Shown: positions 1-33,479 of the stretch, piece by piece
Layout: each line of letters opens with the position of its first letter
How positions within the stretch are numbered: position 1 is the stretch's first letter
Virus record (IMG/VR): IMGVR_UViG_2627854066_000005
Location: 1-33,479 of that record
DNA: 33,479 nucleotides
Direction: 5' to 3' (one strand)
Source of the DNA: a virus
Taxonomy: Duplodnaviria > Heunggongvirae > Uroviricota > Caudoviricetes
Notes under the pieces: model-generated
What the model was told of the DNA's origin: nothing
The model's input: the letters and a program-made list of their open reading frames with translations, nothing else
Database searches by the model: none
Position numbers and translations under genes: made by a program

Positions 1-318
1 ATGAAAAAGATAGCTGCTATATCATTAATTAGTATTTTTATTATGTCTGGTTGTGCTGTGCATAATGATGAGACAAGTATCGGTAAATTTGGTCTTGCAT
101 ATAAAAGTAATATTCAGCGTAAACTCGATAACCAATACTACACCGAAGCCGAAGCTTCTTTAGCCAGGGGTAGAATATCTGGTGCAGAAAATATAGTAAA
201 AAATGATGCAACTCATTTCTGTGTTACTCAGGGCAAAAAAATGCAAATAGTTGAGCTGAAGACAGAAGGTGTAGGATTACATGGTGTCGCTCGTCTGACA
301 TTCAAATGTGGAGAGTGA
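1..318 (+). CDS. Small putative lipoprotein, function unknown; lies outside the putative attL
   Basis: 105-aa ORF with N-terminal hydrophobic signal and lipobox-like IFIMSGC (Cys18). AT-rich. No family recognised. Confidence 0.45.
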   Translation: MKKIAAISLISIFIMSGCAVHNDETSIGKFGLAYKSNIQRKLDNQYYTEAEASLARGRISGAENIVKNDATHFCVTQGKKMQIVELKTEGVGLHGVARLTFKCGE

Positions 319-477
319 GAATATTTTTTGGTAAGCGTCAAATATGCGCGTTCTGGCTGTGCGTAGCCGGAACCTGTGGGAGCACGATGCCGATAAGTGA
401 AAGGCATCGTGCTATGAAGGAGGATTCTATCGATGTGGTCAATGGAAGACGGTTACCAGAGATAGGGCTTATGCATA

Positions 478-504
478 AAAAAATAAGCCCGTGTAAGGGC
501 GTTT
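478..504. other. Putative P2-type attachment core (attL) next to the 3' end of int
   Basis: aaaaaataagcccgtgtaagggcg resembles the phage P2 att core as I recall it; sits between the flanking ORF and the int stop. No second copy found in the window. Confidence 0.4.
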
Positions 505-583
505 ATATACCCTTACAACAGGGGCTTTCAGCGGTGCAATGCGGGTTTGCGCGGCACGCAAGACCACTGAAAGCCATAATAAA

Positions 584-1597
584 CTACCCTACTGTGGACA
601 CTGTGTGGACACTCTGAGAGCCAACACCACCACGTAGAGGATTAAGCGTTATCGCGTCCTGTAGGTACTCAGGGGCGAAGTGCGCATATGTCATTGTCTG
701 CTCAATTCTTGAATGCCCAAGTATTCTCTGAAGCGTGATAATGTTGCCTCCGTTTATCATAAAGTGCGTGGCGAAGCTGTGCCGCAATGCGTGCGTAGCC
801 TGACCCGGTGGTAGGTCGGGTTTCAGCTCCTTCATTAGCCGTCTGAACGCGGGATAGTTAGCATCAGTGAACAGATAGCCACGCTTACCCGTTGTGATCA
901 TTGTTGCCAGTTCCTCGGATATAGGAACGGTTCGCGGCTTGTTGGTTTTTGTCTTAACGAAAGTGACGCGATTTTGAATGATATTTTCCGCTTTCAGTTT
1001 TGCTGCCTCACTCCATCTCGCGCCGGTGCTAAGGCAAAGAATCGCAATTTTTTTATTATCACCGTCCACTTTTGACAGCAGAAGCGCGATCTCCTCTTGC
1101 GTCAGGTAGCCGGTTTCTGGCTTATCCTCTTTGAGTCTTTTAAGACCTCGGAAAGGATGCTCCCCGAAAAATAGCTCCGCATCTATCAACGCGGTAAACA
1201 TCCCGCTAAGACACGTTAAATCACGATTTATACTCGATGGCTTGATGCCTTGAGAACGCCGCACAGTGCTGTATTGGCTTATCAATGACTTAGCAATCTG
1301 AAAGGCACAAGGGTCACTGGTTATCTTTGTGAACAACTCTATCTTGCCCAGGTAATCTCGGCCGTGAGTTTCATGCTTGCCTTTCAGCTCCCACCAGATT
1401 TTTGTTAGCTCTGACAGATGCCGCTTATCTGTCGGTTTCGCCAACCATTCTTTGTTGTGATGGTTGTACTGGGTATGCTTCTCGAAAGCGATAGCTTCGC
1501 TTTTCTTGTCAAATTTCCTGCGGATGCGCTTTCCGTTGCGCCCTGCAGGTCTAATGTCCACTTCATAACGACCATCATCGAGCTTTTTAACAGACAT
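584..1597 (-). CDS. int: Tyrosine recombinase, P2-type integrase
   Basis: 337 aa from the internal Met (MSVKKLDDGRYEVDIRPAG...), same length as P2 Int. C-terminal HxxR...Y catalytic region (ALRHSFATHF...TMTYAHF). Position at prophage end next to C. Confidence 0.9.
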   Translation of the reverse strand: MSVKKLDDGRYEVDIRPAGRNGKRIRRKFDKKSEAIAFEKHTQYNHHNKEWLAKPTDKRHLSELTKIWWELKGKHETHGRDYLGKIELFTKITSDPCAFQIAKSLISQYSTVRRSQGIKPSSINRDLTCLSGMFTALIDAELFFGEHPFRGLKRLKEDKPETGYLTQEEIALLLSKVDGDNKKIAILCLSTGARWSEAAKLKAENIIQNRVTFVKTKTNKPRTVPISEELATMITTGKRGYLFTDANYPAFRRLMKELKPDLPPGQATHALRHSFATHFMINGGNIITLQRILGHSRIEQTMTYAHFAPEYLQDAITLNPLRGGVGSQSVHTVSTVG

Positions 1598-1693
1598 AAA
1601 GCCTCCCGATGATGTTACTGCGTACTTCAATTTCCTGATTTAAATAACAAAAACTCACCGTGCATTTACTGCACAGATAAGCACCGTAAATGG

Positions 1694-1990
1694 TTAGCCA
1701 GTTTTCTGGTCTGAGTGGGGTGACGTTGTTGTCTGCTGCCCAAAGTGCGCGAGAGCCGGTGCAATCTGCCCAGCTTCTGGTGATATCGTCTCAGTCATGA
1801 ACCACATGGTATATTTTTTGAACTGTGGATGATTCAAAATCTTCATCACTGCTTGTATGCCCATATCTTTTACTCCCTTCTCATAACTAGAAAGAGAGCT
1901 ATACGGAACTCCAGTTAAGTCACTGAATTCTTTTCTATTCATACGTTCCGACTCACGCATGATGGCCAGCTTCTCGTTGACGGGTATCAT
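1694..1990 (-). CDS. C: Immunity repressor C (P2 C-like)
   Basis: 98 aa from internal Met MIPVNEK...; C-terminal ...QIAPALAHFGQQTTTSPHSDQKTG closely resembles P2 C. GTGGAG RBS upstream of that Met. Divergent to cox. Confidence 0.8.
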   Translation of the reverse strand: MIPVNEKLAIMRESERMNRKEFSDLTGVPYSSLSSYEKGVKDMGIQAVMKILNHPQFKKYTMWFMTETISPEAGQIAPALAHFGQQTTTSPHSDQKTG

Positions 1991-2073
1991 CGTAATTAAC
2001 ACTCCACTATTGATAGAAAAATGATAACGGAGTAATCTTTGCTTCGTTACCGCAGATTTATGGCTCCAATATG

Positions 2074-2103
2074 GCAATTAAAAGCCATTAGGAGCAATTA
2101 AAA
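2074..2103. promoter_or_regulatory. Candidate operator: direct repeat GCAATTAAAA x2 (20-bp spacing) in the C/cox divergent promoter region
   Basis: Two identical 10-mers at 2074-2083 and 2094-2103 just upstream of cox. P2-type C repressors bind direct repeats overlapping the early promoter. Confidence 0.3.
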
Positions 2104-2125
2104 CACTAACGAGGAATAGTCACAA

Positions 2126-2401
2126 ATGAATAGGGTCATTGAGAGCGCGAGCGACGCGGTTCCGTATCAGGAGTTTGCGCGTCTTATTGGTAAAACCCCT
2201 GCTGCTGTCAAAGGGATGATTGAGAAAGGCAAACTACCGATAGTTGAGATGACTGATCCGCAGTCTACAAGTGGGAGAGCAGGGGAATACTGGGTATATC
2301 TGCCAGCATGGAACAAAGGCATGAAGATGGCCTATGACAGTCGCCCTAAAGAAATTCGTGATGGTTGGTTGATGTGGTTGGGATTAGGTGAACCAGCATA
2401 A
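2126..2401 (+). CDS. cox: Cox (excisionase / early-promoter repressor)
   Basis: 91 aa, same length as P2 Cox; ...PYQEFARLIGK...GKLP...MTDPQS.SGRAGEYWVYLPAWN...RPKEIRDGWLMWLGLGEP matches P2 Cox nearly residue for residue. Confidence 0.85.
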   Translation: MNRVIESASDAVPYQEFARLIGKTPAAVKGMIEKGKLPIVEMTDPQSTSGRAGEYWVYLPAWNKGMKMAYDSRPKEIRDGWLMWLGLGEPA

Positions 2402-2411
2402 GGAGCCAGAA

Positions 2412-2582
2412 ATGAAAGAGCCACGTTGTATAGCTCAGTTACTGCGTAACGAAAGTCCACGCCCGATGAAGTTCAACATCACTCATGGTAAAGGGCGTAA
2501 AGGCATCATCATCCGCACTCGCAAGCCTGGATTTATTGCTATGGCTAAACGCTTTATGAAATCCCGAGGGATATCGTTATGA
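2412..2582 (+). CDS. Small hypothetical protein in the P2 orf78 position
   Basis: Internal ATG at 2412 preceded by strong RBS aaggag (2399-2404). Basic small protein between cox and B. Confidence 0.4.
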   Translation: MKEPRCIAQLLRNESPRPMKFNITHGKGRKGIIIRTRKPGFIAMAKRFMKSRGISL

Positions 2583-3079
2583 CGGTTATGACTCTTGCAT
2601 TAGTTCAAAAACAACCTGCAGCTCTACGCGTCGTTATAGGAAAGCATCTTGCGGAACCTCGCTGGCACGATACCTGTGATTTTTATAATCAGATGATGGA
2701 GCGTGACCGCTTGACTGTCTGTTTTCATGCTCGGTTAAAACAGCGTCACGCAGTAATGCGCTTTGAAGAAATGAATGATGTCGACCGCGAACGTCTGGCT
2801 TGTGCTATCGATGAGCTGCGCGCTGCTTTTTCAAAACGTCGTCAGGTTGGCGCAAGTGAATCTGCATATATTAGTTTTCTAACTGTGGGTCAGCGCCGCT
2901 CTTTATTTCTACACGCGGGATTGAGTGAGGTCGAGTTCAATCAGCCTTACTGGCGCATTGACGAAGATGCTTGTTATTGGCGAGAGAAACTATTCCGCGC
3001 TTTGCGTGAGCTTTTTGGGTTATTTGAACACGCGCCAACGATATTAACCTCGGTAAAGCCTGAGCAGTATTTACATTAA
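2579..3079 (+). CDS. B: Replication protein B (helicase-loader-like)
   Basis: 166 aa, same length as P2 B; start overlaps the upstream stop (ATGA). Position between cox and A. Confidence 0.75.
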   Translation: MTVMTLALVQKQPAALRVVIGKHLAEPRWHDTCDFYNQMMERDRLTVCFHARLKQRHAVMRFEEMNDVDRERLACAIDELRAAFSKRRQVGASESAYISFLTVGQRRSLFLHAGLSEVEFNQPYWRIDEDACYWREKLFRALRELFGLFEHAPTILTSVKPEQYLH

Positions 3080-3145
3080 TTAATCTGGATTCGTTCTATT
3101 ACACGCCTTACTGCGTGGGGATTCCTTTTGTCTGGAGATAGGCAA

Positions 3146-3364
3146 ATGCATAAACAAAATAAAGTGCCGACGTGTGTGCTCTCGGTACATCTGGCGCAAG
3201 CGTTGCGCGATGCGCAGCTCGATACCGCGACCCGTTTATCCTCTCATTTTGATCGCCTAATTGCGCACATCAGTAAGTCAGAACTCAACCGCACCGAGAT
3301 CATCGAGCTATTGGGGCAAGAGTCCGAAAAATTGCACAACTCAATTTTTCATTGTGCTTGCTAA
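3146..3364 (+). CDS. Small hypothetical phage protein (P2 orf80-83 region)
   Basis: ATG at 3146 preceded by ggaga RBS; conserved position between B and A. Confidence 0.4.
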   Translation: MHKQNKVPTCVLSVHLAQALRDAQLDTATRLSSHFDRLIAHISKSELNRTEIIELLGQESEKLHNSIFHCAC

Positions 3365-3386
3365 TCAATTTTAGAAGGAGACAAAA

Positions 3387-3662
3387 ATGAGTATCCGTAT
3401 CGAGATAAATCATCAGTATGTAGTTACAAGCGATCGCTACCAGTTCATTTTGCAGGAAAAGAAAGTGGCGACTGCTGGAAAAAATGAAGGTAGCGAATGG
3501 CTTGATACTGTCGGGTATTACCCGACGATTCAAAAACTGATTTCTGGTCTGGTGCTACATGACCTTTTAAATGGCGGTGCTGATAGTTTTGCGGCGTTGG
3601 GTGAGCAGGTCGAGCAGTTGGGACTGCAATGTCAGACCGCGTTTTGTGCTGATGGCCGTTGA
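3387..3662 (+). CDS. Small hypothetical phage protein (P2 orf80-83 region)
   Basis: 91-aa ORF with strong RBS (agaaggag) 8 nt upstream of the ATG. Confidence 0.45.
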   Translation: MSIRIEINHQYVVTSDRYQFILQEKKVATAGKNEGSEWLDTVGYYPTIQKLISGLVLHDLLNGGADSFAALGEQVEQLGLQCQTAFCADGR

Positions 3663-5865
3663 GACTCGGGGGCGTATTGCCCCCTCGCTAGCCCTGCCAA
3701 TATCTAAGCGCACCGGCGATACTTTCGTTGGTGCTTATCCCTGGAATGCTCCCCGCGCTGCCATTGGCCGTGACAGACCCCTTACACGTGCCGAATTCCG
3801 TCAGGTGCAAGGTGTTTTATACCGGATTGACCGCCTGCCTTTCTTTCTTAAGACGTTGTTTACTTCCCGTTATAACTTCATTCGCCGCACAAAGAGCCCG
3901 CTCGGGGCGCTCTATTTCCTGAAAAACACCTTTGAGCGGAAGCTGTTGCCGCGTCTTGAGCGCGTTAACGAGCTGTGCGGGATGAATGAATCTGCGTCGA
4001 TTGGTTTCTTGTCTGAGCATGACGAATATGCGCGCTTGCCTGATATGAATGACAAAGAGCTGAAAAAATTTGCGGCCATAATTGCCGCGCAGCTCTGGCG
4101 TAAATACGAGGAACTCAGCGACGAATGGGCTGAGGCATTCGGCGGTAAAGAGACCCTTTTCACCGATGAGGCGCAGGTGCACATATATGGTCAGGTGGCT
4201 GGTGTTGCACGCGCGTTCAACTTAACCCCGCTCTACTGGAAAAAATACCGTAAGGGTCAGATGACGATCCGCATGGCGTTTTCCGCTATTTCCCGTCTGA
4301 TAAAAGATGATTGGTGGGTTAACCAGCTCAAGGCGCAGCGTATGCGCTGGCGTGAGGCGCTGCTTATCGCTGCCGGTGAAGTCAACAAAGACCGTTCACC
4401 TTACGCCAGCAAAATGGCGATCCGCGAGGTTCACTCGCGCCGGCTGGCTAATCTCGAATACCTGAAATCCTGTGAGCTGGAAAACAAAGTTACCGGCGAA
4501 CGTATCGACCTCATCAGTAAAGTCATGGGGAGTATTTCAAACCCTGAAATACGCCGTATGGAGCTGATGAATACCATTGCCGGAATTGAACGCTATGCGG
4601 CCAGCGTTGGTGATGTGGGAATGTTTATCACGCTGACCACGCCGTCGAAGTATCACCCGACCCGACAGGTCGGCAAAGGTGACAGCAAAACGGTGCAGCT
4701 CAATCACGGCTGGAACGAAACCGCATTCACCCCTAAAAACGGCCAGCGCTATCTGTGCCGAATCTGGAGCCTGATGCGTACCGCTTTCAAAGATAACGAT
4801 TTGGAAGTGTATGGGATGCGCGTTGTCGAGCCGCACCACGACGGCACGCCACACTGGCATATGATGCTTTTTTGCAAACTCGGTCAGCGTAAAGCTATCA
4901 ACGAAATTATGCGTCGTTATGCCCTCAAAGAGGACGGACACGAAAAGGGCGCGGCAAAACAGCGCTTTGAGTCGCGTCACCTTAATCAGGGGGGCGCGGC
5001 GGGTTATATCGCCAAATACATTGCCAAAAATATCGACGGCTACGCGCTTGACGGTCAGCTCGATCACGATACCGGCAAACCTCTGAAAGATACGGCCGCA
5101 GCCGTAACCGCATGGGCGTCTACATGGCGTATCCCTCAGTTTAAACCGATTGGCCTCCCGACAATGGGCGCTTACCGCGAACTGCGTAAGCTGCCGCGCG
5201 GGGTGAGTATCGCCAGCGAGTTTGACGACCGTGTCGAGGCCGTCCGGGCTGCTGCAGATGAGGGGGAATTTGACCTGTACATCAGCGCGCAGGGTGGGGC
5301 AAACATGCCGCGTGATGCTCAGGTGGTCAGGGTCGCCCGTAAGGTGACGGATGAGGTAAACGAATACGAGGAGGATATCGAGAAAGTGGTCGGTATTTAT
5401 GCCCCTCATCTTGGGGCGAGCCGCGTACATGTAACCCGTACAGCGGAATGGCGCATAGTTCCAAAGGTTTTGGCCGTTGAGCCTTTGACCTTAAAAAGCG
5501 GCGCTGCCGCGCCTCGGAGTCCTGTCAATAACTGTGGAAAGCTCACCGACGGTGATACTCCAGTTATGACACCCACACCGTCTGAGCAAGCCGCAGCGGT
5601 GTTAAATCTGATTGAGCGCGGAGTTATCGGATGGAATGAGCCAGACGTCATGAAGGCGCTTAACGGTGCGTTAAGAGCTGGCATCCCTCGCAAAAATCGC
5701 CAGCAAAGAAGCAATGCGCTACTCAAAACGAGTGAGCAAGCTCCATCAGCCAGGATGACAAAACCAGAAAGGGATCGCGTGGCGAAAATTCGTTTCGATT
5801 TGGCTCAGGAGGGCATTACCCCGGAACGGTGGGAGCTCGAAGCGCTGGTGCGTGGGCAACGGTGA
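3652..5865 (+). CDS. A: Rolling-circle replication initiator A (HUH-type endonuclease)
   Basis: About 737-764 aa. Contains HUH-type motif VEPHHDGTPHWHMMLF and paired active-site Tyr motif GYIAKYIAK. Start uncertain: 3652 (MAVETRG) or 3571, the latter giving 764 aa versus 761 for P2 A. Confidence 0.85.
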   Translation: MAVETRGRIAPSLALPISKRTGDTFVGAYPWNAPRAAIGRDRPLTRAEFRQVQGVLYRIDRLPFFLKTLFTSRYNFIRRTKSPLGALYFLKNTFERKLLPRLERVNELCGMNESASIGFLSEHDEYARLPDMNDKELKKFAAIIAAQLWRKYEELSDEWAEAFGGKETLFTDEAQVHIYGQVAGVARAFNLTPLYWKKYRKGQMTIRMAFSAISRLIKDDWWVNQLKAQRMRWREALLIAAGEVNKDRSPYASKMAIREVHSRRLANLEYLKSCELENKVTGERIDLISKVMGSISNPEIRRMELMNTIAGIERYAASVGDVGMFITLTTPSKYHPTRQVGKGDSKTVQLNHGWNETAFTPKNGQRYLCRIWSLMRTAFKDNDLEVYGMRVVEPHHDGTPHWHMMLFCKLGQRKAINEIMRRYALKEDGHEKGAAKQRFESRHLNQGGAAGYIAKYIAKNIDGYALDGQLDHDTGKPLKDTAAAVTAWASTWRIPQFKPIGLPTMGAYRELRKLPRGVSIASEFDDRVEAVRAAADEGEFDLYISAQGGANMPRDAQVVRVARKVTDEVNEYEEDIEKVVGIYAPHLGASRVHVTRTAEWRIVPKVLAVEPLTLKSGAAAPRSPVNNCGKLTDGDTPVMTPTPSEQAAAVLNLIERGVIGWNEPDVMKALNGALRAGIPRKNRQQRSNALLKTSEQAPSARMTKPERDRVAKIRFDLAQEGITPERWELEALVRGQR

Positions 5866-5941
5866 TTTATGGCGATAAAAAATTCAAATACGCGGCTGCT
5901 GATGAGTGGCCGGGATTCTCAATTCAAGAGGAGTGGAAATA

Positions 5942-6406
5942 ATGAGCAAAATCCATGAGTTAAAAATTGCACCTGAGCATTTTAACGCTGTGATATCTCA
6001 GGAAAAACGTGCTGAATTTCGTCTCAATAACCGCGATTATTCTAGCGGTGATATTCTCGGGTTGCATGAATGGGAACCGGTAAACGGATATACCGGGAAA
6101 CGTGTATCAGTGAGGGTGACATACGTTACTGATTTATCTGAATGGGCGGAAAATTATGTGATGCTGAGTTTTCAGTTAATGATGCCAGATGTCAAGTGCG
6201 GTATGTCCCTAATGAACTGGAAAGAGTTAAGCGAGAAGGGGCTTGTTTTCAGAATTAATCACGAAATTCTACACCCGTTAGGGCTGGCTATTGGATTTGA
6301 AACACTTAACGGCGTTTCGGGTGGGGCTTATGTCGCTTGTGATGGTGTCTGGCAATATTCCGACAAGCTGGTCGCAGATGCTAAAAAAAATGGGTGGTTA
6401 AAATGA
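5942..6406 (+). CDS. Hypothetical protein with ASCH/DUF3850-like N-terminal region (cargo, tin/old position)
   Basis: ATG 5942 with RBS aagaggag. N-terminus ELKIAPEHFNAVISQEKRAEFRLNNRDYSSGDILGLHEWEP resembles DUF3850/ASCH (PUA-like) proteins, from memory only. About 42% GC versus about 55% backbone. Confidence 0.4.
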   Translation: MSKIHELKIAPEHFNAVISQEKRAEFRLNNRDYSSGDILGLHEWEPVNGYTGKRVSVRVTYVTDLSEWAENYVMLSFQLMMPDVKCGMSLMNWKELSEKGLVFRINHEILHPLGLAIGFETLNGVSGGAYVACDGVWQYSDKLVADAKKNGWLK

Positions 6407-6627
6407 GTCATATGCGAATGATGCCAGTGCCGCCCGTACATTCAACGCAAAACATTAAGCTGATGGCCGTCGTGCATCGCCTGCAACAAATTATGATTAA
6501 CGAGAATCTGACCCCTGACGAACTGGTCGGGTGTGCCGGTGTCGTCCGGGATAATCACCGCAAATACAGCGATATCAGCAATCCGAAAATTGAGGCGTTT
6601 CGGCCATCAAATATGGCGAAGCCATAG
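6394..6627 (+). CDS. Small hypothetical protein
   Basis: 77-aa ORF overlapping the upstream stop; weak RBS, no motif recognised. Confidence 0.25.
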   Translation: MVKMSHMRMMPVPPVHSTQNIKLMAVVHRLQQIMINENLTPDELVGCAGVVRDNHRKYSDISNPKIEAFRPSNMAKP

Positions 6628-6909
6628 CAAACGCCGCCGGTGCTGAAACTTGTTTTCAGTGCCAGCGGGGTTGACCAACGAGCCCCGCGAGGCGTTAGCC
6701 TGTCCCGTAGAGATCACCCCCAACCGGAACGATTAAAGCAGGTTTTATTATGCCATTTTCCCACAATTTCCCGGTTTTTTAGCCGTGCATGCAACAGGTG
6801 CATTGTTTTGCATGCGTTGGGGATGCCCGTTCTGGCCGTGCGCCGCCAGAGCTAGCGCGGATCCAGAGTGGTCATGCAACTGCATTAAAACCGACCCATA
6901 AAGCGGGCA

Positions 6910-6928
6910 GGCGAGGCGGGGATAGCAT
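6910..6928. other. Putative cos site (19-nt cohesive end region)
   Basis: GGCGAGGCGGGGATAGCAT differs at 2 positions from the P2 cohesive end GGCGAGGCGGGGAAAGCAC as I recall it. Lies in a GC-rich noncoding stretch between the A side and the Q/P packaging genes, as in P2. Confidence 0.5.
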
Positions 6929-7017
6929 TGCGCGCTGAGGGGTTTTAAATTTCATTTTTTTTAGTATTATCAAAAAGAATAATTCAGAATTATCTCAAAA
7001 AAGGCAAGGGGCACAAT

Positions 7018-8349
7018 ATGGTGATTAATGAAGTTAGACGGATAGGTAGTGGCGGTTTTGGTAATGTTGATTTAGTGCAAGATGTCCTTAGCGGAAAGCA
7101 ATTCGCTAGGAAAACATTTTCTATAAATCAAGCTCAACCGCTGCCTCCTGATTTGGCAGAGAATGTAAAAAAAAGATTTATAAGAGAGGCAAACGTACAG
7201 TATAGACTTACGCATAAAAATATTGTACCTGTCCTTTTTAAAGATCTAAATAGTAACCCTCCATCTTTCCTTATGCCAGTAGCAGCATCTAGCCTTGATA
7301 AAGATATTGCGCAAAGTAGAAACTTGAATGGATTATTTTTAAGAGCAATAATGGATATTTTGTCTGGACTCGAAGAATTGCACACGTTGCAAATTTATCA
7401 TCGTGATCTCAAACCACAAAATGTGCTTAGATTTGATTCAAGTGAAGGTCCATATTACGCTATTAGCGACTTTGGCTTGATGTCAGTAAAAGATACTCAA
7501 ATTTCAGCACTAACCCATACAGGTATGAAAATGGGTTCTGATTACTACACCGCACCTGAAATTGTTTCAGATCTTAGAAAAGCTAGTATTGCTTCAGATA
7601 TTTATTCTTTGGGGTGTATACTGCATGACTTTGTAGGCACGGATGAAAGAATTCCTTGTGGTGAAATTAATAATGATTCGAGCGCATATGCGCATATTTT
7701 ACGGGTTTGTACTCGTAGAGATCCTTCAAGAAGATTTCCAAGTGTTGCAGCATTAAGGGATGCAATTCTTAGTATTGATCCTTCTACAGTAATACATCTC
7801 TCTGCTGAGGTTGGAACATATACTACAGCATTAGATAGTGACGCCGGAATTAATGTTGAAACATGGAGGGAAATAATCAATTTCGTAGAGGATAATATTG
7901 GACAAGAAAACTCCAAGGTGATATTTCAGCGTCTAACTTTAAACAGGATTAATGAGATAATCGCTCATGATACCACGCTAGCTTGTCGTCTTGGTGAAGC
8001 ATATGGTCGTTGGGTTGCGGATGGAGTATTTTCATTCGAACAGTGTGATGGGATTTGCACTCGTCTCGAACAATTTTTACAACTTCACGATTTGAACTGT
8101 AAAGCCGAAATTATTATAGCTATGCTTCTTATGGGAACGTCGCATAATCGTTGGTATGTCGAGAGACGCTTCATGAGCGTGGCAGGGCACGACATGACTC
8201 CAGAACTGGCTAAAAGGCTTGCTTTGGAAATGAGCATACTTGAGGGTAGAATGTGTGCAGCGGTGAGTCATCTCCAAAGATCAATTGGTGCCACACCTGA
8301 TATGCTTCATCCTGAACTTTTCGCAATGATACAAAGAGTATGCCATTGA
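7018..8349 (+). CDS. Hanks-type (eukaryotic-like) Ser/Thr protein kinase with about 170-aa C-terminal domain of unknown function
   Basis: Gly-rich loop IGSGGFGNV (7042-7068); Lys in FARKTF; catalytic loop HRDLKPQN (HRD at 7399-7407); DFG (7468-7476); YTAPE. RBS aaggcaagggg upstream; AT-rich promoter-like region 6950-7017. About 35-38% GC. Confidence 0.8.
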   Translation: MVINEVRRIGSGGFGNVDLVQDVLSGKQFARKTFSINQAQPLPPDLAENVKKRFIREANVQYRLTHKNIVPVLFKDLNSNPPSFLMPVAASSLDKDIAQSRNLNGLFLRAIMDILSGLEELHTLQIYHRDLKPQNVLRFDSSEGPYYAISDFGLMSVKDTQISALTHTGMKMGSDYYTAPEIVSDLRKASIASDIYSLGCILHDFVGTDERIPCGEINNDSSAYAHILRVCTRRDPSRRFPSVAALRDAILSIDPSTVIHLSAEVGTYTTALDSDAGINVETWREIINFVEDNIGQENSKVIFQRLTLNRINEIIAHDTTLACRLGEAYGRWVADGVFSFEQCDGICTRLEQFLQLHDLNCKAEIIIAMLLMGTSHNRWYVERRFMSVAGHDMTPELAKRLALEMSILEGRMCAAVSHLQRSIGATPDMLHPELFAMIQRVCH

Positions 8350-9050
8350 TTAATAAATTTGCTTACACATCTCCGGGACCTAGAAGCCACAACCAAGACT
8401 CTATCTTGGTTGAGATTTTACCCAGCGCTGATTTGTTATGTGGCGTTGCGGATGGTGTCGGCGGGAATTTGGGGGGAGAAACAGCCTCTCAATTAGCACT
8501 GGACATTATTGCTGCGGCCATGCGTTCGGATAGTAGCATCTCTCTTCTCGAAGCCATAACCCGAGCTGATGAAGCGATCAAAGATGCTGCTCAGAAAGAT
8601 GGAAAATTGGCTGGAATGGCAAGTACTGTGACTGTAACAAAGCTTATCGGGAATAAATTGATAGGAGCCAATTGTGGAGATTCTCGGACTTATCTATTAA
8701 GAGGAAGTGGCGTCAAACAACTTTCCTATGATCACAGTGAAGTAGCTCGTCTACTACGTGAAGGTAAGCTGACGAAAGAGACTGCAGTTGATTACCCTCG
8801 TAAGAACATTCTTGATAGTGCCCTTGGTGCACACAAGCCTCTACAAGTCCATGAATTTGAATGTAATTTACAGATAGGTGATAGAATAGCTTTGCTATCT
8901 GACGGGGTTTCGTCAGTTGTGAGCAAAAAAGATTTCCGAGATCTTTCAGTGAAATATAATTCGTTAAATGAGTATGGTGCTAGTGTAATAGAGCTTGTTG
9001 AGAGTAGAGAGACTAGGGATAATTATTCATTGATTATTTTTGAAATTTAG
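8340..9050 (+). CDS. PP2C-family Ser/Thr protein phosphatase
   Basis: PP2C motifs GVADGVGG (8451-8465), CGDSRTYLL (GDSR at 8676-8687), LLSDGVS. ATG overlaps the kinase 3' end by 10 nt, suggesting translational coupling. Confidence 0.75.
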   Translation: MPLINKFAYTSPGPRSHNQDSILVEILPSADLLCGVADGVGGNLGGETASQLALDIIAAAMRSDSSISLLEAITRADEAIKDAAQKDGKLAGMASTVTVTKLIGNKLIGANCGDSRTYLLRGSGVKQLSYDHSEVARLLREGKLTKETAVDYPRKNILDSALGAHKPLQVHEFECNLQIGDRIALLSDGVSSVVSKKDFRDLSVKYNSLNEYGASVIELVESRETRDNYSLIIFEI

Positions 9051-9061
9051 TTTTGTAATAT

Positions 9062-9095
9062 AGGTGCGTTATTTAAAATGACGCACCTTTTCTCA
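9062..9095 (+). terminator. Intrinsic terminator after the kinase-phosphatase operon
   Basis: Stem aggtgcgt / acgcacct (8 bp) with 11-nt loop, followed by a T-rich tract. Lies between the convergent phosphatase and Q genes. Confidence 0.5.
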
Positions 9096-9102
9096 TTTTG
9101 TT

Positions 9103-10110
9103 TTAAATAGAATATTTTTCAAATTGTATTACATCTTCTTGAAGCCAGTCGTTAATCTCTTTGAAACGCTCCTGCAATGGCGTCAGCTCGTTACGCACAA
9201 ACACCCGCGCCACCTTCTCAACGTCACCCATTGAGCCGATGTTTTCCGGCTTGCCGCCCATCAGCTGAAACGGCACGCGGTGCGCATCGAGCAGGTCAGC
9301 GGCACTGACCTTTTTGATGTTGAAAAAATCATCCTTCGTGGCGACTTCACTCAATGGCACAATCTTGATCCCGTCTGGCTTTCCGTTGGGCGCGTAGAAA
9401 AACAGGTTCTTAAAATTCCCCAGCCCTTTTGAGTCGCGCATCGCGTTACGGAGCGATTCAACGTCGGTGCTACTCTGTGCCGCGTCGGTGACATACATGA
9501 TATACCCCGCGTGCGCCCCGTTCTGGTAATACTTACGACGAAATAACGTGGCGGATTCATTCAGCCAGGCTGAATTGAGTGCGCTCAGGTATTCCGGCAT
9601 CCCGTAAAGTTCCTGATTGATATCGGGCTCAAGCAGATGACACACCGAGCCGGGCGCGAACGGGTGCGGCTGGGTGTAGCTCGATACGTACCAGTAAACG
9701 CCATCCTCGACACCCCGGCGGGTGTATTTGGCCGGGGAGGTTTCCAGTTTTAATAGCTGGCCGGTGACGCTCATGCGCTTCTCAAGATAGCCGTTGGCAA
9801 AGACCAGATAATCGAGCACAAGGCGGCTGAAATCCTGACGCGACAGCAACGGGTGCGGAATGTAGGTGCTCGCCAGAATGTTACGCTTCACGTAAATCGG
9901 CGAGCTGTGGTGAACGGCGGCGCGCAGGCTTTTTGCCAGTCCCGAGAAATTGACCGGCGGCTCGTACCATTTCCCGTTATTGATGCACTCGACATAGTCG
10001 AGGATGTCGCGGCGATCCAGAACGGGGGACGGCTCACCAAAGGTAAACGCCTCCATTTTTTGCGGTGCGCTGGCGGTCATTGTGGCGGGTTTCTTCTGTC
10101 GTTTTTTCAT
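9103..10110 (-). CDS. Q: Portal (capsid portal protein Q)
   Basis: Start MKKRQKK at 10110 lies immediately after the P stop (TAAGATG coupling); an alternative in-frame start is at 10170. P2 gene order Q-P on the minus strand next to cos. Confidence 0.85.
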   Translation of the reverse strand: MKKRQKKPATMTASAPQKMEAFTFGEPSPVLDRRDILDYVECINNGKWYEPPVNFSGLAKSLRAAVHHSSPIYVKRNILASTYIPHPLLSRQDFSRLVLDYLVFANGYLEKRMSVTGQLLKLETSPAKYTRRGVEDGVYWYVSSYTQPHPFAPGSVCHLLEPDINQELYGMPEYLSALNSAWLNESATLFRRKYYQNGAHAGYIMYVTDAAQSSTDVESLRNAMRDSKGLGNFKNLFFYAPNGKPDGIKIVPLSEVATKDDFFNIKKVSAADLLDAHRVPFQLMGGKPENIGSMGDVEKVARVFVRNELTPLQERFKEINDWLQEDVIQFEKYSI

Positions 10111-10111
10111 C

Positions 10112-11881
10112 TTAGTTAATATCCAGAATTGAGGTTGATTGCATGCCGCTACCGGCGGAAAGTGGCTCATTTAACAGGGCGTGCATGGTCGCCCACGCAA
10201 TATCCGCGTGGCTGGCCTCTTCGCTGCGGCTGGCCTCATAGGTGGCACTGCGCCCGCTGCTGGTCATGGTTTTACGAATCGCCATAAACGACTGCGTGAT
10301 GTCGGTTGCACCGGCGTCATATTCCAGACACCCACGTCGGATGGTGTCTTTCGCTTTCAGCACCATCGCGGTTTTCATTTCCGGCGTGTAGCGAATGGCG
10401 CGGGCTGCCGGAAAGAAGGAGCGCACGAGCTGGTAAACCCCCTGGCCGATGCCGGTTGCATCGATGCCGATATACTCGACGCAATATTTCTCTGTCAGCT
10501 CGCGGATAGCCTCGGCCTGCGTTGCAAAATCCATCCCTTTCCACTGGTGACGCTCAAGGATGCGGAACTTGCCACCGGCAACCAGCGGCGGAGCCAGTAC
10601 CACACAGCCAGCACTGTCGCCGGTGTGTGACGGGTCATAGCCAATCCAGACCGGGCGCCAGTTAAACGGACGGTCAGAGAACGGTGCAAAGTCTTCCCAT
10701 TCTTCCATCGCATCGACCATGCAGCGCTGCAGCTCCTCGAACGGAAATACAGACGCTTTATCGTCGACGAACTCGCACATGAAGAGGTTGCGAAAGTCGT
10801 CGGCGCTGTTTTCCTGTTTCAGCTGATCCAGATTAAACAGCGTACATCCTCCGGCGAGGGCGTCCTCGATGGTGACAATCTGCCGCCACTGTCCGTCCGG
10901 GCATAACACCCCACCGGCGAGCGCCTTGTGACTGATATCGATGTCGACGCGCTCACTCGCGCTGATGCGTCCCCGGTTAAACAGCTCACCTGACCAGAAC
11001 GGATACGCACCGTGTGCCAGCGTTGAGGGTGTTGAAAAGTAGGTGGTGCGCAGGTGGGACTGTGACGCCATCCCCGACGCCACTTTGCGCAGCCTCTGAA
11101 AGTTGGGGATCCAGAAGATTTCATCGACATACAGGTCGCCGTTGTGGCTCTGCGCGGTGTTGGAGTTTGTCCCGAGGAAAATCAGCTCTGCGCCGTTATT
11201 GCCGATGACAATCGGGTCGCCTGACAGGTCGACGTCGACCATGCGTGCAAAGGCGATGATGTACTTTCGGAACACGTAAGCCTGCGTCTTACTGGCGGAT
11301 AAAAATATCTGGTTTTGCCCGGTTTTGAGGGCGCGCAGCAATGACTCGCGGGCAAAGTAAAATGTCGCGCCAATCTGGCGTGATTTGAGGATGTGGCGAA
11401 TACGGTGCGCGATACCGGCCTTGTGCCAGTTGAGCTGATACTCAAAGGACTGGTCGAGGAAAATCTCTTCCAGCTTTTCGATGGCCTCATCGCTGAAAAA
11501 ATTCCGTTTCGGCTTACGGCGATCGCCCTTATTACGGCTGGCAATACTGGGGTTTAAATCCACCTCGTTTCCGGTCTGGCCGTAGCGGTTGATGCGCGCG
11601 AATCGCTCCATCTGGCGCGACAAAAAATCAGCGACCTTGAAGTCATGCGGCGTCAGGTCAGGCTTTGCATACAGCTGAATCAGGCGCGCCTCGAGCGTCG
11701 TTTCCACGCGGTTAAGCGGGGCGGTTTCCTCCCACCCGTCGCGCTGTTTCCAGCTCTGCACGGTCGGGCGCTTGACCTGCAGCGTGTCGGCGATTTGTGG
11801 CACGGAAAATCCCTGCCAGAACAACAGACGCGCCTGTCGTCGCGGGTCATGTAAAAGGGAGAGGTCAGTCGAAATGGTCAT
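10112..11881 (-). CDS. P: Terminase large (ATPase) subunit P
   Basis: 589 aa from MTISTDL..., versus 590 for P2 P; synteny with Q and divergent from O. Confidence 0.85.
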   Translation of the reverse strand: MTISTDLSLLHDPRRQARLLFWQGFSVPQIADTLQVKRPTVQSWKQRDGWEETAPLNRVETTLEARLIQLYAKPDLTPHDFKVADFLSRQMERFARINRYGQTGNEVDLNPSIASRNKGDRRKPKRNFFSDEAIEKLEEIFLDQSFEYQLNWHKAGIAHRIRHILKSRQIGATFYFARESLLRALKTGQNQIFLSASKTQAYVFRKYIIAFARMVDVDLSGDPIVIGNNGAELIFLGTNSNTAQSHNGDLYVDEIFWIPNFQRLRKVASGMASQSHLRTTYFSTPSTLAHGAYPFWSGELFNRGRISASERVDIDISHKALAGGVLCPDGQWRQIVTIEDALAGGCTLFNLDQLKQENSADDFRNLFMCEFVDDKASVFPFEELQRCMVDAMEEWEDFAPFSDRPFNWRPVWIGYDPSHTGDSAGCVVLAPPLVAGGKFRILERHQWKGMDFATQAEAIRELTEKYCVEYIGIDATGIGQGVYQLVRSFFPAARAIRYTPEMKTAMVLKAKDTIRRGCLEYDAGATDITQSFMAIRKTMTSSGRSATYEASRSEEASHADIAWATMHALLNEPLSAGSGMQSTSILDIN

Positions 11882-11942
11882 GGTTGCCTCGTGTCGGTGA
11901 ATACGGGGCAAGGCTAAGGAAATAGCCGGGCATTATCGCTAA

Positions 11943-11960
11943 CCCCCTGTTGTGTCAGGG
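11943..11960. promoter_or_regulatory. Candidate late-promoter activator (Ogr) site in the P/O divergent region
   Basis: Inverted repeat CCCCTG-TTGTGT-CAGGGG containing GTTGTGTCAG (11949-11958); the same 10-mer recurs upstream of FI at 24479-24488. Confidence 0.3.
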
Positions 11961-12046
11961 GTTGCACTTCCGCAAGCGGTGGCTGATGCGGGGCGGAGTC
12001 GGGAAACTACCCCGAACCGAAAACCTAACATCAGGACACCTGAACA

Positions 12047-12901
12047 ATGGCAAAGAAAGTTTCTAAATGGTTTCGCATCGGCGTCGAAGGTGACACCTGC
12101 GATGGCCGTGTCATCAGCGGTGATGACATTCAGGAAATGGCGGATTCCTTCGACCCGCGCGTCTACGGTTGCCGCATTAACCTCGAACATATCAAAAGCC
12201 TCTGGCCTGACAGTCCGTTTAAGCGTTATGGCGACGTGACCGAAGTCAAAGCGGAAATCATCAGCGATGACTCTGCGCTGAACGGTAAAAAGGCGCTGTT
12301 TGCCAGAATCGCCCCGCTTGATGAGCTGGTCAGCATGGTGCGCGCCGGTCAGAAGGTTTACACTTCGATGGAAATTCGCCCGAATTTCTCCAACAGCGGC
12401 AAATGCTACCTGATTGGCCTCGCCGTCACGGATGACCCGGCAAGCCTCGGCACCGAATACCTGGAATTCTGCAGCCGCGCCAGCCAGAACCCGCTCGCCG
12501 GTAAAAAAGACCAGCCGGGCGATCACTTCTCGGTGGCTTCCCTTGCTGAGCTGGAATTCGAGGACGTCCCCGATACCATGCTCAACAGCCTGACCGACAA
12601 GGTCAAAGCCATTTTCAACCGTAAACAGGCCAGTGACGATGCGCGCTTTGCCGATGTGCATGAAGCGGTGACGGCGGTCTCTGAGCAGGTGCAAACCAAC
12701 CTGACCGCCACTGAAACGCGCGTCACCGAACTCGAAACCGCGTTTGCGCAGTTTAAGCAGGATGTGACCCGCCAGACCGAAGAAAACGCGCAGGCGTTTA
12801 CCTCGCTGAAACGTTCCCTCGATAACACCGAAAGCCATCGCCAGCCGCGCCGCGAGAAATCGAAAGGCGGAACGGGCGACGAGCTGCTGACCAACTGCTG
12901 A
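12047..12901 (+). CDS. O: Capsid scaffolding protein O
   Basis: 284 aa, same length as P2 O; first gene of the rightward head operon. Confidence 0.85.
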   Translation: MAKKVSKWFRIGVEGDTCDGRVISGDDIQEMADSFDPRVYGCRINLEHIKSLWPDSPFKRYGDVTEVKAEIISDDSALNGKKALFARIAPLDELVSMVRAGQKVYTSMEIRPNFSNSGKCYLIGLAVTDDPASLGTEYLEFCSRASQNPLAGKKDQPGDHFSVASLAELEFEDVPDTMLNSLTDKVKAIFNRKQASDDARFADVHEAVTAVSEQVQTNLTATETRVTELETAFAQFKQDVTRQTEENAQAFTSLKRSLDNTESHRQPRREKSKGGTGDELLTNC

Positions 12902-12961
12902 TAACCCGCCGGGTGCGTGTCACCCGGCCTGATGCCCTTTTTTAGAAAAACAGGAATAACA

Positions 12962-14029
12962 ATGCGTAAAGATACCCGCTTTAAATTTAATGCTTACCTG
13001 TCCCGCGTGGCGGAGCTGAACGGCGTCGACACCGACGATGTGGCAAAGAAATTCACCGTTGAGCCGTCCGTGACGCAAACCCTGATGACCACCCTGCAGG
13101 CGTCATCCGCGTTTCTGACCAAAGTGAACATCGTGCCGGTCGACGAGCTGAAAGGCGAAAAAGTCGGGGTGGGCGTCAACGGTACGATTGCCAGCACCAC
13201 CGATACCGCCGCTGATGATGAGCGTAAGACCGCAGACTTCACCGCGCTCGAATCCAACAAATACGAATGTGCGCAAATCAACTTCGATTTCCACATCCGT
13301 TACAAACAGCTCGACCTGTGGGCGCGATTCCAGGACTTTCAGACCCGTATCCGTGACGCGATTATCAAGCGACAGTCGCTCGATTTCATCATGGCCGGTT
13401 TCAACGGTATCACCCGGGCGGAGACTTCAAACCGTAAAAACAATCCGATGCTGCAGGATGTGGCGGTGGGCTGGCTGCAGAAGTACCGCAATGAAGCTGC
13501 CGCGCGCGTGATGTCAAAAATCACCGACGAAGACGGCAAGATTATTTCCGATGTGATCCGCGTGGGTAAAAACGGTGACTATGAAAACCTCGATGCGCTG
13601 GTCATGGATGCGACCACCAACCTGATTGATGAGATTTATCAGGATGACCCGGAGCTCGTCGTTATCACTGGCCGTAAGCTGATGGCGGATAAATATTTCC
13701 CGCTTGTCAACAAGGCACAGGAAAACAGCGAAACGCTGGCCGCTGACATCATCATCAGCCAGAAGCGGATCGGCAACCTCCCCGCCGTGCGTGTGCCGTA
13801 CTTCCCGGCGAATGCCCTGATGGTGACGCGTCTCGATAACCTGTCGATTTACTTCATGGATGACGCACACCGCCGCGCCATCATTGAAGAGCCGAAAAAA
13901 GACCGTATCGAAAACTACGAGTCAATGAATATTGACTATGTGATCGAGGCTTACGCGGCCGGTTGCCTGATTGAGAACATCAATTTAGGTGACTTCACCG
14001 CACCTGCCGCCCCGGAAAGCGGAGAGTAA
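12962..14029 (+). CDS. N: Major capsid protein N
   Basis: Start MRKDTRFKFNAYLSRVAELNG (ATG 12962); strong resemblance to P2 N along its length; about 355 aa. Confidence 0.9.
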   Translation: MRKDTRFKFNAYLSRVAELNGVDTDDVAKKFTVEPSVTQTLMTTLQASSAFLTKVNIVPVDELKGEKVGVGVNGTIASTTDTAADDERKTADFTALESNKYECAQINFDFHIRYKQLDLWARFQDFQTRIRDAIIKRQSLDFIMAGFNGITRAETSNRKNNPMLQDVAVGWLQKYRNEAAARVMSKITDEDGKIISDVIRVGKNGDYENLDALVMDATTNLIDEIYQDDPELVVITGRKLMADKYFPLVNKAQENSETLAADIIISQKRIGNLPAVRVPYFPANALMVTRLDNLSIYFMDDAHRRAIIEEPKKDRIENYESMNIDYVIEAYAAGCLIENINLGDFTAPAAPESGE

Positions 14030-14032
14030 GCC

Positions 14033-14785
14033 ATGACGAGTCCCGCAGCGCGTCACATGATGCGGGTCTCGGCCTCTGAAACTGCGCGGCGGGCTGCTGC
14101 TCCGCTGCGCAATGCAACTGCCTATGAGCAGATGCTCGTCAAGCTGGCCGCAGACTGTCGCACGTTAAAACAAATCCGTTCCAATGAGCGCAAGGCAGAC
14201 AAAAAGCGTGAGCTGCTACCGTTTTATCTGCCGTGGGTGGGTGGCGTTCTCAGCTCCGGCAAAGGGGCGCAGGATGACATTGTCATGACCGTCATGCTCT
14301 GGCGTCTTGATGCTGATGACATTGCCGGTGCGCTGGAAATCGCCCGCTACGCGATGACGTATGGCCTGACCATGCCGACCGGCGGCCACCGCCGCACAAC
14401 GCACTATCTGCTGGCCGAAGAGGTCGCCCTGTCAGCGCAGCGCCTGCTTGATGCAAAACAGCCTGTCGGGCTGTCGCTCCTGCTCGACACCATCGCACTG
14501 ACCGAACGCGCAGATATGCCCGATATCGTGCGCGCGAAGCTGCACAAAATCACCGGCTACGTGCTGCGTGATGCTGGCAACCTGACTGACGCGCTGGCGC
14601 ACCTGCAGCGAGCGATCCAGTTAGAGCGGGCTATCGGTGTGAAAAAGGATATTGAGCAGCTTGAACGCGCGCTGAAACCCAAACCAGAACCCGCACCCAA
14701 ACAGAATAAACCGCGCCCGCGCCGTGCCGCTAAACCGGCGGCACGGCGCGGGCGTCCCCCGAAAGCGGCAAAAGCCGCAGGTTAA
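14033..14785 (+). CDS. M: Terminase small/endonuclease subunit M
   Basis: 250 aa versus 247 for P2 M; basic Pro/Ala/Lys-rich C-terminal tail; synteny. Confidence 0.8.
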   Translation: MTSPAARHMMRVSASETARRAAAPLRNATAYEQMLVKLAADCRTLKQIRSNERKADKKRELLPFYLPWVGGVLSSGKGAQDDIVMTVMLWRLDADDIAGALEIARYAMTYGLTMPTGGHRRTTHYLLAEEVALSAQRLLDAKQPVGLSLLLDTIALTERADMPDIVRAKLHKITGYVLRDAGNLTDALAHLQRAIQLERAIGVKKDIEQLERALKPKPEPAPKQNKPRPRRAAKPAARRGRPPKAAKAAG

Positions 14786-14882
14786 CCGAGCACTCCCCGA
14801 GCCGGGCGGCACGCCGGTCAATGTCGGTGATTCACCGCAACTGCGACCGGCGTCCACCGCCCACCCATTACCCGAGGTTGTC

Positions 14883-15389
14883 ATGACGACAGTGATTATT
14901 GAGCCAAAAAAAGAGCCGCAGGACGTGCCGGGCGTGGTGATACCGCCACCGGGCGTGAGCGAGCCGGTAATTAAAAACACCTTCTTTTTTCCTGATGTTG
15001 ATCCGAAGCGCGTGCGTGAGCTGATGCGTCTGGAGCAGACCGTTTCCCCGCTGCGCCTGAATGATGCGATTAAAGCCGGTATGGCCGAAACCAATGCAGA
15101 GCTTGCCCTGTGGCGGGTTGACCAGATGGCCGCAGGTTATCAGACGCTGGCAGATGTGCCTGCCGATGATATCGACGGTGAAAGCGTGCGCTGTTTCCAC
15201 TATTTCCGCGCCGTCTGCGCCATGACCAGTGCAACGCTGTTTGAACGCTATCGCGGCATCGATGCGACGGCAAAAGGCGACCGCAAGGCGGAAAGCACCG
15301 AGGCGGTTATCGATGAACTGTGGCGGGATATGCGCTGGTCTGTGGCGCGTATTCAGGACAAGCCGCGCTGTATTGTCGGGCAAATCTGA
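14883..15389 (+). CDS. L: Head completion/stabilisation protein L
   Basis: Start MTTVIIEPKK; ...EPVIKNTFFFPDVDPKRVRE...RYRGIDATAKGD...WRDMRWSVARIQDKPRCIVGQI resembles P2 L; 168 aa. Confidence 0.8.
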   Translation: MTTVIIEPKKEPQDVPGVVIPPPGVSEPVIKNTFFFPDVDPKRVRELMRLEQTVSPLRLNDAIKAGMAETNAELALWRVDQMAAGYQTLADVPADDIDGESVRCFHYFRAVCAMTSATLFERYRGIDATAKGDRKAESTEAVIDELWRDMRWSVARIQDKPRCIVGQI

Positions 15390-15592
15390 TGAAGGTTTAC
15401 GCGATGCAGGGTGACACCCTCGATGCGATTTGCGCCCGGTATTACGGGCGCACTGAGGGCGTCGTTGAAACGGTGCTGCAGGCGAATCCGGGGCTGTCAG
15501 CGCTGGGCGTGATTCTGCCGCACGGCACGGCCATTGAACTGCCCGAAACCGACAGCGCCCCGAAAACCGAAACGGTGAATCTATGGGACTGA
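15389..15592 (+). CDS. X: Tail protein X
   Basis: 67 aa, MKVYAMQGDTLDAICARYYGRTEGVVETVLQANPGL... resembles P2 X; start overlaps the L stop (TGATG). Confidence 0.75.
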   Translation: MKVYAMQGDTLDAICARYYGRTEGVVETVLQANPGLSALGVILPHGTAIELPETDSAPKTETVNLWD

Positions 15593-15804
15593 GTGTGGAA
15601 AAAATCACGACGTTTATCGCTTACTGGCTGGCCGTGGGGCTGGCGTATTTCGGGGCGATGTCCCCTGAAAAGCTGGCGCTGTATGTGGGGAGTGCCTGCG
15701 CCATTTTTACCGCACTGACGAACTACTGGTTTAAGCGCAAAACCTTTCGCTATCTGAAATCACTCGGACTCGATAAGGGGGCGATACGTGAGCTCAATCA
15801 TTAA
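15583..15804 (+). CDS. Y: Holin (P2 Y position)
   Basis: 73 aa with two hydrophobic helices (IAYWLAVGLAYFGAM, YVGSACAIFTALTNYWF); sits immediately upstream of the endolysin. Confidence 0.6.
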   Translation: MGLSVEKITTFIAYWLAVGLAYFGAMSPEKLALYVGSACAIFTALTNYWFKRKTFRYLKSLGLDKGAIRELNH

Positions 15805-16297
15805 ACGCTGCAGTGTGGCCGCCGTGCTGGCGCTGGCGGCACTGGTGCCTGACTTTCGTCTGCTTAACACCTCGCCCGAGGGGCTGGCGCTGATTGCTGA
15901 CCTCGAAGGGTGTCGCCTGACGCCTTACCAGTGCAGCGCGGGAGTGTGGACGTCGGGCATTGGTCACACTGCCGGTGTCGTCCCGAAAGGGGATATTACC
16001 GAACAGCGCGCGGCGGAAAACCTCGTTGCGGATGTGCTCAACGTTGAGCAACGGCTCGCGGTCTGTGTGCCGGTGGATATGCCACCGCGCGTCTATGACA
16101 CGCTGGTCAGTTTTGCCTTTAACGTGGGAACCGGCGCGGCCTGCCGTTCGACGCTGGTCTCGTATATCAAACGCCATCAGTGGTGGCAGGCGTGCGACCA
16201 GCTCACCCGCTGGGTGTATGTGAAGGGTGTCCGAAACCGGGGGCTGGAAAACCGACGCGATCGGGAGTGGGCTTACTGCGTGAAGGGGATGCAATGA
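15788..16297 (+). CDS. K: Endolysin (lysozyme-like), possibly SAR-type
   Basis: 169 aa; N-terminal Ala/Leu-rich hydrophobic stretch CSVAAVLALAALV followed by EG-C...T lysozyme-like catalytic region; lysis cassette position. Confidence 0.75.
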   Translation: MSSIIKRCSVAAVLALAALVPDFRLLNTSPEGLALIADLEGCRLTPYQCSAGVWTSGIGHTAGVVPKGDITEQRAAENLVADVLNVEQRLAVCVPVDMPPRVYDTLVSFAFNVGTGAACRSTLVSYIKRHQWWQACDQLTRWVYVKGVRNRGLENRRDREWAYCVKGMQ

Positions 16298-16719
16298 AAG
16301 TGCTGATTATTCTGCTGGCCGGGCTGCTCGCCGTGGTGCTGTGGCTGCGTCATGACAACGCAAATTTATCCCGATCATTCGAAAAAGCGAACAGGGTCGC
16401 CAGCGAGCAAAAGACGACGATTGGCATGCTGAAAAATCAGTTTGCCGTATCGCAGCGAATCGCCAGGACGAATGAAGCTGCGCAGGTCAGGCTCAGTGAC
16501 GAGCTGAACGCCGCCGGTGAGCTGGCGGCAAGGCGCGAACAAACCATAACGAGGCTGATGAATGAAAACGAGGATTTGCGCCGCTGGTATAGCGCTGATT
16601 TGCCTGATGCTGTGCGCCGGTTGCACACCCGCACCGGCTGCGTCTCCGCCGGTCATTGTTTACAACGCCTGCCCGAAGGTGAGCCTCTGCCCGATGCCGG
16701 GAAGCGAGCCCACGACTAA
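16294..16719 (+). CDS. lysB: Spanin, inner-membrane subunit (LysB/Rz-like)
   Basis: N-terminal TM helix MKVLIILLAGLLAVVLWL then a coiled-coil-like region; 141 aa as in P2 LysB; embeds the LysC ORF. Confidence 0.65.
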   Translation: MKVLIILLAGLLAVVLWLRHDNANLSRSFEKANRVASEQKTTIGMLKNQFAVSQRIARTNEAAQVRLSDELNAAGELAARREQTITRLMNENEDLRRWYSADLPDAVRRLHTRTGCVSAGHCLQRLPEGEPLPDAGKRAHD

Positions 16720-16852
16720 CGGCGACCTGAGTGCCGATATTCGCAGGCTTGAGCACGCGCTCACCGCCTGCGCGATAAAGGTCGAAACCATCAAAGACTG
16801 CCAGGATAAAATCGATGCAGAAAATGAAAAGCCTGCGCCAGGCACTCACTGA
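16562..16852 (+). CDS. lysC: Spanin, outer-membrane lipoprotein subunit (LysC/Rz1-like)
   Basis: 96 aa; lipobox LCAGC followed by a Pro-rich segment; overlaps lysB in the +1 frame, as is typical of Rz/Rz1 pairs. Confidence 0.65.
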   Translation: MKTRICAAGIALICLMLCAGCTPAPAASPPVIVYNACPKVSLCPMPGSEPTTNGDLSADIRRLEHALTACAIKVETIKDCQDKIDAENEKPAPGTH

Positions 16853-17282
16853 CGCCGTACCACAGCTAAAAAACAACCCCGAAATGATGCGTATCTTTGC
16901 CGATGAGGGAAATATCGATGCGCGTCTCGCGGCCTCGCTGTCGCACGAAAAGAACTACACCCTGAATGTGATCGTCTGCGATTTTGTTGGCGACCCTGAC
17001 CTGATTTTTGTGCCGGTGGCGGCATGGCTGCGAGAGAACCAGCCGGATATCTGCACGCTGGATGAGGGGCGCAAAAAGGGCTATCGATTCCAGATGGATT
17101 TAAACGACGGGGATAATGTTGATATCAGTATCAGCCTGCAACTGACCGAGCGCACCCTCGTCAGGGACGAAAACGGCGCGCTGCACGTTAGCTACGCGCC
17201 TGAGCCTCCATTACCCGAGCCGATGACGCGACCGACTGAGCTGTATATCAATGGTGAGCTGGTGAGCAAATGGGATGAATGA
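16815..17282 (+). CDS. R: Tail completion protein R
   Basis: 155 aa, same length as P2 R; synteny after the lysis genes. Confidence 0.7.
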   Translation: MQKMKSLRQALTDAVPQLKNNPEMMRIFADEGNIDARLAASLSHEKNYTLNVIVCDFVGDPDLIFVPVAAWLRENQPDICTLDEGRKKGYRFQMDLNDGDNVDISISLQLTERTLVRDENGALHVSYAPEPPLPEPMTRPTELYINGELVSKWDE

Positions 17283-17721
17283 ATTTAAACCTTTTGATGA
17301 CAAACTGGCGGGACTGATTGCGGCAATATCACCGGCGGGTCGGCGCAAGCTGGCCGCTGAAATAGCAAAGCAAATGCGCAGATCGCAACAGCAACGCATC
17401 AAACAGCAAAAAGCGCCTGATGGCACGCCGTATCAGGCGCGAAAACGCCAGCCGCTCAGAGCGAAGAAAGGGCGTATTAAGCGGACGATGTTTCAGAAGT
17501 TGCGAACGAACCGCAACATGAAAGCCAGAGGCCGCGATGATGCAGCGGTGGTCGAGTTTACCGGCAAGGTGCAACGCATTGCTCAGATTCATCAGCTCGG
17601 ACTTAAAGACCGGCCAAACCCACATGCTCAGGACGTGCAATACCCAGAACGGCAGTTGCTTGGTGTTGACTTTAGAGACAATTTGTTGATTGAAAAATTG
17701 GTTATTGAACATCTAAATTGA
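17275..17721 (+). CDS. S: Virion morphogenesis / tail completion protein S
   Basis: 148 aa versus 150 for P2 S; basic middle region; synteny. Confidence 0.7.
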   Translation: MNEFKPFDDKLAGLIAAISPAGRRKLAAEIAKQMRRSQQQRIKQQKAPDGTPYQARKRQPLRAKKGRIKRTMFQKLRTNRNMKARGRDDAAVVEFTGKVQRIAQIHQLGLKDRPNPHAQDVQYPERQLLGVDFRDNLLIEKLVIEHLN

Positions 17722-17770
17722 CTATTTACGGTTGCAAGTCTCATAAGACGAATCCTAGCTTACCGACCTT

Positions 17771-17799
17771 TTGACCTTAATCATAAAAAATGGTAAATA
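17771..17799 (+). promoter_or_regulatory. Candidate sigma70 promoter for the DUF262 cargo operon
   Basis: TTGACC (17771-17776), 17-nt spacer, TAAATA (17794-17799), then about 50-nt leader with RBS aagga before ATG 17857. Confidence 0.35.
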
Positions 17800-17856
17800 T
17801 TGTTGTTGTCTGCTACCTCGTTGATTTTTTAAGCTTTTACTTACAAGGATTGAAGC

Positions 17857-18906
17857 ATGTCTAACGATGATAAAACATTGAATTTATTCCCCATAGATTA
17901 TCCATTTGAGACTTTATGTTCTAGGATGAAGTCCAATCCCATCAAACTAAAACTGAATCCAGACTTTCAAAGAAAGTACAAATGGGATCAGGACGGATGG
18001 CTGCGATCTTCAAAATTCATTGAATCTTGTTTAATGCGTATTCCTCTTCCATCTTGTTACTTTGCAGAAGATGATAGCGGCAATCATATTGTAATTGATG
18101 GTGTTCAGCGATTAACCACAATACAGAAATTTTTTGATGACGAGTTCGCTTTGGAGGGAATGACTACATTTAAAGAGCTTGAAGGGAAAAAGTTTTCTGA
18201 ATTAGGATCTCTACGTTCAGAGTTAGAGTCGACAACAATAAGATGCATTGTTCTAAGAAAAGAAAATCCCAAAAAATTAATAAGAGAGATATTTTCTAGA
18301 CTCAATCAGGGGGCAGTTAAACTTTCTGACCAAGAAATAAGACATGCGTTATATCCGGGAGGGTTTGATGAATTATTAGAAGAGTTAGGTAATATTGATG
18401 CCATTAAAAATTTTGGTTTGGCGGAAACAACTACAGTAAAAAGAGATAGTCGTGAGCCAGACGAACAAGTTTTGCGTTTTTTTGCATTTTATGAAGATAA
18501 CTTTTTTGATTACTTTGATAGCTCCTTGAAAGAATTCTTGGATGATCATATGGAAAAATTTTCAGACTTAAAAGATGATGAACTGAATATTATGAGGGAG
18601 AGATTCAAAACATCATTATCTAAGTGTGAAAAAATATTTGGTGAAGATGTATTTACAAACCCTACAGTTAGGAGAAAACGTAAAGGGTTAGTTCATTATG
18701 ACATTTTAATGCCTACAATTGGCAAGTTAAATGATGATATTGTAAATGAAAAGTCCGAACAAATACGGAATGCTTGGTTTACTCTTTGTTCAAGTGCTGA
18801 GTTCAAAAAAACTTTATCAGGTGGGCTACAGAATAAGAGTTCGGTGATGAAGCGTAGGGCTAGTTGGGTGGCACTTCTTAAGGAAGTTATTGATGGAAAA
18901 TACTGA
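17857..18906 (+). CDS. DUF262 (ParB-like / GmrSD N-terminal-like) domain protein
   Basis: 349 aa; N-terminal region with FQRKYKW and IDGVQRL (the DGQQR-type motif of DUF262); helical C-terminal region, no HNH/DUF1524 seen. About 33% GC; inserted between S and V, which are adjacent in P2. Confidence 0.65.
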   Translation: MSNDDKTLNLFPIDYPFETLCSRMKSNPIKLKLNPDFQRKYKWDQDGWLRSSKFIESCLMRIPLPSCYFAEDDSGNHIVIDGVQRLTTIQKFFDDEFALEGMTTFKELEGKKFSELGSLRSELESTTIRCIVLRKENPKKLIREIFSRLNQGAVKLSDQEIRHALYPGGFDELLEELGNIDAIKNFGLAETTTVKRDSREPDEQVLRFFAFYEDNFFDYFDSSLKEFLDDHMEKFSDLKDDELNIMRERFKTSLSKCEKIFGEDVFTNPTVRRKRKGLVHYDILMPTIGKLNDDIVNEKSEQIRNAWFTLCSSAEFKKTLSGGLQNKSSVMKRRASWVALLKEVIDGKY

Positions 18907-19471
18907 ATACTATGATGGATATCGTTCATTATTTTTATCCTTAAAAGAAATTATTAAGGAGACGGAGCAACAGGCTATCCTTGAGGAAAATGAATTCTTC
19001 AATAAGAACATTAATTTTTTTGTTAAATCGTATCTTATTACACTCTGCACTTATTTAGAGTCGTATTTGACTGAGGTTGCAACATGGCACTGCGATACCA
19101 TCAATCGCAGGCTTAAAGCAGCCTGCTTGCCACACAATTTTTTGCTTTGGCGAGTCAAAAAAGATGTTAAAGATAAGGAGTTGAAATATATAGATGCTGA
19201 TTTAAAGGTTGAGAAAAGTGAGGTGTCGGATAGCCTGTCTGGTAATCCTTACAAGACGATTAAGGCATTTTCTTATTTGGGTGTTAATCTTTTGAATTCG
19301 GCGGAATTTAATGCGAATAAGGATGTTGTGAATGCAGTGGTTGTAAAGAGAAATAACATTATTCATCATAACGACAATGCAAATGATATTAGTCTCACTG
19401 ACGTAAGTGGTTATGTAGATCTGTTTGTATCCTATATGGCCGCGATAGATAATATGGTTTGTGGAAAATAA
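18890..19471 (+). CDS. Hypothetical partner protein, possible HEPN-like (R-x4-H) motif
   Basis: 193 aa; overlaps the upstream gene by 17 nt (same operon); KRNNIIHHND fits the R-x4-H pattern of HEPN RNases, tentative. AT-rich. Confidence 0.45.
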   Translation: MMENTEYYDGYRSLFLSLKEIIKETEQQAILEENEFFNKNINFFVKSYLITLCTYLESYLTEVATWHCDTINRRLKAACLPHNFLLWRVKKDVKDKELKYIDADLKVEKSEVSDSLSGNPYKTIKAFSYLGVNLLNSAEFNANKDVVNAVVVKRNNIIHHNDNANDISLTDVSGYVDLFVSYMAAIDNMVCGK

Positions 19472-19734
19472 TGTTTTAATATTCGTGGGGCTGTTTGATA
19501 ATTTAGCCCCATATCTGCTTTGGTAAGGGTTCGGAAAATAATTTTATATCATGATGAAATGTCTATGAGATTTATTTCATTTCTAAGTTTTGCTATTTGA
19601 TAAATCCTTTATGTGGCTCTCATTAATCTAATGGGATGAATTATACTGATATTTTAAAGCTGATAATTGTTGTTTCATCTCCCATAAAACTCCACTTGAT
19701 TGCCACTAGCCTTTCCAGTCGGCATCCTTTCCAC

Positions 19735-20376
19735 ATGAATAATTTAAATTCTTTACAGGAAATCGCTCGGGCGATCCGCAACCTTATCCGCACCGGCATT
19801 GTGACCGACGTCGACCCCGTCGAGGGGCTTTGTCGTGTACAGACCGGCGGGATGCAAACCACCTGGCTTAACTGGCTGACCTGCCGCGCCGGCCGCTCGC
19901 GGGTGTGGTGGGCTCCTTCTGTTGGCGAGCAGGTGCTCATTCTTGCCATTGGTGGCGAGCTGGACACAGCCTTTGTGCTGCCCGGCATTTTCTCTGATGA
20001 CCATCCTGCGCCGTCGGCCTCGTCCGATGCGTTTCACGTCACTTTTCCTGACGGGGCGGTTATCGAGTACGAACCCGAAAACGGGGCGCTCACCGTATCC
20101 GGTATTAAAACCGCCGACGTTACCGCGTCGGAGTCCATTACCGCCATCGTGCCGGTGGTGCTGGTGAAAGCCGAAACCCGCATTACCCTCGATACTCCCG
20201 AGGTGGTGTGTACCAACAAGCTCATCACCGGCACGCTCGAAGTGAAAAAAGGCGGGACGATGTCGGGGAACATCGAGCACACCGAAGGGAAATTTACCTC
20301 AAACGGCGTGCAGGTCGATGCCCACGATCATGGTGGCGTGGAGCCGGGCGGAAACTGGACGAAGGGGGTCAAATGA
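19735..20376 (+). CDS. V: Baseplate spike / assembly protein V
   Basis: Start MNNLNSLQEIARAIRNLIRTG; ...WWAPSVGEQVLILAIGGELDTAFVLPGIF... resembles P2 V; 213 aa versus 211. Confidence 0.85.
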   Translation: MNNLNSLQEIARAIRNLIRTGIVTDVDPVEGLCRVQTGGMQTTWLNWLTCRAGRSRVWWAPSVGEQVLILAIGGELDTAFVLPGIFSDDHPAPSASSDAFHVTFPDGAVIEYEPENGALTVSGIKTADVTASESITAIVPVVLVKAETRITLDTPEVVCTNKLITGTLEVKKGGTMSGNIEHTEGKFTSNGVQVDAHDHGGVEPGGNWTKGVK

Positions 20377-20723
20377 CGGTGCGTTATCTGGGAATGAACA
20401 GCCAGACCGGCCTCAGTATTTCTGAAGTTGAGCACATCAGGCAAAGCGTGCGCGACATTCTGGTCACGCCAGTGGGCTCGCGCGTCATGCGCCGCGAATA
20501 TGGCTCGCTGTTGTCTGCACTGATTGACCAGCCGCAGACCCCGGCGCTGCGTCTGCAGATTATGGCCGCGTGCTACTCCGCGATCCAGAGGTGGGAACCG
20601 CGCGTCAGTTTGTCGACCATCACCGTTGAACGCGGAGAGGATGACGGCGCGATGTACGTCGATATGACCGGCACGCGTTCGGCATCAGGCCAGCCTTTTT
20701 CTATCACCCTTCCACTGAGTTAA
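20373..20723 (+). CDS. W: Baseplate wedge protein W
   Basis: 116 aa versus 115 for P2 W; start overlaps the V stop (ATGA). Confidence 0.8.
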   Translation: MTVRYLGMNSQTGLSISEVEHIRQSVRDILVTPVGSRVMRREYGSLLSALIDQPQTPALRLQIMAACYSAIQRWEPRVSLSTITVERGEDDGAMYVDMTGTRSASGQPFSITLPLS

Positions 20724-20728
20724 ACGTT

Positions 20729-21637
20729 ATGGCTATTGTTGACCTGAGCCAGCTCGCCGCACCTGATGTTGTGGAAGAGTTGGATTATGAAACCATCCTG
20801 ACAGAGCGAAAGGTGACGCTCGTCTCACTCTATCCCGAAGAGCAACAGGACGCGGTAGCGCGTACGCTGACGCTTGAATCTGAGCCGATTGTGAAGCTGT
20901 TGCAGGAAAATGCTTATCGGGAGGTTATCTGGCGTCAGCGGGTGAATGAGTCGGCATGGGCGGTGATGCTGGCTTACGCTGCCGGTCATGACCTTGATAA
21001 CCTCGGCGCAAATTACAATGTTGAGCGTCTCGTTATTACGCCTGCTGATGAGACCACGCTGCCGCCAACGCCTGCCGTCATGGAATCGGACACCGATTAC
21101 CGTCTGCGAATTCAACAGGCTTTTGAGGGAATGAGCGTGGCCGGGTCGACCGGTGCGTATCAGTTTCATGGCCGCAGTGCTGACGGGCGGGGCGCCGATA
21201 TTTCTGTTATCAGCCCGCAGCCTGCCTGCGTGACCGTGTCGGTACTGTCCCGGGAGAATAACGGCGCGGCATCCGGGGAACTGCTCGCCGTGGTGCGTAA
21301 TGCTCTCAACGATGAGGATGTGAGGCCGGTTGCTGACCGCGTGACCGTGCAGTCGGCGGTCATTTTCGACTACACCATCGATGCCGCGCTTTATCTTTAT
21401 CCCGGCCCCGAAAGCGAGCCGGTGCTCAGTGCGGCAAAAGCGAAGCTGCAGGCTTATATCAACGCGCAGCACCGGCTCGGGCGCGATATCCGCAAGTCTG
21501 CCATCTATGCCGCGCTTCACGTCGAGGGGGTGCAGCGTGTCGAACTTGTCGCGCCGGTCGCTGACATCGTACTCAATGAGACACAGGCGTCATATTGCAC
21601 TGCTTACAGCGTAAACATCGGGGGCAACGATGAGTGA
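20729..21637 (+). CDS. J: Baseplate protein J
   Basis: 302 aa, same length as P2 J; synteny. Confidence 0.85.
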   Translation: MAIVDLSQLAAPDVVEELDYETILTERKVTLVSLYPEEQQDAVARTLTLESEPIVKLLQENAYREVIWRQRVNESAWAVMLAYAAGHDLDNLGANYNVERLVITPADETTLPPTPAVMESDTDYRLRIQQAFEGMSVAGSTGAYQFHGRSADGRGADISVISPQPACVTVSVLSRENNGAASGELLAVVRNALNDEDVRPVADRVTVQSAVIFDYTIDAALYLYPGPESEPVLSAAKAKLQAYINAQHRLGRDIRKSAIYAALHVEGVQRVELVAPVADIVLNETQASYCTAYSVNIGGNDE

Positions 21638-22160
21638 TACCCGTCTGCTGCCGGTGGGCTCGTCGCCGCTTGAGGTGGCGGCGGCGCGCGCCTGCGCGGA
21701 TATCGAAAATACGCCCGTCCCGCTGCGTCGTCTATGGAACCCTGACAACTGCCCCGCAAATCTGCTGCCGTGGCTGGCCTGGGCGTTTTCGGTTGATCGC
21801 TGGGATGAGAGCTGGCCGGAAGAAACCAAACGCGAGGTTATCCGCAGCACGTGGTTTATCCATGCGCATAAAGGGACGATAGGTGCGGTGCGTCGTGTGG
21901 TCGAGCCGCTCGGGTATCTGATTAACGTGACGGAGTGGTGGGAGACGAACGACCCCCCGGGCACGTTTCGCCTTGATATCGGCGTGCTGGAGACCGGTAT
22001 CACCGAGGAAATGTATTACGAAATGGAAAGGCTGATTGCCGATGCAAAGCCAGCCAGCCGCCATCTTATTGGCCTGAATATTATCCAGGACATACCGGGT
22101 TATCTCTTCACCGGAGCCCTGACCTGGGACGGCGACATCATCACGGTTTACCCCGGATAA
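21630..22160 (+). CDS. I: Baseplate / tail protein I
   Basis: 176 aa, same length as P2 I; start overlaps the J stop. Confidence 0.8.
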
Positions 22161-22171
22161 GTGAGAACACA

Positions 22172-23857
22172 ATGACAGTGAAATATAAAACCGTTATCAC
22201 CCGAGCCGGTGCGGAAAAACTGGCGGCGGCGACGCTCCCGAACGGGAAGAAAGTCAATTTTGCTGTGATGGCCGTCGGGGACGGCGGCGGAAAACTGCCC
22301 GAACCGGACGCCAGCCAGACAAAACTCGTCAATGAGGTCTGGCGTCATGTCCTGAACAAAATCAGCCAGGACAAAAAACATAAAAATTATGTCGTGGCGG
22401 AGCTGGTGATCCCCCCGGAGACCGGCGGTTTCTGGCTGCGTGAAATGGGGCTTTACGATGACACCGGCACGCTGATTGCGGTCGGCAATATGGCCGAAAG
22501 CTACAAACCCGAGCTGGCGGAAGGATCAGGTCGTGCGCAGACGCTGCGTATGGTGATCATGGTGAGTGATATCGACACGGTCGAGTTGTCCATCGATACC
22601 ACGCTGGTGATGGCGACGCAGGATTATGTCGACGACAAACTCGCAGAGCATGAGCAGTCCCGCCGCCATCCTGACGCCACGCTGAAAGAAAAAGGGTTCA
22701 CGCAGTTAAGCAGTGCGACCGACAGCACGTCTGAGGCGCTCGCCGCGACACCGAAAGCGGTTAAGGCGGCGTATGACCTTGCGAAAGGTAAATACTCGGC
22801 TCAGGACGCGACCACGGCGCAGAAAGGGATTGTTCAGCTCAGTAGCGCCATCGACAGCGTGTCTGAGACGCTCGCCGCAACGCCAAAAGCGGTGAAAGCG
22901 GCGAATGATAATGCTGATGGCCGCGTTCCTTCCTCGCGCAAAATTAACGGACACTCCCTGAATGCTGACACCAGTGTCACCTCGCAGGATATTTTCGACG
23001 ACCAGGCTATTGGGCTGGTAACGGAGGATTTAGACACCCTTAAAACGCCGGGTATTTACTTTCAGCCAGCGAATTCTAATACCTCAGCCGCCAGACATTA
23101 CCCTGAAAATAACGCCGGGACGCTGGTCATTTATAAAAATGCCGGAGTGACTCAGGTATACCGGGTTTATAACAGCTCCCGGAGCTACTCGCGCAGCCAG
23201 TATTCAACAGGCGCATGGACACCGTGGACGCCTGATGATGTTTTTCCGGTAGGCGCTCCCGTTGCGTGGCCGTCTGACAGTGTTCCTGCTGGCTATGCCG
23301 TCATGCAGGGACAAACTTTTGATAAAGCCGCGTATCCGCTGCTTGCTGTGGTGTACCCATCGGGTGTTATTCCTGATATGCGGGGCTGGACAATCAAAGG
23401 TAAACCCGCAAGTGGGCGCGCTATTTTGTCTCAGGAGCAGGACGGCATTAAATCGCACGCCCACGGTGCCAGCGCATCGAGCACCGATTTAGGGACGAAA
23501 ACCACCAGTGCTTTTGACCACGGAACGAAAACCACCACGACCTTTGACTACGGGACAAAAACCACTAATGCAACCGGCAACCATGCGCACACTTTTACCG
23601 TACACCGGGGAGATCAGGCCGGGGGACAGGCCGCCGACGGTAACGAAATAGCGACGGGAACGAAAACAACATCAACTGCAGGTAATCACGCGCATACCGT
23701 GGCGATTGGTGCCCACAATCATAATGTCGGGATTGGCGCACACTCGCACTCCGTTGCTATTGGCGCACACGGTCACACCATTACGATCGCCGCGTCGGGT
23801 AATGCAGAAAACACCATCAAAAACATCGCCTTTAACTATATCGTGAGACTCGCATAA
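22172..23857 (+). CDS. H: Tail fiber protein H
   Basis: 561 aa; conserved N-terminus ([22 protein letters not shown]...); internal 42-aa duplicated [16 protein letters not shown] segment; C-terminal GTKTT and HxH repeat region. Confidence 0.85.
23705..23785. repeat. Three tandem 27-bp coding repeats (IGAHxHxVx) inside H
   Basis: attggtgcccac / attggcgcacac / attggcgcacac begin at 23705, 23732 and 23759; they encode [27 protein letters not shown]. Confidence 0.6.
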
Positions 23858-24435
23858 TGACGTTTAAAATGACCGGAGAAAGCCGGACTATCACTGTGTA
23901 TAACTTTCGTGCAGACACCTGTGAATTTATTGGAAAAGGTGACGCCCTGATACCGGCATTTACCGGATTGCCCGCCTGCTGCACCAGTGAAAAGCCCCCG
24001 GAAACCCGAGACGGATTTATTCCGGTTTATGACACTGAAAATGGTTGCTGGGCTATCACTGAAGACCACCGGGGTGAGGTTGTCTATGACACCGAAACAG
24101 GTCATGAGAGGGAGATAACCGAGCCGGGTCAGTATCCGGCAGGAACAACACCGGTTGTGCCGGAAAACCCGTGGCAGAAATGGGATGGTAAAACATGGGT
24201 TGATGATGCTGATGCTGCACGTAATGCATTGACAGAGGCTGCGAAAAACAACAAAAACAGGCTTCTTAAACAGGCCAATACTGCGGTTGCGACATTACAG
24301 GACTCCGTTGATCTGGAGATGGCAACCGACGATGAAAAAACGCACCTCATTGCATGGAAAAAATACCGTGTTTTACTGAGCCGCATCCAGCCGGAGGATG
24401 CTCCGGATATTGAATGGCCGCCGCTGCCAGTCTGA
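23857..24435 (+). CDS. G: Tail fiber assembly chaperone G
   Basis: 192 aa immediately after H; position and size as for P2 G (175 aa). Confidence 0.7.
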   Translation: MTFKMTGESRTITVYNFRADTCEFIGKGDALIPAFTGLPACCTSEKPPETRDGFIPVYDTENGCWAITEDHRGEVVYDTETGHEREITEPGQYPAGTTPVVPENPWQKWDGKTWVDDADAARNALTEAAKNNKNRLLKQANTAVATLQDSVDLEMATDDEKTHLIAWKKYRVLLSRIQPEDAPDIEWPPLPV

Positions 24436-24445
24436 TCCGACATCT

Positions 24446-24467
24446 GGCGGGCAGTTGCCCGCCTTTT
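24446..24467 (+). terminator. Intrinsic terminator after G
   Basis: GGCGGGC-agtt-GCCCGCC followed by TTTT, 11 nt after the G stop. Confidence 0.5.
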
Positions 24468-24570
24468 CCTTTCCCGTCGTTGTGTCAGACCTTAGCCAAC
24501 CCTGACAAATAGCCCGCACCCGCCACACAACAGAAAATATCACTCACCCCTTAACCACGGAGTTAAACGG

Positions 24571-25764
24571 ATGAGTGACTATCATCACGGCGTGCAGGTC
24601 ATCGAGATTAACGATGGCGTGCGCACCATTTCCACCGTTTCGACGGCCATCATCGGCATGGTCTGCACGGCCAGCGATGCTGACGAAAAAACATTTCCCC
24701 TCAATGAGCCGGTGCTCATTACGAACGTGCAGAGCGCTATCGGTAAGGCCGGTAAACAGGGCACGCTGTCGGCGTCCCTGCAGGCTATCGCTGACCAGTG
24801 CAAGCCGGTCATCGTGGCCGTGCGTGTGGCCGAAGGTATTGAAGATCCGGAGAACCCCGAGGAGGCGCACAAACAGACCATTTCTAATATCATCGGCACC
24901 ACCGACGAAAACGGCAAATATACCGGGCTGAAAGCCCTGCTGACGGCGAAAACCGTCACCGGCGTTAAGCCACGGATTCTCGGCGTGCCGGGGCTGGATT
25001 CACAGGAGGTGGCGACCGCACTCGCGTCCACCTGTCAGAGCCTGCGCGCCTTTGGCTATGTCAGCGCATGGGGCTGTAAAACCATTTCCGAGGCCATCGA
25101 CTACCGCGAGAATTTCAGCCAGCGTGAGCTGATGGTCATCTTCCCTGATTTTCTGGCATGGGACACCACGGCGAACGCGACCGCGACAGCCTGGGCGACG
25201 GCGCGCGCGCTCGGCCTGCGTGCCAAAATCGACCAGACGGTCGGCTGGCATAAAACCCTGTCTAACGTTGGCGTTAACGGTGTGACCGGCGTCAGTGCCT
25301 CAGTATCGTGGGATTTGCAGGAACCGGCGACCGACGCCAACCTGCTGAATCAGGCCGGTGTCACCACGCTTATCCGCAATGATGGTTTCAAGTTTTGGGG
25401 AAACCGTACCTGCTCGGATGATCCGCTTTTCCTGTTTGAGAACTACACCCGCACCGCGCAGGTACTGGCCGACACGATGGCGGAGGCGCACGCGTGGGCG
25501 ATGGATAAACCCATTACCCCGACCCTCATTCGCGACATCGTTTCCGGTATCAATGCCAAATTCCGCGAGCTGAAAACCAGTGGTTATATCGTTGACGGCT
25601 TCTGCTGGTACGACCCGGAGTCGAACGACACCGCGACCCTGAAAGTGGGGAAACTGTATATCGATTACGACTATACCCCCGTCCCGCCGCTGGAAAACCT
25701 GACCCTGCGCCAGCGCATCACCGATACCTATCTGGCGAACCTGTCGGACTCGGTCAACAGCTAA
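24571..25764 (+). CDS. FI: Contractile tail sheath protein FI
   Basis: 397 aa versus 396 for P2 FI; synteny. Confidence 0.9.
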   Translation: MSDYHHGVQVIEINDGVRTISTVSTAIIGMVCTASDADEKTFPLNEPVLITNVQSAIGKAGKQGTLSASLQAIADQCKPVIVAVRVAEGIEDPENPEEAHKQTISNIIGTTDENGKYTGLKALLTAKTVTGVKPRILGVPGLDSQEVATALASTCQSLRAFGYVSAWGCKTISEAIDYRENFSQRELMVIFPDFLAWDTTANATATAWATARALGLRAKIDQTVGWHKTLSNVGVNGVTGVSASVSWDLQEPATDANLLNQAGVTTLIRNDGFKFWGNRTCSDDPLFLFENYTRTAQVLADTMAEAHAWAMDKPITPTLIRDIVSGINAKFRELKTSGYIVDGFCWYDPESNDTATLKVGKLYIDYDYTPVPPLENLTLRQRITDTYLANLSDSVNS

Positions 25765-25776
25765 GGAGCTCTGAGC

Positions 25777-26295
25777 ATGGCGTTACCCCGCAAACTGAAA
25801 TACCTGAATATGTTCAACGATGGCCTCAGCTATATGGGCGTTGTTGAATCCGTCACCCTGCCAAAATTGACCCGCAAGCTGGAGAAATATCGCGGCGGCG
25901 GGATGCCGGGGGCGGTGTCGGTTGACCTTGGCCTCGATGACGATGCGCTGTCGCTTGAGTGGACGCTCGGCGGTCTGCCTGACATTGAATTGTGGGCGCA
26001 GTACGCCTCACCGGGTGCTGACAGCGTGCCGCTGCGTTTTACCGGCTCTTATCAGCGTGACGACACCGGCGCGATTTCTGCCGTCGAGGTGGTGATGCGT
26101 GGCCGTCATAAAGAATACGACGGCGGTGAAAACAAGCAGGGCGAAAGCGGTACAACCAAAATGGCGACCGAGTGCGCCTATTACCAGCTCACGATCGACG
26201 GCAAAGAAGTCATCGAGATTGACGTGATCAACATGGTGCTGAAAGTCGACGGTGTCGACCGTATGGCAGAGCACCGCAAGGCGATTGGCCTGTAA
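25777..26295 (+). CDS. FII: Tail tube protein FII
   Basis: 172 aa, same length as P2 FII. Confidence 0.9.
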   Translation: MALPRKLKYLNMFNDGLSYMGVVESVTLPKLTRKLEKYRGGGMPGAVSVDLGLDDDALSLEWTLGGLPDIELWAQYASPGADSVPLRFTGSYQRDDTGAISAVEVVMRGRHKEYDGGENKQGESGTTKMATECAYYQLTIDGKEVIEIDVINMVLKVDGVDRMAEHRKAIGL

Positions 26296-26349
26296 TCCTT
26301 CAACCGGTCAGTGAGGCTGGCCGGTCATTTACCCTGATGAGAAATTCGC

Positions 26350-26664
26350 ATGAAAAATATCAATGAGACTGCTGTTGCTGACACTGAGAACGTCAATCCG
26401 AATGTCGTTATTTTTGACACCCCGCTGATGCGCGGTGAGCAGAAAGTTGAGCAGGTCACCTTAACCAAACCGAATGCGGGAACCCTGCGCGGGGTGTCGC
26501 TGGCGTCGCTGGCAAATTCCGACGTTGATGCGCTGATTAAGGTGCTGCCGCGCATGACATATCCGGCACTGACCGAGCACGAGCTCGCGCGTCTGGATGC
26601 GTCAGACCTGATTTCACTAGCCGGTAAGGTGGTCGGTTTTTTGTCACCAGCTTCGGGTCGCTGA
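26350..26664 (+). CDS. E: Tail assembly chaperone E
   Basis: 104-aa ORF before the tape measure gene; the C-terminal region contains the slippery site. Confidence 0.8.
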   Translation: MKNINETAVADTENVNPNVVIFDTPLMRGEQKVEQVTLTKPNAGTLRGVSLASLANSDVDALIKVLPRMTYPALTEHELARLDASDLISLAGKVVGFLSPASGR

Positions 26665-26819
26665 CCTTCCCGGAAAAACTGTCGGTCGATGACCTGATGG
26701 CGGATATTGCGGTGATCTTCCACTGGCCGCCATCAGAGCTAAATTCCCTGAGTGTGACCGAGCTCCTGACATGGCGCGATAAGGCGCTGCAACGAAGCGG
26801 AAGCCATCATGAGCAATAA
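26350..26819 (+). CDS. E': E+E' fusion made by programmed -1 frameshift at T TTT TTG (26637-26643)
   Basis: Slippery heptamer in the E frame; -1 frame translated by hand reads ...TFPEKLSVDDLMADIAVIFHWPPSELNSLSVTELLTWRDKALQRSGSHHEQ to stop 26817-26819, resembling P2 E'. Confidence 0.65.
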
Positions 26820-29250
26820 CGTCAGAATCGAGGTGCTGCTGAACGCAGTTGACCGGGCAAGCCGCCCGCTTAAAGCGATTCAGAACGCCAGCAAATCCCT
26901 GTCTGGTGATATCCGCAATTCACAAAAAAGCCTGCGCGAACTTAATGCGCAGGCGTCCCGTATTGACGGATTCCGCAAAGCCAGCGCCCAGCTTGCCGTG
27001 ACCGGTCATTCGCTTGAGAAAGCGAAACAGGAAGCGCAAGCCCTTGCCACACAATTTAAAAACACCGAGCGCCCGACGCGCGCGCAGGCGCAGGTGCTTG
27101 AATCGGCAAAGCGTGCCGCCAACGGGCTGCAGACGAAATACAACAGCCTCACTGAGTCTGTTAAGCGCCAGCAACGTGAACTCGGTGCAGTCGGTATTAA
27201 TACCCGTAATCTGGCAAATGATGAGCGGGGGCTTAAATCGCGCATCAGTGAGACTACCGCGCAGCTTAATCGGCAGCGTGAGGCACTGGCGAAAGTCAGC
27301 GCACAACAGGCGAAGTTAAGCCGGGTGAAAGCGCGGTATCAGGCCGGTAAATCACTGGCCGGAAACGCGGCGGCGGCTGGCGCAGCCGGTGTTGGTATTG
27401 CGACGGCGGGAACCCTCGCCGGGGTTAAGCTGCTGACGCCTGGTTATGAATTTGCACAGAAAAACTCAGAGCTGCAGGCCGTGCTCGGTGTCGACAAACA
27501 GTCGCCTGAAATGCAGGCGCTGCGTAAACAGGCGCGCCAGCTCGGTGATAATACCGCTGCCTCTGCCGATGATGCGGCGGGTGCGCAGATTATCATTGCC
27601 AAAAGCGGCGGCGATGCGGCGGCCATTCAGGCGGCGACGCCGGTCACACTGAATATGGCGCTGTCGAACAAGCGCACGATGGAAGAAAACGCTGCGCTGC
27701 TGACAGGCATGAAATCTGCTTTTCAGCTCTCTAACGATAAAGTCGCGCATATTGGTGATGTTCTCTCGATGACGATGAACAAAACCGCCGCCGACTTTGA
27801 TGGAATGAGTGATGCGCTGACCTATGCCGCGCCAGTGGCGAAAAATGCCGGGGTAAGTATCGAAGAAACCACCGCAATGGTGGGGGCGCTGCACGATTCC
27901 AAAATCACCGGCTCGATGGCGGGTACAGGGAGCCGTGCCGTTCTGAGTCGCCTGCAGGCGCCAACCGGTAAAGCGTACGACGCCATCAAAGAGCTCGGTA
28001 TTAAAACGTCAGATAGCAAAGGCAATACGCGCCCGATATTTTCCATCCTGAAAGAAATGCAGCGCAGTTTTGAGAAAAACAATCTCGGAACGGGGCAGAA
28101 ATCCGAATACATGAAAACCATTTTCGGTGAAGAGGCCAGCTCGGCGGCCGCCGTGCTGATGGCCGCCGCAACAAGCGGCAAGCTCGACCAGCTCACCGCC
28201 GCGTTTAAAGCCTCAGACGGTAAGACTGAGGAACTGGTTAAGGTTATGCAGGATAACCTCGGCGGCGACTTTAAAGAGTTTCAGTCAGCCTATGAGGCGG
28301 TCGGCACTGACCTGTTTGATCAGCAGGAGGGCTCACTGCGAAAGCTGACGCAGACGGCCACGCAATATGTGCTCAGGCTCGACGGCTGGATCCAGAAAAA
28401 TAAAGGGCTGGCGACCACCCTCGGCGTGGTGGTTGGTGGTGCGCTGGCGCTGATCGGTGTAATGGGCGGGATTGGCCTTGTCGCATGGCCGGTGGTGATG
28501 GGGATTAATGCCATCATTGCGGCGGCTGGCGTGCTCGGTGTGGTTTTCAGTACGGTTGGCGGCGCGATTGTCACGGCCATTGGCGCAATCAGCCTGCCGG
28601 TGCTGGCGGTAGCCGGTGCAGTGGTGGCCGGTGCATTGCTGATCCGCAAATACTGGGAGCCGCTCGGTGCATTCTTCTCGGGCGTGGTGGAGGGACTGAA
28701 AGCCGCCTTTGCACCGGTGGGGGACATGTTTACCCCGCTCGCGCCGGTGTTTGACGCCATCGCTGAAAAGCTGGGTGTCGTCTGCCAGTGGTTTAAAGAC
28801 CTGCTTGCGCCGGTGAAAACCACGCAGGACACGCTCTCCAGTTGCAAAAATGTCGGCGTTACTTTTGGTCAGGCGCTGGCTGATGCGCTGATGATGCCGC
28901 TCAAGATGTTTAACAGCCTGAGCGGCAAGGTCGGCTGGCTACTGGAAAAACTCGGCGTTATCAAAAAAGAATCCAGCGACCTCGACCAGACCGCAGCGAA
29001 AGCGAATAAAGCGTCCCCGAATGGCGGGTATATCCTTGCGACCGCTGGATATGGCGGGTATCAGGCGTATCAGCCGGTCACTGCACCTGCAGGCCGGTCT
29101 TATATCGACCAGAGCAAAAGCGAATACAACATCAATCTGCAGGGCGGGGTCGCGCCGGGCAGTGACCTTGACCGCCAGCTCCGTGACGCCGTCGACAAAC
29201 TTGACCGCGAGAAACGTGCGCGCCAGCGATCCAGTATGAGACTCGACTGA
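26809..29250 (+). CDS. T: Tail tape measure protein T
   Basis: 813 aa versus 815 for P2 T; helical N-terminal part, Gly/Ala-rich TM-like middle (GVVVGGALALIGVMGGIGLVAWPVVMGINAIIAAAG...). Confidence 0.9.
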   Translation: MSNNVRIEVLLNAVDRASRPLKAIQNASKSLSGDIRNSQKSLRELNAQASRIDGFRKASAQLAVTGHSLEKAKQEAQALATQFKNTERPTRAQAQVLESAKRAANGLQTKYNSLTESVKRQQRELGAVGINTRNLANDERGLKSRISETTAQLNRQREALAKVSAQQAKLSRVKARYQAGKSLAGNAAAAGAAGVGIATAGTLAGVKLLTPGYEFAQKNSELQAVLGVDKQSPEMQALRKQARQLGDNTAASADDAAGAQIIIAKSGGDAAAIQAATPVTLNMALSNKRTMEENAALLTGMKSAFQLSNDKVAHIGDVLSMTMNKTAADFDGMSDALTYAAPVAKNAGVSIEETTAMVGALHDSKITGSMAGTGSRAVLSRLQAPTGKAYDAIKELGIKTSDSKGNTRPIFSILKEMQRSFEKNNLGTGQKSEYMKTIFGEEASSAAAVLMAAATSGKLDQLTAAFKASDGKTEELVKVMQDNLGGDFKEFQSAYEAVGTDLFDQQEGSLRKLTQTATQYVLRLDGWIQKNKGLATTLGVVVGGALALIGVMGGIGLVAWPVVMGINAIIAAAGVLGVVFSTVGGAIVTAIGAISLPVLAVAGAVVAGALLIRKYWEPLGAFFSGVVEGLKAAFAPVGDMFTPLAPVFDAIAEKLGVVCQWFKDLLAPVKTTQDTLSSCKNVGVTFGQALADALMMPLKMFNSLSGKVGWLLEKLGVIKKESSDLDQTAAKANKASPNGGYILATAGYGGYQAYQPVTAPAGRSYIDQSKSEYNINLQGGVAPGSDLDRQLRDAVDKLDREKRARQRSSMRLD

Positions 29251-29263
29251 GGGAGGGGTAAAA

Positions 29264-29728
29264 ATGTTAATGGTGCTGGGCTTTTTTGTGTTTGAACGGC
29301 GCACCCTGCCGCATCAGTCAATGCAGTATTCGAAGGACTACCGGTGGGTGTCAAATGACCGTATTGGAAAACCACCTGCTTATCAGTATCTCGGGGAGGG
29401 GGAGACCTCGCGCACCCTGTCAGGCACGCTTTACCCTGAAATCACTGGCGGGCGTCTGTCACTGATGGCCATCGAACTGATGGCCGACGAGGGGCGCGCA
29501 TGGCCGCTGATTGACGGAACCGGTATGATCCACGGGATGTATGTCATCGATAAAGTGACTCACAACCACACCGAGTTATTCAGCGACGGTGCGGCTAAAA
29601 AAATCGAGTTTAGCCTGTCGCTTAAGCGGGTGGATGAATCCCTCGCGGCCATCTACGGCGACCTGAAAACGCAGGCTGACAATCTGGTCACGTCTGCCGG
29701 TAACTGGCTCGGGGGGATGGCGGGATGA
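29264..29728 (+). CDS. U: Tail protein U
   Basis: 154 aa versus 159 for P2 U; synteny. Confidence 0.8.
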   Translation: MLMVLGFFVFERRTLPHQSMQYSKDYRWVSNDRIGKPPAYQYLGEGETSRTLSGTLYPEITGGRLSLMAIELMADEGRAWPLIDGTGMIHGMYVIDKVTHNHTELFSDGAAKKIEFSLSLKRVDESLAAIYGDLKTQADNLVTSAGNWLGGMAG

Positions 29729-30888
29729 TAACGGGAATGAACATTCAGACCGGGGCGCGCATTGCCCCTGATTTTATGCTCACGCTCGATGGCGCAGATA
29801 TCTCACAGAATTTCAGCAACCGGCTTATCGGGCTGACCATGACCGACAATCGCGGATTCGAGGCTGATCAGCTTGATATCGAGCTTGATGATTCTGACGG
29901 GCTGGTTGAGCTGCCGCCACGCGGGGCATCGCTGACGCTGTGGCTGGGCTGGCAGGGCTCGGCGCTGATAAACAAAGGGAGTTTCACGGTTGACGAAATC
30001 GAGCACCGGGGCGCGCCTGACAGGCTGACCCTCCGGGGGCGCAGCGCGGATTTTCGCGGGACGCTGAACTCCAGGCGCGAACAGTCATGGCACGACACCA
30101 CGCTCGGGGTGATTGTTGAGGCTATCGCGCAGCGTAACAAACTGACGGCCAGCGTGGCTGATACCCTGAAATCTGTTGCTGTGCCGCATATCGACCAGTC
30201 TCAGGAATCCGACGCCGCGTTTTTGTCCCGACTGGCGGATCGTAACGGGGCAGCGGTTTCGGTCAAAGCCGGGAAATTGTTATTCCTGAAAGCCGGTAGC
30301 GCGATGACGGCCAGTGGCAAGGCCATCCCGCAAATGACCGTCGAACGCGGTGACGGCGACCGCCATCAGTTCGCCATTGCAGACCGTGAGGCTTACACCG
30401 GCGTAACGGCGAAATGGCTGCACACCAGAGACCCGAAACTGCAAAAGCAAAAGGTGAAGCTCAAACGCAAACCCAAAGAGCAGCACCTGCGTGCGCTGCA
30501 GCACCCGAAGGCCGTCAAAACATCGGCAAAGGCTAAAAAGAAAAAGGAGCAGGAAGCGCGGGAAGGTGAGTATATGGCTGGTGAGTCCGACAATGTTCTG
30601 GAACTCACGACCATCTACGCGACAAAGGCGCAGGCCATGCGCGCAGCTCAGGCAAAGTGGGACAGGATACAACGTGGGGTGGCGGAGTTTTCGATTACGC
30701 TCGCCACTGGCCGCGCTGATTTATTTCCTGAAACGCCGGTCGCAGTGAAAGGCTTTAAGCGCGTTATAGACGAACAGGCGTGGATAATCAGCCGTGTGGT
30801 GCACAGCTTTAATGGGAGCGGCTTCACGACGGGCTTAGAGCTTGAGGTTAAGGTTTCTGATGTGGAGTATGAAAGCGAGGAAACTTAA
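29725..30888 (+). CDS. D: Tail protein D
   Basis: 387 aa, same length as P2 D; start overlaps the U stop. Confidence 0.85.
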   Translation: MITGMNIQTGARIAPDFMLTLDGADISQNFSNRLIGLTMTDNRGFEADQLDIELDDSDGLVELPPRGASLTLWLGWQGSALINKGSFTVDEIEHRGAPDRLTLRGRSADFRGTLNSRREQSWHDTTLGVIVEAIAQRNKLTASVADTLKSVAVPHIDQSQESDAAFLSRLADRNGAAVSVKAGKLLFLKAGSAMTASGKAIPQMTVERGDGDRHQFAIADREAYTGVTAKWLHTRDPKLQKQKVKLKRKPKEQHLRALQHPKAVKTSAKAKKKKEQEAREGEYMAGESDNVLELTTIYATKAQAMRAAQAKWDRIQRGVAEFSITLATGRADLFPETPVAVKGFKRVIDEQAWIISRVVHSFNGSGFTTGLELEVKVSDVEYESEET

Positions 30889-30969
30889 CGATGTGTTTTA
30901 ATTATGTGTTTGTTTTATAAGTGAAAAATGAGTAAAATTAACACATTGAATACGCCGGAGACCCTCATC

Positions 30970-31191
30970 ATGTTTCATTGTCCGAAATGCCATCATGCCG
31001 CCCACGCCCGCACGAGTCGCTATTTTACTGATACCACAAAAGAGCGGTATCACCAGTGCACAAACATCAACTGCAGTTGCACGTTTGTGACCACTGAAAC
31101 AGTCGAGCGTTTCATCGTATCACCGGGCGAGGTAGTACCCGCGCCGCCGCATCCAACAACGTCAGGTCAGCAGCAAATTCAATGGATGTGA
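30970..31191 (+). CDS. ogr: Late transcription activator Ogr (zinc finger)
   Basis: MFHCPKCHHAAHARTSRYFTDTTKERYHQCTNINCSCTF... has the Cys4 arrangement and near-identity to P2 Ogr; 73 aa from the internal Met. Confidence 0.85.
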   Translation: MFHCPKCHHAAHARTSRYFTDTTKERYHQCTNINCSCTFVTTETVERFIVSPGEVVPAPPHPTTSGQQQIQWM

Positions 31192-31293
31192 GAAGAAGTT
31201 GGTAGGTGGAATCTGGGTACGATATTTGTTAATACTAGCTTGTTGTAACAAAAATTAATTCTGACCTAACAGTACATTACGGAAAACGTATCC

Positions 31294-31503
31294 ATGACTT
31301 TTGATGAATATATGCAAAAAACCAGAGAAATAAATGAGCAACTTCAAGAGATTTCTATGCTAACGGCAAATCAAGCACTAACAAATTGCGCAAACTCATC
31401 CAATCCCGGCTTTGTTGATCTGATGCGTCGTCATGCAGAATTGACAATGCGCTCGTTTAAGCTTACTGAAGAGATGATGAAACAGTTATCTATTGATAAC
31501 TAA
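31294..31503 (+). CDS. Small hypothetical protein (AT-rich cargo between ogr and the intron)
   Basis: 69-aa ORF, predicted helical, no motif recognised; about 33% GC. Confidence 0.3.
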   Translation: MTFDEYMQKTREINEQLQEISMLTANQALTNCANSSNPGFVDLMRRHAELTMRSFKLTEEMMKQLSIDN

Positions 31504-31608
31504 TAATCAAACACTAGGCCAAAAAGGTGTAAGAGCACTAGACACAATGATTGATACTCTTATTCTTTAAAGCAAATCAAAATTTTCTACCATTTTTTTT
31601 ATAAATAA

Positions 31609-31633
31609 AGCCCCGCATTTGCGGGGCTTTTTG
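31609..31633 (+). terminator. Intrinsic terminator; presumed insertion target of the group II intron
   Basis: Perfect 8-bp stem AGCCCCGC-attt-GCGGGGCT followed by TTTTT; intron-like GTGCG begins 5 nt later at 31637. Confidence 0.6.
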
Positions 31634-31636
31634 TAT

Positions 31637-33479
31637 GTGCGCCGGGCATGGCGCGTAGCGCCGTGACTGGCGCTGTTCTTCAACTGTGGTGGCTGAAGAA
31701 CGACTAAGAGGTGAAAGTCCTCCACACACCCGGTGAGGGGAAGTGTTAGCGGAAGGCAAGGGTGTTCATCGCGAGGTGAAATCTGAAGGAAGCCGGATGC
31801 AAAATGCTGGCCTGACGAACAGGAAGCGGTTAAGGCGGCGCAGCGGGGTAAGGTGGCATACATCACCAAAGCCCGATACTCACACGGAACGCTGTAACGT
31901 AGAGCCGACAGGCATAAGCAGGAAAGTCGCGCGAATTACCCCGGGAGAACTGCCGTCCTGCCAGTGTGCTACCGGCGTCGTAAGGTGCCGGGATGGGGCG
32001 GCAGAAGTCAGCCGACGCCGTAGTAGTGCTGCAAAACCGGCAGCATGAAGGGCCGAACATGATTAACCGTGATTAGGACATCCGAACCCGATGATGATTA
32101 ATGAAGCACAAGCGCAGGCAACTGCGGCCAGCGGCAGAGGAGACGGACGGTATCCGTCAGGGCTGCATGATGGCGCTGAAATCAGCACGGCGGCGGGTGG
32201 GCAAACGAAAGCGGAAGTGCCGCTGACGATGGAAGCGGTGATAACGAGAGAAAACCTGATGCTGGCTTATCAGCGCGTGGTGGAAAACAAAGGCGCGGCG
32301 GGGGTGGATAACCTCAGCGTGGCGGAGTTGAAACCGTGGCTGAAGAAGAACTGGCGCAGTGTCAGGCAGGCATTGATTGACGGAAACTACCAGCCGCGGG
32401 CAATACGCCGGATGGATATCCCGAAGCCGGATGGCGGCGTGAGAACCTTAGGCATCCCGACGGTGGTGGACAGGCTTATCCAGCAGGCGATTGCGCAGCA
32501 GTTAAGCGCCATCGTGGACAAAAGCTTCTCAGACTCCAGCTACGGCTTCCGGCCGGGGCGCAACGCATGGCAGGCGGTGCAACAGGCACAGCGTTACATA
32601 CGGGGCGGCAAACGGTGGGTGGTGGATATGGATCTGGAGAAGTTCATTGACCGGGTGGATCACAGACTCCTGATGACGCGTCTGGCCAGAACGATAAAGG
32701 ACAGGCGGGTGCTGAGACTGATACGCCGCTACCTGAAAGCGGAAATAGTCCGGGACGGGCAAAGGGAGAAACGGCAGGAGGGCATGCCGCAGGGCGGCCC
32801 GCTGTCGCCGTTACTGTCGAACATCCTGCTGGATGAACTGGATAAAGAACTGGAGCGTCGTTGACACAGCTTCTGCCGCTACGCAGACGACTGCAACATC
32901 AACGTAAGCAGCCGGAAAGCGGGCGACCATCTGCTGAAGAACATCAGGGCGTTCGTGGAGAACAAAATGAAACTGAAGGTGAATGAGAAGAAGAGCGCGG
33001 TGGCGCGCCCGTGGGAGCGGAAGTTCCTCGGGTACAGTGTGACATGGCACAAACAGGCGAAGCTGAAAATAGCCCTGACGAGCGTGAACAGGCTGAAGGA
33101 GAAAGTCCGCAGTCTGACCACGGGAAACCGGAGCAAATCAGTGAAAGCGACAATCAATGCCCTGACGCCAGTGCTGCGTGGATGGATAAGCTACTTCAGG
33201 CTGACGGAAGTCAGAGGAGTGCAGGAAGAGCTGGACGGCTGGATCAAACGGAAACTGCGGTGCCTGTTGTGGCGGCAGTGGAAGAGGCCGGGAACCCGGA
33301 CGAAGAACCTGCAAAGAGCGGGGCTGAGTAAGGACAGGGCGATGATCTCAGCGTACAACAACCACGGGCCATGGTGGAACTCAGGGTCAAGCCATATGAA
33401 TCAGGCGATAAAGAATGCGTGGTTCAGCAGGCAGGGTCTGATATCACTGCTGGAACAGCAGAGGCAGTTCCAGTGTTAA
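31637..33479 (+). mobile_element. Group II intron, 5' portion (domains I-IV with intron-encoded protein); 3' end beyond the window
   Basis: 5' GTGCG at 31637; about 590 nt of structured GC-rich RNA-like sequence before the RT ORF; the ORF has the YADD motif and the maturase domain-X motif LRGWISYF. Insertion just after a terminator is typical of class C (IIC) introns. Confidence 0.7.
32229..33479 (+). pseudogene. Group II intron reverse transcriptase/maturase, interrupted by in-frame TGA at 32862-32864
   Basis: ORFs 32091-32864 and 32955-33479 are in the same frame. Reading through the TGA gives ...LDKELERR*HSFCRYADDCNI..., continuous through the RT YADD motif (32880-32891). Likely start MEAVITRENLMLAYQRV at 32229. 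Natural stop TAA at 33477-33479. Confidence 0.7.

Follow-up and report, generated by a model that had tools for sequence, protein, structure and literature searches.

A full-length relative of P2 orf91 and a small partner form an optional, translationally coupled gene pair behind replication gene A of a P2-like prophage

Introduction

Two small open reading frames stand between the replication gene A and the cohesive-end site of a P2-like prophage, and the question raised by this locus is whether they are cargo serving the exclusion of other phages or belong to the phage's own gene set. The interval between gpA and gpQ of P2-like phages is a diversity hotspot which carries defence genes, and partition-like cargo was reported in a quarter of the P2 loci (Rousset et al. 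2022, PMC9122126). An earlier inspection of the DNA, referred to here as the original prediction, had placed the two frames where P2 carries the exclusion genes tin and old, and had regarded them as candidate exclusion or anti-defence cargo. Surveys in which the whole gpA-gpQ content is counted as hotspot would list the pair among defence candidates too.

The two frames, named here ORF1 and ORF2, are already annotated members of known, uncharacterised families, and orf91, to which ORF1 is related, has long been known in P2. In the literature searched no function has been assigned to P2 Orf91 or to DUF3850 and DUF7415, the two domains described below, and DUF7415 is not mentioned in any paper there. 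In this article we compared the pair with its relatives in phages and prophages. The window is the whole stretch of DNA that was analysed, 33,479 nucleotides of the IMG/VR virus record IMGVR_UViG_2627854066_000005, and all positions refer to it.

Results and Discussion

Organization of the region between gene A and gene Q

The region contains the following features.

3571-5865, plus strand: gene A, rolling-circle replication endonuclease (Pfam Phage_GPA, E 3.7e-108; 'replication endonuclease' in RefSeq)
5866-5941, plus strand: spacer of 76 nt between A and ORF1, with the Shine-Dalgarno sequence GAGGAG
5942-6406, plus strand: ORF1, 154 aa, full-length ortholog of P2 Orf91 (RefSeq WP_029392163.1, 'DUF3850 domain-containing protein')
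5951-6172, plus strand: DUF3850/ASCH domain of ORF1, aa 4-77, a predicted PUA-like beta-barrel
6212-6388, plus strand: DUF7415 domain of ORF1 (Pfam match, aa 91-131; folded unit of the model, about aa 93-149)
6403-6627, plus strand: ORF2, 74 aa, its ATG overlapping the stop of ORF1 as ATGA
6628-6935: kept flank ending at cos; homology with relatives continues through 6935 and then ends
6910-6928: cohesive-end cos 19-mer GGCGAGGCGGGGATAGCAT, with 17/19 identity to P2 cosR and with conserved upstream bases
9106-10113, minus strand: portal gene Q, which anchors the hotspot on its downstream side ('phage portal protein' in RefSeq; synteny established by tblastn across the compared loci)

The open reading frame list gave the two frames as 5906-6406 and 6394-6627, where position 5906 is merely the first in-frame GTG of the ORF1 frame. 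The likely start of ORF1 is the ATG at 5942, which stands 8 nt after GAGGAG and gives 154 amino acids. The 77-aa frame, which opens with the GTG at 6394, most likely starts with the ATG at 6403, giving 74 amino acids; in RefSeq ORF2 is a hypothetical protein with its start at 6412. The window represents a P2-like prophage carried by E. coli KV7 (NZ_LT795502.1), the sequence of which is identical at 100% over 5866-7017 and at 99.9% over 4900-6627.

According to the original prediction a 154-aa protein and an overlapping 77-aa frame lie directly after A and before cos, with a GC content lower than that of the flanks, and this description was confirmed. The two frames are present as described, with A directly upstream and the cos 19-mer downstream, and their GC content (0.428 for ORF1 and 0.498 for ORF2) is below that of gene A (0.544) and of the flank from ORF2 to cos (0.568). 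The value of ORF1 is similar to that of the remaining early region (0.451) and higher than that of the island downstream of cos (0.388).

Orthology with P2 Orf91

In the reference P2 genome (NC_001895) gene A is followed by Orf91, on the strand of A and overlapping it by 4 nt. Next come tin and old, which are encoded on the opposite strand and have transcript starts of their own close to cos, and finally cosR. In the phage collection relatives of the pair were found by protein-level searches only; a megablast search of the region against this collection gave no match. ORF1 is 54.5% identical over its full length to orf91 of L-413C, and its whole length could also be aligned with the counterparts of orf91 from P2-type, Yersinia and Wphi phages, each of which stands directly after A. 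Being the first gene after A, on the same strand and homologous in sequence, ORF1 belongs to the orthologous group of P2 Orf91. The position assigned to the pair in the original prediction therefore has to be given up: ORF1 corresponds to a gene which lies upstream of tin and old in P2 and on the opposite strand from them.

The junction with A is different in the two lineages. In the P2 lineage the stop of A overlaps the start of orf91 (by 4 nt in L-413C as well), which couples the start of orf91 to the end of A, and the stretch matching the 76-nt spacer is the coding 3' end of A; here a spacer follows A instead.

P2 Orf91 and the orf91 products of L-413C and Wphi are similar to ORF1 in the position after A, in the strand and in the DUF3850 domain. 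P2 Orf91 (NP_046796.1, 109 aa), however, has no DUF7415 and is joined instead to codons from the start of ORF2, whereas ORF1 is here a two-domain protein accompanied by ORF2. Nucleotides 1-224 of the P2 gene match the full-length gene at 98%, nucleotides 224-250 match the start of ORF2, the intervening 232 nt, which code for DUF7415, are missing, and the remainder runs into the tin/old cassette. Since its two ends match the full-length gene and the start of ORF2, P2 Orf91 can be recognized as the remnant of a 232-nt deletion. On the basis of these alignments ORF1 and ORF2 are the intact form of the P2 orf91 module, and the reference annotation is corrected accordingly, with P2 Orf91 as what is left of a two-domain gene and its small partner. 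In Wphi the two halves of ORF1 are annotated separately as orf91 and gp92, the latter being the DUF7415 half of the split gene.

Domains and predicted folds of ORF1

It had been noticed earlier that the N-terminus of ORF1 resembles ASCH/DUF3850, and both the profile search and the structure prediction upheld this resemblance. Pfam DUF3850 matched aa 4-77 with an E-value of 2.8e-19 and 69.5 bits against a cut-off of 22.9, ASCH matched more weakly (E 2.8e-4, 22.0 bits against a cut-off of 21.2), and the predicted fold of the domain is a PUA-like beta-barrel. The whole of ORF1 is spanned by phrog_1812 (E 6.6e-49), and its residues 1-86 match phrog_986, an 'RNA-binding protein'. The sole relative in a PDB sequence search was 3iuw, an 83-residue ASCH-type entry from structural genomics (E 4.6e-8).

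The cleft of ASCH domains carries a basic/acidic motif of the G-x-K-x-x-E-x-R type. ORF1 has the K-x-x-E-x-R part of it in the form EKRAEFR (K23, E26, R28), in which the Lys and the Arg are retained across the ORF1 relatives and the Glu is substituted in two clusters. In having K-x-x-E-x-R ORF1 resembles the ASCH superfamily, which includes 3iuw (the E. faecalis 'activating signal cointegrator'), E. coli YqfB, the Zymomonas ASCH protein and human TRIP4; compared with these proteins ORF1 has a minimal domain of about 75 aa and, in addition, DUF7415. YqfB, an N4-acetylcytidine amidohydrolase with catalytic Lys, Thr and Glu residues, presumably has Thr at the motif position where Glu is found in ORF1, and neither an amidohydrolase activity of the YqfB type nor the RNase activity of ZmASCH can be inferred for ORF1. 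PUA-like ASCH/DUF3850 domains are of the kind that binds nucleic acid, and ORF1 and its subfamily may be nucleic-acid-binding proteins.

ORF1 has a second domain, overlooked in the original prediction: Pfam DUF7415 (PF24187) matched aa 91-131 with an E-value of 1.8e-9 and 38.1 bits against a cut-off of 27. The conserved core of this family is W..LS..GL...IN.E[IV]LHP.GLA...G.S....DG.W.Y, of which N-x-E-[IV]-L-H-P-x-G-L-A ... G-x-S ... D-G is invariant or nearly so in the family alignments and is shared by ORF1. In the full-length model of ORF1 the C-terminal domain was built as strands with low confidence (pLDDT 61-78), and a domain-only model based on 58 family members (pLDDT 88.5) was used instead. 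A PDB profile search with the DUF7415 alignment returned only matches with E-values above 1; DUF7415 is a small phage-specific domain that has no solved structural relative. The NCBIfam search gave no model matching either ORF1 or ORF2.

The sequence NHEILH in DUF7415 is similar to the HExxH motif, and it had raised the idea that ORF1 is a metalloprotease, or a DNA-protein-crosslink protease acting on the covalent gpA-DNA complex. This idea was dropped: the first His of the motif is not conserved in the wider DUF7415 family, and no fold resembling that of zincins was found.

Most members of the DUF7415 family are either stand-alone proteins with a length of 60-110 aa or combine the domain with a MazG-like, exoribonuclease or thymidylate kinase partner, whereas in ORF1 the domain is fused to DUF3850. 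This fusion is a minority architecture, found in 2 of the 71 scanned longer representatives (at least 125 aa) of DUF7415. Fusions of a ParB-type CTPase with DUF3850 have been reported in prophages, together with ParA, as 'partition' systems (PMC12704722). They have the DUF3850 domain and the prophage setting in common with ORF1, which in turn has neither a ParB-like domain nor a parA neighbour; of the eight E. coli P2 loci without ORF1 that were sampled, none had a ParB-DUF3850 fusion or partition genes next to A.

The small partner, ORF2

ORF2 matches phrog_11386 (E 5e-30) and gave no match in Pfam, NCBIfam or PADLOC; a PDB profile search with its alignment returned only E-values above 1. The family consists of 116 protein clusters, all from Enterobacteriaceae and all annotated as 'hypothetical', and ORF2 is confined to enterobacterial P2-like phages. 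The conserved core is KLMA[IV]VHRLQQIM[IV]NENLTPDELVGCA.[IV]VRDN, and ORF2 of this prophage is without the usual C-terminal PPPRRP tail of the family. ORF2 homologs are located directly 3' of orf91 in the orf91-bearing phages, often unannotated, and one of the homologs is gp37 of PSP3. It was also considered that ORF2 is a cis-acting DNA element related to cos and not a gene, which was rejected in view of changes mainly at third codon positions, a dN/dS of about 0.1 and intact reading frames.

Selection and optional presence

At moderate divergence the dN/dS ratio is 0.14-0.19 for ORF1, 0.10-0.17 for ORF2 and 0.09-0.16 for gene A, and the substitutions in ORF1 and ORF2 are mostly at third codon positions. 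This substitution pattern indicates that both are genuine genes under purifying selection comparable to that on A. It also bears on the suggestion that the pair is a decaying, functionless remnant of the backbone, to which frequent losses, frameshifts and truncations might point. The selection on both genes (dN/dS 0.10-0.19) is like that on an essential gene, all but a few of the 72 loci described below have undisrupted frames, and a 35-aa core of ORF2 hardly varies between E. coli, Salmonella, Enterobacter, Lelliottia, Leclercia, Citrobacter and Edwardsiella; a dead remnant is thus very unlikely.

The presence of the pair is, on the other hand, optional. The 3' end of a P2-lineage A was detected in 1,684 of 5,426 complete E. 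coli genomes, and it continues into orf91 in 275 of these (16%), the pair being absent from about 84%; the lineage of the pair found in this prophage occurs in 51 genomes. In an evenly spaced sample of the matches to the A 3' end, similarity usually stopped at the end of A. At the 12 examined loci without the pair unrelated cargo stands directly after A, including cytolethal distending toxin, restriction-modification genes, retron-type reverse transcriptase, AAA ATPases, an exonuclease with a HIRAN protein, and a helicase. Among sequenced phages full-length ORF1 is present in 27 records, as against 78 records with gpA of the P2 clade. The pair is consequently not a conserved property of most P2-like phages, which would have contradicted its being cargo as originally predicted; the cargo reading still fails, on position and on behaviour.

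Frameshifted ORF1 occurs in some lineages, and together with the P2 remnant this shows that ORF1 and ORF2 can be dispensed with. Relative to the locus L005 the dS is 0.08 for ORF1 and 0.39 for A, so the module recombines independently of A, as accessory genes do. The pair is best regarded as an accessory module of the backbone, ancestral but often deleted.

Two translationally coupled genes in a region of genetic flux could also recall a toxin-antitoxin or addiction pair which stabilises the prophage. The genes are, however, found apart from each other: ORF1 occurs without ORF2 in the loci L019-L022 and in L-413C, and ORF2 without an adjacent ORF1 in PSP3 and in other Salmonella phages such as SEN1 and SW9. 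The reference P2 and Wphi tolerate a truncated or split ORF1, respectively, and no toxin or antitoxin family in Pfam, NCBIfam or PADLOC matched either frame, which makes this explanation hardly credible.

Constancy of the pair and variability downstream of it

The behaviour of the pair where it is present was followed in 72 IMG/VR loci encoding an ORF1 relative. In all 72 gpA stands immediately upstream of the ORF1 homolog at a fixed spacing, and in nearly all of them ORF2 follows immediately 3', starting on the stop of ORF1. In contrast to this constancy, 39 unrelated classes with lengths of 501-5,254 nt, near-empty sites included, could be distinguished for the stretch from ORF2 to Q; the loci vary in two places, one between ORF2 and cos, the other between cos and Q. 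The relative L006 has an empty site: it is colinear with 5800-6935 and 9143-10198 of the window, and has 209 nt in place of 2,208 nt, from which the variable insert of this prophage could be delimited as 6936-9142. Another relative, 94.5% identical and not among the 12 loci mentioned above, has a DUF3696 protein and a hypothetical gene at the insert site, and its ORF1 is a frameshifted pseudogene.

On the evidence of the 72 loci and of the empty site in L006 the pair, where present, lies on the constant side of the junction. Replacement by unrelated genes at the same junctions, as expected of exchangeable cargo, was not observed, the variable junctions lying after ORF2 and after cos, although in most E. 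coli P2-lineage prophages the pair has been lost as one unit. The location of these junctions, behind ORF2 and on either side of cos, assigns the pair to the phage's own early gene set. The pair is optional, but it stays constant beside 39 different intervals and is not exchanged. It shares the A-to-Q interval and the polymorphic presence with tin, old and other cargo of the gpA-gpQ hotspot, from which it differs in being always proximal to A and on the strand of A. It differs further in that tin and old have their own promoter on the opposite strand, and in that ORF1 and ORF2 co-occur with many cargoes and match no defence model: the PADLOC models gave nothing for ORF2 and only a match at chance level (0.054) for ORF1.

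These observations speak largely against lysogenic-conversion cargo in the manner of tin and old, that is, genes expressed from the prophage and excluding other phages. The pair does lie in the interval where P2-like phages carry defence genes, the GC content of ORF1 is below that of A, and most E. coli P2-like prophages are without the pair. Its place is nevertheless that of orf91, it was kept beside all 39 downstream intervals, even at near-empty sites, it has become a pseudogene in a related prophage lineage, and PADLOC did not recognize it. Moreover it has the orientation of the lytic gene A and is coupled to it, with no promoter of its own detected, and both domains of ORF1 are common among strictly virulent phages, which never exist as prophages and have no use for lysogenic conversion. 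Exclusion by the prophage is thus unlikely, and we give it little weight. From the original prediction of candidate exclusion or anti-defence cargo there remains the location inside the gpA-gpQ hotspot and the absence from most P2-like prophages; exchangeability and a match to defence models were not found. The interpretation as cargo in the tin/old position was mostly wrong, and the original prediction as a whole is partly supported.

Expression context and linkage with replicase genes

In a scan of 5500-7100 neither a promoter signal above chance nor a plus-strand terminator was found. The sole promoter-like site in the spacer has 9/12 matches, within chance expectation, and its -10 element ends on the ATG of ORF1; an internal promoter in the 76-nt spacer may still exist. 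Gene A of P2 is located in an early operon, which is shut off by the C repressor in lysogens. Considering this repression together with the layout on the strand of A, the overlap with A and the scan for promoters, we infer that the pair is expressed in lytic growth only, from the early operon.

The two domains were found next to replicase genes in other settings as well, which is a point of modest interest. In the 186-like phage Midge the start of gpA is overlapped by a gene which has DUF3850 only. A P2-like prophage of Lelliottia encodes a DUF7415 protein, different in its N-terminal part, whose gene overlaps the stop of a replicase of the Toprim primase type and is followed by a Dam methylase gene; in another contig DUF7415, Dam methylase and gpA form one string of overlapping genes. 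The two domains of ORF1 together match 825 phage records, mostly of virulent phages, among them T7-like, T1-like and T4-like phages, Klebsiella siphoviruses, and Enterococcus and Listeria phages. DUF7415 is located close to nrdD in T4-like phages, and the enzymes to which it is fused elsewhere are a MazG-like dNTP pyrophosphohydrolase, an Rv2179c-like exoribonuclease and thymidylate kinase.

Possible role of the pair

Our best explanation, which we hold with moderate confidence, is that the pair serves the early replication operon (cox-B-A) during lytic growth as a dispensable accessory which binds nucleic acid. ORF1 and ORF2 would be the translationally coupled genes at the distal end of this operon, transcribed with A after infection or induction and not from the repressed prophage. 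While replication proceeds, their products might have nucleic acid of the phage or the host, or else nucleotide metabolism, as their target, the PUA-like domain of ORF1 possibly providing the binding. Whatever the pair may contribute to replication is non-essential, given its absence from about 84% of the A-bearing E. coli genomes, the frameshifts and the truncation in P2. If the linkage with replicase genes is functional, it could represent a so far unstudied step, accessory to the replication of phage DNA or to early host takeover, and such a step, if real, would be common to temperate P2-like phages and to many virulent ones.

The main rival is that ORF1, alone or together with ORF2, is produced at an early stage of the lytic phase in order to neutralise host immunity; the pair could bind or process a nucleic-acid or nucleotide signal, or mask a modified base. 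The location at the edge of a known anti-phage hotspot would suit such a role, and so would the presence/absence polymorphism and the mosaic recombination, which are typical of accessory arms-race genes. Both domains of ORF1 are frequent in virulent phages, and DUF7415 is fused to a MazG-like pyrophosphohydrolase and to a 3'-5' exoribonuclease and is encoded beside Dam methylases. The pair has, however, no similarity to any characterised anti-defence protein, it is not tied to a particular defence system, having 39 different intervals as neighbours, and its conserved link is with replicase genes and not with a host system. Neutralisation of host immunity is consequently possible, although we regard it as doubtful.

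The replication accessory and the protection from the host could also be combined in one, even more tentative, proposal. DUF7415 with its interchangeable partner domains might define widespread early phage proteins tied to the replicase, be it physically or functionally, and in P2-like phages ORF1-ORF2 might serve to protect rolling-circle replication, or to tune it, in the face of a host factor or host immunity. If this were true, the pair would be a replication-linked counter-defence module at the edge of a well-studied defence hotspot.

The neighbouring insert

The variable insert at the other side of cos has a content of its own, listed below.

6936-9142, plus strand: variable insert of this prophage, GC 0.39, absent from the empty-site relative L006
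7018-8349: Ser/Thr kinase gene (Pkinase, E 1e-28; similar to mad6/PD-T4-6 in PADLOC)
8340-9050: PP2C phosphatase gene, overlapping the kinase gene

For a test of defence function in this prophage the kinase/PP2C pair of the insert would be a better target than ORF1 and ORF2.

A variable island, a probable second one, and their gene content

The segment between cos and the portal gene Q was recognized as a true variable island, with the following position:

6936-9142, between cos and Q, GC content 0.39

It encodes a 443-aa Ser/Thr kinase (Pfam Pkinase, E 1e-28), for which mad6 and PD-T4-6 were the best PADLOC models, and an overlapping gene for a 236-aa PP2C phosphatase that is Stp1/IreP-like (E 6.5e-49). 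The two proteins are a candidate kinase/phosphatase defence pair. Among the 72 compared IMG/VR loci that encode an ORF1 relative, no second copy of the island was found. When window positions 6628-6935 were compared with related loci, it was seen that cos is flanked in P2-like phages by two separate insertion points, one between the small gene ORF2 and cos and the other between cos and Q; both of them are occupied in some loci (L025 and L053).

Another low-GC segment was found inside the late region:

17857-19471, second low-GC island, GC content about 0.34

Two proteins are encoded there, first a GmrSD_N/DUF262 protein of 349 aa and then a HEPN_RiboL-PSP protein of 193 aa. With its defence-like gene pair, this island probably represents the second of the variable loci in P2-like phages.

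Just downstream of the homolog of tail gene D (29725-30888) a further element was detected by Rfam and RVT_1 matches:

31765-33479, group II intron RNA domains and reverse-transcriptase ORF

The RNA domains matched RF02001 (135.9 bits) and RF01998 (70.5 bits), and the reverse-transcriptase ORF (32091-32864; RVT_1, E 9.5e-29) comes after them.

Orf91 of P2 and ORF1 variants

The reference phage P2 carries a shortened counterpart of the full-length gene:

L082 (NC_001895) 3317-3646, P2 30316-30645, Orf91, deletion remnant as judged by alignment

Nucleotides 1-224 of P2 Orf91 align to full-length orf91 and nucleotides 224-250 to the start of the small downstream ORF2, while the 232 nt encoding DUF7415 are absent between these parts. 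By this alignment, the reference Orf91 is a deletion remnant.

Frameshifted ORF1 variants are recurrent in related prophages (L078, 4577-5040; L023); in some of them the N-terminal part continues into the ORF2 frame, and one is a pseudogene according to RefSeq. ORF1 of the window contains a G-run at about 6320-6329. The variants could reflect decay, homopolymer sequencing error or something else.

In other P2-like elements (L093/L094, 3293-7257; L096, 52-3592) DUF7415 genes adjoin Dam-type (MethyltransfD12) methylases and replicase genes, and one of these elements has a Toprim primase-type replicase in place of gpA.

What the first reader, a model, noticed from the sequence alone, without database searches (positions are those of the whole stretch)
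6640..6960. cos-like site places the kinase operon at the virion-left end, between cos and Q
GGCGAGGCGGGGATAGCAT at 6910-6928 is within two mismatches of the P2 cohesive-end sequence as I recall it, and it lies in a GC-rich noncoding stretch. If this is cos, the prophage carries two separate cargo slots flanking it: the ASCH-like ORFs on the A side and the kinase-phosphatase operon on the Q side. The latter is an unusual place for cargo in P2.
Basis: partly seen in the sequence, partly recalled or inferred. Interest (0 to 1): 0.45.

Follow-up and report, generated by a model that had tools for sequence, protein, structure and literature searches.

The report
Genuine P2-family cos beside known cargo slot
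The sequence is the real DNA-packaging cut site (cos) of an apparently intact P2/186-type prophage, and the kinase-phosphatase operon beside it sits in a cargo slot between cos and the portal gene that has been known since the 1990s and is filled in about 40% of related prophages, so the finding is correct but ordinary.

Summary
Observation confirmed. GGCGAGGCGGGGATAGCAT lies at 6910-6928, with 2 mismatches to P2 and 2 to 186 (0.01 matches expected by chance). It sits inside an intact 55-bp P2/P4/186 cos core (6881-6935). The right end of the phage 186 record aligns to window 6909, so 6910 is base 1 of the virion map.

The prophage is E. coli KV7, yegR/yegQ site, 33,142 bp between att cores, with a complete set of P2 late genes.

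Homology to P2/186 stops 14-36 nt after the cohesive end. It resumes inside the last 13 codons of the portal gene (~9143). A 2.2-kb low-GC cassette replaces the native ~170-bp interval: Hanks kinase with a helical-repeat C-terminal domain, PP2C phosphatase, and its own terminator.

The claim that this is an unusual place for cargo is not supported for the family:
- 56 of 144 surveyed P2-like loci (39%) carry cargo there, including Olokun, Lamassu, AbiL and Avs5.
- Among loci with the strict P2-type cohesive end the figure is 6 of 40.
- Precedents are phiCTX ctx, retrons Ec67/Ec86 (Dodd & Egan 1996) and phage Cartapus.
- This exact four-gene arrangement is already listed in Rousset et al. 2022, Table S5.

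The A-side "ASCH" gene is a P2 orf91 homologue, not obvious cargo. Low interest.

The parts
477..499 (+). attL core (AAAAAAATAAGCCCGTGTAAGGG). The identical attR copy lies 33,142 bp downstream in the KV7 chromosome, about 140 nt beyond the window end.
   Evidence: prophage between yegR and yegQ
3571..5865 (+). Replication gene A. It bounds the A side of the gpA-gpQ hotspot.
   Evidence: Pfam Phage_GPA, E 3.7e-108; RefSeq 'replication endonuclease'
5906..6627 (+). A-side small genes: a DUF3850/ASCH+DUF7415 protein (P2 orf91 homologue) and a 77-aa ORF. They are semi-conserved P2-family accessory genes, not evident foreign cargo.
6628..6909 (+). 186-like noncoding virion-right end. It includes a cluster of TGCAT/ATGCA motifs (6786-6813 and 6874-6885) that is conserved across the family. 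These are probably accessory terminase-recognition sequence (inferred).
   Evidence: 88% identity to 186 nt 30342-30624; consensus of 79 cos regions; 6 motifs in 110 bp against 0.19 expected
6881..6935 (+). 55-bp cos core shared by P2, P4 and 186: 29 nt left flank, 19-nt cohesive end, then TGCGCGC.
   Evidence: '55-bp core' of Ziermann & Calendar 1990 as quoted in PMC5694545 and PMC9594776
6910..6928 (+). 19-nt cohesive-end sequence. Predicted nicks are at 6909/6910 on the top strand and 6928/6929 on the bottom strand, giving 5' overhangs.
   Evidence: 186 record annotation of the cut positions
6936..7017 (+). Left junction zone (homology to native post-cos sequence fades between 6942 and about 6964) and AT-rich leader of the kinase operon. 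The leader travels with the cassette in other genomes.
   Evidence: no strong sigma-70 match found
7018..8349 (+). Hanks-type Ser/Thr kinase with all catalytic motifs present: G-loop at 10, ARK at 30, HRD at 128, DFG at 151, APE at 179. It carries a conserved all-helical ARM/HEAT-like C-terminal domain (residues ~230-443).
8340..9050 (+). PP2C-family Ser/Thr phosphatase, overlapping the kinase gene by 10 nt. The metal-binding motifs ADGVGG, GDSR and SDGV are present.
9062..9088 (+). Terminator hairpin of the cassette (12 bp, -16.1 kcal/mol, z -5.65) followed by a U-rich tract. It stands where the native tQ/tW terminator was.
   Evidence: tQ/tW positions in P2 and 186
9103..10170 (-). Portal gene (Q/W homologue; RefSeq start at about 10110). 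The last 13 codons (9103-9143) are diverged and AT-rich at the DNA level, so the right recombination junction lies inside the gene.
10112..11911 (-). Terminase large (ATPase) subunit, gpP homologue, part of the enzyme that would cut this cos.
   Evidence: Pfam Terminase_6N/6C/Terminase_5
14033..14785 (+). Terminase small/endonuclease subunit, gpM homologue.
   Evidence: RefSeq 'terminase endonuclease subunit'

Best explanation
Window 6881-6935 is the functional cos site of a complete P2/186-type (Peduoviridae) prophage of E. coli KV7.

How cos works. During lytic growth the phage terminase (gpP at 10112-11911, gpM at 14033-14785) recognises the conserved core and probably the TGCAT repeats up to about 120 nt on the A side. 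It nicks the top strand at 6909/6910 and the bottom strand at 6928/6929. This gives a linear genome of about 33.1 kb with 19-nt 5' cohesive ends. The prophage map is a circular permutation of the virion map because attP lies elsewhere. Everything to the right of 6910 is therefore the virion-left end.

What sits next to it. The native ~170-bp cos-to-portal interval, including the tQ/tW terminator and the last 13 portal codons, has been swapped. The replacement is a 2.2-kb low-GC cassette with its own leader, a kinase gene, a PP2C gene and a terminator. It is transcribed away from cos and convergent with the portal gene. The swap was tolerated because the Q side of cos needs only about 7 conserved nucleotides.

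Likely function of the cassette. It is most likely a lysogenic-conversion, anti-phage module in which the phosphatase holds a potentially toxic kinase in check.

Shown versus inferred. Shown: sequence identity of cos, synteny, junctions, occupancy of the slot in relatives, and the domain content and mobility of the cassette. Inferred: actual cleavage, the role of the TGCAT repeats, and the defence function.
For: cos identity:
- The 19-mer has 2 mismatches to P2 and to 186, with a chance expectation of 0.01.
- The full 55-bp P2/P4/186 core is intact.
- The 186 right terminus aligns to window 6909.
- The order A - small genes - cos - portal - terminase is the same as in P2 and 186.

Integrity of the prophage:
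- All P2 late genes are annotated as intact.
- The att cores are 33,142 bp apart, against 33,593 bp for P2.

Tolerance of cargo on the Q side:
- Conservation across 79 cos regions ends at +7. It extends 37 nt on the A side, plus a second block at -111 to -95.
- 56 of 144 relatives have 0.4-4.4 kb between cos and the portal stop.
- Functional phages phiCTX (cosL-ctx-Q) and Cartapus (cos-DUF4145-portal) share the architecture.

Cassette:
- Junctions are at 6942-6964 and about 9143.
- GC is 0.33-0.44.
- The kinase-PP2C pair is conserved as a unit next to Hachiman genes, an integrase, or transposases in other genomes.
- A diverged copy shows the same cos-kinase-PP2C-portal order.
- The kinase domain hits the PADLOC models PD-T4-6, mad6 and Stk2.
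- Other Q-side slots hold Olokun, Lamassu, AbiL, Avs5 and HicAB.
- A kinase-kinase-PP2C module in P2, P4 and Pf prophages acts as a toxin-antitoxin-like defence (PMC11341870).
Against: There are no experimental data on packaging from this prophage. The native portal-operon terminator is lost, and the replacement hairpin has a U-tract only on the kinase strand. No convincing sigma-70 promoter was found in the 82-nt leader. A group II intron sits near attR, and the genome is at the upper end of P2-family sizes. For the defence role, the PADLOC hits cover only the generic kinase domain, the PP2C has no PADLOC hit, and nothing has been tested. The cassette is rare: it is present in 1 of 5,426 complete E. 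coli genomes.
Confidence: 0.88

Rival explanations
1. The cos core is a sequence relic in a prophage that can no longer package. The replacement next to cos, or other lesions, has made it cryptic, so the site marks where cos was but is not cut.
For: There is no functional evidence. The native tQ/tW terminator and the last 13 portal codons were replaced. A group II intron has been inserted in the prophage. Copies of the same cassette in chromosomal islands do carry decayed cos relics.
Against: The relic copies differ from the window's core at 7 and 15 of its 55 positions (L089 and L215). The window copy agrees with every strongly conserved position of the family consensus. All morphogenetic, terminase and lysis genes are annotated as intact. 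The replaced portal tail still encodes a family-typical C-terminus (LQEDVIQFEKYSI against LGMEVIRFKDYSI). Viable phages have the same layout.
Confidence: 0.08
2. The 19-mer is a chance resemblance to the P2 cohesive end and the true packaging site is elsewhere.
For: Two mismatches to the remembered P2 sequence.
Against: 0.01 matches are expected by chance and it is the only match in the window. The 36 flanking conserved nucleotides, the 283-nt alignment to the 186 right end, and the synteny all agree.
Confidence: 0.01
3. The kinase-PP2C pair is not primarily an anti-phage defence. It is instead a regulator of host or prophage physiology, for example phosphorylation of a nucleoid-silencing protein to control lysogeny, as shown for one function of the KKP module.
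For: KKP kinases phosphorylate MvaU and control Pf prophage production (PMC11341870). The kinase has a protein-binding type helical-repeat domain. The PP2C has no defence-specific model hit.
Against: The pair sits beside Hachiman and ABC-3C-type conflict genes in other genomes. It occupies a slot that elsewhere carries recognised defence systems. It shows the patchy, cross-phylum distribution typical of defence genes. The two roles are not mutually exclusive.
Confidence: 0.25

Closest known systems
cos sites of phages 186, P2 and satellite P4 (19-nt 5' cohesive ends; 55-bp shared core, Ziermann & Calendar 1990)
   Same: The 19-mer is the same apart from three polymorphic positions. The 29-nt left flank and the TGCGCGC right flank are the same. 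The position between the A-side accessory region and the portal gene is the same. The 186 right end is 88% identical over 283 nt.
   Different: The sequence from 14-36 nt after the cohesive end onward is unrelated to the P2/186 intergenic region. The tQ/tW terminator is missing.
phiCTX ctx locus (cosL - ctx - portal Q; Nakayama et al. 1999)
   Same: The architecture is identical: a cargo gene with its own promoter and terminator lies immediately after cosL, is transcribed away from cos, and is convergent with the portal gene of a functional P2-like phage.
   Different: The cargo is a pore-forming cytotoxin in a Pseudomonas phage with 21-nt ends, not a kinase-phosphatase pair.
Retrons Ec67 and Ec86 in 186-related prophages (Dodd & Egan 1996, Virology 219:115)
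   Same: Foreign DNA replaces the segment between cos and the portal-operon terminator of a 186-related E. coli prophage (title and description quoted in PMC7826664, PMC6868368 and PMC5694545).
   Different: Here the replacement also removes the terminator and the last 13 portal codons, and the cargo is not a retron. I could not read the original paper or compare junctions base by base.
P2 gpA-gpQ defence hotspot (Rousset et al. 2022; Vassallo et al. 2022; Moura de Sousa et al. 2026)
   Same: This locus is an instance of that hotspot. The exact protein set WP_029392163 + WP_029392162 + WP_029392161 + WP_029392160 is listed in Rousset's supplementary table for two other E. coli contigs.
   Different: Those catalogues treat everything between A and Q as one arrangement. 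cos actually splits it into an A-side and a Q-side unit. The Q-side unit is positionally equivalent to the P4 hotspot, which also starts right after cos+7.
KKP kinase-kinase-phosphatase module of Pf, P2 and P4 prophages (Guo et al. 2024); Stk2; PD-T4-6
   Same: A Hanks kinase is paired with a PP2C phosphatase carried by a temperate phage. The plausible logic is toxin (kinase) and antitoxin (phosphatase).
   Different: There is one kinase, not two, and no CSD or FHA domain. The gene order is kinase then phosphatase. The C-terminal domain is an ARM/HEAT-like helical repeat.

Membership tests
P2-family cos site | 19-nt cohesive-end sequence GGCG(A/T)GGCGGGGA(A/T)AGCA(C/T) | tested here: met
   6910-6928 matches, and differs from P2 and 186 only at the three positions that vary across 144 loci
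P2-family cos site | 55-bp core shared by P2 and P4 (29 nt left flank + 19 + TGCGCGC) | tested here: met
   6881-6935 aligned without gaps to P2, P4 and 186. All positions that are invariant in the four sequences are kept, as are the family-wide consensus positions
P2-family cos site | Position between the accessory region downstream of gene A and the portal/terminase genes, with cognate terminase genes present | tested here: met
   A at 3571-5865, portal at 9103-10170(-), gpP at 10112-11911(-), gpM at 14033-14785. Same order as P2 and 186
P2-family cos site | Cleavage by terminase to give 19-nt 5' overhangs and packaging of the DNA | not testable with these tools
   Needs terminus mapping of virion DNA or a cos-plasmid transduction assay
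cosL-portal cargo slot of P2-like phages | Foreign, compositionally distinct DNA between the cos core and the portal gene, variable among close relatives | tested here: met
   2,174 bp here against 167-176 bp in P2 and 186. GC is 0.33-0.44 against 0.5-0.58 in the backbone. There is no homology in 50,697 phage records beyond 6937. The slot is occupied in 56 of 144 relatives
cosL-portal cargo slot of P2-like phages | Cargo is a lysogenic-conversion or defence function | tested here: inconclusive
   The kinase domain hits PD-T4-6, mad6 and Stk2 models, but the PP2C has no PADLOC hit. The cassette neighbours Hachiman and ABC-3C genes elsewhere. There is no functional test
KKP (kinase-kinase-phosphatase) module | Phosphatase followed by two kinases, one with a cold-shock domain and one with an FHA domain | tested here: not met
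   There is a single kinase gene followed by a PP2C gene. Pfam finds only Pkinase in the kinase. The C-terminal domain is predicted to be an all-helical repeat
KKP (kinase-kinase-phosphatase) module | PP2C phosphatase neutralises kinase toxicity; a phage protein inhibits the phosphatase | not testable with these tools
   Requires expression and infection experiments
PD-T4-6 / Stk2 single-kinase defences | Full-length similarity to the defence kinase, not only to the catalytic domain | tested here: not met
   All PADLOC alignments cover only residues ~6-250 of 443

The most novel reading that the evidence does not exclude
The Hanks kinase (with a conserved ARM/HEAT-like C-terminal sensor domain) plus PP2C pair may be an uncharacterised two-gene, phosphorylation-based abortive-infection or toxin-antitoxin-like defence system. 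On this reading it is a long-term resident of the cos-adjacent slot of P2-like phages. It has been seeded from there, still carrying a decaying cos relic, into chromosomal defence islands.
Probability: 0.45. Interest if true: 0.4.

Novelty: already known. Interest (0 to 1): 0.15.

Why it matters
There is little new biology here. The cos site is an orthodox member of the P2/186/P4 family. The cos-to-portal slot is a documented hot spot, and this very gene arrangement is already in a published hotspot catalogue.

Three points have practical value:
- Locating cos shows that the catalogued "gpA-gpQ" arrangement is really two units on opposite virion ends. That matters when deciding which genes form one defence system.
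- The survey gives a number for how often the Q side is used: about 39% family-wide and about 15% for the strict P2-type end. It also shows that only about 7 nt to the right of the cohesive end are conserved, which is useful for designing P2 cosmids or engineering cargo.
- The kinase-PP2C pair is an untested candidate defence module.

Tried and rejected
- att sites. A repeat search inside the window found no att pair because attR lies about 140 nt beyond the window end. This was solved from the KV7 record.
- Promoter. A sigma-70 scan found nothing convincing in the 6936-7017 leader, so the promoter remains unassigned.
- Hairpin in the cos core. The terminator-like hairpin on the minus strand inside the core (6894-6908) was considered as a structural element. 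It was rejected because its left arm varies freely among 79 loci without compensating changes, while the right arm AAGCGGGC is invariant.
- Exchange with P4 through the shared cos. The P4 hotspot and the P2 Q-side slot both start at cos+7. However, no P4 proteins flank any copy of the cassette, and Moura de Sousa et al. 2026 report almost no P2-P4 exchange. This idea is not supported.
- The same cassette in other P2-like loci. tblastn of the kinase and the PP2C against 160 surveyed loci found none.
- KKP membership was rejected.
- Rfam found nothing near cos.
- Literature. Odegrip et al. 2006 is not held, and the originals of Ziermann & Calendar 1990 and Dodd & Egan 1996 could not be read. They are cited only through papers that quote them.
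- Packaging direction, and which DNA end enters the cell first, was left undetermined.

Full report
THE OBSERVATION

GGCGAGGCGGGGATAGCAT is at 6910-6928. The P2 record starts with GGCGAGGCGGGGAAAGCAC and the 186 record with GGCGTGGCGGGGAAAGCAT. The window therefore differs from each at two positions. It is the only match in the window at up to 3 mismatches, against 0.01 expected from shuffles.

BLAST against 50,697 phage records aligns window 6628-6909 to the last 283 nt of phage 186 at 88% identity. That record ends exactly opposite window 6909. In the 186 record, nt 1-19 are annotated as the cohesive end, "top strand cut at 5' end and bottom strand cut at 3' end". So 6910 corresponds to base 1 of the virion map.

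THE COS CORE

An ungapped comparison of the circularised P2, P4 and 186 junctions with the window shows the stretch shared by P2 and its satellite P4. It comprises 29 nt to the left (TGCATTAAAACCG...AAGCGGGC[A/G]), the 19-mer, and [T/C]GCGCGC to the right, which totals 55 bp. This matches the "55-bp core" attributed to Ziermann & Calendar 1990 in PMC5694545 and PMC9594776. The window keeps it intact at 6881-6935.

In a consensus of 79 cos regions, conservation stops 7 nt to the right of the cohesive end. To the left it runs about 37 nt, and there is a second conserved block at -111 to -95. Both left blocks are built of TGCAT/ATGCA motifs. The window has 6 such motifs in 110 bp against 0.19 expected. 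I read these as accessory terminase-recognition sequence. That reading is an inference.

THE ELEMENT

The window is 100% identical over 6880-9110 to E. coli KV7 (NZ_LT795502.1). RefSeq annotation shows a complete P2-type prophage between yegR and yegQ. In order it has integrase, repressor, cox, A, then portal, both terminase subunits, scaffold, capsid, lysis genes, tail genes, D, and an ogr-like regulator.

A 23-bp att core at 477-499 is repeated 33,142 bp downstream. The packaged genome would therefore be about 33.1 kb, against 33,593 bp for P2 and 30,624 bp for 186.

WHAT LIES BETWEEN COS AND THE PORTAL GENE

In P2 and 186 the portal stop codon is 167 and 176 nt from the cohesive end, with terminator tQ/tW in between. 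Here the distance is 2,174 nt.

- Homology to other P2-like phages ends at about 6937-6942. In some E. coli prophages a gapped resemblance continues to about 6960.
- Homology resumes at about 9143, which is 13 codons inside the portal gene.
- The replaced portal tail still encodes a family-typical C-terminus, but with AT-rich codons.
- GC falls from 0.5-0.58 to 0.33-0.44.

The insert carries four features:
- An AT-rich leader.
- A 443-aa Hanks-type kinase with all catalytic motifs.
- An overlapping 236-aa PP2C phosphatase resembling Stp1 and PstP.
- A strong hairpin terminator at 9062-9088.

IS THE POSITION UNUSUAL?

I measured the cos-to-portal distance in two independent samples.

Sample 1 was 80 species-representative genomic loci found with the portal protein. 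cos was located in 76 of them.
- 45 loci have 149-210 nt (empty).
- 31 loci (41%) have 380-3,962 nt.

Sample 2 was 80 IMG/VR loci found with the cos core pattern.
- 43 are empty.
- 25 are occupied (37% of the 68 determinable loci).
- 12 are undeterminable.

With the strict P2-type end (…AAAGCAC), 6 of 40 loci are occupied.

The occupied intervals are low in GC. In 22 of 31 loci their ORFs are all oriented like the kinase operon. They encode Olokun, Lamassu, AbiL, Avs5/SIR2, HicAB, putAbiC and PADLOC candidate systems.

Functional phages show the same layout:
- phiCTX has cosL (1-21), ctx with its own promoter and terminators (281-1329), then portal Q on the opposite strand.
- E. coli phage Cartapus has a DUF4145 gene between its annotated cos and the portal gene.

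The literature says the same:
[quoted passage not shown] - Rousset et al. 2022 define the P2 defence hotspot as everything between gpA and gpQ. Their supplementary table lists exactly this arrangement, DUF3850/ASCH + hypothetical + Pkinase + PP2C, with the same four protein accessions as KV7, in two other E. coli contigs.

The position is therefore not unusual for the family, although P2 itself and most close P2 relatives have the slot empty.

THE A SIDE

The "ASCH-like" gene (DUF3850 + DUF7415) corresponds to P2 orf91. That gene is annotated as a DUF3850 protein immediately after gene A. The 77-aa ORF has A-side homologues in at least 12 surveyed loci. Neither hits PADLOC. Only 1,044 nt separate gene A from cos, and the last 282 nt of that are the 186-like noncoding end. 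In this prophage the obvious foreign cargo is on the Q side only.

THE CASSETTE ELSEWHERE

Full-length homologues at 47-89% identity are spread across Proteobacteria and Bacteroidota. The kinase-PP2C pair is kept together in several contexts:
- Next to Hachiman genes in Klebsiella.
- Next to an integrase in Morganella.
- Next to transposases in a metagenomic contig.

One diverged copy (72% kinase identity) keeps the whole order, cos - kinase - PP2C - portal 3' fragment, before being cut by an IS element. The cassette has therefore lived in this slot for a long time.

A 93%-identical copy lies in a chromosomal island with DUF2971, DUF2326 and SMEK_N genes near fimH. It is still preceded by a decayed cos core, with 15 of 55 positions changed. 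This fits the report that near-identical P2 defence genes turn up in cryptic chromosomal locations (PMC13586616).

The cassette is rare. It is present in 1 of 5,426 complete E. coli genomes and in none of the 160 surveyed loci.

LIKELY MECHANISM

For cos, this is standard P2-family biology, based on established knowledge plus the annotations. Terminase binds the core and its A-side flank. It makes two nicks 19 nt apart. The ends re-anneal after injection.

For the cargo, the closest functional analogue is the KKP module, in which PP2C restrains toxic kinases and a phage protein releases them (PMC11341870). This cassette fails the KKP definition: it has one kinase, no CSD or FHA domain, and the reverse gene order. 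I therefore say it may work like KKP, not that it is KKP.

VERDICT

The "unusual slot" reading is not supported. The locus is already catalogued. Interest is low.

Noticed in passing
window 17857-19471: A DUF262 protein (PADLOC NsnA, E 6.6e-80; also PD-T4-2_A) and an overlapping HEPN-domain protein sit between the virion-morphogenesis gene and baseplate gene V. This is the position of orf30 in P2, so the prophage has another cargo slot that holds a probable defence pair.
   Followed up: partly
window 31765-33479 (continues past the window end): A group II intron lies inside the prophage between the ogr-like end and attR. Rfam gives group-II-D1D4-3 (135.9 bits) and group-II-D1D4-1 (70.5 bits). 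The RT/maturase gene is annotated as a pseudogene with an internal stop.
   Followed up: partly
window 6786-6813 and 6874-6885: A cluster of six TGCAT/ATGCA motifs lies on the A side of cos (0.19 expected in 110 bp). It is conserved at the same offsets in the consensus of 79 P2-like cos regions. The motifs may be terminase (gpM) binding sites.
   Followed up: partly
L215 5860-8059 (also L216, L217): A 93%-identical copy of the leader-kinase-PP2C cassette lies in a chromosomal island with DUF2971, DUF2326 and SMEK_N genes near fimH. It is still preceded by a decayed cos core (15 of 55 positions changed; 19-mer GACGAAACGGCGATAGCAT).
   Followed up: partly
L089 5695-8005 (also L088): A diverged copy (kinase 72% identical) keeps the order cos (GGCGTGGCGGCGATAGCAT) - kinase - PP2C - portal 3' fragment. 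A transposase gene then interrupts it. This is a degraded P2-like prophage with the same cargo in the same slot.
   Followed up: partly
window 9103-9143: The last 13 codons of the portal gene are AT-rich and unrelated at the DNA level to the closest relatives, yet they encode a similar peptide. The right-hand recombination junction therefore lies inside the gene, and the donor was probably another P2-like phage of lower GC.
   Followed up: partly
Rousset et al. 2022 supplementary table (file 6) versus window 5906-9050: The published hotspot catalogue lists the two A-side genes and the two Q-side genes as one four-gene arrangement, although cos separates them onto opposite ends of the virion DNA. 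Catalogues of the gpA-gpQ hotspot may merge unrelated units in other loci too.
   Followed up: no
P4 genome L085 1-2540 versus window 6929-9100: The P4 hotspot (gop, beta, cII) begins right after cos+7 on the same side as the P2-family Q-side slot. The two are positionally equivalent, while P2 old/tin lie on the other side of cos.
   Followed up: partly
window versus NZ_LT795502.1: The offset between window and RefSeq coordinates differs by 1 nt in different parts of the window (for example at yegR, kinase and gpM). This suggests single-base indels relative to the KV7 record outside 6880-9110.
   Followed up: no

What the first reader, a model, noticed from the sequence alone, without database searches (positions are those of the whole stretch)
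6950..9095. Ser/Thr kinase + PP2C phosphatase operon between cos and the portal gene
The sequence shows a 443-aa protein with a complete Hanks-kinase motif set (GxGxxG, catalytic Lys, HRDLKPQN, DFG, APE) plus an about 170-aa C-terminal domain I cannot assign, and a 236-aa PP2C phosphatase (DGVGG, GDSR, SDGV) whose start overlaps the kinase stop by 10 nt. The operon is much more AT-rich than the phage backbone, has its own AT-rich upstream region and terminator, and sits where P2 has only a short cos-to-Q spacer. P2-like phages are known to carry anti-phage systems at variable loci near cos, and kinase-based abortive infection is known (for example staphylococcal Stk2). I infer an anti-phage or superinfection-exclusion module in which the phosphatase restrains the kinase until a trigger is sensed by the C-terminal domain. 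I do not recognise this pairing as a named defence system.
Basis: partly seen in the sequence, partly recalled or inferred. Interest (0 to 1): 0.85.

Follow-up and report, generated by a model that had tools for sequence, protein, structure and literature searches.

The report
Kinase–phosphatase cargo in P2 prophage hotspot
A P2-like prophage of E. coli carries, right next to its DNA-packaging site, a mobile two-gene cassette (a protein kinase with a unique helical-repeat tail plus its opposing phosphatase) that is most likely an untested relative-in-kind of the known kinase/phosphatase anti-phage systems.

Summary
Window 7018-8349 encodes a 443-aa Hanks-type Ser/Thr kinase. Window 8340-9050 encodes a 236-aa PP2C phosphatase that overlaps it by 10 nt. 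The pair is AT-rich, sits between the cos core (6910-6928) and the portal gene, and ends in a terminator-like hairpin.

All catalytic residues of both enzymes are invariant in homologues. The kinase tail (aa 256-443) is a confidently modelled ARM/HEAT-like alpha-solenoid. That domain occurs almost only in this roughly 440-aa kinase family.

The kinase-then-PP2C pair moves as a unit. It lies beside Hachiman, beside a type I restriction-modification system, in other prophages and in a Bacteroidota conjugative element. Only 1 of 5,426 complete E. coli genomes has it.

Rousset 2022 already lists this exact gene arrangement in Table S5A, untested.

The closest validated system is KKP (phosphatase plus two kinases, Guo 2024). 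This pair fails KKP's defining features and shares only generic domain similarity with it.

My best reading is a toxin/antitoxin-like phospho-switch defence module: a new variant of a known kind. Defence itself is inferred from context, not shown. Interest is moderate.

The parts
6910..6928 (.). P2-type cos core (19-nt cohesive-end sequence); it marks the left boundary of the insertion site
   Evidence: It has 2 mismatches to the P2 cos 19-mer, with 0.01 matches expected by chance. Homology to other E. coli P2-like prophages stops at about 6937.
6939..7017 (+). AT-rich leader that travels with the cassette; the promoter is presumed but not demonstrated; TATTAT at 6965-6970, Shine-Dalgarno AAGGGG at about 7003-7008
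   Evidence: The sequence is. The leader is conserved in the 93%-identical copy L180 and in the Klebsiella copy L002, whose homology begins at 6939. The scan found no consensus promoter.
7018..7782 (+). Hanks-type Ser/Thr kinase domain (aa 1-255) of the 443-aa protein
7483..7536 (+). Activation loop (aa 156-173) with a conserved Thr-x-Thr motif (T166-H167-T168; family consensus LTQTGM); it is the likely autophosphorylation site and PP2C target
   Evidence: T166 is invariant and T168 is at least 90% conserved. This is the only segment with pLDDT below 50 in the model. The resemblance to the PknB TQT site comes from my own knowledge.
7783..8349 (+). C-terminal all-alpha domain (aa 256-443, 11 helices) with an ARM/HEAT-like solenoid fold; aa 256-335 are hypervariable and aa 336-443 carry the invariant motif GTSHNRWYVER; the stop codon is included
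8340..9050 (+). PP2C-type Ser/Thr phosphatase (236 aa); its start overlaps the kinase stop by 10 nt
   Evidence: Pfam PP2C_2 scores 4.6e-11. NCBIfam Stp1/IreP scores 6.5e-49 but falls below its cutoff. The metal-binding motifs NxD, ADGVG, GDxR, SDG and D228 are invariant in 24 partner phosphatases.
9062..9098 (+). Terminator-like hairpin (12 pairs) plus T-run, ending 5 nt before the convergent portal gene stop
   Evidence: The hairpin was found by the scan and the sequence is. Its first arm is conserved in L180 and L002.
9103..10110 (-). Portal protein gene (gpQ homologue); right boundary of the hotspot (context, not part of the module)
   Evidence: RefSeq annotation of E. coli KV7.

Best explanation
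This is a self-contained, horizontally mobile two-gene phospho-switch. It is carried as accessory cargo at the cos-proximal defence hotspot of a P2-like prophage, and it most likely protects the lysogen against other phages in a toxin/antitoxin-like, abortive or growth-arresting manner.

Shown:
- The kinase is an intact Hanks-type kinase with a Thr-x-Thr activation loop.
- It is fused to a family-specific ARM/HEAT-like alpha-solenoid.
- The PP2C is catalytically intact and its gene overlaps the kinase gene (translational coupling is inferred from the overlap).
- The pair is co-inherited across phyla and sits in mobile-element cargo sites and defence islands.

Inferred, by analogy with KKP and with PknB/PstP:
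- In the uninfected lysogen the PP2C keeps the kinase activation loop, and any substrates, dephosphorylated.
- Infection tips the balance. Either a phage protein binds the hypervariable first half of the solenoid and activates the kinase, or a phage protein inhibits the PP2C, as T4 Gp59 does in KKP.
- The kinase then autophosphorylates and phosphorylates many host or phage proteins needed for growth and phage replication, which blocks the burst.
For: - Location: the cassette lies between the cos core and the portal gene. This is the hotspot shown to hold defence systems.
- Rarity and composition: it occurs in 1 of 5,426 complete E. coli genomes. Its GC is 0.40 against 0.53 for the flanks, and it is lower than the flanks in every host examined.
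- Co-inheritance: the kinase-then-PP2C order is kept in all 12 distinct contexts of relatives with at least 49% kinase identity. In nearly all of them the stop and start overlap or abut. Kinase and PP2C identities fall together: 97/93, 89/77, 77/67, 55/43 and 50/37 %.
- Neighbours of the pair:
  - Hachiman HamA/HamB, E 1e-149 and 0
  - type I R-M
  - DUF3427/NOV_C
  - DUF2326/SMEK
  - a helicase-PLD protein and IS elements
  - ArdA/RadC in a CTnDOT-like ICE
  - an int/tail-fibre accessory (moron) site of a lambdoid prophage
  - P2-like tail genes in Pseudomonas
- Mobility: a 93%-identical DNA copy lies in a different island.
- Enzymes: catalytic residues are invariant in both.
- Kinase relatives: the kinase domain's best defence-library hits are mad6, PD-T4-6, MkoA and Stk2.
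- C-domain: it has a hypervariable segment with 29% mean pairwise identity, against 60% for the kinase domain.
- Fusion: one natural ORF joins kinase, C-domain and PP2C in a single polypeptide.
- Precedent: validated kinase/PP2C defence exists in P2, P4 and Pf prophages (KKP).
Against: - There is no experimental evidence for this family. No paper mentions the proteins. Rousset 2022 listed the arrangement but did not test it.
- The PP2C matches no PADLOC model, and no PADLOC kinase model covers the C-domain.
- No consensus promoter was found, so expression in the lysogen is unknown. AT-rich cargo may be H-NS-silenced.
- Guilt by association is equally compatible with an addiction module or an anti-defence role. 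In the ICE the pair sits beside the anti-restriction gene ardA.
- The second half of the C-domain carries an invariant polar motif across phyla. That fits a conserved partner better than a fast-evolving phage ligand.
- Distant relatives (31-34% identity) occur without a PP2C, so the phosphatase is not obligatory for every member.
Confidence: 0.55

Rival explanations
1. It is an addiction or stabilisation module. The kinase (toxin) and PP2C (antitoxin) mainly ensure retention of the prophage, ICE or island by post-segregational growth arrest, with no dedicated anti-phage role.
For: The pair has a toxin/antitoxin-like two-gene architecture with overlapping genes. It is always on mobile or variable DNA: prophages, an ICE and islands. 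[quoted passage not shown] About a quarter of P2 hotspots carry plasmid-partition genes, so maintenance functions do occur at this locus.
Against: An enzymatic antitoxin that reverses a modification need not be unstable. Nothing here suggests a labile PP2C. Several copies sit in chromosomal defence islands next to Hachiman or R-M, where stabilisation is a less obvious benefit. Toxin/antitoxin function and defence are not mutually exclusive.
Confidence: 0.15
2. It is a prophage or host regulatory module. The pair tunes lysogeny, induction or host physiology by reversible phosphorylation of a nucleoid or regulatory protein, as KKP does with MvaU for Pf phages.
For: KKP has exactly such a second role. 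Related short kinase plus PP2C pairs in lambdoid phages lie in the late region, after Q or the lysis genes, which suggests phage-cycle-linked expression.
Against: The same cassette works outside any prophage, for example in the Klebsiella, Mucilaginibacter and Sinorhizobium islands and in an ICE. It is present in only 1 of 5,426 E. coli genomes, although more than 3,000 carry P2-like portal-region homology. It is therefore not part of P2 regulation.
Confidence: 0.12
3. It is a counter-defence or host-takeover factor that benefits the carrying element during its own transfer or lytic growth. It would phosphorylate host defence or housekeeping proteins, as T7 Gp0.7 does (from my own knowledge).
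For: In the Bacteroidota ICE the pair sits directly after ardA and radC, typical anti-restriction and establishment genes. In virions of this phage the cassette would lie at the very end of the linear DNA, next to cos.
Against: A takeover kinase would not need a co-transcribed antagonist phosphatase. Chromosomal copies lie beside Hachiman and R-M with no mobile-element transfer genes nearby. The cassette has its own leader and terminator and is oriented against the late portal operon.
Confidence: 0.1
4. It is an ordinary cellular Ser/Thr signalling pair (Stk1/Stp1- or PknB/PstP-like) that happens to lie in a prophage.
For: The best NCBIfam hits are the Stk1 PASTA kinase family (5.5e-25) and the Stp1/IreP phosphatase (6.5e-49). 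The top structural matches of the kinase domain are PpkA and PknB.
Against: Both scores are far below the family cutoffs: 88 against 450 bits and 166 against 230 bits. The kinase has no PASTA domain: the Stk1 model matches only its kinase part and the tail is an all-alpha solenoid. The distribution is sporadic and mobile. GC is lower than the flanks in every host.
Confidence: 0.03

Closest known systems
KKP (PfpC-PfkB-PfkA kinase-kinase-phosphatase module; Guo et al. 2024, PMC11341870)
   Same: Both combine Hanks-type Ser/Thr kinase(s) with a PP2C phosphatase, carried as accessory cargo of temperate phages. KKP also occurs in P2 prophages and P4 satellites, and the genomic-neighbourhood figure legend of Guo 2024 lists gpA and portal domains among KKP's neighbours. 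[quoted passage not shown]
   Different: - KKP has three genes in the order PP2C, kinase-FHA, kinase-CSD, and needs both kinases for toxicity.
- Here there is one kinase, the order is reversed (kinase then PP2C), and there is neither FHA nor CSD but a unique alpha-solenoid.
- The PP2C here is 236 aa, without the long C-terminal extension of the 387-aa PfpC-like protein.
- Similarity to a KKP-type trio from a P4 hotspot is only generic. The kinases give 23% over 171 aa and 33% over 107 aa. The PP2C gives 31% over 85 aa, E 4e-4.
PD-T4-6 (single-gene Ser/Thr kinase defence; Vassallo et al. 2022)
   Same: Both are E. coli accessory Hanks-type kinases of about 440 aa (PD-T4-6 is 436 aa by its coordinates). 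Many PADLOC PD-T4-6 models hit the kinase domain (best 6.7e-32).
   Different: PD-T4-6 was cloned and is active as a single gene. Here a PP2C is co-inherited. None of the PD-T4-6 profiles that hit the kinase extends into the C-terminal domain; matches end near aa 200-250.
Stk2 (staphylococcal abortive-infection kinase; Depardieu et al. 2016)
   Same: Both are eukaryote-like Ser/Thr kinases. Stk2 kills or arrests the infected cell by broad phosphorylation after sensing a phage protein (from my own knowledge; cited). The PADLOC Stk2 model hits the kinase at 1.1e-22.
   Different: The match covers only the kinase core (aa 47-246 against profile positions 160-347 of 500). Stk2 is a single gene, has a different non-kinase region and comes from Firmicutes.
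TerY-P triad (vWA TerY + PP2C + Ser/Thr kinase; Gao et al. 2020)
   Same: Both have a PP2C and a Ser/Thr kinase encoded together in a defence context (from my own knowledge).
   Different: No vWA/TerY gene is present in the locus. The PP2C hits no PADLOC model at all.
PknB/PstP and Stk1/Stp1 housekeeping pairs
   Different: There is no PASTA or other extracellular sensor domain. Scores are below the family cutoffs. The pair is mobile, sporadic and AT-rich.

Membership tests
KKP (Guo 2024) | Three adjacent genes in the order PP2C, kinase, kinase | tested here: not met
   There is only one kinase ORF, and it precedes the PP2C. No second kinase lies between gpA and the portal gene. KKP is defined.
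KKP (Guo 2024) | PfkA-like kinase fused to a cold-shock domain (GFI/GFA motif) | tested here: not met
   Pfam finds only Pkinase/PK_Tyr_Ser-Thr, and no CSD. The tail is all-alpha, whereas a CSD is a beta-barrel.
KKP (Guo 2024) | PfkB-like kinase fused to an FHA domain | tested here: not met
   No FHA hit and no second kinase.
KKP (Guo 2024) | Sequence relatedness to KKP components beyond the generic domains | tested here: not met
   BLASTP against a kinase/kinase/PP2C trio from a P4 hotspot gives 23% over 171 aa, 33% over 107 aa and, for the PP2C, 31% over 85 aa.
KKP (Guo 2024) | Kinase toxicity neutralised by the phosphatase; anti-phage activity | not testable with these tools
   This needs expression and plaque assays.
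PD-T4-6 (Vassallo 2022; PADLOC models) | Stand-alone single-gene kinase system | tested here: not met
   The kinase is co-inherited with an overlapping PP2C in all close relatives. PD-T4-6 was cloned as a single CDS.
PD-T4-6 (Vassallo 2022; PADLOC models) | Full-length match to a PD-T4-6 profile | tested here: not met
   The best profiles align only aa 6-250 of 443 and at most about 66% of the profile. The same holds for the solitary relatives L016 and L017.
Stk2 | Full-length match to the Stk2 profile, including its N-terminal region | tested here: not met
   Only aa 47-246 match profile positions 160-347 of 500.
TerY-P triad | vWA (TerY) gene adjacent to the PP2C and kinase | tested here: not met
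   No such ORF exists between 5900 and 9100. The PP2C has no PADLOC hit.
Hanks-type (eukaryote-like) Ser/Thr protein kinases, Pfam PF00069 | Score above the gathering threshold and a complete catalytic motif set (G-loop, VAIK Lys, alphaC Glu, HRD, DFG, APE) | tested here: met
PP2C/PPM phosphatases, Pfam PF13672 | Score above the gathering threshold and conserved metal-binding Asp motifs | tested here: met
   The score is 43.1 bits against 24. D20, D38, D113, D188 and D228 are invariant in 24 partner phosphatases.
Stk1 PASTA kinase / Stp1 phosphatase equivalogs (NCBIfam) | Score above the curated equivalog cutoff | tested here: not met
   The kinase scores 88.4 against 450 bits and the phosphatase 166.5 against 230 bits.
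P2 cos-proximal defence hotspot cargo (Rousset 2022) | Variable genes located between replication gene A and portal gene Q, next to cos, in a P2-like prophage | tested here: met
   gpA ends at 5865, cos lies at 6910-6928 and the portal gene ends at 9103. The identical arrangement, with the same protein accessions, is listed in Table S5A of that paper.

The most novel reading that the evidence does not exclude
The pair defines an unrecognised, minimal two-gene immune system, distinct from KKP. In this reading the kinase's own ARM/HEAT-like solenoid, through its hypervariable first half, directly recognises a phage protein and switches the kinase on. The PP2C sets the threshold and resets the switch.

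Together with the short kinase plus PP2C pairs of lambdoid phages (Flotzy, phiES15 gp21/22 and 16 IMG/VR prophage loci), it would reveal a broad, overlooked superfamily of kinase-then-PP2C modules in temperate phages. These modules would shuttle between cos-adjacent P2/P4 hotspots, ICEs and defence islands.
Probability: 0.3. Interest if true: 0.7.

Novelty: new variant of a known kind. Interest (0 to 1): 0.5.

Why it matters
Kinase-based immunity is one of the less understood branches of bacterial defence. Only Stk2, PD-T4-6 and KKP have any experimental support, and how the trigger is sensed is clear for none of them.

This family offers a compact system of two genes in 2.1 kb, with its own leader and terminator. 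Its domain structure is clean: a kinase, a confidently modelled helical-repeat domain with a hypervariable patch, and a PP2C.

It is found from Enterobacteria to Bacteroidota. A native E. coli copy sits in a hotspot where cloning and phage challenge are routine. It is therefore a tractable case for two questions. Is a kinase/phosphatase balance a general immune switch? Does the sensor lie in the kinase tail or in the phosphatase?

If it turns out not to defend, it is still a widespread mobile phospho-signalling cassette of unknown purpose.

Tried and rejected
- The genome-contig scan with the full-length kinase alignment was wasted. All 80 loci kept (L097-L176) are unrelated kinases from Myxococcota, Actinomycetota and others. 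A pattern from the C-domain (GTSHNRWYVER) should have been used.
- The fold search of the full-length model returned only kinase domains, so the C-domain had to be modelled separately.
- afdb50 was not available.
- BFVD gave no significant match to the C-domain (best E 0.13).
- The PDB sequence search with the profile returned only kinase domains.
- PADLOC gave nothing for the PP2C at E up to 0.1 and nothing for the DUF3850 neighbour.
- The promoter scan found no site upstream of the kinase.
- Repeats around the cassette are short and unconvincing. I see no target-site duplication or inverted terminal repeats.
- Rfam found no RNA family in 6600-9300.
- Literature searches found nothing beyond KKP, either for the protein accessions or for a two-gene kinase/PP2C defence.
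- I considered and rejected filing the kinase as PD-T4-6, Stk2, TerY-P or KKP (see the membership test).
Full report
WHAT IS THERE

The window is a P2-like prophage of E. coli KV7 (pig faeces, Denmark), integrated beside yegR.
- The first is a 443-aa protein (7018-8349). It carries IGSGGFG, FARKTF, YHRDLKPQN, SDFG and TAPE.
- The second is a 236-aa protein (8340-9050). It carries DGVGG, GDSR and SDGV.
- The two ORFs overlap by 10 nt.

Pfam places them in Pkinase (1e-28, aa 5-222) and PP2C_2 (4.6e-11). It assigns nothing to kinase aa ~256-443. GC is 0.37-0.45 here against 0.55-0.61 in the structural genes.

The P2-type cos core is at 6910-6928 (2 mismatches). The convergent portal gene ends at 9103. 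So the cassette fills the cos-to-Q spacer. That spacer is about 160 bp in phage pro483 and about 170 bp in most sampled E. coli P2-like prophages. A few of them carry other small cargo there.

A 12-pair hairpin with a T-run follows the PP2C (9062-9098). No consensus promoter was detected upstream. The AT-rich leader (6939-7017) is nevertheless conserved in two other copies of the cassette.

THE PROTEINS

In an alignment of 44 full-length homologues (47-89% identical), every Hanks catalytic residue is invariant. The activation loop carries an invariant Thr166 and a nearly invariant Thr168. The family consensus there is LTQTGM. From my own knowledge, this is the same Thr-x-Thr arrangement that PknB autophosphorylates and PstP dephosphorylates.

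Modelled alone, the tail (aa 256-443) is an 11-helix bundle with pLDDT 96.8 and pTM 0.92.
- It has no significant match among viral predicted structures. The PDB sequence search matched only the kinase domain.
- An exhaustive HMMER search of 1.84 billion representative proteins found the domain in only 200 clusters. Almost all are kinases of about 440 aa with the domain at residues ~270-440, or fragments of them. The domain is therefore specific to this kinase family.
- One 510-aa ORF has the C-terminal part of the kinase, the C-domain and a PP2C in a single polypeptide. This is a possible Rosetta-stone fusion, but a frameshift artefact cannot be excluded.
- Conservation is uneven. Mean pairwise identity is 60% for the kinase domain, only 29% for aa 256-335 and 49% for aa 336-443. 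The last segment holds the invariant motif GTSHNRWYVER and the invariant C343, D344, H418 and S422.

The PP2C keeps all its metal-binding motifs in 24 partner sequences.

THE PAIR IS A MOBILE UNIT FOUND WHERE DEFENCE GENES LIVE

Only 1 of 5,426 complete E. coli genomes carries it. More than 3,000 of them carry P2-like portal-region homology. In every context I examined with at least 49% kinase identity, the PP2C follows the kinase, usually with overlapping stop and start codons. In one metagenome copy the PP2C is degraded.

The contexts differ completely:
- beside a complete Hachiman system in Klebsiella;
- beside P2-like tail genes and a DUF4011 helicase in Pseudomonas donghuensis;
- in a CTnDOT-like conjugative element of Bacteroidota, next to ardA and radC;
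- in a Vibrio cholerae island with a WYL regulator and a family-B polymerase;
- between the integrase and tail-fibre genes of a Morganella lambdoid prophage;
- next to a DUF3427/NOV_C gene in Sinorhizobium;
- next to a type I R-M system in Mucilaginibacter;
- in an enterobacterial island with DUF2971, DUF2326 and SMEK genes;
- next to IS elements and a helicase-PLD protein.

Kinase and PP2C identities to the window decline together. The cassette has a lower GC than its flanks in every host.

The 93%-identical DNA copy (L180) shares homology from 6875 to 9075. That stretch includes a degenerate cos-like sequence. The Klebsiella copy shares only 6939-9048. The unit that moves is therefore leader plus two genes plus terminator. 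At least one transfer seems to have carried cos-adjacent DNA with it.

RELATIVES WITH OTHER ARCHITECTURES

In IMG/VR, 16 prophage loci carry a shorter kinase of about 255 aa, without the C-domain. It is followed, with a 4-nt overlap in most loci, by a PP2C of about 245 aa. Two cultured lambdoid phages have the same pair in the late region. Flotzy has it after the lysis genes. phiES15 has it as gp21/gp22, after Q. Two distant relatives that keep the C-domain (31-34% identity) have no detectable PP2C. One of them (L016) sits alone between lysis and tail genes of a high-GC prophage.

COMPARISON WITH KNOWN SYSTEMS

The P2 region between gpA and gpQ, next to cos, is the defence hotspot described by Rousset 2022. 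Their Table S5A lists this very arrangement: 'DUF3850/ASCH + hypothetical + Pkinase + PP2C', WP_029392163/162/161/160, from another E. coli assembly. It is one of 1,650 arrangements. It was not among the systems they cloned. No paper in the library mentions these proteins.

The closest validated system is KKP (Guo 2024).
- It consists of a PP2C followed by an FHA-kinase and a CSD-kinase.
- It is a tripartite toxin/antitoxin system found in P2, P4, Mu-like and Pf prophages.
- It protects against T4 and T-odd phages.
- It is triggered when T4 Gp59 binds and inhibits the phosphatase.

The present pair fails each structural criterion of KKP: the number of kinases, the gene order, and the FHA and CSD domains. 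Against a KKP-type trio from a P4 hotspot it shows only generic domain similarity.

The PADLOC models of PD-T4-6, mad6, MkoA and Stk2 hit the kinase core only. The PP2C hits nothing. PD-T4-6 is a single-gene system. TerY-P needs a vWA gene, which is absent here. The housekeeping Stk1/Stp1 equivalog scores are far below their cutoffs.

I therefore file this as a new variant of a known kind, not as a member of any named family.

MECHANISM: BEST READING AND ITS STATUS

Shown:
- a competent kinase and a competent PP2C;
- overlapping genes and co-inheritance;
- a family-specific alpha-solenoid with a hypervariable patch;
- location in mobile-element cargo sites and defence islands.

Inferred:
- The PP2C keeps the Thr-x-Thr activation loop, and the substrates, dephosphorylated in uninfected cells.
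- Infection shifts the balance. A phage protein either binds the variable face of the solenoid or inhibits the PP2C, as in KKP.
- The activated kinase then phosphorylates many host and phage proteins and stops growth and phage production.

I put this at about 0.55. The invariant polar motif in the second half of the solenoid argues for a conserved partner as well, perhaps the PP2C or the kinase domain itself.

The rival readings are an addiction module (0.15), a lysogeny or host regulator (0.12), a counter-defence or takeover factor (0.10) and ordinary signalling (0.03). Only the last is effectively excluded.

VERDICT

The finding is real and correctly described. The defence interpretation is reasonable but unproven. 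Interest is moderate (0.5). The family is uncharacterised, compact and widespread, and it sits in an experimentally convenient place. A kinase/phosphatase cargo in a P2 hotspot would not surprise a specialist.

Noticed in passing
window 17857-19471: A second AT-rich island (GC 0.33-0.41) lies between the virion-morphogenesis (S) and baseplate (V) genes. It holds a 349-aa DUF262 protein (PADLOC NsnA 6.6e-80, PD-T4-2_A 9.5e-43) and an overlapping gene of about 192 aa that RefSeq annotates as HEPN-domain and that has no PADLOC hit. The domain pair matches the validated two-gene system PD-T4-2 ('DUF262, HEPN') of Vassallo 2022.
   Followed up: partly
window 5906-6627: On the gpA side of cos there are a DUF3850/ASCH-domain protein (166 aa) and an overlapping 77-aa ORF. 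These are also hotspot cargo. The DUF3850 protein has no PADLOC match. The same DUF3850/ASCH gene appears in other P2 hotspot arrangements in Rousset Table S5A.
   Followed up: partly
window 31765-33479: A group II intron sits at the prophage right end, after the ogr-like regulator. Rfam hits are D1-D4-3 (135.9 bits) and D1-D4-1 (70.5 bits). RefSeq annotates its reverse transcriptase as a pseudogene with an internal stop, and the window ends inside it.
   Followed up: partly
L180 5860-8059 (also L181, L182): A 93%-identical DNA copy of the cassette lies in a non-prophage enterobacterial island with DUF2971, DUF2326 and SMEK_N genes. The homology starts upstream of the cassette and includes a decayed cos-like sequence (AGACGAAACGGCGATAGCA). 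This suggests the cassette was exchanged together with cos-adjacent DNA, as expected for shuttling between P2 and P4 hotspots.
   Followed up: partly
L018-L033; L094 4562-6066 (phage Flotzy); L095 4977-6496 (phage phiES15 gp21/gp22): A related but shorter pair recurs in lambdoid prophages and in two cultured phages, in the late region after Q or after the lysis genes. It consists of a kinase of about 255 aa without any C-terminal domain, then a PP2C of about 245 aa, overlapping by 4 nt in most loci. In Flotzy the PP2C is annotated only as 'hypothetical protein'.
   Followed up: partly
L016 9992-11275: A 427-aa relative (34% identical, with the same C-terminal domain) is a low-GC solitary gene, without a PP2C. 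It sits between lysis and tail genes of a high-GC prophage. L017 also lacks a detectable PP2C.
   Followed up: partly
protein P0127 (metagenomic, 510 aa): A single ORF contains the end of a kinase domain (aa 3-40), the family-specific C-domain (aa 108-270) and a PP2C (aa 287-492). It is either a natural fusion of the two genes or a frameshift artefact.
   Followed up: no
window 8044-8346 (kinase aa 343-442): Conserved Cys and His residues are spread over the second half of the C-domain. C343 and H418 are invariant. H376, C413, H431 and C442 are at least 90% conserved.
   Followed up: no
E. coli genome hits H49, H54, H56, H82: A minority of E. coli P2-like prophages also carry 0.6-0.9 kb of other cargo between cos and the portal gene (hypothetical proteins, and a DUF4145 protein). 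The Q side of cos is therefore an occasionally used sub-site of the hotspot.
   Followed up: no

What the first reader, a model, noticed from the sequence alone, without database searches (positions are those of the whole stretch)
17722..19734. DUF262-type protein plus small partner inserted between tail genes S and V
S and V are adjacent in P2, but here a 2-kb AT-rich block lies between them with its own near-consensus promoter (TTGACC-17-TAAATA). Gene 1 carries the DUF262/ParB-like signature (FQRKYKW, IDGVQRL) found at the N-terminus of GmrSD, SspE and BrxU-type defence nucleases, but has no recognisable HNH/DUF1524 effector domain. Gene 2 overlaps it by 17 nt and has a possible HEPN-like R-x4-H motif (KRNNIIHH). 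I infer a split two-gene defence system in which an NTP-binding DUF262 sensor pairs with a separate effector. The 264-bp AT-rich gap between gene 2 and V may be an insertion scar and could also carry the V promoter.
Basis: partly seen in the sequence, partly recalled or inferred. Interest (0 to 1): 0.8.

Follow-up and report, generated by a model that had tools for sequence, protein, structure and literature searches.

The report
PD-T4-2-like DUF262 plus HEPN defence cassette
A P2/186-like prophage of E. coli carries, between tail genes S and V, a mobile two-gene cassette (a ParB-like DUF262 protein plus a HEPN RNase-fold protein) that is a divergent relative of the already validated anti-phage system PD-T4-2, so the finding is real but of a known kind.

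Summary
An AT-rich block (GC 0.32-0.37, flanks 0.54-0.60) lies between gpS and gpV and encodes a 349-aa DUF262/GmrSD_N protein and an overlapping 192-aa protein.

The two genes always travel together. In 7 of 7 other contexts examined, from Enterobacterales to Geoalkalibacter, a DUF262 gene sits directly upstream with an 8-14-nt overlap. The two proteins co-diverge (r = 0.98).

This architecture is already known. PD-T4-2 (Vassallo 2022) is a DUF262 + RiboL-PSP-HEPN pair validated against T4, and a HEPN H127A mutant was among the four domain mutants reported to abolish defence. The ParB-HEPN operon link was noted in 2013.

The window cassette is a distinct sequence subfamily:
- Protein A is 28% identical to PD-T4-2A and scores better on the Menshen NsnA model.
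- Protein B misses all three PADLOC PD-T4-2_B models.

Two corrections. S and V are not adjacent in P2, where orf30 sits between them. This site also carries varied cargo in related phages.

Verdict: new member of a known kind, modest interest.

The parts
17275..17721 (+). gpS (virion morphogenesis / tail completion), last gene of the upstream late operon; left boundary of the cargo site
   Evidence: PF05069 7.8e-35; PGAP 'phage virion morphogenesis protein'
17771..17799 (+). Promoter-like element that travels with the cassette: -35 TTGACC, 17-nt spacer ending in TGG, -10 TAAATA
   Evidence: Pattern found once. DNA homology to the Yersinia and Lonsdalea cassettes begins at 17768-17769, right at the -35. 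TTTTGAC is invariant in 5 contexts and the TGnTAAAT region is conserved in 4 of 5. Activity is not tested.
17845..17849 (+). Shine-Dalgarno AAGGA inside a conserved TTTTACTTACAAGGATTGA leader
   Evidence: Near-invariant block immediately upstream of the ATG in 5 contexts
17857..18906 (+). Gene A: 349-aa ParB/Srx-fold DUF262 domain (about residues 21-166; FQR 37-39, D81-G82-V-Q84-R85) plus a helical C-terminal domain aligned to the NsnA C-terminal region. No HNH/DUF1524. Proposed NTP-dependent nucleic-acid sensor or regulator.
   Evidence: PF03235 4.1e-23. PADLOC NsnA 6.6e-80 and PD-T4-2_A 9.5e-43, both full length. 28% identity and E 4e-30 to authentic PD-T4-2A. Invariant D81, G82, Q84, R85 in 59 homologues. 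AF2 pLDDT 79, with weak Foldseek hits to ParB N-domains, Noc, KorB, SspE and sulfiredoxin.
18893..19471 (+). Gene B: 192-aa HEPN (RiboL-PSP family) protein with invariant K45, C52, E56 and K152-R153-N154-x3-H158-x-N160. Proposed RNase effector. Overlaps gene A by 14 nt.
19485..19512 (+). GC-rich hairpin (9-bp stem, 10-nt loop) 14 nt after the stop of gene B; possible weak terminator without a T tract
   Evidence: RNA fold -17.3 kcal/mol, z = -1.65, not significant. Not listed by the terminator scan.
19472..19664 (.). AT-rich spacer of unknown origin. Shared with the same-site relative L018 but not with cassettes in other contexts. IS903B lies somewhere in the gap between gene B and V (19472-19734) in two genomes; its exact position was not mapped.
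   Evidence: Homology extents. No ORF of note, no Rfam hit, no flanking repeats. IS insertions.
19665..19734 (+). Ancestral V-operon late promoter region, with TGT(19671-19673)-N12-AAA(19686-19688) in the position of the Ogr/B activator site
   Evidence: Conserved with ENT4, GPEC1222, PRO_A-1374, 186 and P2. It aligns with P2's annotated 'activator binding site; activation of pV promoter'.
19735..20376 (+). gpV baseplate spike, first gene of the V late operon; right boundary of the cargo site
   Evidence: PF04717 + PF18715 + Apex; PGAP annotation

Best explanation
The block is a self-contained mobile two-gene anti-phage cassette of the PD-T4-2 type, carried as a moron by a P2/186-like prophage at the operon boundary between S and V.

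Shown:
- It has its own conserved promoter-like element and ribosome-binding site.
- Gene A is a ParB/Srx-fold DUF262 protein with an intact DGxQR NTP-binding motif and a helical, NsnA-C-like domain, and it has no nuclease domain.
- Gene B is a HEPN-fold protein with an invariant R-N-x3-H motif.
- The genes overlap by 14 nt, are always found together and co-diverge.

Inferred, by analogy with GmrSD/BrxU/SspE, Menshen NsnA, PD-T4-2 and HEPN RNases:
- A and B are made in fixed proportion from one transcript in the lysogen and form a complex in which the HEPN RNase is held inactive.
- On infection by a competing phage, A recognises phage DNA, possibly modified DNA as in T-even phages, in an NTP-dependent way and licenses B.
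- B then cleaves RNA (tRNA, mRNA or rRNA) and stops phage production, probably at the cost of growth arrest of the infected cell.
For: Domain and fold assignments:
- Gene A.
- Gene B.

Obligate pairing:
- A 346-349-aa GmrSD_N gene lies directly upstream of every B homologue examined. These are in Geoalkalibacter, P. aeruginosa, Lonsdalea, Neptunicella, a metagenomic P2-like phage, Yersinia and K. aerogenes.
- Pairwise identities of A and B across 8 loci correlate at r = 0.98.

Mobility and context:
- The same promoter-plus-two-gene unit (window ~17768-19452) sits in different prophage cargo sites and in integrase/TA islands.
- The cassette is present in only 30 of 5426 complete E. coli genomes.
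- The S-V site holds other cargo in relatives: P2 orf30, a PIN_12 protein in ENT4, and a DUF4238 protein plus an 8xMP membrane protein in another E. coli prophage.

Precedent:
- PD-T4-2 is DUF262 + HEPN_RiboL-PSP. It protects against T4 when cloned with its native promoter and in its native strain ECOR65.
- The PD-T4-2B H127A plasmid is one of four site-directed domain mutants, and the paper states that all four residues were essential to protection (PMC9519451).
- Authentic PD-T4-2B also passes the PF18735 threshold.
- Its invariant K-x6-C-x3-E and R-x4-H positions correspond to those of the window family.
- The RiboL-PSP-HEPN 'operon with ParB' association was recorded in 2013 (PMC3710099).
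Against: - No experiment exists for this subfamily.
- Sequence kinship to the validated system is remote. A is 28% identical. B is not alignable by BLASTP, and profile-profile comparison gives only a local match (hhalign E 0.005, probability 7%).
- PADLOC's three PD-T4-2_B models miss gene B, and gene A scores higher on the Menshen NsnA model than on PD-T4-2_A.
- An A-B complex, the trigger and the RNA target are all unshown.
- The text available to me does not say whether PD-T4-2 acts by abortive infection or by direct immunity.
- The A model is only moderately confident (pLDDT 79) and its fold matches are weak (E 0.04-0.5).
Confidence: 0.72

Rival explanations
1. It is a toxin-antitoxin-type addiction module. 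B is a constitutively toxic HEPN RNase and A is its antitoxin. Its main role is to stabilise the prophage or island rather than to defend against phages.
For: - HEPN toxins of HEPN-MNT TA systems are the closest structural matches to B.
- The overlapping two-gene layout is TA-like.
- Several homologous cassettes sit next to ParE/ParD-type TA pairs in integrase islands.
Against: - The partner is not an MNT nucleotidyltransferase. It is a 349-aa DUF262 protein that is more conserved than B (mean column identity 74% against 57%).
- The homologous architecture PD-T4-2 is a demonstrated anti-phage system.
- In E. coli 5CRE51, ISKpn26 interrupts gene A near codon 22 while B stays intact and the strain is viable. 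Polarity on B could explain this.
- TA behaviour and defence are not mutually exclusive.
Confidence: 0.12
2. The roles are reversed, or the target is DNA. The ParB-like DUF262 protein is itself the nuclease or nickase acting on phage DNA, as a type IV-restriction-like activity. The HEPN protein is a regulatory or RNA-binding subunit.
For: - Anantharaman et al. 2013 treat ParB-like domains as DNase domains of R-M-like systems.
- DUF262 proteins in GmrSD, BrxU and SspE belong to DNA-targeting systems.
Against: - In those systems cleavage is done by the DUF1524 His-Me finger, which is absent here.
- Gene B keeps a fully invariant catalytic R-N-x3-H.
- The equivalent His mutant of PD-T4-2B (H127A) is among the mutants reported to abolish defence.
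Confidence: 0.08
3. The genes serve the phage's own lytic cycle, for example late-gene regulation or tail/baseplate assembly, because of where they sit among the tail genes.
For: - The genes lie between two essential late operons.
- They share the orientation of those operons.
Against: - They are absent from most relatives. Phage 186 and PSP3 have only 69 bp and about 115 bp of unmatched sequence at this site.
- The base composition is foreign.
- They have their own conserved promoter.
- The same cassette occurs outside phages and at other prophage positions.
Confidence: 0.03

Closest known systems
PD-T4-2 (Vassallo et al. 2022, Nat Microbiol; E. coli ECOR65; PADLOC PD-T4-2_A/_B)
   Same: - Two co-directional adjacent genes.
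- A is DUF262 (PF03235) plus a helical C-terminal domain, without DUF1524.
- B is a small RiboL-PSP-family HEPN (PF18735) with R-x4-H.
- Both are carried by P2/P4-type mobile elements in E. coli.
- The invariant K..C...E and R-x4-H positions correspond.
   Different: - A is only 28% identical and lacks the ~20-residue acidic N-terminal extension.
- B is 192 aa against 167 aa and is not alignable outside the motif helices. It misses all three PD-T4-2_B HMMs, whereas the authentic B scores 213 bits.
- The genes overlap by 14 nt here but are separated by 4 nt in PD-T4-2.
- PD-T4-2 sits in the psu-int hotspot of a P4-like satellite in the identical copy I recovered. This cassette sits at the S-V junction of a P2/186-like phage.
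- This subfamily is untested experimentally.
Menshen (NsnABC; Millman et al. 2022; Li et al. 2025 NAR)
   Same: Gene A is a full-length match to the NsnA model (6.6e-80), that is ParB-DUF262 plus the C-terminal region called ParBDB. In Menshen that protein is proposed to be the DNA sensor coupled to an RNase effector.
   Different: There is no NsnB ABC-ATPase and no NsnC inPIN-nuclease. The only partner is a HEPN protein, so the proposed ATPase transducer step is missing.
GmrSD / BrxU / SspE (type IV restriction-like DUF262-DUF1524 enzymes)
   Same: An N-terminal DUF262 NTPase-type domain with a DGxQR motif; weak fold resemblance to SspE.
   Different: No fused DUF1524 His-Me nuclease. The effector is a separate HEPN (RNase-type) protein, so RNA rather than DNA is the likely target.
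HEPN-MNT (HepT-MntA) toxin-antitoxin systems
   Different: The partner is not a nucleotidyltransferase antitoxin, B is longer (192 aa against ~130-140 aa), and the gene order and partner family differ.

Membership tests
PD-T4-2 | Two adjacent co-directional genes with the DUF262 gene upstream of the HEPN gene | tested here: met
   17857-18906 and 18893-19471, both on the + strand. The same order is seen in 7 other contexts.
PD-T4-2 | Component A carries DUF262 (PF03235) and lacks DUF1524 | tested here: met
   PF03235 4.1e-23 and no other Pfam hit at E<=1. Authentic PD-T4-2A gives the same result.
PD-T4-2 | Component B is a RiboL-PSP-type HEPN with a catalytic R-x4-H | tested here: met
PD-T4-2 | A matches the PADLOC PD-T4-2_A model as its best hit | tested here: not met
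   A matches PD-T4-2_A at 144.6 bits but NsnA at 267.2 bits. Authentic A scores 538 against 197.
PD-T4-2 | B matches a PADLOC PD-T4-2_B model | tested here: not met
   No PADLOC hit at E<=1. Authentic B hits PDLC04028, PDLC04030 and PDLC04029 at 213, 126 and 111 bits. Reciprocal profile searches give 14 bits or less.
PD-T4-2 | Protects against phage (T4/T-even) and needs the HEPN histidine | not testable with these tools
   Reported only for the ECOR65 system (PMC9519451).
Menshen (NsnABC) | NsnA-like ParB-DUF262 + ParBDB protein | tested here: met
   NsnA HMM 6.6e-80, aligned over 15-345 of the protein and 51-383 of 385 model positions
Menshen (NsnABC) | Adjacent NsnB ABC-ATPase and NsnC inPIN-nuclease genes | tested here: not met
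   Only two ORFs lie between gpS and gpV. Homologous loci also lack an ATPase neighbour.
GmrSD / BrxU / SspE | DUF262 fused to a DUF1524 His-Me (HNH) nuclease | tested here: not met
   No DUF1524 hit. The C-terminal half is all-helical in the model. SspE/HEC-05/06-type models match only the N-terminal ~60 residues.
HEPN-MNT toxin-antitoxin | HEPN toxin paired with an MNT nucleotidyltransferase antitoxin | tested here: not met
   The partner is DUF262, and no nucleotidyltransferase gene is in the block.

The most novel reading that the evidence does not exclude
This cassette may define a separate defence family rather than a plain PD-T4-2 orthologue. In it a Menshen-type NsnA sensor is wired directly to a HEPN RNase with no ATPase transducer. 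Current PADLOC models do not call it. It could respond to a different trigger or phage range than PD-T4-2. Its position would mark the S-V operon boundary of P2/186-like phages as a further, largely uncatalogued defence-cargo hotspot, given P2 orf30, a PIN_12 protein, a DUF4238 + 8xMP pair and this cassette.
Probability: 0.25. Interest if true: 0.45.

Novelty: new member of a known kind. Interest (0 to 1): 0.3.

Why it matters
- It shows that a DUF262 + HEPN pair invisible to PADLOC's PD-T4-2 models is a conserved, mobile unit spread across Proteobacteria. It is rare in E. coli (30 of 5426 complete genomes). Defence annotation therefore under-counts this class.
- It gives a compact natural comparison for how ParB-like DUF262 sensors couple to effectors. 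The same NsnA-like sensor works here with a lone HEPN protein, but in Menshen with an ATPase plus a nuclease.
- It flags the S-V junction of P2/186-like phages as a variable cargo site worth including in hotspot surveys.
- None of this overturns current understanding.

Tried and rejected
- Megablast of the block and tblastn of gene B against 50,697 phage records found nothing. tblastn of gene A found only 26-34% identical DUF262 proteins.
- Two of those, in Peduovirus P24B2 and Klebsiella phage ST16-OXA48phi5.4, are further DUF262 + HEPN pairs at other hotspots. They are not the same family.
- Distant blastn in E. coli genomes found no intermediate relatives, only the 30 near-identical copies.
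- I recovered the authentic PD-T4-2 sequence from the lambda-red primers in Vassallo Table S8. Direct BLASTP, profile-sequence, profile-profile and reciprocal HMM comparisons of the B proteins gave only marginal local similarity.
- The exhaustive profile search of 1.84 billion representatives returned a small, sharply bounded B family (151 hits at E<=0.001, none fused to another domain). It did not bridge to PD-T4-2B.
- No Rfam family, no flanking direct repeats or att-like scar, no convincing terminator and no small ORF was found in the gap.
- A concatenated S+V probe was too divergent at the DNA level to quantify how often the S-V site is occupied in E. coli.
- I considered Menshen, GmrSD/BrxU/SspE and HEPN-MNT membership. 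I rejected each because a defining partner or domain is absent.

Full report
WHAT IS THERE

The window is a P2/186-like prophage integrated between yegR and yegQ. The 17600-19800 stretch is 100% identical to E. coli KV7.

GC content drops to 0.32-0.37 across 17601-19600, against 0.54-0.60 on both sides. The block lies between gpS (17275-17721, PF05069) and gpV (19735-20376, PF04717/PF18715). It holds exactly two genes.

Gene A is 17857-18906 (349 aa). Gene B is best started at ATG 18893 (192 aa), as in PGAP and in all homologues, which gives a 14-nt overlap.

GENE A

- It matches PF03235 (GmrSD_N/DUF262) at 4.1e-23 and nothing else in Pfam, so there is no DUF1524/HNH domain.
- In PADLOC it aligns end to end with the Menshen NsnA model (6.6e-80, 267 bits). 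It aligns less well with PD-T4-2_A (9.5e-43, 145 bits).
- In 59 homologues F37-Q38-R39 and D81, G82, Q84, R85 (the DGxQR NTP motif) are invariant.
- The AlphaFold model (pLDDT 79) has an alpha/beta N-terminal domain followed by an all-helical C-terminal half.
- Its weak Foldseek matches are ParB N-domains (including CDP-bound ParB), Noc, KorB, SspE and sulfiredoxin. None is a nuclease.

GENE B

- It matches PF18735 (HEPN_RiboL-PSP) at 1e-17, 65 bits against a 28.4-bit threshold.
- Its model is confident (pLDDT 93) and all-helical.
- Across 96 family members K152-R153-N154-x3-H158-x-N160 and K45, C52, E56 are invariant.

THE TWO GENES ARE ONE UNIT

Every B homologue whose contig I fetched has a 346-349-aa GmrSD_N gene immediately upstream, overlapping by 8-14 nt. 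The contexts were:
- Geoalkalibacter;
- P. aeruginosa, next to a filamentous-prophage-like gene set;
- Lonsdalea;
- Neptunicella;
- a metagenomic P2-like phage with the cassette at the same S-V site;
- Yersinia enterocolitica, between the integrase and the end of a 186-like prophage;
- Klebsiella aerogenes, at the edge of another prophage.

Pairwise identities of A and B over eight loci correlate at r = 0.98, and B diverges faster. The points fall into two clusters, so this mainly shows co-inheritance.

DNA homology to the Yersinia and Lonsdalea copies begins at window 17768-17769, exactly at the -35 hexamer, and ends inside the 3' end of gene B.

The TTTTGAC -35 is invariant in all five contexts aligned. 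The TGnTAAAT -10 region is conserved in four of the five. The leader TTTTACTTACAAGGATTGA is near-invariant.

The mobile unit is therefore promoter plus two genes. This conservation is better support for the promoter than its match to consensus, which is 5/6 at -35 but only 3/6 at -10. The generic promoter scan did not list it.

THE SITE

In P2 the S-V interval is 940 bp and holds a terminator, the nonessential orf30 on the opposite strand, and the annotated activator-binding site for pV. Phage 186 has 69 bp there.

In closer relatives of this prophage the same interval holds different cargo:
- a 354-aa PIN_12 protein in Enterobacter phage ENT4;
- a 328-aa hypothetical protein in E. coli GPEC1222;
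- a DUF4238 protein plus an 8xMP/RipA membrane protein in E. coli PRO_A-1374.

The last ~70 bp before V (19665-19734) is conserved among these phages and aligns with P2's activator site. It carries TGT-N12-AAA here and TGT-N12-ACA in PRO_A-1374. The cassette therefore sits between the end of the O-operon and the V late promoter.

The ~195 bp between gene B and that promoter is of unknown origin. I found no flanking repeats, Rfam hits, convincing terminator or small ORFs there.

Published surveys name the gpA-portal (old/tin) and Z/fun hotspots. [quoted passage not shown] A 2026 preprint mentions defence loci 'within the late genes' without naming this junction in its text.

COMPARISON WITH KNOWN SYSTEMS

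PD-T4-2 (Vassallo et al. 2022) is listed as 'DUF262, HEPN'. By HHpred its A protein matches PF03235 and its B protein matches PF18735.
- It protected against T4 when cloned.
- Deleting it from ECOR65 restored T4 plaquing.
- A PD-T4-2B H127A plasmid is among the four site-directed mutants that the paper reports as essential to protection.

I recovered an identical copy from the paper's lambda-red primers, in a P4-like satellite at ssrA in E. coli 2009C-3133. The comparison gave:
- Window A is 28% identical to PD-T4-2A (E 4e-30).
- The B proteins are not alignable by BLASTP.
- Authentic A and B score 538 and 213 bits on their PADLOC models. Window A scores 145 bits and window B scores nothing.
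- Profile-profile and reciprocal HMM comparisons of the B families give only a local match over the helix carrying the shared invariant K..C...E.
- Both B proteins pass the PF18735 threshold.

An exhaustive profile search shows the window's B family is small and discrete. It has 151 representatives at E<=0.001 and none is fused to another domain.

Anantharaman et al. 2013 already listed RiboL-PSP-HEPN as occurring 'in operon with ParB'.

Menshen shares the NsnA-type sensor but needs NsnB and NsnC, which are absent here. GmrSD, BrxU and SspE need a fused DUF1524 domain, which is absent. HEPN-MNT systems need an MNT partner, which is absent.

MECHANISM

Shown: the domain identities, the intact catalytic and NTP-binding motifs, obligate pairing, the overlapping coding regions and an own conserved promoter.

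Inferred: A is an NTP-dependent nucleic-acid sensor or regulator, and B is the RNase effector that A keeps inactive until infection. The outcome would be RNA cleavage and a block to phage production.

The main rival is a TA-like addiction role, which is not exclusive of defence. In strain 5CRE51, ISKpn26 splits gene A near codon 22 and leaves B intact. This argues weakly against B being constitutively toxic, although polarity could explain it.

VERDICT

The kind of system is already known and validated. This is a divergent, currently un-called subfamily of the PD-T4-2-type DUF262 + HEPN class, at a cargo site that P2 itself uses for orf30.

Noticed in passing
window 7018-9050 (also 5906-6406): The classical gpA-portal hotspot of this prophage holds a Ser/Thr kinase (443 aa). 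It matches Pkinase at 1e-28 and the PADLOC mad6 and PD-T4-6 models at about 1e-32. It overlaps a PP2C phosphatase (236 aa). A DUF3850/ASCH protein lies just upstream. This is probably a second defence-type cargo in the same prophage.
   Followed up: partly
S-V interval in relatives: L017 (P2) 898-1767; L013 (ENT4) 972-2036; L015 2583-3569; L016 1815-3873: The S-V junction is a variable cargo site. P2 carries orf30 there (no Pfam hit). ENT4 carries a PIN_12 protein. E. coli GPEC1222 carries a 328-aa hypothetical protein. E. coli PRO_A-1374 carries a DUF4238 protein plus an 8xMP/RipA octameric membrane protein. None hits PADLOC. The hotspot papers I read do not name this junction.
   Followed up: partly
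L025 (E. coli 5CRE51) ~670-1865; H2/H3 genomes (2024CK-00535, strain 148): IS elements have landed in the cassette. ISKpn26 interrupts gene A at about window 17921-17925 (codon ~22) and leaves gene B intact. IS903B is inserted in the gap downstream of gene B in two other genomes.
   Followed up: partly
L009 140-2015 (Peduovirus P24B2); L010 2387-4290 (Klebsiella phage ST16-OXA48phi5.4): Two other Peduoviridae carry different DUF262 + HEPN pairs (381+239 aa and 407+220 aa; HEPN_MAE_28990/RiboL-PSP). One is at the gpA-portal hotspot and one is between tail-fibre and tail genes. Neither B protein hits the PADLOC PD-T4-2_B models.
   Followed up: partly
L003-L005 (P. aeruginosa) 4968-6588 and downstream: The P. 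aeruginosa copy of the cassette lies directly next to genes typical of a filamentous (Pf-like) prophage: Zot, DUF2523 and DUF5447.
   Followed up: no
L011 1-8845 (E. coli 2009C-3133): A copy whose two ends exactly match the lambda-red primers designed for PD-T4-2 sits in the psu-integrase hotspot of a P4-like satellite integrated at ssrA. PGAP starts its DUF262 gene 33 nt upstream of the start used by Vassallo et al.
   Followed up: partly
window ~32260-33479 and 31200-31600: Beyond the prophage's right end the KV7 annotation shows a fragmented group II intron reverse transcriptase/maturase (pseudogene). A short AT-rich stretch (GC 0.345) with a 69-aa hypothetical gene lies just after the ogr-like regulator.
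   Followed up: no
window 19463-19478 and 19533-19548: A 16-nt imperfect direct repeat (GGAAAATAATGTTTTA / GGAAAATAATTTTATA) spans the stop codon of gene B and recurs 70 nt downstream. It could be a recombination remnant or chance in AT-rich DNA.
   Followed up: no

Follow-up and report, generated by a model that had tools for sequence, protein, structure and literature searches.

The stretch of viral DNA analysed here, referred to as the window, is 33,479 nucleotides long and carries on its plus strand the tail fibre gene H (22172..23857), a reading frame of 561 aa identified from the ORF list and by Pfam. The protein begins with a P2-type N-terminal anchor (aa 1-151; Pfam Phage_tail_fib, PF12571, 1.1e-55), continues with two Phage_fiber_2 repeats (Pfam, 2.1e-37) and ends in a tip of the T4 gp37 type, with a knob region at aa ~244-356 between the repeats and the tip. 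With the collar and needle limits of T4 gp37 taken from the literature (PMC6957217) and the alignment to 2XGF, the tip divides, all on the plus strand, into the N-terminal part of the Collar domain (23240..23452, aa 357-427, corresponding to residues 812-881 of gp37 D10), an outgoing needle strand (23453..23590, aa 428-473), a head (tip) loop (23591..23686, aa 474-505), a returning needle strand (23687..23803, aa 506-544) and the C-terminal part of the Collar together with the stop codon (23804..23857, aa 545-561, corresponding to gp37 residues 1010-1026). Pfam recognises the Collar at aa 361-408 (2.1e-09). The C-terminal part of the Collar is the best-conserved segment of the tip, with an entropy of 0.40 bits, and the end of the protein ([11 protein letters not shown]), which aligns to 2XGF, is nearly invariant among relatives. 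The exact H protein was found on more than 1000 contigs, and about 0.7% of complete E. coli genomes contain a P2-like prophage with this tip; the collection of homologous proteins omitted H's own cluster, and its best match of 79% reflects this limit of the collection and not biology.

Directly behind H lies gene G (23857..24435, plus strand, 192 aa), a tail fibre assembly chaperone gene of the gp38/Tfa type (Pfam Caudo_TAP, 4.6e-36), whose ATG, read from the sequence, overlaps the stop codon of H in the string TAATG. In tblastn the whole of G aligns with T4 gene 38 (25% identity, E 4e-8); identity is 45% with lambda Tfa and 50% with the Tfa of phiNP, while P2's own G matches only aa 125-191, the last ~65 aa. 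In a P2-like phage, an 80-kb myovirus and a T4-like phage alike, the gene for the tip has the chaperone gene next to it. Folding of the H tip would need the gp38/Tfa-type chaperone that G, translationally coupled to H, would provide.

The repeats that had been pointed out in the preliminary description (GTKTT, GNHAHT and a 27-bp array encoding IGAHxH) are all present in the plus-strand reading frame of H, with some corrections to their layout. GTKTT occurs four times (aa 441, 451, 461 and 496; nt 23492, 23522, 23552 and 23657), as claimed, yet the unit is GTKTT followed by five residues (10 aa, 30 bp) and not by four, and only three copies are in tandem (nt 23492-23581), all on the outgoing strand; the fourth (nt 23657-23671) is 35 aa downstream, on the returning strand and within the interval assigned to the head loop. 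GNHAHT occurs at aa 469-474 and 504-509. The three V-x-IGAHxHx units (nt 23699, 23726 and 23753) do keep an exact 27-bp period, and when the preceding STAGNHAHT unit is counted the returning strand has four HxH motifs at an exact spacing of 9 aa (aa 506-533). In total H has six HxH motifs, at aa 429-431 and 471-473 at the two ends of the outgoing strand and starting at aa 506, 515, 524 and 533 on the returning one; the 429-431 motif (SHAHG, nt 23456-23464) lies just upstream of where the region was originally taken to begin. Shuffling the whole of H 100,000 times gave a mean of 0.67 HxH motifs and only one shuffle that reached six, and shuffling the His-rich stretch aa 425-545 alone gave six in 70 of 100,000. 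It should be stressed that the repeats are exact in period only and not in DNA, identity being 59-74% between the 27-bp units and 60-80% between the 30-bp units. Tandem Repeats Finder (TRF) detected the 30-bp array (score 93) and at a score of at least 30 did not report the 27-bp array, a second repeat search of the window returned the 30-nt family only, and the longest exact direct repeat within 23400-23860 is 13 nt.

A phmmer search against the PDB aligned H residues 357-561 with the crystal structure of the T4 gp37 receptor-binding tip (2xgf_A, chain 28-242; E=1.3e-73); over these 205 aa the two are 61% identical, a degree of similarity that, at the level of sequence, is true homology and not analogy. 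The earlier proposal of a gp37-like, His-lined needle with tip exchange thus holds in its central part and had in fact been understated, given the homology to 2XGF, the conservation of the HxH motifs and the mosaicism described below. We conclude, with a probability of about 0.9, that the last 205 residues of H are a T4 gp37-type receptor-binding tip carried on a P2-type fibre, with a trimer and metal ions predicted by homology and a receptor that is presumed. An AlphaFold2 monomer model built on a 56-sequence alignment is confident in the collar and poor in the needle (pLDDT about 50-58), and in Foldseek this low-confidence model has 2xgf_A as its sole significant PDB match (E 9.4e-15, TM 0.34, rmsd 11 Å); the model adds nothing to the sequence match. 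Common to H and T4 gp37 (whose collar is domain D10 and whose needle and head are D11) are the collar, both needle strands, the ladder of HxH motifs, the C-terminal end and the neighbouring gp38-type chaperone gene. They differ in the number of HxH motifs (six in H, seven in gp37) and in their spacing, which is 42,35,9,9,9 in H and 32,14,37,14,9,9 in gp37: H is without the paired 14-aa rung of gp37 (T4 H915 and the 966-to-980 spacing) and has one 10-aa/9-aa rung more. The fibre that carries the tip also differs, being a P2-type protein of 561 aa in one case and the 1026-aa gp37 in the other.

In T4 gp37 the HxH motifs are at residues 883, 915, 929, 966, 980, 989 and 998, and the tip holds seven iron ions (PMC6957217, PMC6116203, PMC12609058). 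Six of these seven sites are retained in H, the 915 site being the one that is missing. All 12 histidines of the HxH motifs are invariant among 56 relatives, which argues that each metal site is used, and the Gly two residues ahead of the motif is invariant for five of the six. By homology to gp37, then, three H chains would leave the collar, run outward along a six-stranded needle, turn in a small head and come back to the collar, the return of the extreme C-terminus being read from 2XGF. Each HxH contributed by the three chains would place six histidines around one buried metal ion with octahedral coordination (Fe(II) in T4), and as there is one ion per HxH triplet in the needle the H fibre should hold six ions compared to the seven of T4. 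The predicted places are one by the collar (H429/431), one by the head on the outgoing side (H471/473) and four along the returning strand (H506-535), and the ions may act as registration and stiffening points in the folding of the trimer. One relative (P0009) has a Tyr in place of one ligand His, however, which suggests that not every HxH site need be essential.

The head loop stands apart from the rest of the tip in its variability. Entropy across aa 474-505 is 2.49 bits, compared to 0.4-1.1 elsewhere in the tip; variants inside the 90% cluster concentrate at aa 467-505; 126 relatives have 65 distinct head-loop sequences; and it is here that nucleotide identity to a sister prophage is lowest, at 44%. 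Alanine substitution of any of ten residues in the T4 tip kills plaque formation (PMC6957217), and in the 2XGF alignment two His and three Gly of these ten are kept in H, whereas at the other five, I933, N937, G940, S947 and Y949 of T4, H has F, R, Q, D and N. The loop is 26% identical to that of gp37, and its identity to the loops of T4, lambda Stf and phiNP ranges over 24-34%. Residues 474-505 are the presumed receptor-contact region, and this hypervariable loop would contact the receptor, perhaps the LPS core or a porin, and set the host range.

That the tip was acquired by exchange, as had been suggested, agrees with a shared module boundary, with the differing N-terminal carriers and with a swap of needle and head in a sister prophage. 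Homologous HSPs start at H aa 320-379 in 227 of 264 cases, and the N-terminal partners of the tip differ among its carriers, being of the P2, lambda Stf and T4 types. The sister E. coli prophage is 90-100% identical to the present one up to nt ~23370 and only 44-73% identical across 23432-23791 and, judging from this alignment, what it has exchanged is precisely the cassette of needle and head; the two would be passed among phages as one unit. Base composition was considered as further evidence of transfer and set aside, since the slightly lower GC content of distal H and of G (0.50-0.55 vs ~0.58) is too weak a signal. Older work on 'His box' recombination in T-even phages exists and is not used as evidence here; our literature search on 'GXHXH' or His-box recombination found nothing in the texts it covered.

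The spacing of the HxH motifs in 245 relatives follows a simple rule, namely a first gap of 32+10k, an optional gap of 14, the loop, another optional 14 and then (2+k) gaps of 9, which 240 of the 245 obey, whereas permutation would give about 119. The optional 14-aa rung never occurs on one strand alone (245/245), and unpaired forms of the needle repeats are essentially absent from the family. The outgoing 10-aa GTKTT units may accordingly be the partners of the returning 9-aa IGAHxH units, a partnering whose basis is the covariation of copy number among related, non-independent sequences and not coordinates. We consider it an even chance that the two repeats are the halves of one structural ruler, so that needle length changes only by paired units and variants arise through cassette exchange. 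Were this so, one outgoing 10-aa unit ([10 protein letters not shown]) and one returning 9-aa unit (V-x-I-G-A-H-x-H-x) would be gained or lost together, and the optional symmetric 14/14 rung would add to the changes in length. Because the paired sites are 70-100 codons apart, single slippage events could not yield viable variants; variation in needle length would instead require cassette exchange, and the needle and head swap in the sister prophage indicates that such exchange does happen. A qualitative remark that the number of di-His motifs scales with needle length has been made (PMC12609058), and an explicit pairing rule was not found in the literature searched; the 2010 structure paper (Bartual et al.) may contain it implicitly.

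The tandem repeats had also been taken to make the tip prone to slippage, and from there one could view the 27-bp and 30-bp arrays as a contingency locus in which slippage or unequal crossing-over often varies fibre length and host range within the lineage. The arrays are in frame and exact in period, and the wider family does differ in repeat number, from 4 to 9 HxH. At the DNA level, however, the units have diverged to 59-80% identity with much of the difference at third codon positions, no exact repeat exceeds 13 nt and TRF misses the 27-bp array. The tip has the same length of 618 bp in all 36 complete E. coli genomes that carry it at ≥99% identity; the variation in repeat number expected among close relatives did not appear in the 90% cluster, where every length variant maps to the head loop; and the up/down pairing kept by 240 of 245 relatives would be lost if only one strand changed. 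Slippage-proneness is thus not borne out, and a contingency locus is extremely improbable. Decay of the fibre is another matter, as decay is seen in some relatives, for instance in strain OkiPb01710, whose H homologue is split and bears a pseudogene annotation, and the tip might likewise be the relic of a defective prophage whose fibre no longer works. Against this, H and G are both unbroken here and coupled in translation, H has all of its ligand histidines, the V, W, J, I, sheath, tube and tape-measure genes nearby are likewise intact, and the same protein recurs unchanged on its >1000 contigs, so that we regard a relic as very unlikely.

Two further alternatives concern the metal. With the fold unchanged, the sites could hold another metal such as Zn or Ni, or be partly empty, with the His ladder serving mainly as a packing motif and not as an iron ladder. 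Zinc was present in the crystals of T4 gp12, a protein with a related collar and HxH, and was modelled in its HxH site after refolding in a zinc salt (PMC6116203), and the Tyr of P0009 shows that one HxH site tolerates the loss of a His. Nevertheless, iron is the ligand observed by experiment in the closest homologue, 2XGF (61% identity), it is also found in the HxH sites of P2 gpV and of the R-pyocin fibre (PMC6116203), and the invariance of 12/12 histidines in 56 relatives argues against empty sites; we consider this alternative unlikely. For fibres bearing HxH motifs a 'Ferrojan horse' hypothesis has been published (PMC11705849), in which the iron of the fibre is itself the ligand, shown to the host to hijack a siderophore receptor. 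The ions of 2XGF-type needles are, however, buried on the three-fold axis (PMC6116203, PMC12609058), the surface that varies and has been mapped functionally is that of the head loop, whose ligand in T4, lambda and phiNP is LPS or OmpC (PMC6957217, PMC12617516, PMC9659904), and nothing at the H locus points to a TonB-dependent receptor, which leaves this idea with almost no credibility here. We retain the reading of a gp37-type receptor-binding tip on a P2-type fibre.

The finding leaves the current understanding of phage fibres unchanged; what it provides is a solved template (2XGF) and a domain map for the host-range determinant of a P2-like prophage that is common in E. coli. The map marks 32 residues to swap for retargeting particles, the paired-rung rule is a practical design constraint when fibre length is engineered, and the tip has to be moved together with its chaperone G. 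The tip family, its linkage to a chaperone and its P2-type carriers are already published, and the module is well known and widely swapped. H fits the definition of the 'T4- and lambda-based RBP family' of Magaziner and Salmond 2022 (PMC9659904), in which the last ~215 aa are gp37-homologous, with divergence focused on the specificity region and a neighbouring gp38/Tfa-like gene, and which occurs in temperate and lytic enteric phages. An example is ORF6 of Citrobacter phage phiNP with its gp38-like ORF5, which has the identical HxH architecture (42,34,9,9,9), 74% identity in the module and 50% in the chaperone. The head loop is only 34% identical to that of phiNP, so that the LPS Glc-II receptor reported for phiNP is not transferable to H, and the N-terminal anchor of H is of the P2 type, unlike that of phiNP. 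Lambda Stf (the orf-314 part) with Tfa is related in the same way, at 58% identity in the C-terminal module and 45% in the chaperone; Stf is structurally homologous to gp37 and binds OmpC (PMC12617516), but it has eight HxH motifs (42,14,48,14,9,9,9), a longer head loop of 45 aa and a different N-terminal anchor (Pfam phage_tail_N).

P2 gpH shares with H the N-terminal baseplate-anchoring domain and the fibre repeats (Pfam), with ~76% nucleotide identity over the first ~600 nt, and the gene order V-W-J-I-H-G-FI-FII is the same as in P2. Records of the P2 group match H only in its first ~600-730 nt, however, about nt 9-606 being the matched part, and the distal part is not P2-like; the mutagenesis of the P2-like fibre of P88/pro147 (PMC5285337) deals with another distal domain, of the P2 type, and has no bearing on the H tip. 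A PDB sequence search with H gave no match to pyocin fibres. The principle of three chains and an HxH forming an octahedral His6 site on the axis is nevertheless common to the shaft of the R-type pyocin fibre, the apex of P2 gpV and T4 gp12 (PMC6116203), and the collar fold of gp12 is shared by the monomer model (Foldseek 1ocy, prob 0.96 over 60 columns). These three proteins have a single HxH site each, whereas H has a ladder of them.

The element is a P2-like prophage. The genes around H (22172..23857, + strand, a 561-codon ORF with the reported repeats in its 3' quarter) run V, W, J, I (baseplate), H, G, sheath, tube, tape-measure chaperones and tape measure. E. coli strain KV7 carries the stretch at 100% identity, and the exact H protein, annotated by NCBI as 'phage tail protein' only, occurs in more than 1000 contigs. 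Pfam makes H a tail fibre of P2 type by its N-terminal domain, Phage_tail_fib (aa 1-151, E 1.1e-55), and also matches Phage_fiber_2 twice and Collar once (aa 361-408). The downstream gene G (23857..24435, + strand, 192 codons; Pfam Caudo_TAP tail-fibre assembly protein) shares one base with H, the sequence reading TAATG at 23855-23859. For H aa ~244-356 (22901-23239), which separates the fibre repeats from the collar, neither Pfam nor the PDB gave a sequence match, and its DNA is common only to Enterobacter phage ENT4, whose 80.7% identity extends as far as query nt 1010; a knob or shaft domain is probable here. A two-gene cargo (+ strand) is inserted after the tail-completion genes and before V; in it a GmrSD_N/DUF262 gene (17857-18906; PADLOC NsnA, E 6.6e-80, and PD-T4-2_A, E 9.5e-43) is overlapped by one for a RiboL-PSP HEPN protein (18890-19471; Pfam E 1e-17). 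The pair, at 17857-19471, is probably an anti-phage defence system in a P2-like hotspot.

The preliminary description of 23480-23800 had listed GTKTT units, two GNHAHT motifs and three 27-bp repeats encoding IGAHxH, and this observation is confirmed with small corrections. Translation places GNHAHT at aa 469-474 and 504-509, and GTKTT at aa 441, 451, 461 and 496, so all four copies are present, only three of them in tandem and with a unit of 10 aa (GTKTT plus five residues) rather than GTKTT plus four. The three V-x-IGAHxHx units start at nt 23699, 23726 and 23753 with an exact period, and their count extends, as the preceding STAGNHAHT gives four paired-histidine (HxH) motifs spaced by exactly 9 aa (aa 506, 515, 524 and 533). 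A sixth HxH, SHAHG (aa 429-431, nt 23456), had been missed just before 23480; H has six HxH compared to 0.67 expected, a number reached in 1 of 100,000 protein shuffles. At the DNA level exactness is limited to the period: identity among units is 59-74% in the 27-bp array and 60-80% in the 30-bp array, and the longest exact direct repeat in the region is 13 nt. Tandem Repeats Finder reported the 30-bp array, the 27-bp array was absent from its output, and a separate repeat search agrees.

A PDB sequence search with whole H gave one outstanding match, 2XGF (E = 1.3e-73), the crystal structure of phage T4's long-tail-fibre (gp37) receptor-binding tip, with H 357-561 and chain residues 28-242 aligned end to end at 61% identity over 205 residues. 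The comparison with T4 gp37 made at the outset is therefore one of homology, not analogy. The fold of this tip and its iron ladder (2XGF) were reportedly solved in 2010. An AlphaFold2 monomer model from 56 sequences had a mean pLDDT of 62.7, with a confident collar and a needle at about 50-58, as would be expected of an obligate intertwined trimer; a Foldseek search of the PDB with this model put 2xgf_A at the top (E 9.4e-15, probability 1.00), although its TM was 0.34. Transferring the gp37 domain limits (collar D10, 811-881 plus 1010-1026; needle and head D11, 882-1009; PMC6957217) puts the collar of H at aa 357-427 plus 545-561, the outgoing needle strand at 428-473, the head loop at 474-505 and the returning strand at 506-544.

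Seven iron ions lie along the T4 gp37 needle, and three chains contribute their HxH to the octahedral coordination of each (PMC6957217, PMC6116203, PMC12609058). The T4 tip region contains exactly seven HxH, at 883, 915, 929, 966, 980, 989 and 998, which equals the number of ions reported, and in the alignment H keeps six of them, without an equivalent of H915/H917. Across H and 55 relatives all twelve HxH histidines are invariant, as is the Gly two residues before the motif for five of the six HxH. On the strength of 61% identity to a solved structure, we predict that H forms a trimer with metal sites. In P0009 (E. coli, 328 aa), which is a natural variant of the closest tip relative, one returning-strand HxH reads IGAYNHT, with Tyr for its first His; this is either a sequencing error or one metal site whose loss is tolerated. 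The baseplate spike gpV (19735-20376, + strand), a close homologue of P2 gpV (3QR8, E 7.9e-98), keeps its apex HxH (nt 20323-20331, 'AHDHG', aligned to P2 'THKHP', the iron site of the 'iron-loaded spike'), and would therefore supply a second kind of HxH metal site in the virion; gene callers place its start at 19636 (246 aa) or 19735 (213 aa).

As the needle interpretation had implied, the HxH spacing recurs in homologous fibres. We parsed 245 relatives, drawn from the 120 nearest proteins in the database and 147 proteins that represent 50%-identity clusters, and 240 follow a common pattern: a first gap of 32 + 10k, an optional 14, a head loop of 32-70 aa, an optional 14, and 2 + k gaps of exactly 9, where k = 0, 1, 2 and 4 were seen, each with the matching count of 9-aa units. 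About 119 would be expected when the two counts are permuted, and 240 was reached in 0 of 10,000 permutations, a figure that overstates independence as the sequences are related. The optional 14-aa rung is present on both strands or neither in 245/245, and the five exceptions comprise one His-to-Tyr point variant, two first gaps of 41 instead of 42, and two sequences without one outgoing HxH. All six distinct architectures are paired, none unpaired, and the class of H is the commonest (142/245). Its spacing is 42, 35, 9, 9, 9 (6 HxH); that of phiNP ORF6 is 42, 34, 9, 9, 9 (6 HxH), of T4 gp37 32, 14, 37, 14, 9, 9 (7 HxH) and of lambda Stf 42, 14, 48, 14, 9, 9, 9 (8 HxH). A gp37-type chain runs out to the head and then back, giving a six-stranded needle, and it has been noted that the number of di-histidines varies with needle length (PMC12609058). 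Most simply read, every outgoing 10-aa unit of GTKTT type would lie alongside one returning 9-aa IGAHxH unit, which would explain why both repeats exist and change number together.

The further suggestion that tandem DNA repeats make the tip prone to slippage was rejected. The units have diverged, much of the difference falling at third codon positions; the tip is found at at least 99% identity in 36 complete genomes, with a length of exactly 618 bp in each; and comparison of close H C-termini, which had been proposed as a check, found no repeat-number variant within H's 90%-identity cluster. Slippage also fails because a change in one strand alone would break the pairing rule. The rest of that interpretation, a metal-binding needle possibly acquired by exchange, is supported by the 2XGF homology, the conserved HxH and mosaicism.

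Tip exchange is supported by varied N-terminal partners and, most tellingly, by a sister prophage in E. coli GPT24-02 (NZ_OZ282453.1). Its H is 90-100% identical to nt ~23370, then 44-73% over 23432-23791, lowest (44%) within the head loop at 23612-23671, and identity is back to 78-95% from the C-terminal collar through G. Its HxH architecture is the same (42,34,9,9,9), and the swapped segment almost exactly coincides with the 23480-23800 region. Judged from the two sequences, this locus represents a cassette-sized replacement of needle and head inside a gp37-like module. Among phages, near-identity DNA matches reach no further than the initial 600-1010 nt of H and come from P2-like phages in every case; as protein, the tip occurs in 451 records of phages, among them side tail fibres of lambdoid phages, gp37 of T4-like ones and some fibres of P2-like ones. 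Homologous alignments reaching the C-terminus start at H aa 320-379 in 227 of 264, and N-terminal partners among 74 diverse tip carriers include Phage_tail_fib (16), gp37_C (14), Gp34_trimer (7) and the phage_tail_N of lambda Stf (5). Needles with 5, 6 and 7 HxH are all found with P2-type N-termini, and in complete E. coli genomes the P2-type N-terminus is present in 534, the whole H-G module in 37 only. At a locus in E. coli OkiPb01710 (NZ_AP042666.1, 2501-4633), H is 93% identical for its first 731 nt, after which comes an unrelated distal part with a 'pyocin knob domain'; the assembly protein differs as well, and the fragments of H are annotated as pseudogenes. Several 50%-cluster tip carriers (e.g. 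P0174, 1599 aa) also match terminase, portal, tape-measure or capsid Pfam families, probably through gene fusions or wrong gene calls in the assemblies. GC falls to 0.50-0.51 in the end of H and in G (23700-24450), the values for proximal H and the sheath gene being 0.55-0.58 and 0.57; this fits, weakly, a separate origin of the distal module.

Over its residues 11-188, G aligns with T4 gene 38 at 25% identity (E 4e-8), and it is 45% identical to lambda Tfa and 50% to phiNP Tfa, whereas P2's own G matches only its residues 125-191. Tip and chaperone travel together, since their matches adjoin in three unrelated phages (P2-like ESSI2_ev015, the 80-kb myovirus Ro157c2YLVW and T4-like VR7) and gp37 folding requires gp38 (PMC6957217).

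Column entropy over 216 non-redundant relatives is 2.49 bits in the head loop; the other segments are lower, with 0.66 for the collar, 0.87 and 1.09 for the outgoing and returning strands, and 0.40 for the C-terminus. Within H's 90%-identity cluster, nearly all distal-half substitutions and all length differences (560-567 aa) fall within aa 467-505. Alanine scanning of T4 found H929, H931, I933, N937, G938, G940, G942, G943, S947 and Y949 to be essential (PMC6957217); by alignment to 2XGF, H keeps two His and three Gly of these ten, the remaining five being replaced by F, R, Q, D and N. The receptors are OmpC/LPS for T4 (PMC6957217), OmpC for lambda Stf (PMC12617516) and LPS Glc-II for phiNP (PMC9659904), and the head loop of H is 26%, 24% and 34% identical to theirs, respectively. 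The receptor of H is likely an outer-membrane one of the general OmpC/LPS kind, loop identities of 24-34% not singling out which.

The family described by Magaziner and Salmond in 2022 has its last ~215 aa like gp37, diverges at the specificity region, carries an adjacent gp38/Tfa-like chaperone and spans more than 200 enteric phages, temperate and lytic (PMC9659904); the relationship of lambda Stf to gp37 and its OmpC binding are also published (PMC12617516). Neither the paired-rung rule nor the fine-scale cassette swap was found stated in the literature covered, the 2010 T4 structure paper lying outside that coverage. H is an uncharacterised but typical member of the T4/lambda receptor-binding protein family of Magaziner and Salmond, to which an explicit paired-rung rule and a fine-scale swap of the needle/head cassette are modest additions.

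Follow-up and report, generated by a model that had tools for sequence, protein, structure and literature searches.

Genomic context of the intron

The window, by which we mean the whole stretch of 33,479 nucleotides that was analyzed (IMG/VR virus record IMGVR_UViG_2627854066_000005), corresponds almost exactly to one P2-like prophage. The prophage runs, in order, from an att core through the integrase, gpA, the tail genes with gpD, Ogr, and a 69-aa open reading frame (ORF) to a terminator and the intron described here, while the 3' exon, cyaR with another att core inside it, and yegQ lie past the end of the window. The first 318 nucleotides appear to belong to the host gene yegR, an assignment made by position only; no Pfam family was found there. 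The att core at 477-499, which was located by short-word BLAST, is a 23-nt copy of the 3' end of cyaR, AAAAAAATAAGCCCGTGTAAGGG, and it occurs again at attR beyond the window. In the annotation of K-12, the boundary of a cryptic P2 remnant likewise falls inside the 3' end of cyaR. The features relevant to the intron are the following.

584-1630, minus strand: integrase (Pfam)
30928-31191: Ogr (Pfam)
31607-31632, plus strand: intrinsic-terminator hairpin and T-run, with stem 31610-31616 / 31621-31627 and loop ATTT (fold and terminator scan)
31633-31636, plus strand: IBS1, GTAT, the final 4 nt of the 5' exon (insertion-site comparison and empty-site junction)
31637-33479, plus strand: group II intron with support for class C (IIC), 1843 of its 1919 nt in the window (5' GTGCG, domains I-IV, and the whole reverse transcriptase [RT] ORF)
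31765-31934, plus strand: domain I segment, RF02001 (group-II-D1D4-3), 135.9 bits, E value of 3e-28
31969-32053, plus strand: domains I-IV segment, RF01998 (group-II-D1D4-1), just 5' of the ORF, 70.5 bits, E value of 6e-11
32091-32864, plus strand: 5' part of the RT gene, ending at the TGA and covering the N-terminal ~70% of RVT_1 (positions 1-143 of 205), before YADD
32862-32864, plus strand: nonsense codon TGA, which is GGA (Gly258) in intact copies (alignments to an intact copy and to solved RTs)
32865-33479, plus strand: RT gene downstream of the TGA, frame retained, with YADD, the rest of the RT domain, the X/thumb domain (GIIM, 4.6e-22), and the C-terminal regions

A preliminary description, made from the letters of the window, had placed the intron inside the prophage, downstream of ogr, and the att cores at 477-499 and past the intron agree with it. 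A location in host DNA outside the prophage is ruled out, as the two att cores bracket the intron, which would therefore belong to the excised phage genome.

Several other regions of the prophage deserve mention. Repeats of TGTGGACA are found near 612-640, which we take to resemble the arm-type sites of the P2 Int protein, and like repeats (TGTGGTCA and TGTGGACA) are present in the 3' exon of the intron, starting 3 nt past the insertion point (L001, 4997-5080). On the host side of attL, a 14-nt copy of the start of the 3' exon, CGATGTGGTCAATG, is located at 431-444; it may be the scar of an earlier P2-like prophage. The variable cargo region after gpA contains a 166-aa ORF with DUF3850/ASCH and DUF7415 domains (5906-6406), followed at 7018-9050 by a Ser/Thr protein kinase of 443 aa (Pfam Pkinase, 1e-28) whose ORF shares 11 nt with that of a PP2C-type phosphatase of 236 aa. 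The best PADLOC matches of the kinase are mad6 (4e-33), PD-T4-6 (7e-32), and Stk2 (1e-22). The kinase/phosphatase pair is a candidate anti-phage defence pair. The 69-aa ORF between ogr and the terminator (31294-31503) had no Pfam or PADLOC match, and other P2-like prophages that occupy this chromosomal site have a gene for a trypsin-like peptidase in its place, which makes the position another variable slot for cargo.

Terminator and insertion site

The hairpin at 31610-31627 (GCCCCGC and GCGGGGC around the loop ATTT) is followed directly by TTTTT at 31628-31632. The terminator scan stretched it to a 10-pair stem (31607-31630), and its predicted fold has a free energy of -20.4 kcal/mol (z = -4.7), with none of 200 shuffled sequences being as stable. 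The sequence, the scan, and the fold thus all bear out the terminator hairpin with T-run that had been described before the intron. The spacing has to be corrected, as the GTGCG that opens the intron had been placed 5 nt past the T-run and actually begins at 31637, after a gap of 4 nt (GTAT).

The same terminator hairpin is found in other P2-like prophages, there without the intron. What we used as the empty site is the terminator followed, uninterrupted, by the 3' exon in these prophages, where the junction reads GTAT/CGAT and the surrounding sequence consists of GCTTTTTGTAT joined directly to CGATGTGG. When the 5' flank of the window is joined to the sequence past the terminal CTCGAT of the intron, the product is GCGGGGCTTTTTGTAT followed by CGATGTGGTCAATGTG, and this was found exactly, without interruption, in P2-like prophages that share the chromosomal location (L004 and L005; the empty terminator site of L005 is at 1497-1540). 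The empty site therefore fixes the boundaries of the intron, whose length is 1919 nt. The predicted ligated-exon junction consists of GCTTTTTGTAT joined to CGATGTGGTC. A joined-exon search of E. coli genomes returned no intron-less copy of this same prophage, that is, one with both exons and the orf69 region, and among E. coli genomes, only strains KV7 and A15 have the 5' flank that precedes the terminator.

We could compare five independent insertion sites of this type of intron, namely, this prophage, the ter locus of mouse strains, a plasmid of UPEC132, strain 1105, and CFT073. All five have an inverted repeat, then 1 to 10 nt, and then (N)TAT directly before GTGCG. The exon TAT is invariant over the five sites, position -4 varies (G/G/C/G/T), and the first base of the 3' exon is C at four of them.

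Intron RNA and its boundaries

The preliminary description had proposed a group II intron, with about 590 nt of structured RNA before the ORF. The Rfam search of the window recovered RF02001 and RF01998 in that region, both over the full length of the model and with the scores listed above, for gathering scores of 32 and 35, respectively.

The window ends exactly at the stop codon of the RT, which leaves the final 76 nt (domains V and VI) outside; the 3' end of the intron would fall at position 33555. However, three metagenome or genome contigs (L012 to L014) that are 100% identical to the window over 1.7 to 4.4 kb run on past its end with CATGAACCGCCGTATGCGGAGCCGCATGTACGGTGGTGTGAGAGGACGGCGGGAGTGATCCCGCCTCCTACTCGAT, and the order in them after the RT stop is domains V and VI (76 nt), the 3' exon, and cyaR. 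In KV7, A15, and the E. coli strain M9, RF00029 (domains V/VI, gathering score of 40) matches with 48.5 bits 5 nt past the RT stop, and the contigs identical to the window carry the same domain V/VI sequence. This part folds with -43.8 kcal/mol (z = -5.9). Domain V is a hairpin of 30 to 32 nt with a 2-nt bulge, and domain VI has a GNRA loop and a bulged A located 7 nt from the 3' end of the intron. A lack of domains V and VI downstream had been named as an observation that would count against the group II proposal, and both are present, in the identical contigs as well as in KV7, A15, and M9. Together with the matches inside the window, they confirm the element as a group II intron.

The intron opens with the boundary motif GTGCG at 31637 and closes with CTCGAT; a 1-nt (T) ambiguity of the boundary is settled by the GTGCG…AT consensus. 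The sequence AUAC(A) at 31858-31862 lies in the loop of a domain I hairpin (31853-31868), and by its complementarity to the IBS1 GUAU we consider AUAC the putative EBS1. One base pair of domain I is broken by a G-to-A change at 31896, with which the Rfam score drops from 139.3 to 135.9. The ribozyme part as a whole (domains I to VI) still looks intact. The change at 31896 is common to the window and KV7 and is not found in A15.

Class assignment

As the RT of the window is interrupted, comparisons with solved structures were done with an intact homolog. The best match was the RT of GsI-IIC (E value of 7e-141, 473 bits), followed by that of the Eubacterium rectale IIC intron (1e-107, 364 bits), whereas LtrA (1e-42, 150 bits) and TeI4h (2e-33, 119 bits) were far weaker, by which the other intron classes are ruled out. 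The homolog is collinear with the GsI-IIC RT over residues 47-456, up to the end of the protein. In the Pfam search it contained only RVT_1 and GIIM, with no HNH nuclease domain. Domain V begins with C-CGC-CGUAU, i.e., with a CGC triad, which, instead of AGC, is the class C form, as in the O. iheyensis structure. At the five insertion sites, the only conserved exon bases are the (N)TAT upstream and, at four of the five, the C downstream.

Class C is thus supported by RT similarity to solved structures, by the lack of a nuclease domain, and by the hairpin at five sites, and the class given in the preliminary description can be kept on this sequence evidence. E.c.I6, the relative discussed below, is also listed as class C (PMC3522654, Table S2), and insertion after terminator stem-loops is described for B.h.I1 of Bacillus halodurans (PMC1702495), the model in which terminator targeting has been studied.

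Reverse transcriptase gene

Apart from the TGA at 32862-32864, no stop codon interrupts the RT frame between the ATG at 32091 and the TAA at 33477-33479. The intact homolog has the Pfam domains RVT_1 (8e-45) and GIIM (1e-21), and in the window the same two domains, again with no nuclease domain, are split by the TGA. Counted from the ATG at 32229, where the alignment to the solved class C RTs starts (Met47), the protein has 416 aa, and from the ATG at 32091, the start used in the RefSeq annotation, it has 462 aa. The start codon is uncertain between the two; homology supports the ATG at 32229, as the first 46 residues found no match in the alignment to the solved class C RTs. An RT/maturase of about 416 aa with YADD and LRGWISYF had been predicted, and both motifs are present in the frame with the shorter length. 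The single in-frame TGA that had been noted just upstream of YADD is also there, 7 codons before it.

The critical base is the first of this codon, position 32862, which is T in the window, KV7, and A15 and G in the intact copy of M9, where the codon is GGA. Gly258 aligns with a Gly in both solved class C RTs, within the motif ELE(K/R)RG-x-x-F-x-RYADD. RefSeq marks ltrA in KV7 and A15 as a pseudogene with an "internal stop."

The preliminary description had left two options for the TGA, an inactivating mutation or a sequencing error. According to the latter, the RT would really be intact, and the fact that a single base separates this codon from the intact copies is what one would expect. However, the identical TGA is present in KV7 (from a pig in Denmark) and A15 (from an otter in Mexico), which are independent complete genomes from different hosts and continents, and for at least 24 further contigs (41 index blocks) from independent samples, gene calling gives exactly the truncated product of 257 aa. 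Moreover, the change is a substitution, which, unlike a homopolymer indel, is atypical of assembly artifacts. With the TGA found in KV7, A15, and at least 24 more contigs, we reject the sequencing error, to which we assign practically no probability. Of the two options, only the inactivating mutation, the loss of a conserved Gly to TGA, stands.

The context is the same in all of these contigs (gpU, gpD, orf69, the intron, and yegQ), and the TGA allele was seen only at this locus, in KV7, A15, and the contigs. Conversely, no intact (GGA) RT allele was found at this exact insertion site. A15 shares the TGA with the window and differs from it by three substitutions and a 3-nt deletion, so the mutation predates the split of the prophage lineages. 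Compared with the intact M9 copy, seven of the eight differences in the ORF are nonsynonymous, and for F186I, Y271N, L293M, and L378Q, the GsI-IIC RT keeps the residue of the intact copy at all four positions. By these alignments, the TGA is a real, inherited nonsense mutation in a decaying pseudogene.

A T-to-A change at 32646, which converts the conserved KFFD into KFID, is absent from KV7 and A15, as is F186I, whereas all contigs retrieved with that 257-aa product have it.

As the TGA precedes YADD, the 3' part of the RT would not be translated from the normal start. An autonomous mobile intron has an uninterrupted RT/maturase ORF, and this one fails to show it, with TGA in place of Gly258. 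Two ways in which the split gene could nevertheless be functional have to be weighed. The first is that the two pieces are separate proteins, with the downstream ORF of 170 to 174 aa (32955/32967-33479), which contains GIIM, acting as a stand-alone splicing factor. RefSeq indeed annotates this ORF as a "maturase-specific domain-containing protein," it has its own ATG or GTG start, and the ATG at 32967 was created by a CTG-to-ATG substitution relative to the intact copy. Against this, according to published structures and biochemistry of LtrA and the class C ribonucleoproteins (RNPs), maturase function needs the RT (fingers/palm) together with the thumb to bind the intron RNA. Furthermore, there is no sign of a promoter or a ribosome-binding site for the downstream ORF, whose separate annotation arises automatically once the gene is split. 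We consider this explanation very improbable.

The second is read-through of the TGA, which would give enough full-length RT for a weak activity, so that the intron would carry its own brake on mobility. In E. coli, a UGA before C is a weak, leaky stop context in which trace read-through is possible, and the TGA here lies in exactly that context; the frame past it is open to the normal stop, and the ribozyme looks intact. However, read-through would put another residue, usually Trp, in the place of a conserved Gly that both solved class C RTs share. In all of the 23 records listed outside this prophage, ltrA is a single complete gene, and M9, the sole copy compared base by base, has GGA. The lineage has in addition accumulated further nonsynonymous changes at conserved positions, and the TGA allele is seen at one locus only. 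All this makes a tolerated stop codon, with weak activity of the intron, unlikely, with a slight chance at best, and decay of the gene remains our reading of the TGA.

Relationship to the E.c.I6 family

The intron is 95.0 to 97.5% identical at the nucleotide level to positions 4320108 to 4321914 of CFT073. The intron of CFT073 has been described as E.c.I6, a class C intron in the selC island with a disrupted ORF (Leclercq and Cordaux 2012, PMC3522654, Tables S2 and S3); the name is that of the Zimmerly intron database, for E. coli CFT073, ED1a, S88, and APEC O1 (PMC3522654). Intron-related sequences were found in 1241 of the 5426 complete E. coli genomes, and in 833 genomes, a copy covers most of the query, on chromosomes as well as on plasmids. 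By its sequence, the element is a near-copy of this cataloged, widespread family and is not novel. In the phage collection, no deposited phage genome was found with this intron, the sole match being one of 83% over 194 nt in a Pseudomonas phage, and a literature search on class C introns in E. coli prophages gave nothing specific.

The copy in CFT073 shares with this one the 5' GTGCG and the 3' end, CCTACTCGAT, and it is also located after a terminator hairpin, with TTAT as IBS1 and C as the first base of the 3' exon. Like the intron of the window, E.c.I6 is borne by a mobile element and has a disrupted ORF (PMC3522654). The two copies differ in that the one from CFT073 is only 1807 nt long, having lost some 21 nt close to the 5' end and some 80 nt of the ORF through internal deletions, while the one described here has the full length of 1919 nt, and its ORF is disrupted by a single nonsense codon. 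Their sites are also different, the selC island between grpO and grpP in CFT073 and the P2-like prophage beside cyaR here.

Closer still are the intact E.c.I6-like copies (that of M9 and those of plasmids, e.g., UPEC132), with 99.1 to 99.3% identity over the intron part of the window and the same target pattern of a hairpin and GTAT or CTAT; the M9 copy lies 3' of a terD-family gene. The difference is the intact gene, with GGA (Gly) in M9 at the TGA codon and a single, complete ltrA annotation of 462 aa. The RTs of GsI-IIC from Geobacillus stearothermophilus (PDB 6AR1) and of the E. rectale IIC intron (7UIM) are similar in being collinear over their full length of ~420 aa and in having no endonuclease domain. 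However, they belong to distinct intron species from other phyla and are active enzymes, while the RT of the window is truncated before YADD.

Proposed origin and decay

We propose that a IIC intron of the E.c.I6 family retrohomed into the terminator site of a P2-like phage and that its RT was then killed by the TGA, leaving a nonautonomous relic, a course of events that we consider very probable. Class C introns find their targets by recognition of a terminator stem-loop in single-stranded DNA. Here, an active E.c.I6-type RNP would have targeted the terminator at the end of the ogr/orf69 region and placed the intron 4 nt beyond its T-run, directly 5' of the attP arm. The target would have been recognized by pairing of EBS1 (AUAC) with IBS1 (GUAU) and of EBS3 with the first base of the 3' exon (C), pairings that we infer from complementarity. 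A G-to-T change would then have converted Gly258 from GGA to TGA, 7 codons before YADD. We place the mutation after the insertion because an active RT, or a helper, would have been needed for the latter.

The truncated product has neither the catalytic aspartates nor the maturase/thumb domain and the DNA-binding region. Without YADD and the maturase, it would therefore be expected, judging from the truncation, to provide no help in splicing and no reverse transcription. The site past the terminator is noncoding, so a loss of splicing would cost the phage or the host nothing and would meet no selection against it. This copy would then be carried passively by the prophage and could be mobilized only by an intact E.c.I6-type RT acting in trans. 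As its RNA still looks competent, such mobilization in trans is conceivable. The chromosomes of KV7 and A15 have this one copy of the intron only. A more dynamic scenario, in which leaky read-through at UGA-C or an intact RT from a coresident plasmid keeps the phage-borne intron occasionally mobile, with P2-like phages spreading it between E. coli strains, seems to us to have little chance of being correct.

Implications

The element is an ordinary one, and public genomes already annotate the disrupted ltrA as such. For annotation, the appropriate label is that of a class C intron of the E.c.I6 type whose ltrA is a pseudogene, and its 1.9 kb, lying between ogr and the att arm, are best assigned to the cargo of the P2-like prophage. 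Studies of class C retrohoming would find a clean natural pair of target sites in related P2-like prophages, with the terminator empty in some and occupied in others. Group II introns in Enterobacteria have been described as arriving on mobile elements, settling in harmless sites, and then decaying (PMC3522654), and this copy is a further example of that documented pattern of arrival and decay.
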